Assembly (NCBI GenBank): GCA_963924565.1
Contig: OZ004613.1
Coordinates: forward strand, 12,958,001-13,022,000
Source of the DNA: Ascidiella aspersa
Lineage: Eukaryota
Direction: 5' to 3'
DNA: 64,000 nucleotides
Part shown: positions 1 through 64,000 of the stretch, one piece after another
Position numbering within the stretch: the first letter of the stretch is position 1
How the letters are laid out: each line of letters opens with the position of its first letter
Notes under the pieces: generated by a model
The model's input: only the letters and a program-made list of their open reading frames with translations
What the model was told of the DNA's origin: nothing
The model's database searches: none
Position numbers and translations under genes: made by a program

Positions 1-2
1 AG

Positions 3-2020
3 AGCCGCAAGTTGAGATTGGACGAGGAGGAGATTTTTTGGCTAAGAGGAGGATACGAGAACGAGGTGAACATCATCGAATCGCTCCGGGAGCAATCCAG
101 AGCATTGCAGAAGAACGTCATCGCACTTGAAAGGCAAAGAGATGACCTAAAGGCGTCGTACGAAAACTCAATGCAGCAGGTACAATTCTTTGACTAAATA
201 TTCTCATGTTAAACCTATTAATATATTGCTAAAATATATTTTAATAAATTTGCTTTGTTGACATTATATTATAAAAAAACGCACCTGAATTCAACAGAAA
301 TCTGAGTTTTTGATGAACGATTCAGGGCATATACTCGTAATGTGATGAATCGCGTTCAAATGTAAATTCCATCGTAGATTTGTGATTTGAGGACTGATAT
401 TTTTAGTATGTTTAGTACATGATAGATTTAGACGCCAATGATGTAATAGTATGACATTGCAAGAAATCATTTTACATGAAACTTTATACGTTTTATATAA
501 CATATTGGAGTTTTAAAGTCGCCCTTGTTTCAATTTGTTGGTTGTTAGCGTTGTTTCACATTCTTAAACATTAAGCTTTTTTTCTTTGTTTAGGTTTTTC
601 GACTGGGAACGGATTACGATGATCTTATGCACAAATACGAATATGTTAAGCAGCTCGCAGCTGTTGTGGTCAAAACGTTGTGGCATAGTTCCTCTCCCAC
701 CATACTGGTAAAGCCAAACAAGGTAATATACATTATACAGTAAGCGATTGCAGTAGTTGTAAGATTGCGACAAGTCGTCCGTTTTTCGACTAATTTTTAG
801 CTGTGCACATTGTATTTAAGTTCTATAAAATAATTGATTCCGTACACAAACATAGCGAACGTCCTTTTTATTTTTCCGGTCGAAACATTGTGTGAAGGGT
901 GTAGTATCGAGGATATCTTCGTTGTATTTGAAACACTTGCCACATTTTGCTTTTAAACCGATGTTGACTGTATGCCAATAGACAAATAGCAATTTAAGGG
1001 AAATCACAACCTTTTAAATTTGTTTTAAAAACGGTCACTTAACAGCGCACAATTGTCGACTTACAGATGGACGTCGATTCTCTGCGGGAACAGGGGACCT
1101 ACGACATGACGCAGCCCAAGGGTGTGGCCCTCCTCATTCACAACCAGTGGAAGAAGGCGGGGCGTGATAGGCCACACCTTGCAATCGGTGGCGGCAAGAA
1201 ATCAGGCCCCAGTGAACGCAAGAACGACCTCGGGCGACAACTGGAAACCCTCCTGGTCCAACTGGGCTTCTACGCCATCCGCAGATCGAACGTGAGCAGC
1301 TCGGGCATCCGTAACAACGTGTCGGGACTCTCGGACCAGTACCACGGCTACTCGGGCAATCACAACTCGATAGCGGTGGTGGTGGTGGCCAATTCGAACG
1401 AGCACGGGCAGATAATCGACAGCGACGGTAGCGTGGTATCAGTTGGTGCCTTGCTAAACCACTTTGCCGGCAGCCGCTGCCCGACGCTGATCGGCAAGCC
1501 TAAACTCTTTATCTTCCTGCTTAAAGTTACAGTCCGGAAACCGTCGCTGCCTATGGTGAGCGACATACACGGCGCCAAGAAGTCGACGCGTCTTTCTCTT
1601 GGATCCGATTTGCCTGTCTACTTTGAGCCTGAGCCGCTGACACTGGATGATGACTTCATAGTGGCGCGCGTTATGCACGAGGAAGACTCGCTGTCCGACG
1701 GCGGGCCCACGTTCGGCGGCGTTAGTAGCTCGTCGGCCGACGGGGAGATCCCCTGGTTCGCCAACACCTTAATGACGTCACTGGCCGACCAGGCCGGCGT
1801 CGCAGACGTGGCCGAAATCTTGGCCGGCGTAAAGCGAAAGTTTCGCGCGCACTACGCCACGCCGCGATCCGACCGCTCCGAGCAGTCCCGGCTAAGCAAG
1901 GATTCGAACCATTCACCTCTGGAATCCACGATGCTCCGTCCGTCCCCACGCGACGATCACGTAAACATGTTCGTGGATAGCTCGCTCAAGCGAAAGCTTT
2001 ACCTTATGCCCGGGATTTGA
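3..2020 (+). CDS. Coiled-coil + caspase-like (peptidase C14 fold) protein, catalytically dead; 5'-partial. Exons <3..179 and 1067..2020
   Basis: Frame open from the window start, with heptad-like sequence (IIESLREQSRALQKNVIALERQRDDLKASYE). Phase-0 donor CAG|gtacaa at 179/180 matches phase-0 acceptor ttacag|ATG at 1066/1067. The last exon carries caspase motifs YDMTQPKGVALLIHN, LETLLVQLGF, CPTLIGKPKLFIF, DDDFIV, PWFANTL, EILAGVKRK and SSLKRKLYL. SHG is replaced by ANS and QACRG by LLKVT. Confidence 0.85.
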
Positions 2021-3019
2021 GATTGGTATTGGTTTAAAACAGGCAATCCGCAACGAGATATGGTGATTGGCCATACATTATTAAACCCTATAATAGAAAA
2101 CGCTGAAGCAGTTTCCGTTTATTTATGAGTTTTACTGTATTTACATTTATTACTGTTGTAACGTGTTCGTATCTTCACCAGCATTTACCGCAAACAGTAT
2201 TACTATATTTTACTATAATGATCGTATATTTATAAGGTGCCTGTACACTGTAAGCATAACTGATTATTTTTTTATATCGCATAACTTATGTTTTTTAAGG
2301 CTTACTAAACATAGATTAGGGTTAAGGTTAACATTTTTACTGTTCCATAACGTTTTTTGCTTATTTCGTTTTTTTTTCTATAATAAGCATGAAGGCCTAG
2401 GAATCTCAAAAAAGTTAGGAAGTTCAGAAAACAACAGCTATCGCAACAAAATATGTGTTACATTGCGTTCTCGAAGCTATTTGAAAACATTGCATGTACA
2501 GTGAGTTTTGGAAGTTATAAACGCAATTTTATTTTATTTTTTAAGCCTTAAAACAATATTTTTCACATGCATTCTTATTTAGCACAGATAAGCTTAATTA
2601 TAATTTCGTTTTATTTATTTCTACCGTAAGCTATCGGATTATGTATTTTTCTCACTCCACTGTGAATTGCATTCCTTGTACTTGTGCGCTTCAAAAATGG
2701 CCTGTATTCCGACCAGTTGTGGTATGATACTTTGACAAACACAAAGGGTATAACAATCGATAAAAAAATTGGAATTGAGCAAGGCTCGAGAAAAAACAAC
2801 AAAGCAATCGCAAGACAGTGGGCCACATCTATAACAACATGCAGGGACAGTCATCAACAACAAATATGTCGATGAAAACATTAAGCGTGATTTCCTGCAA
2901 GGTTATCATAATGGTAAATGTGGCAGACCTATTTGATTAGGAGGTAGTATTTTTGTAAAGAAGCTTTAAAATGTTTGGGACAGATTTTATACAGAATGTT
3001 GGTAGTCTGTACACAGTAC

Positions 3020-3993
3020 CAGAGACGTGCAGTCAGGGGAGGCAGGTGAGGCAGTGCCTGACCTGCCAACATCTGGCAAAGCAAAAGATATATCAAACAA
3101 AAGTTATATCAGTTAATCTCTACCGCAAATTTTACGTTTCTATACCTAAAGCGTGCTTTATTTTTTCTTCTATTTCTGTTATGTTATTCATATCAAGAGT
3201 TCGCGCGGTCAAAATCATTGAAAACACTGCATGACTGCATTATGCGTGATTTTTTCTTTCGCTAATTCTCTCGGAAAACACGATGAACGATTTAGCTATG
3301 ATTTGAGGCATGCCTTAATTATAACGTCAACGCTATGAAACCTTTCTTTGTCCAGTTTAAATGCCGGCATAGTGCGTGTACATTGACTTCTTTTAGTGTA
3401 AAGTTGAAGTCATAAATAATGGCAGACCTATTGCAAATTTAAAAGTTTTGCATCAGACGACTGGACAAAAAAAAATAACACGCAACTTTCAAAGAGATTG
3501 GTAAAAAAAGGAGTGGATGTGTAGCTGTCACAGGCGTAGCCAGGGTGGCCATGACCACCCAAAAATTTTATAAATATTGTACTCTTAATAATAATTTGTT
3601 TTGTAGCTTTTATGAGCAATACCACAACAGTCCATCGCAGGCGTGCCAAGCCATCAAATGTCATGCACTGTTACGTCATAAAAGATGTAGTCATTATTAC
3701 GTTTCCTATATTAATGTGGTTTTACTACTGCACATTTTGGTGATTTTATGTTAGCTCTCTGAATAATTTTTGAGTATTGCGCTAAAACCCAGTCAGTTGC
3801 TGCTCGAAACGGTTTGCCAGCATATTTATTTGTGTTCGATACGCAGTTCATACAATGGCAAAAGCTAAACAAAAAGAGTTCAAACTTTCTTTTTATTTTT
3901 ATTATTACGATACCATTTTTGTGGTTGTTAAAGAAAAACGTGACTCGAAAAAATTTGTGCCTCACCATCTAGGAACCTCACCGCACGTCACTG
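3020..3993. mobile_element. Non-autonomous hAT-like DNA transposon (MITE), 974 bp
   Basis: TIRs CAGAGACGTGCAGTCAGG (3020) and CCTCACCGCACGTCACTG (ending 3993). Perfect 8-bp TSD CACAGTAC at 3012-3019 and 3994-4001. Subterminal GAGGCA/TGCCTCACC motifs; no transposase ORF. Confidence 0.8.
3804..3888. repeat. ~85-bp dispersed repeat with an inverted copy at 6551..6635
   Basis: The reverse complement of 3804-3888 aligns with 6551-6635 with a few mismatches (AAAGTTTGAAC...GCAAACCGTTTCGA). Confidence 0.8.
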
Positions 3994-4781
3994 CACAGTA
4001 CACATCCAACAAGCCCCGAGGCAATTTATAATGTACAGCATCACAAACAAACACAAAATTACCGGTATAAGTCTGCAAGTTTGCATTTCGCAGTCGTGAG
4101 AATGTCTCGTTACTTCTTATGATTTTCAAGTAAGAATGTTCCTGACGACTAAACAAGGTCTGCTTATTTACTCACTTAACTTGAATTCCAGGTGAGCATA
4201 GTGAACTGCACCAGGTTGCCAATTCCGCTGAGTTGCGATGACTTAGTAGGCCATCCTATTAGTTATATTATTTAGTTTTAAGGTTAGGTGTTGTAGTTTT
4301 TCTCTCAACTGCTTTTTGCAAGGAAACTCAACTAGACTACAGGGGAAGTAGTTTTGGCAGAATGGTTGCTTCTGGCTATTTGACGTTTTGTAATCAGCTT
4401 TTTTACAATCGAACGCTTGACCGCTCATACATATGCATGTTGCGTGAGATTTGTGATACGCTATGTTTGCAGCGATAGTTAACAATAAACGAAACATGTA
4501 CGTTTGCACGCGTTAGCAGATATTTAAAAGTGCATTCGCAGAAAAAATTAAATGTTATTGTTGGTGGAACGCGACGAAAGGTCCTCAAACGAATAAACAG
4601 TTTTAATCAAGCTAATGCGTTTGCCTACAAACAAACAATCAGCTAAGACTTAATACTGTCAGCTGTACTTTGCGTATAAGCCAAAACGAGCTATTTCCGT
4701 TTCTGCTTTTGGTAAAAGTGTGCCTTTCTATCTTATCTTGACGCATAGTGAACAGGCTTGCCATTGGACTCGCCATCAAAA

Positions 4782-7333
4782 ATGAAGGTGATATGTGCCG
4801 GAGTGGCAAAGACCGGTGTTAAGACGATGAACGCTGCCCTAACAATGCTGGGATACGAAGTGCACGACTTTATGGAGAACTACTATTACGCCGGTGACGA
4901 TTGGGTACGGGCAATTCGCGACGGCGCCAAAGTGAAAGAGCTGCGTCGAATGTACGGCGACGTGGATGCCGCTTGCGACTTTCCGATTTTTCAGTTTTGG
5001 GAAGAGCTTCACGAAGCTTTTTCCGACGCAAAGGTGGTTGGTAGTTGTATTGTTGATGTTTTTTTGAACTGCAAAAGATTGAAAATGTGAGATGTAAAGT
5101 AAATGTCGGCCCCGGTACAAGAAATCAATGACTTTTAATTTTGCCTTTCATTGTGATGTCTAGCGATATTCCTTTCAACTATTTCTGATAAAAAAATTTA
5201 ATCTGTCCAGCAAAATTCTTATAACACAAAGGTATATACAATCCTGAGTCTCTTGGGCCTAAAGAAAGCAATAAAATCCTAAATCTATAGAGGTTGATGT
5301 ATAGTTTTTGATCGTCAGTATAGTTTCATTTGACATATCCCGACTAATTGTTTTTTGTTTGTTTCCTAATCTTTTTGATTCGTTAAACTAGCAACAAGTT
5401 TCACGAAAGTATAATTTTGTTACTTTCATTTAACACGACAGATTCAAACAAGGCGAATTTCATAAGATAGTACATTTTACCCAATTTTAAGATAAAAACA
5501 AGTCTCTTCTTCGTTAAGGCAAAATTTGTATCAAAATGAGTATAATTAAAATTTAGAGAATAGAAATACAATCGTGTCTGAAATCATGAAACTATACTAA
5601 CAGATTATCCTGACTGTACGCGACGAGGATTCATGGTACAGGAGCGCAAAGAACCAATGTGCCAGGCTGAGTACGGACATCGGCTACAAGCTGCTTCTCA
5701 CTATTACATACTCCGGTTGGAAACTTCTGGCTTTCCAAAATGCAGCATGTAAGCGAAGTTTTATTACGACAAGTCATTATTCGAATGATCGGTTACGCTT
5801 TACGTAATACGTTTTCTATTTATGTTATTTTTTTTTTATTGCACTTTTTTATTCTGGATTGTATTAAGTCTCAAAATTTAGGAATAATCTGTAAGAATTG
5901 CGAGCATAATGGTTGGAGGTTGTAGTAAGACGTAGTAAGAACATCAAAGCCCATACAGAAGTATAGGTATCATTTTGAACGTTTCGAAAAGCTCTTTATT
6001 CAATTTCAAGAAACGTTCAAAATGATGCTTATTTCTGTATGGGCTTTGATATTCTTACTCCGTGTGTAAAGATTCTTTTGCAACTTATTTAGCTAATTTT
6101 TGTTTGCCATTAAAATAATGCAACTTCAGGTAAATCAGAAATTATATTTCCGCACGAAATCAAAACGGCCACCAATGCTATATGCTTTAATATTTATTGT
6201 GCTCATGCAAGTATTTTTTACAATACATTTCATGTTCTTTAGCAATTTTTAAACTACCGAGTACAGAAATGAATACTTGCTTCCATAATATGTTAAGTGT
6301 GTGTTCGTAATACGATTCGATTCGATATTGTAACTCAATTCTTATCGATTGGACAAGCCTTGGATGAACCTTGTTTCGCAAACAGTCGCCTTTATGGGAA
6401 ATCGCGGCACTTGGCCCTGGTCCACGATTCACATGTACAATGAGGAGGCAGCTAGAAGGTGGTTTCGCAGACATAACCGTGACGTCATCCAGGTGAGTGT
6501 TGCCTTGACAATCAGTGGCGTAGCCAGCCGAAAATTTTGGGGAAGGGCAAAAAGTTTGAACTTTTTTGTTTAGCTTTTGCCATTGTATTAAATGCCGTAG
6601 CGAACACAAATAAATATGCCAGCAAACCGTTTCGATAAAACTTCTAAATTAAGAACATCATCTTAGAAGTATTGTTATATTCAGTTGAAAATTGCTAACA
6701 CTTAAGACAAATCAGAATAAGTAAAAAACTGCTATACATTATCATTTTATAAGTCGTGAATCTTTTTGAAAAACTCACCTTTTAAATGCCATCTGAATAA
6801 TTTCCTCTGATTTTACATCCTATAGATCTAGCATATTGAAATTCCGCTTTAGAATAAAGTTACGGATCTATAGTCGTTATACTATTTGTAGTTCTTTATG
6901 ATTAATTTGCAAAACAAATCTCATCACCTGTAACCGATCGGCACGTGAAGGAATTGTTAAGGGAAAAGGTTTGTTCGAGGTGTTGCACCATAAGCATGCG
7001 ACTCCTGTACACACTAAAACCTAAATCGGCCGTATTAAATGTCGACAAAACGCACCAAAGAGCCAACTGTTGGTGTTCGACGTGCGCCAAGGCTGGGGAC
7101 CACTGTGCGAGTTCCTGAGCAAAGAAGTCCCCGCCGACGACTTTCCGCACAAGAACAGGGGCGCTGAGGTGTTGGAATTGCTGCGCAAGGAGAACGTTAT
7201 CATGCGGCGCTTGCAGAACGAGCTCTACGCCTCGCTGGTCGTCCTCATGCTGGGTTTACTGGATTGGCAGCGTTTGCGTTTTACGCGGTTTGATGACTTA
7301 ACCGTTGACCACGCTACATTACTACATATCTAA
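4782..7333 (+). CDS. P-loop sulfotransferase-like protein (Sulfotransfer_4 type), possibly a damaged allele or pseudogene. Exons 4782..5033, 5604..5748, 6386..6492, 7049..7333
   Basis: Family motifs MKVICAGVAKTG, GYEVHDF, DAACDFP...WEEL...AK|IILTVRD..SW..S, HN..VIQ|NAPK..LLVFDVRQGWGPLCEFL...FPHKN. Intron phases 0/1/0 are consistent. The last acceptor reads CAA, not CAG, and there is an apparent 1-nt frameshift near 7260. Candidate 5'-UTR intron 4192..4755. Confidence 0.85.
5930..6063. repeat. Foldback inverted repeat (~55-bp arms, ~24-nt spacer) in sulfotransferase intron 2
   Basis: GTAAGAACATCAAAGCCCATACAGAA...ATCATTTTGAACGTTTC pairs with GAAACGTTCAAAATGAT...TTCTGTATGGGCTTTGATATTCTTAC. Confidence 0.85.
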
Positions 7334-8619
7334 CCATTCTTTCGAATTCATTATTTTATGACCGCAACCAGTTAAAATTAAGAATAGAACCCTGAGCTTT
7401 TGTCTCTTTAACGTGAAAATGTACAAAATGTACATATACACAATGTGTATTATCTGTGATCAAGCCTTCTGGAGTCTTGCTGGCCAACGATAACGACGTA
7501 CAGGGTGTATTAGAGCGGGGGCCTTATAAGACTTATCGAAATCAATCAGCCTGGGTCAGGATCAGGTAAAACTGCTAGGCAAATGTGACAAAGTTTAAAA
7601 AAGAACCCATAATAAAAATAACAACAAATAATAAGACGTCCTCTATACGCAGTGCTCTTCAACCTTTTTTGGTTTGGTTAACCGTTAAAGTTGTTGTGTC
7701 GAACTCATGTACCCTGTTTACTTTGAACCAAGTCGGATATTATATTATATTTTGTAATTTAGCAACAATACTAGTCAAGTTCAGATTGTTAGCCATTTGA
7801 ACTTCTTGGTGGTAAGCAACTAAGAATACGTTATTGGTTTTACGTTGGGTCAAAACAATTTACTAGAAAACCTCACCAACGTCAATGTATTCTTTTCGAA
7901 TAAAAAAATTACGTATGTCGACAAACCGTCATGTACTAATGTGAAGTCAAAAATTGGCAACCTATATTTGCCCGAATTAGTGGCCACGCTTTTAGATGCT
8001 TATTTTTTTTAAACGAACAAACGAAAAAAAATATGTTTCGCGCGTCTCAGATGATAAATTTGACTGACCTACTCTAAATGACTAACAATATTGGACTGTG
8101 TTCCAGACTAGCAAATGCAAATCGGACAAATTTAATCGAAAGAAATGTTACATTTTCGTAAATTCCTTGCTTGTAAGGTCGTTTATTGGCAATTTGGCAC
8201 TGTCTCTATAGTTTTTCTCCCTAACACAATTGATTTAATTATATAACTATTTTCCCAAACAAGTACTTAAAACGCGAGAAAGAAATCTGGATCACATCAA
8301 TTATACAATGGCATCAAATCAATTCACATCAATTATACAAGTGGCGAGGTTCTAGGCACAGCATAAAGTGGTTATTAGCACAGCATATACTCATGGAGAG
8401 ATAAACAAATGTTCATGCGAGCATCGCTGATTAGAAAGAGCGGTGAGCTTCAAGCAAACAAAAACCGCGAGCCTGTTAAAACATGGCCGCCGTTGTTTGT
8501 CGAATACATGTATAGTTTTACTCCACAAAGGGTTTAAACGTTACTCAGATAGGCAAGAGGTCACGAGTTGAGTTGTTCCCTGAGAAAACTGGCATCGGGT
8601 TTTCGCCCGTTCCTGAGCG

Positions 8620-11600
8620 TCACAGTGCTTCGCAGGCGTAGCGAGAGCGCAGCATTTCCGAGAGTAGCGTGTTCTCCGGTACACGGCCGTTCTTGTGCTG
8701 GGAAACGAGGTACTCTTCAACCAGCTGCGTGTAGGACTTTAGGTCGGCGAGCAGCGACATCAGTCTGTCCACTCTGCGTGCCGTATTCAGGTTTGCATTG
8801 CGTTGTAAATAGGGCCATGGGAATAAAGTTTTTAGTTTTGTTTATTTACCTGTCCGGTTGATCAGGGTGGTTTCGCGCCTCGTATTCGTGAACAGCGGCG
8901 TTGACGCTCTGTAGAACCTTCGATATCTCTTCACATTGAGTTTCTGAAACATTGCGAAGTAAATCACCTATAATAAAATCAAACAGCTAACATCTGTTCG
9001 GTTTACACATAGAGATGCGTAAAAATTTAATGTCATAATCGTGTCTGAACACGGAAAATGTTCAACCAATGACAAACTGTAAGCTCTGGCGAATATGAGG
9101 CGCCGCAGGTTTAAAAATTATTGTTACAAGTCCACTACTTGATGAAGATGCCGTTAAAAATATTTTTAGTATTTCCACGAACAGACATCCAAATGGGCGT
9201 TGAAGAGGCGTGTTTCGAGGCTTGCCAATATAATTTACCAGCGTTGCAAACTACTCATTTCACCATTGCTTTAAAGTACATCAAAGTGACGAACATCCTA
9301 GTTAAGTCATTTGTCAAAAAAAATTCATTAAATAGCGAGTTAAGTCCCAGTCCAACTCATAAGCTATGCACATCAATTTATAGTCAACTATTGGAATAAA
9401 AATAGTGCTAATTTTGTAAATTAAATTTATTCTAAGAAATATTTTGCATAGCGAAAAATGATCAGGACAACTAACAAGCATATTTTTCTATAATGTTTTC
9501 TTCAAAAATAAAGAATAAAAAGTTCTACGAATTTTTAAATCAAAACACAATTAATTGAAATGATTTACCTGAATGACTTAAATCAAGTCATGTCATTTAT
9601 AAACAATAATTAAAAGTTCATAAAACAATAACATCGTTTTCGGATTGTTCGACAAAACATAAGGTTGTCTGACGCGATCTATCTGTTACTGAGTTCAAAT
9701 AAGCCTAAGACATTCAAAACGAAAAACTACCGAGTCTTTAGATGGTATACACTGCTATCGTATTAACGAACATCACAAAATAAAAAAAACATAGAAAACG
9801 ACCTACATCAGAACACTTCTCAATACCACCACGTTTTTAATTGGAAACATCATTTTTTTTCTCTGAAATCCACATGAAAACTTTCAAACCAGTTTTACGC
9901 TATTTGTGGCTCTAGTACAAAGGATATCTCCAAACAAATATTTTGCAGAATCAAGGTCGCACCAAGAAGTTTTTCAAGGTTTTACGCGCATTTAAAGCAA
10001 ATAAGCAAAGCGCCTCATTGATTGCGCCATAAGCGCAAATACATGTAGGTTTTATATCCAATTCAACGATTTTCAAGTGTTTCCGGTTCTCCCAAGTGTT
10101 TATCGTCTTCAGGCAAACTGATTTATAACGCATGGAGCGTGAATCAGTCTGTTTGCACCGATACCGAAAGGCGTGCGTCATTCTCCGCTTGGAACGCAAC
10201 AACTGTTGTTTTCCGCACAGCGCTTATAAGATATTCGAAAAATCGCAGTCAAATTTTAGCAATTTTTATTTTTCTTATATGTATTAGGCAAATACATATA
10301 CCGCCAGCCTTACTGTGGGGTGTCGTCTTGACAAGTGCTGTCGGCCAATCTCCCGTGCATCGCTATCGTTAAGGTCTTGTTTACGCAGTTGGCCTAGCAG
10401 AAATCTCGTCGAACACGGCAAATAAATCGTGACATATGTTTATGTGGCCTGAATTTTTATGCGTGGTAAAGGCGCCATCATCACGTGTTGCGATGCAGTC
10501 AAGGGAGTGACAAGGTAAATACCGCTATCGGATATCGGTTCCAGTAAAATAAACAGTGGGGGCGCATTCTAACTGGCATAAATAACACAAGCAAACAGAT
10601 AAGTCGATGAGCTGCACGGTCAGCATTTAACACGCTTAGGACCTTTGTATATTTTGTAGTTTGTTGTGTAAACTCAACATGGCCAAGTAATAAATAAACA
10701 TCAGTTATACTAGCCAACTAAAGCAGTAAATATTAATACGTTATATTTTCCTCTATATAGGATTGTTATTCTTTTATGAAATAGCCAAGTTAGATTTAGT
10801 TTTGGGTGAACTTTTTTTCATAGACTGTTTCATGAAAACAAAATACTTCAGCCCAGTCCTGTGGGTATAATAGCGAGCCTCAAAAGGGTTTTTTTTTTAC
10901 TTGAAACTACGGTTATCTCACTTGTTTCAGTTGCGAAAGGACCGCTCGATGAGTGCTTCCTTTGCAGAAAAGACCAAACGCAGTGATCTAAAAACGATGT
11001 GGGGTGGACGTTTGCGAAAATAAGTTAATTTGATTCCAAAATGAAATTAAGGATAAACACGATCTGTCAATAAAAAATACACCCGATATAGTAGACATGG
11101 CTAATATGGACAGATTTTTTTAAATCTAGTTTGAAAAATGCAGTACAATGTGTTTCAATGTAGAGTACCACAAGTAACAACAGCATAATATATTCAGCTC
11201 ATTTACCCCCCTACAAGAAAAACGAACCGTTCGAGATACGCTGAGCTAAAAAAGAATGATTCGGACATTAAACAAATAAGACGTGCTGCATACAGTAGTA
11301 CCATACATCGGTACGGTCTGCGATGCTGCTAATGTACGTGGAGACGAAATATCTGGTCTCGACATGCTACCGTTATGTTAACTATATATCGAGGCCCGAA
11401 ATAATGCATCAATGCAAATAGTCAATAGTCCACGTCTTACCAATGTCGAAAATGATGAGGTACTTGAGACAGACGTGCTCGGCTTCGTCCAGCCCAAAGC
11501 TGCGGAACTTCTCCTCGAGTCGGTTAAGGCTTTGGACAACCTGGTCAGCGAAGGTGTTGGCCATCTCCGGGTGGACGATGCGTGGAAAGCGGTGGCCACT

Positions 11601-14600
11601 CACCATCACGAACTCGCTCTCGTTGAGCTTGAGCTGAATTAGGTTAGAATCCAGGTCAGGTCAATGAAAGCGCAAGTTTACGACACCCCGTTTTTTTTAA
11701 GATGGAAGTGTTAAGCGGAGGCTTTAAATTTTGAGCAAGGGGTGCGAAATCGGCCAAAAATAGCCTACTCCAAATCCGAGTCCCGAATCCGTGTGTCGTC
11801 CCCCCAGAAAAAAACGAATCCGACTCTTGAGTCCGAATCCGGCAAAATTTGCAACTTCGACGAGTCCCGAGTCCAGCTCCAACTCTTTATTTTAGAATAT
11901 TTCGGATGTATTATTCAGAAGAAGAATAGAAGAGTTCGAGAACAATAAAATAATATTATTTTAAAGAAAGCGACTTCTAAACTAAATTTTACGCTTTCAC
12001 CAGAAATGGATGTTTTTTATCATTTTTTTGTATTATCCAAGACTTGATCAGTTTATGAGAGCAACTGCTCAAAATTCAATTCCAACGATATAGCAACTCA
12101 ATAACCGAATCGTACAGAGCTTACTCTTTAACTCTCAGCCACAATTACAGAAATAGAAAACCTAACCTGACGGTTGATGTGGTCGAGAGCCAGCAGTGCT
12201 ACCCAGCTGCATTGTAACATTTTGATCTGGACCTCGATCTGGGAACAAAACGAAACGTGCCTGTTGTGAGTCCAATAAGTCGAACAAACATTTGTTCAGT
12301 CAGCTCAGGGAAACCGTTCTGTTGTGTGCTCATTGGTATGAAATTAATAATTGCCATGCGTGTAACGTAGGATCGGCCGGCGTGGCTTGCGCCAATTGGT
12401 CATTTGATAATACCGGATTTTTGTCCGAGATTACGGTGGTATCTCTACCAATCCAATAGTAATTTAATGCAGGTATTTTAGCCCTAATTTGCGATCCAAA
12501 AAATTTTACCTTTTATCCAATATTATTAGGTAATTATTAGCGGTAATTAAACTTCTTAACGGTAAAGCAATATTTAATAGCCTAAAAAACAGTTTTGGAC
12601 GTTTCGTTTCATACATTTTGCCAATTTTAAAATAGTTATGACGTCATTTGTTATCGGATCAGATCGCGATGCTTTTACCGAAATACCGGGTATCGAGATA
12701 AGAATTTAAATTAAGTATCGGACATCACTAGGAAGTATGCTCTCCTCAATGTTGCGTTAATGACGCATAACTAAACAACAACATTTATTCACTTTGGGTC
12801 TTTAATAATTAAATTCAAGGAATCTCAAGTAAGCGATTACTAAATTGGTTTAACAAATGCTGCTTCTTAAAGGAATGTCAATACTATTTGTCGATAAATT
12901 CTTGCTACAGACAAGAGTGACGTGAAAATCTGGCGTTTCGGTAGTAGCAGATTTGGAAAACTAGATTTGTTTCAGCTTTTTAAAATTAGGTTAGAATTAA
13001 AATTAGAGCATTTCAGTTTTTCCAAATTAGATTAGAATTAGAAGAATTGCCGAATTCTTAAAAAAATGAATTTCAATTAGAACTTAAACTACAATTACAT
13101 TTAGGTATTCACAACCAATTTAATTTAAATTGCATATTATTCTCATAGGAAATGTGAGCGTATTGTGACGTAACGTTGAACTCCATCGCTGGTTTGGAAT
13201 GTGGGCTAGCACCGGTGGAACATTTGTTTTTCGTGTTTCTTTTAAGTTCAAAATAAACTCTATACCTAAAATTACCGTTTACGGTGTTTAATAAGTGAAA
13301 ACACAATTATTTACAGTACAAGGGTCACTTGTTTCTTTTGTTCCTGTGACTTTATTACCTATAACTGGTGGATCATTAGTCCTTAAAAAGCAGTCATTCG
13401 TAATCAAACTCTATAGTTGGCCAAGTAAGTGCTGTGGGCCAATATAGTTAAACGTTGTGCGCAAGATGTTTCCAGGTATTTTCATTTTAAAACTAAACGC
13501 AGCTTGTTTGTGGTTTGCATCTGTTACCTCTAGCTTGGAGAAAAATGAGGAGTTCTTTGCCCACTCCACCATGATGTACAGGGTCTGGTCGGATATGTAA
13601 CAGACCCATTGGAAAGCGTCGTTCTCGAGGCTGCGTTGGTGGATTGGAAGGCCCTTAATCACCTGCTCCTTTAACTAATTAAAACAATGAGAGTTGGCGA
13701 ATATAAAGTGGTTACGTTTTGAACGTAAATTATATGAATTAAATAAAATACAATACCACAGCAATGAAAAATATAATCTATCACCTAAAATGAGAACATT
13801 CGTGTCCGCCCAGTTGTTAGATTTACCACCTTAAATTAAACTACATATACAAATTGGTTACAGTATGCACGGGTCTATAATGTTGCATAAAAATATTAAC
13901 GTTGTGAATTATGCTCCACATTCTTTATAAGTTGGCATTGAACAGTCATTCCACTGACGACGATACGATTACGTATGTAAACATCGTCTTTACGATGATG
14001 TTGATATTCTTAACATTTTCAATATATTGGTATAATGCTCGTTACTTTTTGGTCACTCGGCGCAACGTTTGAAACTACATTATTTTTAATAATGTTCTAA
14101 ACTTTATCGTGCTGCACATCTTAAAGCGGGCAACCTAAAAGCGCAGTTACCTGTAACAAGGTCTACAAACACTGTTTTGTCTTCTCAAGCTATACTCGCA
14201 AACAAATCGAAAAATAAGAGGTATGGCCACTCTCAATCAGCTCGGGTACGATACACAAGCTTGCTTTATACGCAGCAACAAGCAAAGCCCGCAGTTAAGA
14301 AAACTTTTTTAACTTTATTAAATAAATGTTTTGATCTATTTCGTATCCGTCTACAGTCTACACTGTTTCCTTAAGCTAAACTCACAAAAAAGCGAAAACT
14401 TAGCGCAACGGCAACTCACAATCAGCTCTGGCATTTGGCCGCGCAGCAGCTTCTCGATGAGAACGGGAACGTGCGTGGCCGAGTTAACGAAGCGATCGAC
14501 GTCGAACGAGGGAACGCAGTCGGGTTGCTTGGCGTCGGCGCAATACGGCGCAGCAGCGAAGGCCACCATTCGCGGGTGCTGGTACTCGGCGCCGTAGTGC

Positions 14601-17600
14601 TGGTAGGCTTCGGGGGCTAGCGGCCGAGAGAAGACTGGATCACCCCAGAGACCGCTCAGGCAGGTTAAATTACTCAGCACAGTGAACTTGGCGAGCGGGT
14701 GGCCGGTGCCATGGAATGCGCCTGGGAAAATCTGCGGCTGCGGGATGGCCAGGCTTTCCGGCCGGGGTAGGTAGCGCAGTTCGGGGAAGTAGCCACTGGA
14801 GATGGCAGGCATCGGCAGGGCGCCGGTTGTCGTCGGCGCCGTTGTCAGTAGGATGTGAGGCCCCTGGTGGAAGGACGGCATCTCAGGGCGCGTTGTGGCC
14901 AGCCACGGACCGGGGGTGTCTTCTGCGCCACCGAAGATGATATGCGGTCCTACGGACGGCGGCTGCGAACAGATACGAGGGTTATTTAGTAAAAAAAGGG
15001 TGCCCGGTGAAGTTTAATTGCCTTGGGTTATGCTTTTGCGAAATTCGGATTCAGTCAACACGCGGTTTAGAAACGAGCGAAACGAGTTGCACCGCTGATT
15101 GTTTTCGCGAAACGCGCTTATCATTATCGCGACCCAATTACGCGAAACGTTCTGTTCGAACGCCGCGCCGTTAAACTGAAAGCAGCCGCACTCGTTTCCC
15201 GGGCAGGTTTCTCGGAACTCGCTTTGCCGATGTTTAAGTCAAAGTTCAACGTCGGTCGCGCCCTGCAGCAGCTTCCAAAAGTTCGTGAACTAAAATTTGG
15301 CACAGCTTCAGCTTGTCAAGGTCTCGTTTGATTACGGACTTATGGTCTATATTCGGTTTGACGTGTCAAGGCAAACTTGTCGATTATTTGTCGAAAGGTA
15401 TAACCTACTATAAATAGCCTGCGGCCCGCCAGCAGTGATTTTTTTCAATGTCAAAAGGTTTTAATGTCATTTAAAAGGTTGCACAACAGAGTAATATAAA
15501 AAGGATCCAAACAATTATTACGTGCATGTAACCAAGGGTTTATACGTTGCTGTATCTCTTGCAGAAATTTTTGACTAAGCAATTGTTCCTATGACAACAC
15601 ACAACTAATTTTTTAAGCTCACTTGAAAATATGACCAAAATGTTTTTACTTTACCAGAATAGACGATAAAGTCTTTTCGACAAATAGCTATGAGTCATTT
15701 AGTTTAAACCAATTCAGTTCGCTTAGGTCGCTTAGTTAACCGTCAAGACTTTTTTGTTCAATGCAGAGGTTCTTGAACTGGGGTCCATGGAGCCCTTGGG
15801 GGTCCCGCTAGTTTTAGGGGGTCCATGAAGGCCAAATTAAAATATTAGTGTATATTTAAGAAGCAATCAATTTTCCAAAGAAAACAATTTTCATTAAAAA
15901 TAAAACGTTTTAGCACTGAATGTATTCAGACTCCATTTTACTTTCACATTTTTTGGACCGAAATCAACGTATTCCTGAAGTCTATTTGTATTGTGATTTG
16001 TGACGTCAAGTCATGACATTATATTTGAAAATTTCTAGTCTTCCGTAGTCCACGCAAAACAAAAAAAAATTAGAGGTCCACGGCCAAAAAAGTTTAAGAA
16101 CCCCTAGTTTAATGTGTAAAGACTTGATTTAATATTTTTTGTTTGTTATGAATACAAGTTATGCCGCAAATTCGTGAAATAAAACAAAAAAGGTGACCTA
16201 TAAAGAAAAAATTAAAGTGTATAGGCGTCTCAGTAGAAATAATTTTTTTTTGATTTTTGCTGACAACCGGTGATACGCAAAGTTTAGTGGTGATTTGTTA
16301 ATATTTTTTTCTGGCATATGGAAAATGACAAACAGCTATGAAAAGGCTTCACAAGAAAAATAACATCTTATGAAATTGTTGAGTAAACTGTTAAGTGAAA
16401 ATATAGAATAAATCAATGCAAAAAAATAACACAGAACTTTATAGCATGCTGTAACATAGGGAATAGGCTAAATCACCACCAAAAATCTCAGCAAAATATA
16501 ATCAAAACATTTTTCTAAATTAAAGATCGATTTGAGTCTCGGACAAAAACAAAGTAAGCTGCGAGATGAACCTAAAGCGATGAAACAGTGATCATCAAAC
16601 TACGGCAAGTAAGAAATTATCGTATTAGTTAGAAGTAGAGCAATTATTTTTAGAACTGAAAACAAAATCCACATCTGATTTGACCTAATACGAATACAAT
16701 GAAAAGTAAACGCATTGTTGTACTAAGTATACTCCATAAGTGTCGTGACATCGTCAGTCACTTGTTTCTGGTATTTTATTGACAACCGATTAATCACAAA
16801 TTAGTTATTTCTCATATATAAGCATCTTTAAAATTCTTCGTGGCATTGTAAAACAAAAACAACACTGAAAATGCCAAAGTAAAACAAGACGTTGGCTATG
16901 TTAGAAAATTGTTATTGAATGTGTAATACCGTTAAAACGTTGTTGAAAGTAATTTAAAACTACAGTTTCTAAAATATTCAACTGAACGATAATTACAGAA
17001 ATCTCACTACGTTTTTTTTTTAATTTGTTAACCCTTTTCGTGTATTTTGTAAACGACTTTTACTTGAATACATTTTGACCTAACGTGTAAATTTTGACAA
17101 GAACTTTTGGCGATAAGTTGAAAAAAATCGCCCCAGTTATAAATGCTACTGTATACTTTACCATAACTAAGTTGCCAGTTGCGGAGTAGTCGGTTTTTAT
17201 CTTGGTAATCTCGCTCATGACTTTTTCGTGGTGCTTTCTGGCCCGATCTTGCTTGTAAAGTGGCCCGAATGCATTCCTTCCTCCACGTACCCGATTTTTT
17301 CTCACGGCTGTGCAACATTTTTTAAATATTTTCAAATGTTAGCAATATATTAATGGCCTGTAGATTTTTCAGAAATATAATAGACAAACGGAAAAAGTAT
17401 TGTTTTGAAATGTGAGTTTGTTGTACACACGGCAGTGTTATAATGACTTAAGTCTTAAGTCCGTTTTTAAATGACTTGAATTAAGACTTTTTGACCAATG
17501 GCTTGACTTGGATTTAAGTCATTGCGTCAAAAAAACTCGGGTTAAAAATAAATGTTTTTATTTTACATTATTTTTATAAAATTGAGCTATTTATTTCATT

Positions 17601-19502
17601 TCTGCAAGTAAAACGATTAGATTGCTACATGTTGTTTATTTTTGTTGTTTGTGAGTTGAGGTACTGCTCATAATCGCAAGAGTTTAACCATTTTAATAGT
17701 TTATCGATTTATTTTTATAGAAGCCATTTAATTTGCTGACGTGCTCTAATATTGACTTGACTGGGACTTGACTTGGGTAACTGATGACTTGCCTGGGACT
17801 TGACTCGTTATGTTTTTTAAATATTTGACTGAAACTCAGGGCGTTATAAAATAACACTGATACATTGCCTCTTTGTACCGTGCGATTGTATTTTTCCATG
17901 TATTTATGCAAAAAAAATATTTTTTTATTATTGTTAACTTTCGTTATTAAATTTTATTTTTTATTATTATTTTAGCACTTTGTTTGATTCTAATAATGTC
18001 GGAATAAGATAACTAAACGGCTGCTAATCCGATAAAGGTTAACTTCTAAATTTATTGGAATTGAAAGAAAACCAAAAAAACCTAAATCAATTATTTAATT
18101 TACCTATAAGAAACTGTTCTTTAAAAGCCTTAACTTAAATTCTTGTGGGCAAACGATTTGACCGGAACTTAAGACATAAGAGATGTGGCTTATCTTGGTC
18201 TTGAAAAATCGATTATCTTACTTGGCGTATTGGCAAATGGAAAATATGAAGCTGTCACGTATTATTTTTAGTTCTTTTTACTTTGAAAATATTGCTTAAA
18301 TCAAATTAAGCCAACCCCTTCTAAAATTAACTTCATGAAATTACCTATTGCAGTAATTTGACTTGCTTTTGTAATCGCGACATGGCTTTGGGCAATTATT
18401 GGATTGGGCAGAGTCTTTAATAGGTATAGGCCTACGTTGAAAAAATGGTATAACTTTGTCATTCGGAAAAGACCTAAGGTGGACGTAAGTTGTTATGTAC
18501 TTTGCATTTGTGAGTTACTGCAATTTATTTGAGTTACATTTTTGCGTAAAAAATCAGATTACCTTCAACCTTCATGCCGACCTTTAGGCACTTCTGGTAG
18601 CGGCAGTGTTGGCATCCCTTTCGTTGCGCTTTGTCGATCAAACAGCGGCTGGTGTGGACGCATGTGTACTTCTTGTTGTTTTGCACCGTCCTCTTAAAGA
18701 AGCCTTTGCAGCTCTCACACGTCAAGAGGCCGTAATGATAGCCAGATACCTGAAAATTGCAGCGAAGATACATGTCAAACATAGTCTGACAATACGAACA
18801 ACATTTTTACACAGATTTGAAAAGAATGCCGAGCACATCTTAGTTAAGCATCTTGGAGGAAAGTTTTCCTCAAAGTATGTACAACAATCTGTTATTTCTC
18901 TAGTAATGGGGAACGTAAATCGCCATTTTGGCGGTGTGACATCTTACTTTTTTTAATTATTAGCTAGCGATATTTAAGCATTACGTATTGCCAACTTTAA
19001 GGGCATGTACACATTGACTTATGGTTCACATTGCAGTAGGTTAAATCAAATATTACGAAGTCTCAAACTTCTTCAATGTCATTTGAGTTAACTTCGACGT
19101 TTGTTCGAGCATTGTATTTTTAGAGGTGCTTTATTTAACTGCTATATCCTGTAACGGTTTGCAGATTTTATAGTTGTGGCTGCGTTTGTCGTACAAGAAA
19201 AAATAAGTTGGATTCTTTTATTGAAATGGCGCAAACATCTATTTTAAAAATCAAAGTAGCATTTGCGTTCACAAACTTACACTTTACATCCGAATTAATG
19301 GATCTTACCCAATGGTTACGTGCGATTTATCACAATATTTGTGCAATGCAGTTTGGCTCGTCCAAAACATTCAACCGATCCCTTTTCGCTTTTTGAGTGC
19401 TCTACCTGATATGCATAGTCAACTTAGATTTACATTAGCCTTAGTTAGGTGTACCTTATCGCCACAGACTGGACACGGCTCGTTGTAGCTCTTTCCCTTC
19501 AT
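8620..19502 (-). CDS. NR5A: Nuclear receptor NR5A (FTZ-F1/SF-1/LRH-1 family), ~527 aa. Exons 19502..19455, 18749..18563, 17307..17162, 14962..14420, 13674..13528, 12238..12167, 11633..11441, 8943..8850, 8773..8620
   Basis: C4 zinc fingers CPVCGDK|[24 protein letters not shown] with the NR5A P-box. FTZ-F1 box [26 protein letters not shown] motifs [42 protein letters not shown] and AF-2 LLSEML. All eight introns are GT-AG with matching phases; exons total 1584 nt. Confidence 0.95.
10922..10987 (-). CDS. Candidate 66-nt frame-preserving cassette exon of NR5A ([22 protein letters not shown])
   Basis: Flanked by tttttag| and |gtgaga on the minus strand. Phase 1-1, stop-free, and in frame with the flanking exons 7 and 8. 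Confidence 0.45.
15764..16106. mobile_element. hAT-type MITE, 343 bp, in NR5A intron 3
   Basis: TIRs CAGAGGTTCTTGAACT and AGTTTAAGAACCCCTA. 8-bp TSD GTTCAATG / GTTTAATG (7/8 match). Internal GGGGTCC motifs. Confidence 0.75.
17433..17859. mobile_element. MITE with subterminal GACTTGA repeats, in NR5A intron 2
   Basis: TIRs CAGTGTTAT...ATAACACTG, with many GACTTGA(C/A) motifs near both ends. TSD degraded. Confidence 0.6.
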
Positions 19503-20958
19503 GGCGTTAACAGCTGGTTTTACATCAGAAAATTAAACTACACGGTTATTTCGGTTAAAGTAAAACAACTCTGAAAAAGTCCAAATGTGGTATACAGTTA
19601 GGCACTCCTTTCAAGATTCGTAATCATTTTAGCATATGACGGAATAAGGTTTTTGACCTCATATTTTTATACTCATGGTTTCTGAAAAAACTTTTTATTT
19701 TGGAAAACGCATTTAAGTCTAAATTCGTTACCTTTGATCTGTGCAAAAAACCGAAGTTAGGTCGACCAACAATAATATTTTAAAACAACTATTACAGTTT
19801 CGTTTCAGTAGCTTATCCAGGGAGATAGCGTTTCGCAATATTTTGCAACGCCGCCAACTTTCGTTTATGCGCTACACCGAAGCCTTTCGTTAGCAAAAAA
19901 TACTTCTCCTTAATAACAACACCACAACGCACGTTGCTTTATGCCAGGAGTAGCCAACACCTCGATCGCGAGCGACCGGACGATCGCCGCATTTCACCTA
20001 TACTCAATCGCATCGAATATGTGTTACGTAATTATGGTAGCTGTTGCACACAAGCGGAACATTAAAATGACAAATGTTGTCTGGACAAGCCTAATAAAGC
20101 GTTCTTTACGTAACTTATTAAACTCCATCACTGGCTTGGAATGCAAGTAACGCTCAAAATGTTTAATGAATGTTTTTTTAAATTTTTTAACGAACCAATC
20201 GATCGAGAGTCTTTACAAATATTTCGGTCGATCGCAATTAAACATAAGTCGGCTACACCTGCTCAACGCAAAGAAGCACGCCAAACCTTTCCAGGATACA
20301 TATAATGAAAACTACAACACTTTTGCAGCACCCGGTCGCAGAGCAAAGCAATTACTGCGAGATCGACGATAATTTTAGCAGGGCAGGAGCCTATCACCCT
20401 GGACAAAGCGACAACCGGCATGGCGCTTTTTTAACGGCGATGGAAAAGAGAGGGGGCGGTGTTTGTCTTTGCAGTGTACCGGCAAACAGGCAATCGCGCG
20501 CGTTAATAATTGAGCGATTGTTTCATGGCGCGGGTTCCGCTAGAGATTGTGTCGCGTGTAAACGGCGGCCAGTCGCTCTTACGGTAAATCGCCGACGTTG
20601 GGTAACGCACTTACCGTAAACGCGCCGCGCAAACGTTAACGTTGGATTATACGGCTGACGGAGACTCCCAGGTGTCGCGGTGTACTTTGGGCCCTCGGCC
20701 CACGATTTTGTTTCTCTTTGCCTGTTCGGGTTCAAAATTTACACCGGAACAAGACCTTATTGAAAAGGTTTTATCACACACGATCGATCCTAGGTATTTA
20801 AAGGAAAGTATCTTAGGGCCAGGTGCAATCATTGTTTGTTAGTTTGTTGGAGAGAATTGGTAGGGGGAAGCTATACCTTTTTACAAAATCATATTGGGGT
20901 AAAAAGTTGTATTCGGTTCACTTAACAGATTTGAAGCAATTAAGATAAGTAAAAAACA

Positions 20959-21130
20959 CGATTGTTGAAATTTAAAAATTTTAGGGGAAATAATTTTTAA
21001 GGACGATCTAGTGCGTTGCACGTAATTAAGGCAACTTTTCCTGGCGATTGATGAAATTTAAAAATTTTAGGGGAAATAATTTTTAAAGACGATCTAGTGC
21101 GTTGCACGTAATTAAGGTAACTTTTCCTGG
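20959..21130. repeat. Tandem duplication, 2 x ~86 bp
   Basis: The unit CGATTG.TGAAATTTAAAAATTTTAGGGGAAA...TCTAGTGCGTTGCACGTAATTAAGG.AACTTTTCCTGG occurs at 20959 and 21045 with few differences. Confidence 0.9.
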
Positions 21131-24100
21131 TGGTTGGTCAACATAAGGTATTAACATCCCGTCGCCGTTCTTAATAACTCTGCAAACAACGGTGCTATAT
21201 CCTGTAAGTCTATGTAGTTCGACAAAAAATCGTAAATTTCAATATGGAAATCGAAACACGCAGAATCGTAACAAAAGTTAAGTTCGAAATTCGAGTCTCT
21301 GCCCTATACCAAGATGAATTACAACACACGTGAAATAGTAGTGTTTTAGCCTTTTTCCGCATTCTTTTTTATTTTTTTTTGATTTTAGAAATTAACTGAA
21401 TTCTTTGGCGACGCAATTATTTAATACCTAAGTGCATCTTTGAGTTTCACTTCGTTAAAGGTTTATAACAGCCGTCTTAACTATAACTTAAGAATTAAAA
21501 CAGAAACCCTGCACTGCTCAGTCAGGCGATAAATGTCTTTAGACGTTTCGAAAATTCAAAATTTTCATTCTCAGATGATATACGTTGTTTTAGGAATTTT
21601 GTTTGGTTATGATGGGTTTACGTAACTTTACTTAAATATGCGATTAGACATGAAGTCTTGAGTGTTATCCCTTCCATTTTAAAATAAGATTTGCAAAATG
21701 GCTAGGCCATCCAAGCACTTCCCTTCTGTCACAGGTCTGTATGATTAAAAGAAACACAGAACTACATATAACCCGAACGATGATTGTATTGCAAGTCAAG
21801 TGCAGCAATAAAATTCCATGAGGTAATAAACACCCCACGTGTAAACATATCTTTTAAGAAGTGTCGTTTGAGTATGAGGCCCGAGGAGAACAAGCATGTG
21901 TTTTATCTTATTCGGGCTGGATAGTTTTTCGGTTTGACTGTTTATTTTTCACGGACAAAACACAGTACTAGCAGTAAAATAAAAGCAACCAAAAGTTTGT
22001 TAAAATTATACAATATTTAAAATTTATGCAAACTTATTATATTTCATATGGGAGTATTGGCAAGCCTACTTACCATTCAAAAATCGATAGTAAGATTTGA
22101 CAATTACTCTTATAGGTTGAAAGAAATAAAAGTAGTCTATTATAAAAGACTTAAATGGCAACAACTTAAAACTCATTTACCATACATTTCACCCACTGAG
22201 TATGCCGCTGGTTTTAATTGTCTTTTAACCATGAAAAAGGTAGCTCGCTTTACTCACGGAATACATCGTGTAATTTTTCGTATAAAAGATGTTCGCAAAA
22301 TGGCTCGGTTTTAATGGTTTGTTTGCTTTACAAACATGCTACCCGAACTTTGGACCCGCTGTTCGGTTTGGTTTAAACTCAAACCATATTCCACCCGTTG
22401 TATGGCAGTTTTTATTCTATTTTTTTTTGTTACACTTAACAATAAATAGAAGGGCGGAAGAGACTAAAAAATAGCACCTGTTAAGAAGCGTCAGGTTGGC
22501 CCAGTCCATTTAATTCAGCTTTTTAGTTTTGTTCACACCTAGCATCTATTTCCAGACACCCTTGCCTCATTTCACCCTTGCCTCATGATATAATAGAACT
22601 ATCTCGTCTATATATAACAGCACAAAATGACTTAGGTTTCGAATTTTGTGTCATTAACTTCATCAACTCAAACTAAGTTTTACCATTGCAAATCTGCAAT
22701 TTCGAAATATCCGCCCTGCTCGCAAGCTATCATCCATTTTCTTTTGGCTGGTTCACCCCTGCAAAAATTTTATTCACCCTGGGCTGAACCATTCACCCGA
22801 TTAAGAAACACTGACTTGATTCATAAGTTTTCAGAATTTAAAGCACAATTATACTCAGAGTGTTTTATCGACTTGATATTAAAAAAAGAAAGTGTCGGTG
22901 ATGTCTTTCCCTATACTTACAACGGTACACAACGAACTGCGCATATAACCGTAAGCAATTCAACAAATCACAGTCAACACCAGTTCCAGTTACAGGATTG
23001 TATTGCAAGTAAATTCTAAGTTGTGAGAAGATCCAAGATGTAATTGCTTCCCAATAGCTTTCTATGTGTTGACAATTATAAAATAAATGCGATATAGTTT
23101 CAGGGACATGTGTGAGGTTGCCATGAGATAAAAAGAACATAGCATACGGCGAAAGCGACATTTTACGACGAGATTTTATCACTAATATAACCGCACGGAG
23201 GCGGTGTTGTATAATTAATACATTGTTGCCATATTTGCGTGTTGAATATCCAGTGTAGGCTACTCGTAACGTCAGTCGATCCATGCAATAACAACGGTAT
23301 ATCGTGCACACGACTATGTGATATGTATACTGAATGCAATAAAGTATTTTAAATGTTTTTCAGGATATAATAAGATATTTAAGCACAATACCTCATTTAT
23401 TAGGAACAACAATCAAAAACTTTAAATATTTTCAAAAGACTTTACTTTCTTGCAAAAATTTATCAACAAAATACAACAACGATCCATAGGTTCAGAGAAC
23501 CGCCACTATACATGCATACAATCCGATAAATAGATTGACGACGTATCATATACATGAGAAAAACATCTAAATGTAAAAATATGTAACACACAAATAAACA
23601 AAAAATATAATCATGACGTTCGCTATGTTCAGTTCCACACCGCCAACATTTTACAGGTGACGCTAAAAAAATGCTATGAAATAACTAAACTTGTGAACGT
23701 GGTGGTTCACAAAGGTGATGGCGTTATTTTTAAAATTTTAAGAATCCAATAGTTGCTTTATAGCATTGCAAAAATTCTCCTAGATATACAGTAGTGCACG
23801 GTTGATGTTCATTGTGTCAATGTCGTTTGTTGTCAATCTAGTTAATCACTTGTCGAAATTCCTGTAGTAGTGCTGTCACAGTCCATGTTTTTTATTTGCT
23901 GTAATCTTACGTTTTCTATAAAGATTTGGAAGCTCTTAAATAAGGTATAAATTAACGTGACCCGTCTCTAGAAACTTTGCTAGTCTTCAGTCCTTTATTT
24001 TGTGTTTCGTTTGATATCATTGTTTAGATTTCTTTTAACTTACGTAAATGAGAGACCGTAAATCATCAAAAATGATTTTAGCAGATGACGACTCTGTCAT

Positions 24101-27100
24101 GGGTTTATTATCTTTGTCATAATTTAAATAGTCACGTGGAAACAACGCTAATAACCGCAAAGCACGATAGATCTAAGCACAACTTTTTTACGCTAAGTGA
24201 ACACTTTTGGAGTTAACTTGCTTTTCTATCCAAATCTTCGTGAAGCTACAGCCGCCTAAGGGTATATAAAGCTATTTTGCAAACAAACATTGGTTAAACA
24301 TTCTTGTTTTTAAAAAAAATCTGTTATTTTTGCTATTCAACAAAAAAATATTTATTATTAATGTTACTAGAAAAATTGCTGCGACCCGAATGAAAATATG
24401 AAAAAAATATTAAATTGTTATATATTCTAACAACATAAAGTAAAACACACATGTGTATGTTCATGTTTCATTGGAACATACAGCAAATTAGTGTGTTTTT
24501 TCCTTGGTATAGCAACGGTTCTGTGAGACACTGCTTAACTTGCGTTCTTCACGCTCTGGGAAAAAAGTCTGAAATTTTTTACCGCTATAGTTATTTACTT
24601 TGTTATGTTTACCTTTAAATGTCTATATGGTTCCCCATTTGTGTGATAACTGATATTTTTCTTTAGCTGGAATCACATCTCCGAAAAACTAATTAAATAT
24701 TTCTACCAAAATAGTGGTTAGGAGTCGAACCGCAATTGTAGGCGAAATTGATTTCTGGGGTAAGCAATCTATGTTGACTAGGTGTAACACTTTTGTTATT
24801 TTTTGGTGGACGAATGTACACCACAAAAAACACTTGTTTTTTGCAGTTGATTTTTCCATGTGCTATTGTGCGTCGAAACAGCTAATGGCAAAATAATATT
24901 TTCTGATCGACTTGTATAGTGCAACAAAAAATGTGTGAAAAAAACAGAGTGTCTATATACCTGCTGATGTATAGGATCGCTTGAATTGTGCAATAAACCA
25001 CATGGCACGTTTAGCAAGAGCGAAGTAAAAACACGCTACACTTGAGCCTTTATGCCGACTTCCAATTATAGGCGCGCGACAGACCGCGTCGCTAATTGTC
25101 AGCGCGTCCCGCGTTGGCCAGATGCCAGAGCTGGGGCATATCAGGGACCAGAGGGGTGCCCCGTAAAGCGGTAAAGCGAACGCGCCATTGTATTTCTCCA
25201 AAAGCACGCGCCAGTGCTCGCGAGCCAATTCGATTCCATACATGCCATTGTCTTTCTCGGCGGGCCGCCCGTCGCCTGTGAGGCCCGTTAGACAAACACC
25301 AGCCGTTCGCGAAGCGTGCGCCCGGGCCCGCAAGGCAGATGGACTCGAACGCACAGCTATAACGCTATTACGCCTTGCCCCGCGTATGTGGTGACGTTCC
25401 CCGTACCCCGGGCCTTGTTACTTGCGGTTAATGGGCCGCAGGAGCGCTGTATTTTTTCGCCGGTCTTTCGCATCGGCCAGACCCCCGTGTACGAAAAAAC
25501 GCGAAACTGTCCGATCGAATCGAACGCCGACTCGTGCTCGCGAACGTTTCCGAGCGTCTTCGCGTGAGCCTATGACGCGATAAGGGAAATATTTTTCTGG
25601 ACAGTTTTTAAAGTCAAATCCTCGCTAATGTTCTTTCAAAGAAAAATCTAGTCGTCGTCCTTCGAAACCTCGAAACACAAATACGTTCTATACATGTCAA
25701 TTATTTTTTTGGCTTTTTAAGAACTGGCGTTTTACAGTACAAGAGCTTTCAGAAAAAAACTAAAAAAAATGAAAAGTTATACTACTTTTATTTATGTTCA
25801 TAATTTCGAAATAAAAGAGATGTTTTCACACTGCTTTGAAACGTTTTCCAAATAGTCACTACATCCCGTTTTTAAAAGCCCTCTCTTTAATAAACATTTA
25901 TGCAAACATCACAATTAGCGTGATGGTCGTCTTGAGGCTAAATTTATTACAATCGACTAAATAATCTAAGATGCGGCCATGTAATCCAAAGTAGAAATAT
26001 TACATTTTGGTAGACCAGGGGCCATTTAACCAGTTGGCTAATTTTTTATAGGTTAAGCGAATGTAAACTACATCGTATATAGTGCATAGTTTAATTTTGT
26101 AATTTAATCATTGCGAAAATATTGTCGTCAACTGGCAATTATGCTCGCTGCCAATAGGATTGCTTATAGTCTTCAGTCCGGTTCAGTTTAGCTTTAAAAT
26201 ATTTAGATATGCTCGGTAATTTATTTTTGGCCGCTGCAATTGATGAGCCCTGAAAAACGTTATTCGTAAAAGAAAAAAAAAGAAAAAACGATAAAGATAT
26301 AATGGTGCAGAGTGTATACAACGGGTGGGAGAAGTTTTTGTTAAAAAAGTTTATTAAAAACTACTAAACTTGTGCATTATAACCTTATTTAAGAAATACT
26401 GAATGTAGATTTTGTCCAGTAATATTAATGAGCTCACTTTGAGTAGATTCTTGATGTTAAGTTTTTAAACCTTTTTGTAGAAAAGTTTTCTTTATTTATC
26501 AAATTTACCCTGATTTGTCGAACTTGCCACTAAACCGGACTGTAATGAGCGTTAGTTTTGTATCTGTAACATTACGTGTGTGTTTAAATCGCCAATCAAC
26601 AACATAAGAAACAAAATAGTTGTTGGTCCCAAACAACAAGAGTCGAGTTGGGCTATTTCACCAATTTATGTCAACATCTGTTAAGCCAGATAAAGAGCCA
26701 CAAAGCGTTCCTGATTGGGCACGCGTGCTGTATAGTTCGCTGTATTCAGTGTTCGCTGTATTCAGTGTAGTCGTCAACAAAGGACGTGAGTTTGATTCTA
26801 ACAAACGAAAGATTTTTAAGGGGTGTCGGACGACCATATTGCGATTAAATAAGTTCCCGCAGATTAACCAAGCTTTTGTAATAACCATCTTGCTTCATAT
26901 AGGGTAATTACATTTCAATTTTGCAAAAACTAAAAAAAAGCGTAAATCCTTTCGCGCCGCAGTGAAACCGGATGCCAACCCCCATTGGCATATTGTGTTT
27001 AACCGGCACAGCCCGCGAGGCAGCGTATTATGGGCGCGTGTTGTCGGAATGCAGTGTTCGGGCCCACATGTGCCCGGTGCGCTAATCTTGACGCTGGACT

Positions 27101-29679
27101 GCGTCGAACGCGTGCTGAATGCGCGGATTAGTTCAATTTGTCATCATCTGCTGTACGCTAATGCATATTGCGGCACACAAAGACGCCATTGTACTGGTTG
27201 GACAAGAAGATCTGCGCCGCGCCGCTGTATACTATTATAATGTGCACAATGTACAGCTTGGCGAGGTTCGCGTTGGTGCGGATTTAAATTGAAAAACAAC
27301 TGCGACTGATTGCTGTCTGTGCCGAGCGTTTTTTTTTCAGTTTATTTAACATCAACATCTTGTGCATTTTAATAATGATTGTTTTACTATAGGCGCCTCT
27401 ATTAAATCTGAAACAACCAATAAAAAAATTGAAAAATAAACAATATCATTAATATTTGAAAAAGGGTGTCTAAAAACATATTGTTAACTTCATTTTGTGA
27501 CGCACATAAACAAGTATAGCGAACGGTGTTAACGTTCAAAATTAGATGAAAAATAGTGAACAGGCTGATACAAGTTATTTGTTACATTTAGAGAAAAAAC
27601 ATTTTTGTTTGACCTTCAAATCATGCACTACATTGTATTTTCAAGGGCCACATGAACAGTATCCTTTCAGCATGTTACGTAAACGGGTATTTTAATGCCA
27701 TTTTAAAAGTCGTAAATAAAAACGAATTTTTTGGATTGAAAAAGCAACAAAAGTATATTGTGTCAAACTAATATGGATACTTGTTAAAAGGCAATTTATT
27801 TCATGTATTTGCTGTTATTTTATAAGACAAGTGTGGATAATATGTATTTATGAATTAAACTATATTGGTTTTGTGCACCATTTGAATAACAGATTTTTAT
27901 TCTTGTAGTGTATTACTTCACGTATTTTCACATAAAGTTAAAATACGTGAATAGTATATTAGCTTGCAGGTAATGACAAGGACAAATACTTAAGGCAGGT
28001 CCTAGAGTGTATAACAGCCTCAAATAGATAAGAATAATATATGTTTTAAAACCCCGACACCGACATGTGTTAGCGCACTCTATTGGTCGAAATTGAAAGA
28101 GTTTGTTTACCTGTCCGTGCCAATTAAGAAATTGATGAAGCGCGTTAAGGTAACATCCTTTGCTGAACTCCTGATTTTACCCCAAGACACTATTTCTAAC
28201 TTTAAAAATTCCCTACTTGGGTCAACCAATCATCCGTGTTTATTTTGCGTGCGGAATAATACAAATATTCTGACGTGTGTTCTATTTTCTTGTCAAATGC
28301 CGCAAAAAACAACGAATGTCTATATACAAGACTAAGAAAACGCGTGAGCCGTTATTTTGACCAAGAAGAGAAATTTTCAAACGAATTACGAATGCCTATA
28401 CAGAGACCTTTGATTAGCGGTAATTAATAAACAAAGATTAAACTCAGGCAGTTGACGAACATTTACTTTTGTGTATCGACATACTTCCTCTATTTAAAGC
28501 CGACAATTGCTCGCAGAGAAGTTAACATCACGCAAAGTCTGGGAACTTTCAAACTATTTACATTGATAATTTATATACCTTGCTCATAAAACGACACAAT
28601 TTACATATATTTTGCACGGTTCATCTTTGTGCACTCCGAAGAGTAATTGCTCGGGGAAAATACAACATATTCGTAGTTTTATACTTAACCACGGGCACAC
28701 GTTTTCCAAGGATAAACACGTCACAGGACACAAATAAAACAGGTGATAGGGAAACCGTATACCCTTTTTGTATACGGAAACCGTATAGCCTTTTTGCAGA
28801 AATACATACGTTCGATTCTATTTTACCGAACGAATAAACAGAATCATCTGTTAGAGCTTAAGTTGAACTTAATCTGGAAGCTTCTTAGTTTGTGTTCCTT
28901 TGTTGAATTGTACAGTAGCGTTGACGTACAGGGCGGACGAGAGAGCGCACCAGAGCGAGGTCGGCCCACTCGCGACGTCACATGCACTTTGCCATATGGC
29001 GGCGTTTGGCCGACCGCTCGTGAAACATATGCCCGCCTTGTTTCGGGCGATAGGGCCGCCGCCGCGATTCCCATCACATGTACGAGTGTCGTGTGGACGC
29101 TGGCCGAGCCCTTGAAATCGCCACGATTTCTCTGCGCGATCTTTCCCGGTTAATTGCTTTTTTGGTCGTGCTACTTCTCTTTTCTCGACGCGCTGTTGTT
29201 TTCGGGCAACCTGTGAAATCGCGAAACGCGGCCAATCGGTTATGTGTGTGCCCTTTAACGTCAACGTATCCCCCAATTTAACGCTCACCTATACACGGCC
29301 GTTCTCACATCGACTACTTCAATAGGCTTCGCGGGCTCGTTCGTCCATTCCCACCAATGCAACAGGTTGATGAGTAAGTGGTCAAGCGTAAGGACTGGGC
29401 GGGCATTTTTATCTGGTTTGTTTCTCAAACCTCGGTCGAACGTAACGCTTTAAGAAATTTGGCTCCAACTGAGCTACATCGAATACTGTTTGGTCTGGTT
29501 TTGTGTTTTACAGAGGCCAGAAAGAGGCGTGTATTGTTTAATAAGGATCAGGGTATATCTGTTCATGTCCAGTCTAAAATTTGGTGTAAACCCGCAGCAG
29601 ATGCACTCTGTTCAACCTAAAAAGCATTACTTATGTCTCTATTTGGACTGAATTCAAATGCAAAAGTACCAAGGTAACC

Positions 29680-30424
29680 GCAACAAATGCGATCGATCTG
29701 TTGCGATAATAACAAAACCCGTCCAATAATGTTTTCTTCCCCGCGTTCTGTGTTGGCGCGCTGCCGCATCCCAACCACACACTTGGCCGAGTGCTGGGCT
29801 CGCCGCGATTTAAACTCGAGGCAAATAAATTTCCTCGCGAAGCGTCTAATCCGATACGAAGGGCGCCGCAGTTGTGGGAGTCTAATGCAACCCGGTTGCA
29901 AATGGCCAGGCTGCGCCGGGAGGGCGGACCAAGGCACCGACCATTTGTGTATTGGACGTTGTCGCCTCCACGGTCGGATTTTGACTCTAGGCGGAATATG
30001 AGCGACTTGCTTGCATTCCGGTCGTTGCTAAAAAACAAAGCAATGAGCGCAAAAAGCTAAGACACTCCCCCCTCTAAACCATGATCCGTGCATTGTGTAT
30101 ATGCGTCTTCACGCAGCGCCGATAAAATAAGGGGGAAAGCAAGCGAAACCCTCTCGTCGGTCGTTTGGCAAGCGAGCCAAGGGTTAGACGGAGAGAGAGA
30201 TAAAGAGGGCGGAGAGGGAGAAATAGGGCTGCGGTCTTAGTTGCTGGGAACAAGAGCGAGCGAGCGGGCAAAAAAGGCAACAGATGCCGGGCTCCACTTC
30301 AACCGCTCGCGTGTCATCGACAGAGGCAGTCAGATCAAGAGCGGGGCGGTAAGCCGGCTGATGACTGGTTGCTTGTTGGTAGCTTAGAGTGCAACGGCAG
30401 TTGTTTGTGTGTGACCGACGCGAG
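29680..30424 (+). promoter_or_regulatory. Probable Onecut promoter / 5' region (CpG-rich, GA-rich tract)
   Basis: GC/CpG-rich non-coding block directly upstream of Onecut, with a purine tract GAGAGAGAGATAAAGAGGGCGGAGAGGGAG at ~30190-30220. It is followed by an AT-rich, intron-like stretch. Confidence 0.5.
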
Positions 30425-31035
30425 ATGGTAGACAGGTTCCTGTGATGTTTTGTGTATTGCGCTTTTCATTCACTTTGTTCTGCGATATCGAACCGAATAA
30501 ATAATAGTAAGGCGTTTTTATAGCGGGAAATTTATTCAGATCGCATATGTACTTGTTTGGAGTCGGATTATATTTTGGTGGTTTTGCTGCGATTTGTGTT
30601 TTATAAATATTTTGACACGGCTTATAATTTTGAGACATTTTAACTTTATTTTATGTGTTAATGGTAATTGCCATGAATGATTTTTTTAATTAACTAGCAA
30701 CTCTGTAGTGCACCTGTAAAAATAGTTATAAGGACCAAAAGTTTATCGAATCCTTTGTTCTAACGATAACTCCAGCAAAAAATATAGATTAATCATTTGT
30801 GCTTGTCTTTGACTATTATTCATTAATATAATGTAATGTAGAAATTATTTTTTTAGATTATAAATTTTTCGCAAAAAACATATTTTCCAAGTATGTGATA
30901 GATCATGACGCCTTTCTTAATAAAATATTTGAAATTTTTGTAGAAAAATACAGCCAAGTTTTACAGTTTTACACACTCGTTTTACTTTCCCGCGGTAGCA
31001 ACCGAAAAGTCGCGTTACCAAAAGTAGCCGCGTTT

Positions 31036-34000
31036 ATGCCAATACATCACTTCGGGTCGCTCCCACTACCCTGGATCGTTCCGTCAAACGGCAGCGCAAG
31101 CTTCGCCTCTCAACCACAGCAGCAGCAGCAGCAGCAACAACAACAGCAACAGCCACAGCAGCAGCAGCAGCAGCAGCAACAATATCAGCAGCATCAGCAA
31201 CCAGGTCCCGGATCGGCAATAGCGAGCCAGGTAGATCGCGGGCATCAGTTCACCTCGATGGCGACCACGGCGTCGGGCGAATTTAACGGATTCAGCTACC
31301 TGCACCACCATCACCACCATCACAGCTCGGACCAGTTCTACCGCCACGAGCACTACCACCACCACTTCCACCACCCGACCTACGATAGCGCTTACCCGGC
31401 CATCGGCTACTCGGAGCGCAACGGCTCGGCCTCACCCACAGACCTCCAGCAGCAGCAGCACCTGTTCCCCGGCCAGAAGGAGTGCGGAAGCGGCAGCGGC
31501 GCCGCCTCTGACAAGGACAAGGCGAGCAATGAGAAGCGCGGACAATCGCCCAATTACCTCCCGCCGGCCAACGCCCTGCTGAGGCGCGAGCATCATACCG
31601 CCTCTGCCGAGCTTAAGAAGTCAGCCGACGACTCGGGCTCACACAACGACGACACTTGCGCGGGCAAGTACAGCAGCTTGCAGGAGGACTCCAAGGCGAA
31701 CGACCTCGCCAACCTGGTGGACCTCTCCTCCAGCACCGTCACCTCCGTAGGAGGTGGAGAATCGGGTGGAGCCAAAGACGCCGACAAGAAGCACGAGAGC
31801 AAGTCGGAGGCGCCCGAGGACTACTCGGTGAAGACCGAGAGCGAGCACGCCGAGATGATGTATCCGTTCACGTCGCGCACCAACTTCAACCTCTTCTCGA
31901 CCGTTCACCGCGGATCGCCGGGCGACGAAATCGGAAACTTGCTGCCGGTGGACAGCTCGAGCTCGGTGGATGCGTTCTTTCGCTCAGATGCACCGAACGC
32001 GATCACGTCCGCTCAGCCAGTGGACAGCGCATCGGGGCATGGACCTCCGGGCAGCGACGTTCTTAGCTACGCGACGCTTACCCCGCTTCAGACCTTGCCC
32101 CCGATCGCAACCGTGTCCACCGAGAAGTACATTTCCGGAAGCAGTAGTAGCAGCGGCGGCGGTGCCAACAATAACAACGGCTATGTGGGCCTGGCACAAC
32201 AGGAGAAGCCTGATCAGTCCTACTCAAAGATGGGCGGCATGGGCCACAGCCTGCCCCCGCTTTCAAACCACATGCTGCTCAACGGCTTGGCGCAGTCCCG
32301 CTCCGGCATACAGACGCAGCAGGCATTGGATGCCGTCAATCAGGTGGCCGTTGTGGCCGCCGGCTTGCAGCACTACAACAAAGTCCTCCCCTCAAACATC
32401 ATCCCACCACCGCCCCAGGCGCCAAACCCTTACGAGTCGCACATGTTCAACAGGATAGATCAGTGTCCCGATGTGTCATCCGCCTTCCAGGGAGGACCCG
32501 TCTTTCCGCCGCGCCCGGGTGCCTTCGCGCATCAGTACCCGAACGCGATCCACGACTTCGCGTCCTCTGTGTCAGTTGGCTCTCCACCAGAACGAAGGAA
32601 CTTGCGCCCGTCCTCCGGTGAGTGCTCTCTTGCTCCTCCTAAAAGCCGCAATTCGGCCGCATCCAGATCTCCTGGAGGAAACAACGTAGGAGGAGGCTCT
32701 AGCAGAGGTCAGCAGATCGAGGAAGTCAATACCAAGGAGGTGGCGTCGAAGATCACCCAGGAGCTGAAGCGCTACAGCATTCCGCAGGCCATCTTTGCTC
32801 AGCGCGTGCTCTGCCGGAGCCAGGGTACCCTTTCGGATCTCCTTCGTAACCCGAAGCCCTGGTCCAAGCTGAAGAGCGGACGCGAGACCTTTCGGAGGAT
32901 GTGGAAATGGCTGCAGGAGCCTGAGTTTCAGAGGATGTCGTCTCTTCGCTTGGCCGGTAAGAGAAACCACTGTTTTATTTTGGTTTTGTTTGCTTTGGCT
33001 TGTCAATACTTACGTTGTGGCAATAACAAGCTGATTGCAAGGAAACAGAAAATGGGCTTTACTTTTACAAACGTTTTTTTTTTCAAGTATAGTATCCATA
33101 TTTAGGCAAACTCGCTAATTTTATAAATGTATTAAAGATTTCAAAGTGTTTAAGATAAAACTATGAAGTTGATTGCAAGGGGTTTCAACTAATAGTTGAA
33201 GTGGTGAAAAAATAAAAAAATAAACAGACAAACAAGCAAACGTTTAAACAGTCAATGGTCTCTTGTTACAAGGGTCAAACAGCAATCGTTGTGCACCTTC
33301 ACATATCGCATAACCGTAAAATCGATGGATTGTACTACGCAGTTCGCCTTAATTCAAAGTCGGTCCCATCGATTGCCGCTAAACGACGAGCAACATCGCT
33401 TTGAAATTGTCGAAATGCCGCCGCCATCGACCGCATAACGGAGTACGAGGTTGCCGATTTGCGCAAAGCGTGTCTAATATGCTTGTTTGACCAAACAGTT
33501 TGCGAACAGTCGATATTAAGACACCCAACGAACGATAATCGATCATGTCTGCCCCCGAACACTGTTTTGCCGGTCGACGACGGGAAATGCGCCGACCAAA
33601 ATTACGCGAAATGCTGATTTTAAATTCGCACCCTAAAAAAGCGGAATTAAAGCAATGACAGTGTCGCTATTTTGAGCAGTTCGCCCTCGATGCCATCGGC
33701 AATTTCCAGTTAAGTGAATTCAAATTATAAAATATCGATTTCGTTCGGACTACAGATTTTGTTCATTGGTCGTCGGTATTTTTATTACGTTTTTTCTATA
33801 GCGCGGTAGGCATCTGCTTTTCGCTGTAGCGGTATACAACCGAACGTTGCACACATCACATATATCCGCACGTTGACAGATCGACGGCGGCCATTTTGAA
33901 AATTAAAAGAAAACCCGAAGCGACGAGGCACAGCTTGGCGCGTTCGGATTTGCATTTGCACGCCGCGTTGTAATTACGCCAGATGGGCAATCTGGACCAA

Positions 34001-37000
34001 CGGCGCTGACCCGTGGCCGCGCTGATTGGGTCCTTTTCCGATGGCCGAGACCGAACTGGGCGCGTGTTCATTACTAATGACTCGCAGCGGGGAATTGGCC
34101 CGAACCACTCGGCCCATTTGGCCGGCCGTGGTGTGCATGCAGCTATCTCTCCTGGGTATTGTGAAGCACGCGCCTTAATGAACCTTCGTCGCGGATACAA
34201 AGGCACGCGCGGCTGAATGCTGGACGCTAAACACCTTCTTTGTAGCGGCAAAGCGAAACAAAGGGGCACATGTGTTCAATGCCCCCCTATTGAGATCGCT
34301 GGGACGCACATGCATCTCATGCATCTGCTGTGTAAAGGGCTTTTCGTGTGAAGCCAAAGCCGCGGTCAGTGAACGGGATTAAAAAAGCACGACGCCCTTA
34401 TTTAGGTCTGATATAAACTGTGCTCGAGCCTGGTAAAGAAATATTAGCCACTCGCTTTTTTGGCAGCACTTTAAACAATTGTGTACTGCCTGAATCGAAG
34501 TTAAGAAGGTTCTGATATTTTGCAAAATTATCAAGAATCTTATCGCAATAACCTACTGCCCGAAATATAGATGAAGAAAGTTCCAATGTTTTGCAAAATT
34601 ACCAAGCAATACTGCCCAATGATCTTTATTCTTTGCATGGTAATTTTGTCAAAATAAAAAGGAAAGTTGTGCAAGTGCTATACGTACGATTCTTCGGGAC
34701 TATTTTTTTTAAACCTCGTACTAATTGGTAAAGCGACTTAAAATGTTTCTGTTTACTTATGCCTGGCATGGATTTCTTTTGATAATAATTGTTTTATTAA
34801 ACACACAGGCGCGAAAGTTGCTTATTTTCGTTTACAAAATATTTTTTATTCTTGCTCTTATAGCAATGCTGATTGAAAAGTTAAGGCGATTCTGCGCATG
34901 TATTGCCGAAACCTGTTTCACAAATCAATCGATAAGTGACAATGCCCTGCGGAAATGAAGTCTTTTGCATTGCCAAAAAGTTGTCCGCGATTTTGGGGCC
35001 AGCGGTATACGATGCGTGCTTCTCCGTTTGAAACCTAAAACACACAGCGGGCAACAATGTATTTTTGTTGTTTGCATATGTACGTGGGCACGGAAAGGTT
35101 TCGCTAGGTCGTCGGTACCCATTTGGCCGCGTATCGATTTTCCTGATGGAAACCTTTCACAATTTTCGGTTACGTCATAGAGTGTAGGCTAACCTGCTGC
35201 GGTCGACAAAAATACGGGCAGCGCTTCGCTCTTCACGACTGGCCGTTTCCTATTTGACGTCATCTACCTGTAACTCGGGTTGTCCTAAAAACGTAGCTTT
35301 ACACCGATTTGCAACCTTTTTAAGAATTACCACAGATAAACCAAAATGTGATTTTTCTGTTTTTTCCGTTAATGATTTTAAATAATAGTTTCAAATTTGA
35401 CAGCTTGACAAAACCTTTTGAAACCCTACTCTCTGTTGCCTACTCTTCATTCTTTTTTATCACGGTCGTCCATATGCTAAACGGAGGCTGCTCGCTTTTC
35501 ATTATGGTGTTTACATTTCATATCACGTATTAAACGAGCCCCAGCGCTAGCCAGGTGCAAGTGTGTATGACAGTGTTTGTTTGCACTAGTCCGTTTTCTC
35601 CTCATTTAATATGAATTGCGCAAGAATACTACTTGATTTTCCTTGAATCCTATAACTTAACATTTACCTATATAAGTATTTACGTTTTACGATGTAACTT
35701 TAGTAAAAAATCTTGCTGGAAATAGTTTTCAAATTGCTTACAACAATAATGTATAACAAACACTCCAGACCCGCTTTGGAGCCTTAAATGTTGTATCAAA
35801 ACTTACGTTATATTTAAGGATATTTTTTGTTCATCGCTAAATTTTAGAGTTACTTTTATTGTTGTGTCACGTACTCATAATTGGGGTTTCTTGTGAAAAA
35901 ACGTTTTGCTGAACGTAATTTTTAACGTTAAACTATTTTTTGAAAATGTTTCCTATTTAAACGATTTGTATGTAAGATATATAACTATACAACTGAAAAC
36001 CGGAATTAGCACGAGTGCATATCCGTCAATAAGTAAACGATACTCAATAAAAACCCGAGCTGAGTAAACCCCGTTTTTAAACTGCTATTGCAATTTTTCT
36101 TTCGGTATATAAACTAAAATCAAATAAAGCATAATCCCAAACTTTCCGCATTATTTCAAACAAGACGTGCAAAAAAGCAGTCAAACAGTTTATTTTTATT
36201 TTCTTTGTTAAATGTAACGGGCCGCAAAACATTTCAGGAAATTAAAGCATTTTAGGATAGTTGATAAACGCATCATAGGATCCATTATACATAGTTTCTA
36301 CTTAGATGTTATAAAGATTGGCTAATTTTTAGACTTCATTGAATTATTGACATTAGCAATCCAAAGTGAATAATTCGATCGGCAGTATAGATGACCGAAA
36401 TATTTCAGAGAGCGGGCCTGGCGAAAAAGTGTTGTCCTCCGTCACAATTAACGAAGCAGCAGCAGCATCAAAAACAGCAGCCTGCTGCGGGTTTATTCGC
36501 GTTCGTGCCGTCAAGTTCACTCAGGCTTGCGTCCGTTATCTGACCGACGGTCACTCGCCGTCCACCCACCGTCCGGTGCCTTGTTGGTCCAGCGGACAGT
36601 AGGGCGGCCAATTCTCGAAAGTAATTCCGCGCGGCCGTACTAAGTACCCGGGCGCGCGCCGATCTCTCCTGGGAAGCCAGGCAGCGGCGAGCAAAATCGA
36701 TAAATGCACCAGCGCAATGTTCATTTCCAGTTTTATTTTTTCCGTCGTCCTTCTATAGCGCATTGCATGTCGCTCGCCGACGATCTCAGCATCAACTCCT
36801 CTTGCGCTTGTTCGCGATTTCTCTCCGGCGCTCCTACCAGTCCACCCACTCTCTCACTCGCTCTTGCTCCTCCAATGAGTAGCGGAGGCGACTGGACCGC
36901 GTTGTAATAAGTTACGGGCGCGGCGGCGAAAATAATGAAAGTACACCGCTGCCTTTGCACGACAGATGGAATGGCCATCCCCCGGCGCTCCTTCGAGGAG

Positions 37001-40000
37001 AAAGGGTGGGAAAGCGAGAGATTTAGCGAAAAGGAGTGGACGGGAGCATGCGGGGAGAGTGTCCTGCTATATGTGTCACAATTAACCCGACATGCTCGTT
37101 TCGCGGACATTCGTTGCCATGCCGACCACTGCCTATAGTTCCAGTTTCGCAAACGCGATTTTCTGCCGTAAAGTTCGCGTGTCGACCCTTTGTTGTAGAA
37201 ACGCGTAGCTCGAGCAGTCAAAAAATCGACCGAAGACAGGGAAGGGGTCAACTTAACGTAGTTTTCTACTACCTTATATGGACGATAGCCGTATGTTCTT
37301 TCCATAGTGAAATCTGCTGTTATACCCATCTGCTCGCCACAATGTTTAAATTTAGTTTCACGCGGTTTCGTGTGCGAAGCAGATTTATATAGGGTTATCC
37401 AAAGCATAAACGCAATGCCGATTGCACAAAAGTTAGTTCAAGAGTTTAAATACCTATTCGTTGGTGGGGATATCTCATACGGTAGCTGATTGTAAAACTG
37501 TTTTCCGATTTGTAAATTAAAATTGACATGTTATTACGCGGTTTAATTCTTTTAAGCTGATTTAAGCATTCAATATATATTTAAATCTAGGCAACATTCT
37601 GCTCTTTCCTTCACAAATAAAGGGGCGTTTAGCTAATAATGCGACCAGTAGCCTACATTGCGGATCAGGCTGTCACACCAAAACGATAAAACATAAATCC
37701 GTGGTCCAATTAGCTGTTTGGTAACCTAAAACATTGAAATTGAAATATGGAAAACTAAGATTAAAAATAAAAAAACTTTTTTCGGTTGCTTGTATTAATT
37801 AAACCAACCGTGTCAATGTAAGGCAAATTAAATAAATTACCGCAACTTATACTGATACCAAAAAACATTATTTGTCGAGAGTCGTTTAGTCAAAGTTTTA
37901 GACTTAACTTGCCCTTGGAGAACCAAAAGTATTCGAAAAGGGCTACTCTGCTTGTCAGTATACAATAAAACACGTTTCGTTTCGCAAGTCAATTTTTATT
38001 GCGGTGTTTGTATATGAGAGTAAAAAAGAGAGTGTATAGCCGACAACGCTTTCGCGAAACTCGCCCCTACCGGAAAAGGCATTATTCACAACCAAGCGCG
38101 CATACTTCGCAACTTTTACCGGTCGCTTCATTTGCCCGACGCCACTCGTCGACAGTTGCGGGGATAGGCGTTAAATAGCGCGCTCAGAAGCTATACAGCT
38201 ATACAGCAGCCCGGCAGCGGTAATTTTAACTTTTCCGGGGTGCCTAAACAGTGCGCGAGTGCCTCTGATTGGTCTTTGATGGTCGCTGATGAGTGTTTGG
38301 CCAGGGCGCCGAGTGGTTGTCTCCCTTTCAGGCCAGCGTGCTCGCAACCGGTCCGCGACACTACTCGACGCGGCTAATTTTCGACATCACAGAGAAGTGG
38401 GGCCCCCCGTATATTCGTTTTATGTACTGTAGCGCTGGCAACATTTTTCTCGCCGCTCCGTTATTAAGTAGCCCACCCCCCTCGATATAATCTCGCCGTT
38501 TTTTTACGTTACACTTTGGCGACAATACTTTGGGAGTTTTGAGAGACCTCCTGCTGCACACCTCGCATAGTAGTGGTTTTGGTATTTATCGTAATACCCA
38601 CTAAGGCGCATTTACTGCATTACAAGCTATTGAATCCCTGCAAACAATCATTGCAAGTACACAGTTCTTTTTATAACTAACGATGTTTTGAACAAGTGCT
38701 ATACGCCGTTGTGATACACAGCTACAGTTTACGTATCGAATTGGGCATCAGTAATCACTTGTTAAAACAAAATTTATAGCAAATATATTAAACTTGAGTG
38801 ACAGACATCAATGCGAACTATCAAACTAAAATCAATAAAGGTTTATGCCTTGTAAAATTAAATTATAGTATTTATTTACCAAGAATCGGAAAACATTGCG
38901 TTTATACCATTTTTTCAATTATATGTTGTACAGTCAACAGTCAATTGGCTCCCAGTGTTAATGGTGAATACGATTGACTGTTTCGTACAGTCCAAAGCTT
39001 TGCGTTGGCTTTGCCAAACAAATGACCTGTCAAGCATATTTGAATTTTATATTCCCTGTTTATTGGTAAGAAAAATCCAGCCGCAAAAGCTTGCCTTGCG
39101 AAATAACTCTTGCTTTGAAACGGCGAAAGAACGATCCAATCCAAAATGTTGTCATTTCCAGGAATCGTGTCTGCTGTTAGGCAGCAAAAAAAAACTCTGT
39201 CCTTTAAGTCAAGAGGGCTTGATTGTTATTCGCGAATGGAAAAGTATCTTTACTTTTCGACTCGGTATTGATCAACGGTTGTCCAGCCTAAAAGGCACGC
39301 TGTCAGAGTTACTTGGCAGCTAAACCGTCCTGCACCCTGATGGCTGCGCAGTCCCTTGAAACTTATCGTCGCGCTGCCGTAGTGACACAGCGTTGACCTG
39401 CATCGGCAGCATCAGCAGCCTTGTGCAAGCACGCGCCGCCATTTTGTTTTCCGAGACAGTTTTTCTAGCCTTGATTCACAAATGCGAACTTGAATGGATC
39501 TTGGGGCGCAGTATAGCATAGCTTGTAATACTTGGGGAATGAGTGGTAAGTCTTACATTCAAACCGTTCCAACACTCTGATTTGCGTAATGCCAATAAGC
39601 ATATCGAAACGCGGTATATTAGAAATGCGAAAAGCTATATTTACTCAGTCTTCTGTGACGTTTTAATTCCGGCTAATATTTTTATAAACACTTGTTTCTT
39701 GGTTTCAATAGTTTTACTTCAAAGATTTACTGGCGTGTTTTGTTTCCAGTTGGTGTAGTACGACTATAGACATGCGCCCTGCGAATCCAGGCCACACGCC
39801 TAATTTGTTTAATGCGTTTTTTCGGTTGTAAATTTTCGCCGGTCACTTGTTTCGGCGCATTGTCCATCCAGTGACCCAATTGCGCGGCGCTTGATTGCTA
39901 TGTGAGAGCCATCGCGAGTACAATTAAGTGCGACGCACAAGTTGCCAGCCCTTGAATAGATCTGAATTGCCAGATTGTAACCGGTTACGCTACGTACGTT

Positions 40001-43000
40001 TAACACAAGAGATCGTTGTTTGGAAAAAAATCTTATTTTACGAAGGGTTTCGTAACATATGCGAGGGATTTTGCAGTGTCCGCAAAGAAAAAGTATAACC
40101 TTTTTTTATTCCTATTATTATATTAGTCCCAAAAGTGATAATTTTATTTGATTCAAGAAAACAGATGACTGTTACTATAGTGAAATCCTAATTAACTGTT
40201 TTAACTTACCTATTCTCAAACTGAAACAGAATGCAAGTCGAAATAGTCTAAGGGTTTGATTGGCAATCATCTACAATGCACAGCCCTTATTTTACTTCAC
40301 AATCATACATCTCATCGGTATATTATAAATCACACAACCGAAGCAAAAAAAATAGCACGCTAAGCAAAATATAAGGCACATTCCAGATCAGTAGTTCTCA
40401 ACCTTTCGGCATTGCATCTAAAGGGATAATTTGATAATCCATGGGGGTCATATTGGCAATGATATATAATACAACCTTGAACGCCGAATAAGTGGCATCC
40501 ACACTCGACTGTTGGTACTTCGATTTTTTAAGATAATTCCTCAGTCATTATACAATATTGTATATCCTTTGGTTGATTGAAGATCACAATTTAATAAATT
40601 TTCCAAAAAGTAAATGAATGGCACTAAAAAGGTTAAGGGTTTCCGAATTAAATATTTAACTAGCCTCTAATTCTGTACTTATGCGACCGAAGGGCGTTAA
40701 AATCCACGACAGGTTTTCTTGTAAATTGTAACATGTGCGAGTGATACGACAGGCAGTTACGTCACGAGCACGCAGAGCGTCTTTATTTGCGTTGCGGTTC
40801 TTGGCGCTCCTCAACTGCTGGTTGTTGCCCGGTTACCATTTACCAAACGGCTGATGGCTGCCCTTGTAAATTTGATTGAAAATTTAATCTCATGATTTTA
40901 ACTCAATCAGCGTTAAATCTATTGCGGCGTGGGTTTCGTTCGAATGCAGAGATTGTTGATGCCGTTTAACGTTAAGAATAGATTCAAATATTACATATTC
41001 TGTAAAACGATTGACTATACAATTGGATCGTAGTTATTAACATTATACGAAAAGGCTGTGGATTTCTATCGAAAAAGGGTTGAATTGGCAAAGAGTAGAA
41101 TACAATGCTCTATAGTAGTAGGGCACGCAGTTAAAAAACAAGCGTGTTTTGGATTTTGTTTAGGTTTTTCAGCCGCCTATGGTCTTTGAAATAATAATAA
41201 AAATGGCTAGATGATTAAAATATGATAATTGTCAAGCAAAGTTTAATTGTTTGTCAGAATATGTTGTGAACATTTGCGCCTGGTGGTTTATAAGCCTGCT
41301 TTATCCCAATTTTCCATAATTATTAGTCGTTTAAGGGTTTGTGTGTGTTATAAGAAGCCCTAAAACGACTTATAATCCACCACCATCTTTACTAAACGTC
41401 GGGTAAACACTCCACGTAACTAAACCCGCTATTTTTGGATTTTCAAATTCGGAAAGCGCTTTACAATGGGTCTCACCATTTAGGGCGGTGGCGGTAAAAG
41501 TCCCGTGGCAGAAAAAGCGAAAGTGATCAAGACCTAAATATTCGAGCTGACAAAAAAGCGCCAGTGTTTTTGTCAGAGTCCGTCCCGATGGAATCCGATT
41601 TCAGATCCGCTAATGAAATACCGGCAGAAAACGCGGGGCGCCGAAAAGAGAATGCACGCAACCGGTGCCTGTTTACAAAAGCAATTAGCCCCGTATTCGT
41701 TCCAGCATCAGCAACAGCAGCAGGGGAAAGCATTCCGAAATAGAATTTCCGCATTAGCCCGGTGGATGGCGGGCGGTGGGCGGCTGCGCTCGTTCGCATT
41801 GTCACACAAGACTAAGATGCTCGTGCGCTGGATAAGGTGGGTGGGGGGGGTGTCGGGAGCCTGGCAGATGTGAAAGCGGGCTTGATGGAGGTCGAGCAAG
41901 CCCGGCGGCCAGATGGGCTCTCTGTCGAGGGCCCCGTTTTTCGCCGCCGCTCTACCATTCGAGCGCGCTATCAACAACAACGACCGCCCGGGTCATTGTA
42001 CAGGCCGAACACAAAGCACCGCTTCCGTCTTAACCCTTACGCGAGGGCGCGCGCGAAACAGGCACTGCGTGACGTCACCTAATTTCGTCACAAACCTCTT
42101 TTTTGGTTGTTGCGGGGTCAACTGTGAGTCGACGGTCAGTTTCCGCTTTGTCGTGTTTCGTTTCGTTGTCGCGTGATCACATTGGGTTGGCCTCTTCGTA
42201 GCGTTGCCGCATAAAAACAAAAAATAAAAAATGCTATGGCGTTAAATCCAACACGCCTCCTTTCAACCGACATTCATTAGAATAAGTTTCAACTTTCGAA
42301 GATTATATTAAGCAGCGAATTACGCGCTGAATGGCAGCGAAACGGATTAGGAAATTTTCCAAAGCGATAATAACCTAACTTAAACGACAAGTAAATTCTT
42401 TATCTCGACTCATCCAGCGTCAACTTTCGCCGAAAGCTCTCCGACGCAAAACGATATTGGTACATTTGCGCAAATATACGAACGATCAGTTGTCGAGTCG
42501 GCCTTTCCGACCTTTCGAAGCCTCTAGGTATATGGGCAATTGTTTTTCAGCGGGCAGTGTGAGAAACAGAAAATGAATTTGGCGTGTCAAAAAAGGGGAC
42601 CTGGAATACACATAATACAACGTGTGATTTAATTTAAAAGAATCTTTAAATATCAATAGGCGAGGATCCCTTACAAGAGATATTAAATAAAATATTCTGA
42701 AACCCCGAACAAAAAATGTGAAGGCCTGATTTTGCCAAAAAAACGTTTTATTGAAAATAAGCCGCGGGCCGCATTATATTGCTTGGCGGCCGTAGTTTAC
42801 CCAGTTCTGATCTATAGCCAGCAGAAAAAAGGCCGTGTGCTCGCCTTGTGCGACATCTGCTGGCTCGTGTATAAGCGGCGGCTTCTCATCGGCGCGATTT
42901 GTTGATTGCGAACAGATGCGCCATAGGCCGATGATGGATCTCCGACGCGGTCGGCGCGGCCTTGTGCGTGAAACGGGATTCCCTCGTATATGCCTTCTTA

Positions 43001-46000
43001 ATTACTTGCACACTTGCCTGCCTGCCTTTGTCGGGCCGCATTACGGCGGGAATTACACCGCTCGATTTTACGCCTCGCCGCACATGCACACTAGTGCAAG
43101 CACACCCGCGCTTCAAAGTATTGTCATTCTTGTGAGAATTTGAGAAGGCCAAGAACTTTGCGCAGAAGCCAACAGCCTTCCAACTAAATGAAAACTGTGT
43201 CGTTTTGTCTACGAGCGGCATTCTGTTTCAAGGCATCGCGGCCAGCGCGCATGATGCTTGTGCGATTGCTCTACGACCCGCAGAAGACAGCAAGCCACGC
43301 CTTTTCCGTCGAATTTTCGCGCGACTATTTTCGGTCACCGGCGTCTGCAGGCCCCGGAACACACCACTAACAAGGCCCTGCGCCGAGGTCCCGAGCGACG
43401 TCGCCCGCCCGCGCTTTTCGTCGCATTTGTCGAGCTCGTATTTTCGGTAAAAAGCGGCCCGTCTCGCCCGCGAGAGCCTCTGCTGCTCCCCGGTGGGCGC
43501 GCACACGTGTCTCGTGCAAGGGCACCGCTTTCCGACTTCGAGTTGCGGCACGCGGACTTTGCTTATATGTTATTTTTATTCGACAAACTTTTTTTGGAAA
43601 AGGTATACGACCCTCGATGCCGGTTCGTATAATATGCGAAACGCACCTTTGCGAGTTGCGTTTTTGAGAGTTACTCGCCCTGTTTCGGTCCACCCCTCCC
43701 CCTCACACAGAGAAACCGCACTTCTTTCGCGAGTAATTGCTAACTGGATGAATAAGGGCCAGGGCAAGCGCTCCTATGGCGCGCGTGTGCGACCGGTGAT
43801 GGAGGCTAAAGCGGCAACCCTCCCCCCTAATGCGCGCACAAATCAAATTTACAAGATGTTCGCCTTTTAACCCGGGGCCAGGGCGATGAAAGGCGCGCGA
43901 GCGAGAAATTGAGCGAAAAATACCTTTTCAATCACCGCCGCGCCGCTCCTTATAGCGTTGGCTTTAATTGGATTCCGGCGTTTTACAAGGCCGCTACGAT
44001 ACAGTTACATTAGGTCCGACATCCCAAGTTCGGCGGGTCTGAACTTGTCGCGAGGCTGGGTTGGTGGTGGGGGGATCGGCGGGCAAGGGGGGTACCGGGC
44101 CTTGACGTAAAATAAAGTGACGGCGGGAGCTTGGACGATTGAAAATCGCCGCTTTAATAAAGACCCGGCGACTTGCGAGTCCCTCGCCGCTAATAACACG
44201 GGCGGTGCTAAGCCCGGGCCGATATTTTTACGTCGACCCTTTAACCCGGCTGTCTTTCGCGCTGCCACCGCCACCGTTCAACTTCGCTCCGACGTTTCCG
44301 CCTTGCCGCGCGCAAAGCGCTACGTATTTTCCGGCAATTTTTCGCGGCCTTTTTTCAATTTTCGCGATGTTCGAACACCCTTGGCCGACCGTTCTTTCCC
44401 GCGGGCCCGTTCCTTGCCCAGCTTGCGCTTACCCCCCTTGCTAGTGCACACTGCACGCCCAACGCCGCCGCCGCCGCTTTGATTCGATTAGGTGCCGGAG
44501 CGCGGCCCGGACATATAATGAAGGTTCAGCGCGGGCGCGCCAAAAAAATATTATTGAAAATGCGCAAGTGAAAAATTTGCTAAAACATGCCCGTCTCGCT
44601 AAGGAATTGATAGTGTCGCCCGTGATCTAATAGCGACGACGGAAATTCAAGGTTAGATTATAGGGGGAAATTAGCTATGCTCTGTATGCCTATCGATTAC
44701 CAACAGCATGCTGCTGTGGGGCCGCTAGTAATCCTATCACGTTGCCCGCGGCCTAATCGGCATTTGGGCAACGAGATTTAATGCGAAAATTCATTCCCTG
44801 TATTTGTATCTTATTACATTTATGGCCAAGGTGGACCGCGGCTTATGCCTCTTAGCGGTTTTGATCAGTAATTGATTACGAGAGCCGCGCAAAAGGCAAT
44901 TCTGAAGCAGTATTGGCACGACATTTCTTCTTTTGTGTGTAGACGATTCCGTACTGGCTTGTATTTGTCCCTGCGCAAAATTTGATCATGTAGATGAGGG
45001 TTATCTCGCTTGCAAGCGGTTCATCACCGTCATTTCTGAAAGGCAGGACACGGTTGCCTTTTGATGTAAAACACCTCGAAGAATTGTTGAAATGGATTTG
45101 CGTGTGATGGAGAAATGGTCTTTTGCAACTGCAAAAGAATACAATTTTACAGCACGGCTAATCAAATACAACATTAAATCAACTAGGACAAATTTAGTAA
45201 TTAAACTCAGTATAGTTATAATTTCTACGAAAAGAGTTTTGTTGATTTAATCGAAAAGTAAAACTCTTGCAAAGTGTTGATTTTTTTAATTACATCGATC
45301 GAACAGTTAGTAATAATTTGCTATTAAGGCCAAAGATGAGCTTGAAGAAAATAAACTGACGTGGGCTGGCGGAGAACCACTTTGGCGAAACTGAACACTT
45401 GCGCAAACTGACAAGTTAGCAACCTGAATGCGTTTCGCACTTACGCGCTCGCTGTTAAACACAAGTCGAACGAACTGGGCCAAAATGCCAAATGTTTTCA
45501 TTCAATTTCCCGCACAGGCTTTCAATTGCGAGCGGCTGGCCGCTAATAGCTCTTTCAGCGCGCGGGGAATTGTCTTTATCCCGAACGAAATACCCCTAAA
45601 AGCTTGTCCTATGCGTTTTTTAAGGCGGCAGAAATCCGCCGCTGCACTGGATGACGACGCAATCTGATCAAAACCCTTCCGTTTTAGTGCGCGGAAAAAT
45701 ACCTGCCGGGCCCATAGGACTTGTCTGTGGTTTACTGGCAGTCGTACTTTAAATAGCAACCGACTAAACGGCTTTCGAAACGGGATGCGGCGACAGCATC
45801 CGACCCGAACGAAAACCCGATCATTAGATATGCCATAGTTTGCAATTGAAAATTACAGTAAAGCAAAAAATAAAATGAAAATTATTTGTTCCAATACAGG
45901 CGGATTTTCTGTAAAAAACTTGTTAGCTTGGTTGATCAACTTCGTATAGTTTCTTAATAATTTTAAGTCTACGAACATCTCAAACCTTCTTACCCCGTTT

Positions 46001-47452
46001 ATTGCTACGTCGGTATCCTTTTAAACAACCAGTGGTTTAAACTATGACGAAGTTTTGCTTTCCTGTTCCGTCAAATAAACTCGTCGTTTTTTTACAGCTT
46101 GTAAACGCAAAGAGGACGACAAGCCGTGCGAAAGTCAAGTGCCTGCGCCCAAGAAGCCCAGATTGGTCTTCACCGACCTCCAACGCCGTACACTACACGC
46201 CATATTCAAGGACAGCAAGCGTCCCTCCAAAGAAATGCAGGTTTGAGACAGCCGCTGATTTATTTTATTCGTGCACTTACGCCTGCGAAGGATTCACTGA
46301 ACGTTATAATCAATATACATATCCCCGCCCTTCTCATATATAAACGACCTTGGCCTCTGATGCACGACAGCTAATATTTAAACCAAACTGGAAATTAATC
46401 ACATTCATCACTTAGGGTTGATTCAATGGAAGCATAGATCAGGATTAACTCGAGAATTCTAAGCTTTGTCTATAAATTTTCTATTTATTTATGTGATTTC
46501 ACATTAGTTAAAATAAACATTTAAACTCCAACATGTTCGATAACGTATACGCACAACATACTCTAAATGTACCACAACTTGATGGTAACGTAATGTATTT
46601 CTTAAGCCAGGGAAATCTTCTTTTTTTTTGGATAAGTAGAACACAATATGTAAAAAATTGAAGATTAATATAGTTTCCTAGAGGGCAACTTCCTGACTAA
46701 AATGCAATTAGGCGACAAAGCAGCGAGATAAAAAATGAACCTTGTAGATTTAAACTTCTCGCCAAAATTTTGGTAACAATACATCGGTTGTCTTAGATTA
46801 AAAAAAAATATCAGTAAATATTAATAAGCCTCACAATTTACAGCATATTATAATAGCCTACAAGTAAAATGAGCATAAAATGTCTATACGAAAAAGTGTT
46901 AATTTGTTACATTGTCGCGGTCATCGGCTAACGCTCATCGTCTGACGAAAGACTATTTTTATTAACCAGGTTCAGATCGCCCAGCAACTTGGCCTGGAGG
47001 TCACCACCGTGAGCAACTTCTTCATGAACGCGCGACGACGCAGCCTGGACAAGTGGCAGGACGACGAGTGCTTCAAGGACGGCGCGCTGAGTCCGACCCC
47101 GTCCGAGAACCTCCTATCCCAGCACTCTCAGCAGCAACAGCACCAGGCTCAGCAGCAGCAACAGCAACAGCAGCAGTCAACCTCTTTCGAGCACCCGGCT
47201 GCACACGACGCCCGCTCCGCCTACCACAATGTATCCGCCGATCACTTGATGTCGGCCGGCGGCGGCCACCTTCCCTTCCCAGCTTCGCACCATCTACACC
47301 ACCAGAACCTTCAGCAACAGCACCCTGGCCTCGTCCAGTCCAACCCCATGCTCAGCTCGGCGCACCTCACGCCCTCAGGCCTCATTCACTCGTACCAGGC
47401 CCAGCAGCAGCTGCTCTGTCCCGACCTGTCGTCCCACCACTCGCCGCGATAG
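31036..47452 (+). CDS. Onecut: Onecut/HNF6 CUT-homeodomain transcription factor. Exons 31036(or 30999)..32956, 46098..46240, 46970..47452
   Basis: CUT domain EEVNTKEVASKITQELKRYSIPQAIFAQRVLCRSQGTLSDLLRNPKPWSKLKSGRETFRRMWKWLQEPEFQRMSSLRLA|ACKRKE. Homeodomain KKPRLVFTDLQRRTLHAIFKDSKRPSKEMQ|VQIAQQLGLEVTTVSNFFMNARRRS, with the Onecut-diagnostic F48/M50. N-terminal YATLTPLQTLPPI box and poly-His tract. Intron phases 1 and 0 match. Confidence 0.97.
31110..31200 (+). repeat. CAG/CAA microsatellite encoding the Onecut polyQ tract (a second Q-rich tract lies at ~47128..47175)
   Basis: CAACCACAGCAGCAGCAGCAGCAGCAACAACAACAGCAACAGCCACAGCAG... read in the Onecut frame. Confidence 0.9.
33321..34327. promoter_or_regulatory. 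Candidate intronic enhancer with Onecut-type ATCGAT sites and CAGATG E-boxes
   Basis: ATCGAT at 33321, 33368, 33538 and 33734. CATCTG/CAGATG at 33811, 33980 and 34322. All lie in a GC-rich non-coding island. Confidence 0.45.
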
Positions 47453-48965
47453 GTGTAATAATCGAGCCAAAACTCGGAGGCTGACGTTGCGGCGTTACGC
47501 ACACAACACCTTTTGCCAGCGTTTACGAGATTGCTCGCTGCTCTTCGTTTGCGCCGCTTTCACTCTATATGGCGGTTCGCGAATTCGCTTTGCACATTTT
47601 AGATAATAAATGCCTGATTCGTAGATGCTCTTCGGTTCCTACAACATCCATCGTTCTGTTCTAGCTGATAGGACCACTGAGATTTCAACAATATCATTAA
47701 GACCTGTGGAGCCCGTTATGACGCGTCATCATTAATCTTTTCAAGTTCCCAGTTACTGCTTTCCGGCTTCACACAGCCGCTGAACGTATATACCTTCGTT
47801 GTTGTCCCATTTTTCGCCCTTCTTTCTCGCTCGTCACCGATCCGATGACTGGCGGCCGCCACGCATATTTCAATCTGCGGTAACACCGACTTTCTATTTC
47901 GTTTTCCTCCGCAAGGCGACCTCGCGTTTCTCACCAAAGATCTCCAAGACCACCTGACCTCGCTCCCGCCCGATTTTATTTCACTTGTGTACACGTCATC
48001 GCGGTTTGTGTGCCGCGAATCAAGTCCAGGGCATACCGACGGCAGGCGCCGGCTTCTTTAATGGCAAAGCGTGTGACTCATCGCCCACTTTTGATTAGCG
48101 ACAATCCGCGTCGCTTTCCAAACTTAATTATTTATTTTTTCGAAGGTCCTTACATTGCTGACAATTTAGATAACCCTTGTCGCAGGGCAACCACTTACAC
48201 GAAAAGTAAAATGCCCGATTTAATTCGGCAAACGCTACTGTTGTTATCGTGCGACTTTTCCGTTTGTTTTGAAGGGAAAAGGTAAATTTATTTTAGAATA
48301 AGGTCAAGCTTGCTTTTACGATTTGATTATATAAATTGTTTCAAAATATGGTATTTAGTCTCCATTACGCATTAAATAACACAATGAATGCGCTTTTTTC
48401 CGTTTTCTTGTGCATGACCCACTGTAAATAGCATTGTGCTGCTAACTCAGCCCGGATTTCTCTCTTTGACTTTGACGTTAGACTTGAGTGCTTCGCTTTT
48501 CAAAGGTTCCGCTTTCCCCTTTTAACTGTGATTATGTCTTATTTACCCTTTGCGCCGTTCGTTACATTTCCCTATTGCGCCGTATTTATAGTCTACTGTG
48601 TTTTCGCCGTTCTCTTTCTTGTATCTTACTGACCCTGACCAAAGACTGCGTTTTTATTGTTGTTATTACAGATGTTTTTAAAGAGCGGGCCACGAGCCCA
48701 CTGGCGCCCACTGCCGGACTTATATTATATTTGTGCAATTTACTTTTCTAAGTTACTCATATTTAAACGCGCAATCATACAATGATAGTGACACACGATA
48801 ACCCTTGGTCGTGTAGTCTAATTATTTATAGTGCACATCACTGTTCTACTGCCATCGACGCAAGTCAGTGCTCATGTTTTTTTTTTGCACATGCATTGAG
48901 TCTCCAATGTTCGACTGCTGTCTGTTTGTTAACCGTATAAATAAATACCAACTGAATAAGCTTGT
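47453..48965 (+). other. Predicted Onecut 3' UTR with proximal and distal poly(A) signals
   Basis: AATAAA at 47605 and at 48940, the latter followed by GT-rich sequence. ACCAAAGA at 47933 and 48638; TGTAAATA at 48423. Confidence 0.6.
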
Positions 48966-49751
48966 CGTTTGTATCTTTTCAGGCCTAAGTTTTTACTCTT
49001 CCTACTATGTGTATTATATGGAAAACGGTTTAAACAATACTTAAATTTTGTATTTAGCCCACAGGGAAGGCAATTTACATAATTGCGGATAAAACTAACT
49101 AAACATTATGACATTTTAACTTCAACACATGGGTCGATAATCATAAGAAATTACCTCTTTTTTTTTTTTTTTGGTACACAATATGTAAATCAAGCGTTTT
49201 CTACCACTGCCCAACAATTTTGTCGTTGTGTTATCCGTGTATTAAAAAGCTCGATAAAAAGGCAGGAAAATAGTATGTACACTGAAGAGTTTTACGAACC
49301 ACTGAAACATAGAAACTGTGGCATAAATTCATTATGACCAAGGTTACGCGTGAGCTTTTGGGAAGACATTGGCTTCGGCTGAGTAAAAATGCGTTTCATA
49401 CAACAACTATTTCTTGGGCAAAAACAAGAATTAATACCAAGACTAAGATAGGTTAATGATTCTAAACTTTCGTTTATTTAACTTCATAAGGTAAGAACTT
49501 AGTGTATTTTATACGATGAAACAAGTGATTTAACAATGGCTTTTGAAATATTTTTCATCATTATTGTGGTAATTAGATTTAATGTATAATTTTTAATTAA
49601 GTAATTAAAGGTTATAGTTTGTTTCCTGTTATTTAAAAGAGAATATTTAGGATAACAACACAAAAAATGTAAATGTAGGGAATAAAAGCTGAAGATGTTG
49701 TGTAAATTTAAAGAACTGTAGGCGTGATAGTTTAGTTTTTAGTTCGCTTCT

Positions 49752-52700
49752 TCAGTAATCGACTCCGAACAAATTGCGCAGTGCCGTGAGGACGCAGACC
49801 AGTAGTGCAAGGGCTAGGGTGCCGCGCGAGTAGGCCAGGCCGGCGGCGGCGCACTTGGCCGACTCGGGCGCGAAGCCGGCCTCGCAGGCCACCAACCGCT
49901 GAAAGCAGAGGCCGTCGGAGCCGAAGTAGTCGTCCTTGCATTCGCACGTGTAGTTTCCGGCGCCATTTAACGCGCACTCCGAGTTGCTAGGACAGGCGCC
50001 CGAGTCGCCGCAAGACTCGCCATCGACAGCCTCGCACCCGAACTCGTTTGCTTCGTGACCTTGCTCGCACTCGCACCGGTATCCACCGGCACTGTTGACG
50101 CAGTCGGCCTTGTAGAGGACGCACAGCGTGGTGTCGAGCGCACACTCGTCGATATCCACGCAAAGGCCGCTTTCCAGCTTGTAGCCGCAGTCGCACACGC
50201 ACTCGTACGCGCCGTCCGTGTTCTTGCAAGTGGACTGCTCGCCCGGACAGAGCCCGGCGTCTTGCTGACACTCGTCGATGTCCAGGCAGGTGCCTTTGAC
50301 TTGGTCGTACAGCCAGCCGGCCGGGCATTGGCAAGTGTAGCTGCCAGGCTGGTTGATGCATTGAGCGGTGTCCGGGCAGCGGTTGGTCAGTGAGCTGGCA
50401 CACTCGTCCACGTCCACGCAGACGTCGGCCTGCAAAGTGTAGCCGCTTATGCAGCTGCAGGCGAAAGAGCCCGCCGTGTTGGTGCACTCGCTCTGGGCAG
50501 GACAGGCATCTGTAGACGACAGGTGCATTTCGTTAAACGCTCCGATATATATTCGCTGAAAACCACCCCTCGCTGCATGTTGCATCATGGAGACTACTAT
50601 ATTCTTTCTAAATATGATTTTTGTTTACAACAAAGATACAAAGCACGTCTGCTCGTAGATTATTGCGCGTCGAGATAATCAACAGAATTGCCAGGGCGCT
50701 CGGGCGACATCTACTGATATACGTTAATCTCTTCTTTATGAATTCTTATCATTTGCAATGGGAAAGCAAAGTTTACAAAAAAAAAACAGTATTTGACGAC
50801 TTTCAATGCTGAAGTATCTCGATAGCTAAATCAGGGCATTGGCCCATAACTTGTTGGAAATATACAGCGTTTTTCAACAAGTTAAATATACTTTTTTTCG
50901 GACTGTAAAACAAGAAATAACGACCAAATCCAGTGAAGGAAATTTATTGTTGTCAAAGATGCGTAAACCAATTTTTGGTAATTTGTTTCGTGGTTATGAA
51001 ATATCTTGTGATGCAAACAAATGATGTTGTGACAAAGCAGTAATTCTTAAGTGTTTGCCACGACACAATAGTTTGCCATGAGAGATTCCAAATAGTTGCG
51101 CGTAACTTTTGTTTTAGAAAAAATAAACTATTTGCATTACAAACATGCATACAACCAGGCGGGCGAGACCTAAATGTATAGTAATTATTAATATTGTGAT
51201 TATATAAAAGCATTTCCCTATTATTGTAATGCATGCAATTTTAAAAACAAACAAAATACCCAATGCCAAAATTCTCGCCATCCAAGCCTAATAAACTAAT
51301 TGATATCAAGATAAGCCGTTTTAGCCTTTCTTAAATTGATTTTTTCGTGACATGGATTATTTTATAGATGTTGCCTAATTATATTTAATACAGAGCATTT
51401 GTGTGTATCTTTAGCAATTGCGTATTACAACAATCTATTCTGTCCTGTCTACTGTGTTTACGAATATGTCTTTTTAAAGGTGCAAACATGCAATTTGCAT
51501 GAATGTGCCGTTTTGTTGTGAGATAACCAAAACATGTTTGCTTTTTTTTAACGCGGCAAAAATGTCAGCCATGTAATATTAAGGGCACTATTTAAGTCAT
51601 AAAATTGTTGTTTTATAGAAAGTGTGCCGCGAATATTATTGTTTTTTACTCTTCACAATCCAAAAAACTTTGCCGTTGGATTTGGTTGGGTCGCCGACTG
51701 TAATAGGTCACATGCTTAGTTTTAGTGAGATTGGTTCGGGAAAAAAATTCTCCAAAATTTACGAAAATCTTACTTCTTCGTTATTCACTTTTGGCTTGAA
51801 AAATTCAATGAAAAGATTATGTCGCTGTTGCTTCGCTGTTACTTTTCGTATTTAGGTTGTCGCAAAAAAAAGTTGAGGAAAACTGTTTGGATTGAATGCA
51901 AGCTAGTTTTGGATTTACACACTGTATTTTTTTTTGTTTGGCAGATAGAAAAGCTTCTTGCTTCAAACAAAGTATACATTATTGACAGATCAGGTTATAG
52001 AGTTATTCTGTCTTCTGATACACGTTAGTGGATTAAGCCACTAAATCATTTCTTAAGTTGGTTATGTTCTTATTTCTAAGCAAGACTTTATTGTCAATTA
52101 TTTACTGTTTGAAGTAATGTTATATTGTTTAAAGTATTTTTTATAAAGATGAATACGTATAATAGCATTTTTTTGTTTCAGCATTTGTAGCTTTACTACT
52201 GTAAACCAGGCTAGAGTGTATAAAGGAGATTGTGCGATCACATATCAATCTGTTTGCCGAAATAAAGACCGGATATGACGATTTATACTAGTACCAATAC
52301 AGTTACACGATAATACATGAAGATACATACAATGGCTTGTACCTAGTCTATTAGCGTTATGTTTGTTTCAAAGTCTTTTTGCGAGTTGTGTTAAAACGTA
52401 GTAGGCAATTTTAGGAGAAATTTACCGACACAAAATTAAAGACTCATTTCAACATGTTAAGACTGCTGCTCGTGTTTTGCGACCTAATCTGGGATAACGG
52501 CACTTGAACGCGGAATTTCTTTCGTCTTTGTTTTTACCTTATTCAGTGTGGTCTTTTGAAGAAAACTTTTAGTTGTTATTTATTCATTCTAAAACGTTAT
52601 GCTTTTGCAGTTCGTTAATTTTATCGTTAATCAGCGAAACTGGGATGGTGACCATGCCGATGTTGGCATTTTATAATTTATAATACACAAATAAACGAGA

Positions 52701-55700
52701 CTTCGTTCATTTACTGAAAAGCGATTTGCGAGCACCAATTTTGTTCCCAAACATGTTAGATCGCCTATCAAATTGTAGTCAAGCAAAACAGGACTTACCA
52801 GAAGCTGAACACTCGTCGATGTCGCTGCAAGTCACCCCGTCTCCCGAAAATCCCTGCTTACAAGTACAAGAGTACGAACCGGGCGAGTCCTGGCAATCGG
52901 CCTGGTCGTCGCATGCTGCCAAGTAAAATCGTCTTACTTAAAACTGGTGAGATGCTAACGTGGGCAGCAAAACAAAATCGTTTAAGTGCTTGAGGTGTAT
53001 TTGAGTGGTAGTATCGTAAGGGTTTTTATCAGGAAAAATCAAATTCCACGACTAGACGAGCATGCATACAGGTATGGTGTAAAAAGGCTAATGAACAGGC
53101 AGGAAAGGGTAATCAGATTAATAATAATAGGGAGATTAACTGAGGGAAATTGATGTGTCTAGAGAGCTCTGTTAGGTATCTTTAAACGAGGAAGTTTCAC
53201 AAAAGAGAAAAACAATTTCTAATCGGAAGAACCATTAGCAATTTGCGAGGTCATCGCCACATAAAGAGACAGGTAATTTTTTGTTTAGGGCTTGACTTTT
53301 TTCAAGGTTTCAATCTTGATGAATAAATTTTGAGCAAAATACTTCATCTATAGGTGTACTACCAGCTAATTCTCTTCGTATAGTAACACAAGAAGGCTAT
53401 ATTTTAAAAAGCTGTTATAGAGTTGCTTTCAAACAATTTCGGGAACACTTTTCGAAAACACTGAAAAAAGGTATAGCAAAACTACCTAAACACATGCAGT
53501 TTTGTTTACCTGATCCGCAATAGCTGTTTTAACGACCGTTATACTTACGCGAAGTGGCCGCTTGGCACTCGTCGATATTGTTGCACTCGAACCCGTTTCC
53601 CTTGTAACCCGTGGAGCACGTGCACCGGTAGCTTCCCACCGTGTTGGCGCAGTTGGCGTTGGCGTCGCACATCGCAGCTCCAGTGTCGCATTCGTCCGCG
53701 TCCTCACAGTCGCCAGTGAAGCCGGTGGCGTAACCGCTCTCGCAAGCGCAGCTGTAGCTGCCTGCCGACGCAGGTAACGCGATTGTTTTTTAATAAATAA
53801 AATGGCGAAAAAAAACACGAGGAAAATAAAAGAAAAGCTCTCAGGCAGCCAACGACGATTTACTTTTGTATATCGCCATACTTCCGCTTTTTAAAGCCGA
53901 ATATTCATCGGAAGTACGGAGAGAAGATAACATCGCGAAAAAGCGTAACATAGAGTCGGGCCACTTTCGGCATATTAATATTGATAAGTGACATACCTTG
54001 CACATAAAAGGACACAATTCACAATTTTTTTGCACAGTTCATCTTTGTGCACTCTGGAGTGTAATTGCCCAGGGAAAAAATACACGATATTTGTAGTTTC
54101 ACACTTAAAGGTAAGGCGACTTTCGTTTGTGCCCAGTCGTTTGCATGCTGTGCGGCTCTCTGACGCGTATTTTGTGCTGTTTGGAAAATTTGTCATAAAA
54201 GGAAAACAAATTTTTGTGATTGTTTTAAGTGATCACCCTTTTCGTTAGGCTGTCGTTGTTAACAATAGTTTTTTTTGTTATGTTGTCCTGGCAGAAAACA
54301 GTCGCAGTATTTTATTTATTATATATAGTTTTAGTAATTTACTCAATTACATTTCACGACGATTAATTGTTTTATGTTGCGATTAATTGTGTTATGTCAT
54401 AACGTTGTGATGTAACTTTGAACGTCATTCCTGAAATATCCATGCCCCGAACAAAAAATCGTGAAAAAAAAACCTTCTGCTTTACGTAATTTCGCCAGGA
54501 ATATTTTAAGTTTATCTATACAGCAAAACAATTAACGTGATTATATGCACACGGAGTTCACTTGGCTGTGGCTAGTTCCAGAACCAAGTGGGACAAAGAT
54601 CCCTAAAACATCGCCGCTCTTGGTACACTTAAATAGCCAAAAAAACGGACCTTGATTTAAATCTAAAACAGCGCTGTATACTTACCGTCCGTGTTGGAGC
54701 ACTTTGAGTTCGGTCCACAGATTCCTGTCTGTTGCGTGCATTCGTTTACGTCCACGCAAAGTCCGGACACGTCCTCCAGGTATCCGTGTATGCAAGTGCA
54801 GGTGAAACTTCCCGTCGTGTCGACACATGCAGCGTTGCTCTGACACGGCGAAGTCAGGCACTCGTCCACGTTAGTGCAGTTGCTGCCGTCGTAGGCAAAT
54901 CCTGGCGGGAAATGGGGAAGCTTGCATTTAGTTCTATAGTCTTAGGATATTGTTGCCTCTTAATTTCGACTTTTTAAATATCATTATTATAAGGATGACT
55001 TTGTTGTTGTTGTAAACGACCTTAAACAGTTTGGTATTATTCTTAAGCTATCCAAAGTTACATGGAGTATAGGGTAAACTGTTTAGAAAAATCAATTCTT
55101 GCGACAACTATCGTACAAAATACAAATTAAACACAACTTTTGTCAATTCTAACGGATTATTTGGTTTTAGCTTTTCTCTTGATGTACCTTTGATGTTTTT
55201 CGGTGTGAAAATTAATACTTTGTCTTATCTCGTTTTTTAGTCAACAGTCAAGAAAAGTTGACGAAATAAACCAAAATTTTGTAATTGTTATTCCTTTTTC
55301 TAAAATTATTTTTATTAGAGTCATATTGAACCTAATTCATCAAACGCAATATCATTGCACAAGTTTAGTTTATTTATTTAGATTAGTGGTTTTCAACATG
55401 GGGTTCACGACCCCCGGGTGGGTCGTTTGCCTTTTCTCTGGGGGTCGCGAAGACGAAAATCAAAAATACGAATCACTATTGCTAGAATGCGAATTAATTT
55501 GCTTAAAAAATTAACTTGTAATGATAGTGAATGTTCAAACAGTAAGCTGCCTAAAAGAAAGTTGAGAGATAGAATATTATTTTAACAATGTAGGCTTGCT
55601 GTTGATTTCCCGGTATCAATCAAAGGTGCACACTTAAGTTTAGTAAAGAACTTTAAGTGAAAACTTAAACCTATAATTCAAGTTGCATTTGTTTATATTG

Positions 55701-58700
55701 CACGTTGTTTATCTTCAGACTCATTCAAGACAGAAATTTTTTACCGTTGTGACAAGAACCATATTTATTACATCACAATAACGATTATTACATCACATTA
55801 ACGATTAAACTAAATAAAAATCTTAATGGGGCGATTGCAGGCTTAAACCGTAACTTTATAAGCTAGTACGTATACTTTTTTCGTTAGTTTAACCAAATTT
55901 ATAACAATCGATCGAGAAATTTGATCGTTTTACCAATTTAAATGTGACTCTAATCTACTTAGGTCAATGTATCATTAATTCAAAATTGAGGGGTCGCGTA
56001 AGTTTCAAAAACTGGAAAAGGGGTCGCGACAACAAAAAGGTTGGAAACCACTGATTTAGATTTCCATGTCTCAGCACCGCGTTAAGATTGCCTTCTAAAA
56101 GATTGAATCTCACCTTGTATACAGCCGCAAATTCCGTTGGCCAGACAAACTCCGTTGATCGCTGGGCAAGTTACACTGCAGCGAGAAGCCGGCACCAATG
56201 TGCACACACCACCGACCATTTCGTATCCCGGGGAGCAGTTACAGCTGTAGCTTCCCTGCACAGATCAAAAAGAGCCATTAAAAACATTCGCGCCTTGTTT
56301 TCCAGAGGCATGTTATTTGAAAGTTCCTTTTTTAGGGCGAAATGGAAGAACCCGAATTAGCCTATCATGCGCGATGCAGTAAAATCTGCCTGTTCAAGAG
56401 TATTTTATTAATTGTTAGGTTCGAATAGTTGACAGCGTTAGTTAAAATATTGGGCATGTAAACGTATTATATGTAGTCAGTGATAACTTCGGAACGAAAG
56501 GTCACACATTCATGTATCTGAAATTTTTGTCAAGTTCAACAACAGGAACATAAGAATTAGTACTTGAATCACTAATCTGTGAGGTTTGGCGCCTCTCTTT
56601 GATTTTCTTGATTTACACTGTAGTTGTTTAGCTGACACTCAAATATTCCCATTTAAAGTTTTGCTGTAGTATTCCTGACCTTAAATTGCATAACGATGCG
56701 GTGTTTTAAGCGAAAACGATTCCTTCGGTTTTCAAATTGACGTTGTATATCATTTGCGACTCCAAACAACAGAAAAGTGACAGTACACCGATAAGCAATC
56801 ACAGACTCATTGAATCTGTCAATCACTGATACAAGCAAGAAGCAAGGCAGGCTAGGTAAAAAACTAGCCTGCAGTGAGATGCGAACTCACGACCTCCGGT
56901 CATACCGGAACCGTCGATCTATATCAGGGATGGCGAACCACTGTCCCGCGGGTCAAGAAGTGACCCACTACAGATTTTTCATGACCCACATGTCTCTTTG
57001 AAATGCCGCAATGTTATAAACCATTTTCAGGAAATGATAAAAGTAAAAACATTTTTTTTGGTAAAAAGTGCTATACTGTGTAAATCAGGGATGCCCAATC
57101 TGTGGGTCGTGCAAAAGTGTTTTAGGTGTGACGAGTAGGCCTACATTAACTGCTCTTTAACAAATGCGTGCAGAAAGGCAGACAACTTGAAGCATTTTGT
57201 TTATCGTTATGAATCGTTAAGGGTGGCGATCCTTAAAGGGAAATTAAGAGCTCGCAGACTAAAAATGATGAAAACCCTAGTTAAACCACGCTGAAAAGCT
57301 TTTTGCTGGACTGCTGTAATCCTACAAAAAATGCTGTAGCATTTATTAACTACTTAGGTTCTTAAAATTCATGGGAATTCAAACTTGTAAATCGTTTAAA
57401 AACCTTGAATGACTAACCTAGACAATAACACTTAAAACGACGCAATGTTTCGCACAAAATTAGCATATGATTAAATATATGACCCACTTGTGCACTTTGT
57501 AAGGATTAAGGTCGTGTTTGTGACCCGCGCGATGAAAAGGTTCGCCTACCCTGATCTATACCAACTGAGCTACAAAGGCCCAAAGAGGAGAGAGTATAGA
57601 TAAACAATCATAACGCAAATATATACGCAAATAATACTTGTGTGTGCCTTTCACAGAAAAGCGGTCACTTTAGACTAGAATAAAAGTGTTTTTTTATATA
57701 ACTGCGCATCGGCAGAAGGTGAACATTTTCGCCATTTTGTTTGTGGTGTAGGTAAAGTATACATAGTAAGTGTGAGTAAGGTAATAATTTTAGTATTTTA
57801 CTGGCTAAAAAAAAACGATGTTACCCAGGAAAAATGGCAGGACACACACACCCCACAGTGATCCGGTTAAAGACTAACGTCAAGCCGTGACCTTTTGTCG
57901 TAGGAAAACGTCTCACTTACAAATAACTTACCTCTGTGTTAAGGCACTCTGTGCCCGCGGTTGTGCAAGGATTTTGCAGGCACTCGTTGGTGTCCACACA
58001 CTGCGAGCCGTCGCTGTTATAGCCCAGCGGACAGTCGCACCTGTAGCTTCCCGCAGTGTTGGCGCAGGTGGAGCCGGCGTGGCAAATGTCCGGGGTGGCA
58101 CACTCATCGATGTCCAAGCACTGGTGAACGCCGGCTAGATCGCCCTGAAAATTACTTAGAAATGTTTGTCTTTTGAAAATGCGAAGATTGAGTTTAATTC
58201 TGACATACAGGGTGGGGAAAACCAGCATGCTATATACCAGGGGTGTTCAAATGATTTCTGCCATGATCCACCAAATACGAATAGTAAACATGTTGGACAC
58301 GCTTTAATTTTTATGGGGCTTTATTTATGTAAACGCGATAACTTTAATATTTAATCTCGTTTAGTGTTTGTTAACCTTCATAATTCAGGGCGCACGTGGC
58401 GAGCGAAACGAGCGCGATTTTTTTTGGTATAGCTGCATTTCTTTTAAATTTCTTTCAAGTTTTTATTACATTGCCGGAAATACAAAATGTTAAAAAATAT
58501 ATATGTTTAATATTTTTGAATAAGTTTTCCATTAACGGTAACGAAGCGCTGATCTATTTCAAAAGACCGCATCTAAACGTAAACAAGCTGGACGTAGAAA
58601 GATGATTCGCGCGAAGCGGGAAAATTTTTTTCGCACTTACGTAGTTAAAATAGTCAAAAAGTATTTGAAATGGACTCGTATCTAGTTTGTCAAAGAGGCG

Positions 58701-61700
58701 GCGGGCCGAATGAATTCAATTGGCGGGGTGCATCCGGCCCGCGGGTCGTAGGTTGCCAACCCCTGTTTTAGACTTTAGGTCTTACAATAGCATCGAATTT
58801 GGGTTTTCTGCTGCTGACTTAAATCCTCAAACGCTCACAAAGATTAGCATTTGGGAGTTTCTTTCTATGCTTGATCTTTTACTAAATTCATTAACACTGA
58901 CAATTGGTATTCACATGAAAACACTGCAGAAAGTTTGTTTTTTTAAGACTATAATTAGAAGATACGCACAAAACGCTGAAAAGATCCGGAACCGGATCGC
59001 GATCCGCCATTTGAACATGACCGCTATATACTATACGGACCAATTTTATTGCCAATTTTATTGCCCGGGCCAAAAACGGCAAAAATTGTCCTAATATAGT
59101 TTAAGGAAAATATTTTTATTTTGTGGCTAAATGTAGTTTTGTTGTTTGTAGCAAATGAAGAGTTTACGTGGGCCACATTATATGAGAAGAGGGCCGAATG
59201 TTCCCCATCCCCTTACTTTAAAACGTTTCTTTGACAAAATTCAATACCTTTACAAATATGTATCGTGAATAGCGTAATGTGAACGTTTTGAATATTTCTG
59301 TACGGGCTCTGTTGATGCTTTTTACGAATAGGCTCGGTTTATAATGCTGAAGACAACTGTATTGCAAATCGTAAACTGCATTTTAACATTGCAGTAGAAT
59401 GCAACTTACAAGTACGCTTTTTGGACATTCAATGGTCTGGTCTCATTTTCATAAAAAAGGGAAGGGGTTTACAGTCGGTTAGTAATTTTGGAAAATTATA
59501 CATTACACTTTTCTACTCGTATGCTTGCATGCATGCAGCAAGCTATAACACGTAATATAGGACACTTTTGTCAAAGGTTAAAACGTTCCAACTCAAAAGT
59601 CAAGTCGCAATACCCGCGGCGGAAAAAAAAGCTGGCATGCAAAGGTCGTTTTACCTTCTCGAAGCCGGTGGGACAGTCGCACGAAAAGGAGCCGTGCTGA
59701 TTGTTGCATACCGATCCGGGAATTGAGGCACAAGCGTTTGAAAGGCACTCATCGATGTCGTCACACCAACTGCCGTCTCCCGTGAAACCGCTCTTGCAAG
59801 CACAAGTGTGACTGCCTGTATTTTAAAACGAAGTTGTTGAGTAAGTCAGTGCCGCCGGTGCCTGTCCGCGTCAACTTTCTGCCGGTCCGCCAAATATGTT
59901 ACAATTTTATCTCTCAATTGCAAAATGCAAGATGTAGAAGGCTTGTCCATCAAATTTAGAACTTCGCCTGTTCCGTAATTTGCAGTTTTGTGACGTAACA
60001 TAAAGTTAAAGGTTTATTTGGTACTTTATTCTACGTCACAATGGTACAAGTATTGTGCCCAACAGTTTCGAAGTAGACTATAACTCGTCTAAGCAATACC
60101 TATATGCACTACGATTAAAACCTTGGTTTAAGTTTTCAACTTTAAGACCAGTATGTGAAAAACTTTAATAGAACCAGCAAATTGCTCATTAAATTGAAGT
60201 TTCCATTCTATGCTTTAAAGTTGCATTTTCTTTTTAAAGGTCCATCGGTCCGCAAAAATTGTTTTAAAGTTTTACCGGACCGTAAGCTAAAAAAAAATGA
60301 GAAACACTGGACTGCAAGTGTGCTTGGAATTAGCTCTCAAACGTGTATTTTCAACCGACGTATTGAACGTCACCGTCGACACCGGTTTGAAAAGATGCTA
60401 TTACAGTTTGGTTTATAAGAAAAGAAGGTCACTGTTTAAACTATTCTGAAAGCGAACGATATTGGAATTTTTAATACGCCCTTTAAAGAAAACCAGTATA
60501 ACAAGGTACTGGCTTTTATATCTTGACAAATCCTTTCGACCTCTACAATTGGCGTTATCGTTATAAAACCTAAAAATTATTTTCGGCAACTTTTCGTCGT
60601 CTATCACCCCACCCGTATGTTATTAAGATTTTTTTTTAACTTTAAACTAAGGCTTCAGCCTTTTCAAAGGACTAGAAAAAATCTGTCTACTGCGGCGAAA
60701 TATGTTTTTCTTTTAACAAACGTGTGTCTCCACTCTAATCCAGTGTTAAAGTTTTAATGTTTTTCCGTGCCTATAGAATACGAAAGGCCACTAAAGAAAA
60801 CGGTTTATTTGTATCTCACCAGGTCGGGAAACTGCCTAAGCTGTTGATATGCATTCAACAACTATATTGTCGATATGCAGGTCACCAACTATTTCTGCGG
60901 GCATAACTGCACAGGTTCAAACAAATCTTTAAACAGTTTTCTTGCCTTGTGTGTTCGTGCAAGTTGCGTCGAAGTCACAGTTGTCGGTGTTTGCCGTGCA
61001 TTCGTCCACGTCGGCGCACTGGACGCCGCTGCCCTCCCAGCCTGTCTTGCAGTTGCAGTCGTACTTGCCAATCGTATTGATGCACAACGCGTTGCGGTCG
61101 CAATGGTCGGCTCCTTAAAAAGACACGCATGTCTCAGAACTCAAGCCAATTGCATTTACAGCTTAAGGCCGACACCCGATGTAGTTCTAAAAAATTAAAG
61201 GCCTAGTTGCAGACCTCCAGAAAACCCATATATGAAAACCCATATAGATACGGCGAGAATCTAAAAACAACAATATACTAACGCATATGCAGATTGGACT
61301 ATAAATAAGAATATGGTATGGGTTGAAAATTTAACACAGGCAGTAAAAACTGAGTCTTACTAAACACACATAGGTTTTTCGTCATCAAACAAATCAAACG
61401 GTACGGTTCAACTTAATTAATAAATTAATTAAGTGAGGTAGAGGATTATTTTAAACCCTCATTCGTCAACTGGTAGCATGAATGAATTCCACATTGCGCC
61501 TTTATTGGCGTTATGAATAATTATTAAAATTAATTATAGACGGTTGGCAAAAGCTCTTTAGTTTATAAACGCCATACTCATTGGATGTTATTGCAATTTT
61601 TCAGATAATGGAATGGTTTGTTATTGGAATCAGCTGCCTGTCTGTGGACCAGTAATTATAGGGGGTCTAAGCGTAATTAGACGGCCTTTAATATAGGAGA

Positions 61701-63903
61701 TAAGCAAAATTTCTAAATATGTTTTGTAATAGAAATGCTTACTGATTGCGCACTCATCGACGTCGGTGCACACCTGTCCATTGCCGGTGAATCCGTCTAC
61801 GCACATGCAGGTGAACGAGCCCTGCGTATTCATGCATTCCGCATGCTGTGCGTGGCAGTTGTGCTGGTTTAGAGTGCATTCGTTTATGTCTGCGCGAGAA
61901 CAAAATACTGGGTTTGGCTACTGTACTATACTTGGTTCGTTTAACAAACCACATCAACGTTAGTGAAGTCATTGACCGTGGCGCGTAATCCGGACCTTTG
62001 AGGATTGCAGACCTTCAAACAATGTCCCGTTTACTAAAATACAGTGATGAGGTGACATTTTGAGAAAACCGATAAGAGACAAACTCTTCCGCTTGCTAAC
62101 TAGCAGAAGAGTGTTCTTCGTGCTGCCAAAACGTACTCACACAATATAAAAATAGTTAACCGCGTTGACCGGCTCTGAAAAAAATATGCGTAACTTTACA
62201 AAACCCAGCAGTTGATTAACTTAGAACTGTATCTGAATCGTAAGCAAACAAACGAATCACTTTTATACTCAATGATAAACTTTCTATTTATACATATTTA
62301 ACTCTAGCACAAAATATTTATAAAATACATTTATTTTATGTTGTCGCTGTAGTTACGTCCATGGAATTTTATTAATGATTTTTCAATTTACCGAAACTAT
62401 CTTTCCTTACAATGTTGACTTATTAAAATTAGCTGGGCTCTATAACTACTACACTTTAATTTCGGTACTTTCATTTCATCTCTTTTGCTGTAGTTTGAAC
62501 ACTAATAACAATAATTTGCTCTCGGAAGTTTTTTTCCAAAACGTTGAGTGTCGCTATCTGAATGCAATGCCAAGTATCAGACATCCCTATATACTTTGGA
62601 CCATCACAGTTAATAAAAACCAGAGATTATCGCGCTACTGAAAAGTTTGTTATTCTGACAACATCAAACGGCGCGACATACCAATGCAATCCCTGCCTAC
62701 ACCCGCTGTTATGTTTCGGTCAGTGTAGCCAGCTTGACAGGAACACTTGTAAGATCCAAGAAGGTTGGTGCAGTGGGCGTTGATGTCACAGGTGTTTTCC
62801 GACATGGCCAGGCACTCGTTCATGTCTAAAGTATCAAACACGTTACTCTACGATTCAGGCCAAGCCAACAAACTTGCATATTACACAGCCAGCGCCATAT
62901 GGACATAAATGTATTTTGATTGGCGTTATTTTAGTTTCCATTGAAGAATATTTTTATACAGACATGAATAAGTAATAATATTGTAGTTTATTTTTATGAC
63001 TTCTATTTGTGGAGTTCTATAAAGCGCAATTTCTGCCAATTTTTTTTTTACGCCATTATATCAAAAAATATGTGAACCTGTCTTATGTGTCCCGTACACA
63101 AAATAAACGCATTTTTTCGCGCTTGGATATTAGCGCTCGAGTTTGCTGAGAACCGCGGGTGTTTTTAAGGATTAGTAATTTTATGACGTCACGTTATTAC
63201 ATAAATTGTAACGCCGCATCTTAACATTCGCCCCCCCACATAAAAAAAATATTTTTTGGGTTCACCACTCGTGAGACGAACAGGCATTTATAAATATACT
63301 CAACCCTCTTTAATGTCACTTCGCTTTTAGTAAACTATACACAGTCTTTGTGGAACTCAAAATTCAGTATCTTGAAGCATTTTTCGTACCTCCCACCGTG
63401 AACCGTTGTGTGCCTAATCGGCTCTGGTAATTTTGCATGAATACCACAATTTGATTCAGCTCAGCTAACATACAGGTCTCGTTGCAATTAATTCTTGGCG
63501 ACCAGTAGCCTACTGTTGGGTTAGAAGTCGCCGACTTAGCCAACCATTCCTCCGCCGTAAGACTCACTGCAAAAAAACATGTGATTTTGTAAACGATTTG
63601 GTATTTTTGTAAATTGGAATAAATTCTATTGCAATATCCGACCATCTTAAGTATACGGAAAAATGTTAAAAAATAATACTAACATTTTGTCTGAAGCAGG
63701 ATACCTAACCATACAAAAAACATACACTATAAGCGGTACGCATATGTATAATTGTACTTTTTCTCAAATTTATCACATATTATCCACTGTACACAAAAAC
63801 AATCCATCCTATACGAGGTACAATTGGTCGTTTTTGACTCACCGGCTTCGCGAACAAGACAAACGCTCAGTAAGGCCACAATTCCAATTGCCCGAAGCAG
63901 CAT
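49752..63903 (-). CDS. Secreted/cell-surface protein with 17 tandem EGF repeats (mostly Ca-binding) and a C-terminal GPI-signal-like hydrophobic tail, ~838 aa. Exons 63903..63843, 63566..63390, 62825..62682, 61889..61743, 61113..60946, 59815..59655, 58144..57932, 56255..56114, 54901..54686, 53761..53549, 52915..52799, 50509..49752
   Basis: Signal peptide [20 protein letters not shown]. Repeated D[IV][DN]EC...C.N..GS[YF].C.C..G[YF] consensus. All 11 intron phases are consistent (exons total 2517 nt), including one GC-AG intron. C-terminus [32 protein letters not shown]. Confidence 0.92.
53020..53370 (-). mobile_element. Possible highly decayed LINE reverse-transcriptase remnant
   Basis: The minus strand gives VSLCGDDLA (compare SLYADDLA), preceded by a frameshifted GSTP..V...LFI-like segment and followed by a GI*FFLIKT segment. 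Heavily degenerate. Confidence 0.3.
55384..56053. mobile_element. hAT (Charlie/Buster-like) MITE, 670 bp
   Basis: TIRs TAGTGGTTTTCAAC and GTTGGAAACCACTG. Perfect 8-bp TSD ATTTAGAT at 55376-55383 and 56054-56061. Internal GGGGTCGCG motifs. Confidence 0.85.
56865..57580 (-). mobile_element. tRNA-derived SINE-like element (or tRNA pseudogene) interrupted by a MITE
   Basis: Removing the insert and one TSD copy gives GCCTTTGTAGCTCAGTTGGTATAGATCGACGGTTCCGGTATGACCGGAGGTCGTGAGTTCGCATCTCACTGCAGGCTAGTTTTTT. This has an A-box, a B-box, a perfect T-stem GTGAG/CTCAC, an imperfect acceptor stem and a T6 terminator. Confidence 0.7.
56925..57553. mobile_element. hAT MITE (629 bp) inserted in the SINE-like element; contains a second degraded MITE starting at 57086
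   Basis: TIRs CAGGGATGGCGAACC and GGTTCGCCTACCCTG. TSD ATCTATAT / ATCTATAC. An inner CAGGGATGCCCAA end lies at 57086. Confidence 0.85.
58238..58765. mobile_element. Degenerate hAT-type MITE, possibly nested in an older one (~58208..59213)
   Basis: Ends CAGGGGTGTTCAA and GGTTGCCAACCCCTG, with GCGGGCCG/CGGCCCGCGGG subterminal motifs. Putative outer ends CAGGGTGGGGAA and TTCCCCATCCCCT. TSD poor. Confidence 0.5.
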
Positions 63904-64000
63904 GTCGCAATTATTCCCTCGTCTTGCAAAACTGATTTATTTCCACAACCTTTACAATCAAACCTTTCAACTGTCGATGGGAAAATAAAAAAAGGTTTAT

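What the first reader, a model, noticed from the sequence alone, without database searches (positions are those of the whole stretch)
3..2020. Coiled-coil protein fused to a catalytically dead caspase domain
Seen: the ORF track shows two unrelated ORFs, but a phase-0 GT-AG intron (180..1066) joins a coiled-coil exon in frame to a complete p20/p10 caspase fold. The catalytic His motif (SHG becomes ANS), the catalytic QACRG (becomes LLKVT) and the S1 Arg motifs (RxGT, SWR) are all lost. Structural motifs (KGVALLIHN, LIGKPKLFIF, WFANTL, SSLKRKLYL) and a 317-codon open frame are retained. Established: pseudo-caspases such as c-FLIP(L) act as decoys or allosteric regulators, and their prodomains are DEDs. 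Inference: a coiled coil directly upstream of a dead caspase domain may define an undescribed scaffold or decoy of apoptotic or innate-immune signalling (CARMA-like oligomerisation is one possibility). The N-terminus lies outside the window.
Basis: partly seen in the sequence, partly recalled or inferred. Interest (0 to 1): 0.75.

Follow-up and report, generated by a model that had tools for sequence, protein, structure and literature searches.

The report
Dead caspase on a helical scaffold
These are the last three exons of a sea-squirt gene for a long helical protein ending in a caspase-shaped domain that has lost its cutting residues yet is kept by selection; the family is shared with lancelets and has never been studied.

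Summary

The gene has nine exons and 753 codons. It starts about 4.9 kb upstream of the window, is single-copy and is expressed. It is under strong purifying selection (24 synonymous versus 4 non-synonymous differences). Orthologues exist in Ciona and Clavelina, all with dead active sites. In amphioxus, one paralogue keeps His and Cys. All are annotated "uncharacterized".

Most likely this is a non-enzymatic binding module on a helical scaffold; its partner is unknown. The scan noted the same gene from the adjoining window (s1-788748).

The parts
3..179 (+). Exon 7 of 9 (59 codons, phase 0 at both ends). It is helical: the end of one long helix, an RGG turn and the start of the next.
   Evidence: It starts after an AG at 1-2 and ends before a GT at 180. 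The joint from L003 9503 to window 3 is seen in a spliced contig of run X3. It aligns to Ciona P0100 at 61% identity and to Clavelina P0083 residues 336-394. The Ciona model has helices 326-371 and 375-446.
180..593 (+). Intron 7 (GT..AG).
   Evidence: gtacaa ... tttag. X3 depth is 0 in the intron bins, while DNA-like runs X1 and X2 cover it. The joint itself was not seen directly.
594..722 (+). It forms the end of the last long helix and the linker to the caspase fold.
   Evidence: It has an open frame with flanking tag| and |gtaata. It aligns to P0083 residues 394-441, P0089 residues 432-473 and Ciona savignyi P0011. The N-terminal profile hits it at E 4.6e-13. X3 shows depth over it, and 10 letters of its 3' end sit in front of 1067 in an X3 contig.
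723..1066 (+). Intron 8 (GT..AG).
   Evidence: A spliced joint, 2222 to 2567 in locus L001 coordinates, equals window 722 to 1067. It has GT..AG ends and is seen in an X3 contig.
1067..2020 (+). Exon 9: the caspase-fold (p20/p10-like) pseudo-protease domain, 317 codons plus a TGA stop.
   Evidence: Pfam PF00656 E 1.6e-10. Model pLDDT 80. Foldseek and VIA match caspases and c-FLIP(L). RNA reads of X4 and exon-only depth of X3 lie on it. There are 17 synonymous versus 4 non-synonymous differences.
1391..1399 (+). N109-S110-N111, in the place of the caspase S-H-G motif. The catalytic His is replaced by Ser.
   Evidence: HMMER alignment to caspase-3 and MAFFT columns against 22 canonical caspases. 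H113, three residues on, is not conserved in the family (R, K or Y in relatives).
1517..1531 (+). L151-L152-K153-V154-T155, in the place of QACRG. There is no Cys; V154 and T155 are invariant in the family.
   Evidence: All 12 tunicate proteins compared read LLKVT, LLRVT, LMRVT, FLRVS or FLHVT here.
1706..1720 (+). P214-T215-F216-G217-G218, a family-invariant motif that replaces the substrate-binding loop carrying the S1 Arg (GYxSWR).
   Evidence: Invariant in 8 of 8 sequences. MAFFT puts Ser over the Trp and the Arg of SWR.
1979..2017 (+). SSLKRKLYLMPGI, the C-terminal strand. It corresponds to caspase strand beta-6, which forms the dimer interface in caspases (that role is recalled knowledge).
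   Evidence: L307, K310, P315 and G316 are invariant in the family. It matches the canonical caspase C-terminal consensus ..KKLYFxPG. The model has a strand at 297-305.

Best explanation
Window 3..2020 holds the last three exons (3-179, 594-722, 1067-2020) of a single-copy, expressed, nine-exon gene. The gene starts at G000:C7:12953093, about 4.9 kb upstream of the window, and encodes about 753 residues.

The protein belongs to a family found so far in tunicates and amphioxus. By prediction from the Ciona orthologue, the architecture is:
- an N-terminal helical bundle of about 190 residues;
- about 230 residues of long antiparallel helical hairpins;
- a short linker;
- a complete caspase fold.

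In the tunicate lineage the caspase fold lost the catalytic His, the catalytic Cys and the S1 Arg. The fold, and the rebuilt active-site loops in particular, stayed under strong purifying selection.

Shown: the gene model, the fold, the loss of the catalytic residues, the conservation and the expression.

Inferred: the domain no longer cleaves anything and works as a protein- or peptide-binding head held on a helical scaffold. It would bind through the remodelled former substrate cleft (invariant PTFGG and ..VT motifs), through the beta-6 dimer surface that caspases use to pair, or through both. The helical N-terminal part would provide localisation or assembly. The most likely single class of partner is another caspase-fold protein, in the way c-FLIP(L) pairs with caspase-8. 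This is not tested.
For: Gene model:
- tblastn of Clavelina P0083 tiles nine collinear exons.
- The N-terminal profile finds exactly these eight upstream exons and nothing else in the genome.
- Spliced X3 contigs join exon 5 to 6, 6 to 7 and 8 to 9, all with GT..AG ends.
- The exon lengths sum to 2259 nt, or 753 codons.

Fold:
- Pfam PF00656.

Dead site.

Selection:
- All 28 coding differences listed among runs X1-X3 were classified: 24 synonymous and 4 non-synonymous, giving pN/pS of about 0.05.
- 44 columns are invariant across 8 tunicate sequences, including the rebuilt loops.

Expression:
- X3 depth lies on exons only.
- X4 RNA reads lie on exon 9 with the first mate on the minus strand.

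Ancestry:
- 11 tunicate rows form a clade (SH-aLRT 99).
- Amphioxus P0089, which keeps AHG and QTC, is their sister (SH-aLRT 97).
- So the dyad was lost on the tunicate stem.

Single copy.
Against: - No partner, localisation or phenotype is known, so the mechanism is inference only.
- The 179-to-594 joint was not seen directly.
- X4 gave only 20 laid reads from about 6% of the run, so expression in that sample is low.
- The list of differences was cut: 22 more rows were not shown.
- The full-length architecture comes from an AlphaFold model of the Ciona orthologue built on a shallow alignment (about 9 rows cover the N-terminal part), not from this protein. The exons of this gene were never joined.
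- Conservation of the C-terminal strand is also needed for folding, so it does not by itself show a dimer interface.
Confidence: 0.65

Rival explanations
1. Microtubule-associated structural protein. The N-terminal bundle would be a diverged SPACA9-type domain that docks on the tubulin lattice (ciliary, flagellar or manchette-like microtubules). The hairpins and the dead caspase domain would be carried along as a structural or recruiting part.
For: - That chain is SPACA9.
- The helix order fits the published description: four long helices with insertions after the first and the third (against passages of PMC9564825).
- That paper states that SPACA9's fold found no match in the PDB or AlphaFold DB among human proteins.
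- Two short motifs, VNH and (V/I)(I/V)S(V/I)LP, sit at the places that the structural ranges predict. The N of VNH corresponds to N123, which the paper lists as a tubulin contact.
Against: There is no sequence support:
- Pfam SPACA9 (PF15120) hits only the true SPACA9 gene on contig C9 and not this gene.
- It is absent from Pfam scans of the family and of exons 1-6.
- hhalign of the N-terminal profile against each of the three SPACA9 exons gives probability 0.5% or less.
- The reverse profile search does not reach the SPACA9 locus.

Other points:
- The VNH motif is absent from both amphioxus paralogues.
- Intron positions are near each other but not the same.
Confidence: 0.22
2. A still-active protease that uses unconventional residues, for example H113 with another nucleophile.
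For: A His (H113) lies three residues after the usual position. C138 is invariant. The amphioxus relative P0089 keeps a His and a Cys in the canonical places.
Against: - H113 is R, K or Y in the other family members.
- C138 is the structural Cys of the ..RCPxLxGKPK motif that canonical caspases also carry; it is nearly invariant in 35 rows.
- No Cys lies in the catalytic loop in 12 of 12 tunicate sequences.
- The S1 Arg is lost.
Confidence: 0.03
3. Two separate genes, or a decaying caspase pseudogene next to a coiled-coil gene (the reading of the ORF track).
For: The ORF list shows two unlinked ORFs. The 179-to-594 joint was not seen directly.
Against: - Spliced contigs link exons 5-6-7 and exons 8-9.
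- Exon 8 is contiguous with both neighbours in annotated proteins of four other species.
- The open frame is intact, with 24 synonymous versus 4 non-synonymous differences.
Confidence: 0.02

Closest known systems
c-FLIP(L) (CFLAR), the human pseudo-caspase
   Different: c-FLIP(L) has two N-terminal DEDs and is a close paralogue of caspase-8 and caspase-10 (abstract of PMC7586951, seen in a listing). This protein has about 440 helical residues and no death-fold domain. By sequence its nearest solved relatives are caspase-3 and caspase-7. Pairing with a caspase is not tested.
Amphioxus LOC118404675 / LOC109476238 (P0089 / P0012), 'uncharacterized protein'
   Same: Same architecture over the full length, and sister to the tunicate clade on the caspase-domain tree. 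The RGG turn, the EKRFPV and WRxH motifs and the C-terminal ..FFMPG are shared.
   Different: It keeps AHG and QTC at the catalytic His and Cys places, and it scores 93 bits on PF00656 against 41 here. It may therefore still be an enzyme. Its tandem paralogue P0090 has no dyad either.
Ciona intestinalis LOC104265773 (P0100) and Clavelina lepadiformis LOC143465426/427/308 (P0083, P0085)
   Same: These are orthologues. They match exon by exon at 44-83% identity (Ciona) with the same dead motifs.
   Different: Clavelina has three annotated loci and isoforms that skip the exon equivalent to 594..722. This genome has one copy.
Canonical caspases (Peptidase C14A: caspase-3, -7, -9, CED-3)
   Same: Same fold and Pfam family. 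The conserved GKPKLF strand, the RCP motif and the C-terminal KKLYxxPG are shared.
   Different: There is no His/Cys dyad, no S1 Arg, and no CARD or DED prodomain.
SPACA9 (Pfam PF15120), a microtubule inner protein
   Different: There is no significant sequence similarity in any test. SPACA9 is a stand-alone protein of about 220 residues. The genome has its own true SPACA9 on another contig.
MALT1 paracaspase and CARD-coiled-coil (CARMA) proteins
   Same: MALT1 has a caspase-like domain used in signalling scaffolds.

Membership tests
Caspase fold / Pfam Peptidase_C14 (PF00656) | Match to the family profile above the curated cut-off | tested here: met
   41.6 bits against a cut-off of 21.4, E 1.6e-10, residues 57-263
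Caspase fold / Pfam Peptidase_C14 (PF00656) | Caspase/haemoglobinase alpha-beta fold with p20- and p10-like halves | tested here: met
Active caspases (MEROPS C14A proteases) | Catalytic His in the SHG motif | tested here: not met
   N109-S110-N111 lies over S-H-G. There is no conserved His nearby.
Active caspases (MEROPS C14A proteases) | Catalytic Cys in QACxG | tested here: not met
   LLKVT lies over QACRG, with no Cys in 12 of 12 tunicate sequences.
Active caspases (MEROPS C14A proteases) | S1 pocket arginines (RxG(T/S) and SWR) | tested here: not met
   The Arg of SWR is replaced by Ser within the invariant PTFGG..S region. The first Arg column is Ser in the MAFFT alignment; an Arg lies two residues on (SERKND), but it is not conserved in the family and the loop alignment is uncertain.
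c-FLIP (CFLAR) | Tandem death effector domains at the N-terminus | tested here: not met
   No DED or other death-fold hit in Pfam scans of five full-length relatives or of this gene's exons.
c-FLIP (CFLAR) | Heterodimerises with an initiator caspase through the protease-like domain | not testable with these tools
   There is only fold similarity to 3h13 and 3h11.
SPACA9 (PF15120) | Match to the family profile | tested here: not met
   PF15120 hits only C9:18025604-18028167 in this genome. It is absent. hhalign probability is 0.5% or less.
SPACA9 (PF15120) | Four-helix bundle with two capping insertions, superposable on solved SPACA9 | tested here: inconclusive
SPACA9 (PF15120) | Binding to the microtubule lumen | not testable with these tools
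   None.
CARD-coiled-coil (CARMA/CARD9) scaffolds | N-terminal CARD | tested here: not met
   No CARD.
Paracaspase (MALT1) | Death domain plus Ig domains upstream of the caspase-like domain | tested here: not met

The most novel reading that the evidence does not exclude
The N-terminal bundle is a true, highly diverged SPACA9 paralogue. The family would then be a chordate microtubule-lumen (ciliary or sperm) protein that carries a caspase fold. The amphioxus member would be a caspase tethered to microtubules by a prodomain that is not a death fold. The tunicate members would be its dead descendants, kept as structural or recruiting parts. That would be a caspase-activation or anchoring principle outside the CARD/DED/PYD world.
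Probability: 0.2. Interest if true: 0.8.

Novelty: new variant of a known kind. Interest (0 to 1): 0.55.

Why it matters
Only one pseudo-caspase, c-FLIP(L), is well understood, and it sits on death effector domains. Here a second, independent pseudo-caspase lineage is held under strong selection on a completely different prodomain that is not a death fold.

A living relative in amphioxus still carries the catalytic dyad. That gives a natural before-and-after pair for asking how a protease fold is converted into a binding module.

The family is present in Ciona, a tractable model organism, so knock-out, localisation and pull-down experiments are directly feasible.

Tunicates lack caspase-9 and Apaf-1 (passages of PMC10959488). 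A conserved caspase-fold scaffold of unknown role is therefore relevant to how their cell-death or caspase-related signalling is wired.

If the SPACA9 resemblance is real, it would link the caspase fold to microtubule inner proteins, which has not been reported in the papers I could search.

Tried and rejected
**Searches for further relatives of the N-terminal part led nowhere beyond tunicates and amphioxus.**
- Amphioxus P0089 residues 1-485 found only its own cluster: 1 protein among 8000 scored candidates.
- The full-length profile A3 found 4 proteins, three from Clavelina and one from Ciona.
- The ESM Atlas gave no usable hit by features in two tries. Its structure hits had TM 0.28-0.41, which is not meaningful.
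- The PDB sequence profile search gave only coiled-coil noise; the best hit was a designed 'protein origami' at E 0.0011.
- These searches are limited in sensitivity. Absence from vertebrates or other phyla is not shown.

**SPACA9 homology by sequence:** tested six ways, all negative. It is kept only as a structural lead.

**Shared intron positions between SPACA9 and this gene:** all four introns are phase 0. Under the rough structural mapping, however, their positions differ by about 5-12 residues. This is not used as evidence.

**Poly(A) signal:** there is no AATAAA on the + strand downstream of the stop within about 1.5 kb, so the 3' end is not defined.

**Amphioxus P0090:** it fell among canonical caspases on a very long branch (2.43) in the caspase-domain tree. 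I treat this as an artefact, because P0090 shares the N-terminal region and lies in tandem with P0089. I did not test it with test_one_clade.

**Literature:** searches found no paper on a caspase-fold protein with this architecture. Passages read in PMC10959488 and PMC10923776 do not mention it. They may list this gene.

**Joined model:** the joined spliced protein of this gene was never built, searched or folded. All searches used single exons or public orthologues.
Full report
**What is in the sequence**

The ORF list shows two + strand ORFs, 12..197 and 1067..2020. They lie in an AT-rich region. The second is a GC-rich island: 0.55-0.64 against 0.30-0.39 around it.

The 317-codon frame matches Pfam Peptidase_C14, with E 1.6e-10 and 41.6 bits against a cut-off of 21.4. 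It matches caspase-3 and caspase-7 chains of the PDB, best E 6.1e-6, with 144 distinct sequences at E up to 10.

A model built on a 35-row alignment has pLDDT 80.1 and pTM 0.80.
- Foldseek finds caspase-7, caspase-3, CED-3, caspase-9 and the c-FLIP(L) protease-like domain at E about 4e-13.

So the caspase fold is real and complete.

**The catalytic residues**

- HMMER and MAFFT place N109-S110-N111 over S-H-G. They place L151-L152-K153-V154-T155 over QACRG.
- MAFFT places Ser over the Trp and the Arg of SWR.
- H113, three residues after the usual His, is R, K or Y in relatives.
- The invariant C138 is the structural Cys of the RCPxLxGKPK motif, which canonical caspases also have.

**The gene model**

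The window is G000:C7:12958001-13022000, in a genome of 308.6 Mb in 75 contigs. I fetched the 20 kb upstream.

The search of protein representatives gave 76 hits at E up to 0.001, and 5 at E up to 1e-30. Among them was a 693-aa protein, P0008, whose C-terminal 300 residues match the ORF. The cluster look-up names it as Clavelina lepadiformis LOC143465426. It names P0012 as Branchiostoma LOC109476238 and P0011 as a Ciona savignyi fragment. All are labelled 'uncharacterized'.

tblastn of the 742-aa Clavelina isoform P0083 tiles nine collinear pieces:
- L003 5093-5302, which starts with ATG;
- L003 5862-6071;
- L003 6427-6597;
- L003 6988-7095;
- L003 8594-8788;
- L003 9351-9503;
- window 6-182;
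- window 594-734;
- window 1082-2017.

Splice sites read from the DNA refine these to nine exons. Their lengths sum to 2259 nt, or 753 codons. This is arithmetic only.

It has 43 codons, is phase 0 and is flanked by tag| and |gtaata. It is conserved in Clavelina, both Ciona species and amphioxus.

**Reads**

One search for runs gave four runs of 'organism A'. I laid all four on L001, which is 5,100 letters and covers exons 5-9.

X1 and X2 cover exons and introns alike, so they look like DNA.

X3 has no kind on record, but it behaves like RNA:
- It has depth only over the exons.
- Its contigs carry joints with GT..AG ends.
- Those joints are L003 8790 to 9371, L003 9503 to window 3, and window 722 to 1067.
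- The contig that starts at 1067 carries ten letters of the end of exon 594..722 in front of it.
- No listed joint links 179 to 1067.
- The 179-to-594 joint is not listed either. The contig covering exon 7 stops two letters beyond 179 with 7 letters unplaced. This fits a continuation beginning GT, as exon 594 does (GTTTTT) and exon 1067 does not (ATGGAC).

X4 is a true RNA run, of which about 6% was read. It gave 20 laid reads. Those on exon 9 have the first mate on the minus strand, which is the usual sign of a + strand RNA.

Two annotated Clavelina isoforms lack the exon equivalent to 594..722. An exon-skipped, in-frame form may therefore exist elsewhere.

**Selection and copy number**

All 28 differences among X1-X3 that were listed and fall in exons 5-9 were classified. 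24 are synonymous and 4 are non-synonymous. Against 360 synonymous and 1203 non-synonymous sites, pN/pS is about 0.05. The table was cut: 22 further rows were not shown.

Eight tunicate sequences share 44 invariant columns. These include V154-T155 in the former Cys loop and P214-T215-F216-G217-G218 in the former S1/S3 loop.

The genome has a single copy.

**Family and history**

A profile of full-length members also finds Ciona intestinalis LOC104265773 (P0100, 751 aa). Its exon-by-exon identity to this gene is 44-83%.

All 12 tunicate proteins compared lack the dyad:
- this gene's product;
- P0001-P0007, P0009 and P0010;
- P0083;
- P0100.

Amphioxus P0089 keeps AHG and QTC. Its tandem paralogue P0090 lacks both.

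On a quick maximum-likelihood tree of the caspase domain (35 rows, 282 columns), the 11 tunicate rows form a clade with support 99. P0089 is their sister with support 97. P0090 sits on a very long branch elsewhere, which I do not trust. The simplest reading is that the dyad was lost on the tunicate stem.

**The N-terminal part**

Pfam finds nothing above cut-off in five full-length relatives or in exons 1-8 of this gene.

The Ciona orthologue, folded with a 27-row alignment, gives pLDDT 77.4 and pTM 0.63. Residues 26-446 are entirely helical, in ten helices of 5 to 72 residues. The caspase fold follows from about residue 460.

- It covers model residues 35-211.
- It is the only listed hit for that region.

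Residues 234-446 match assorted antiparallel coiled coils (SMC, Rad50, prefoldin, IpaB), mostly at high rmsd.

Chain 8otz_0A is SPACA9. [quoted passage not shown] They say its fold found no match among human proteins, and they list N123 among the tubulin contacts.

The helix order of the model fits that description. The motifs VNH and (V/I)(I/V)S(V/I)LP lie where the structural ranges predict.

**How it most likely works**

Shown: a conserved, expressed, single-copy gene for a helical protein that ends in a caspase fold without catalytic residues.

Inferred: the fold is used to bind, not to cut. The argument is that the rebuilt cleft loops are among the most conserved columns. That is not expected if only the fold, or only a dimer surface, mattered.

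Which partner it binds is open:
- a c-FLIP-like pairing with an active caspase, the precedent from the abstract of PMC7586951;
- a role on microtubules, from the SPACA9 lead.

No evidence supports CARMA-like assembly.

**Comparison and novelty**

It is a member of the caspase fold family by profile and structure. It fails all three tests for an active caspase.

It is not c-FLIP (no DEDs), not a paracaspase and not a CARD-CC protein.

The gene models are public but unnamed. My literature searches found no paper on it. Supplementary tables that might list it were closed.

I rate it a new variant of a known kind (pseudo-caspase), with moderate interest.

The scan had already noted the same gene from the adjoining window (s1-788748).

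Noticed in passing
window 4752-5087 and 7025-7330 (+): Two GC-rich open stretches match Pfam Sulfotransfer_4 (E 8.8e-21 for profile positions 1-94; E 1.1e-14 for positions 171-214). They are probably exons of a sulfotransferase-like gene just downstream of the pseudo-caspase gene.
   Followed up: partly
window 18537-18806 (-): An open stretch matches the nuclear-receptor DNA-binding domain zf-C4 (E 4.3e-26). Further GC-rich minus-strand stretches at 11412-11660 and 14354-15013 may belong to the same gene. The 11412-11660 piece gave no Pfam hit.
   Followed up: partly
window about 2921-3600 (L001 4421-5100): Word depth in the DNA-like runs jumps from about 50-130 to 4,500-48,900, with many loose ends and small skips. 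This is a high-copy repeat downstream of the gene's 3' end.
   Followed up: no
L003 2347-2697 (+), about 2.4 kb upstream of the gene's ATG: An open stretch has a weak reverse-transcriptase match (RVT_1, E 4e-4, 20.6 bits, below the cut-off of 29.6). It is probably a retroelement fragment.
   Followed up: no
G000:C9:18025604-18028176 (-); loci L005-L007: The genome's true SPACA9 gene has three exons matching PF15120 (best exon E 1.3e-15). Both introns are phase 0. The first appears to have a GC donor (CAG|GCAAGT) rather than GT.
   Followed up: partly
Public relatives P0094, P0089, P0090 (amphioxus): The two amphioxus paralogues, one with the dyad and one without, are neighbours. A 1483-aa 'hypothetical protein' (P0094) is a fused model of both.
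   Followed up: no
Public relatives P0083-P0087, P0098, P0099 (Clavelina): Clavelina has three annotated loci of this family (LOC143465308, LOC143465426, LOC143465427), all on a contig of the same recorded length (20,453,238 bases). Some isoforms skip the 44-residue exon. This genome has one copy.
   Followed up: no
L003 6599/6987 (exon 3/4 junction): The split codon at this junction reads Cys (TG|C). The Ciona and Clavelina orthologues and amphioxus P0090 have Arg at the aligned position, and amphioxus P0089 has Gln. The acceptor choice was not confirmed by reads.
   Followed up: no
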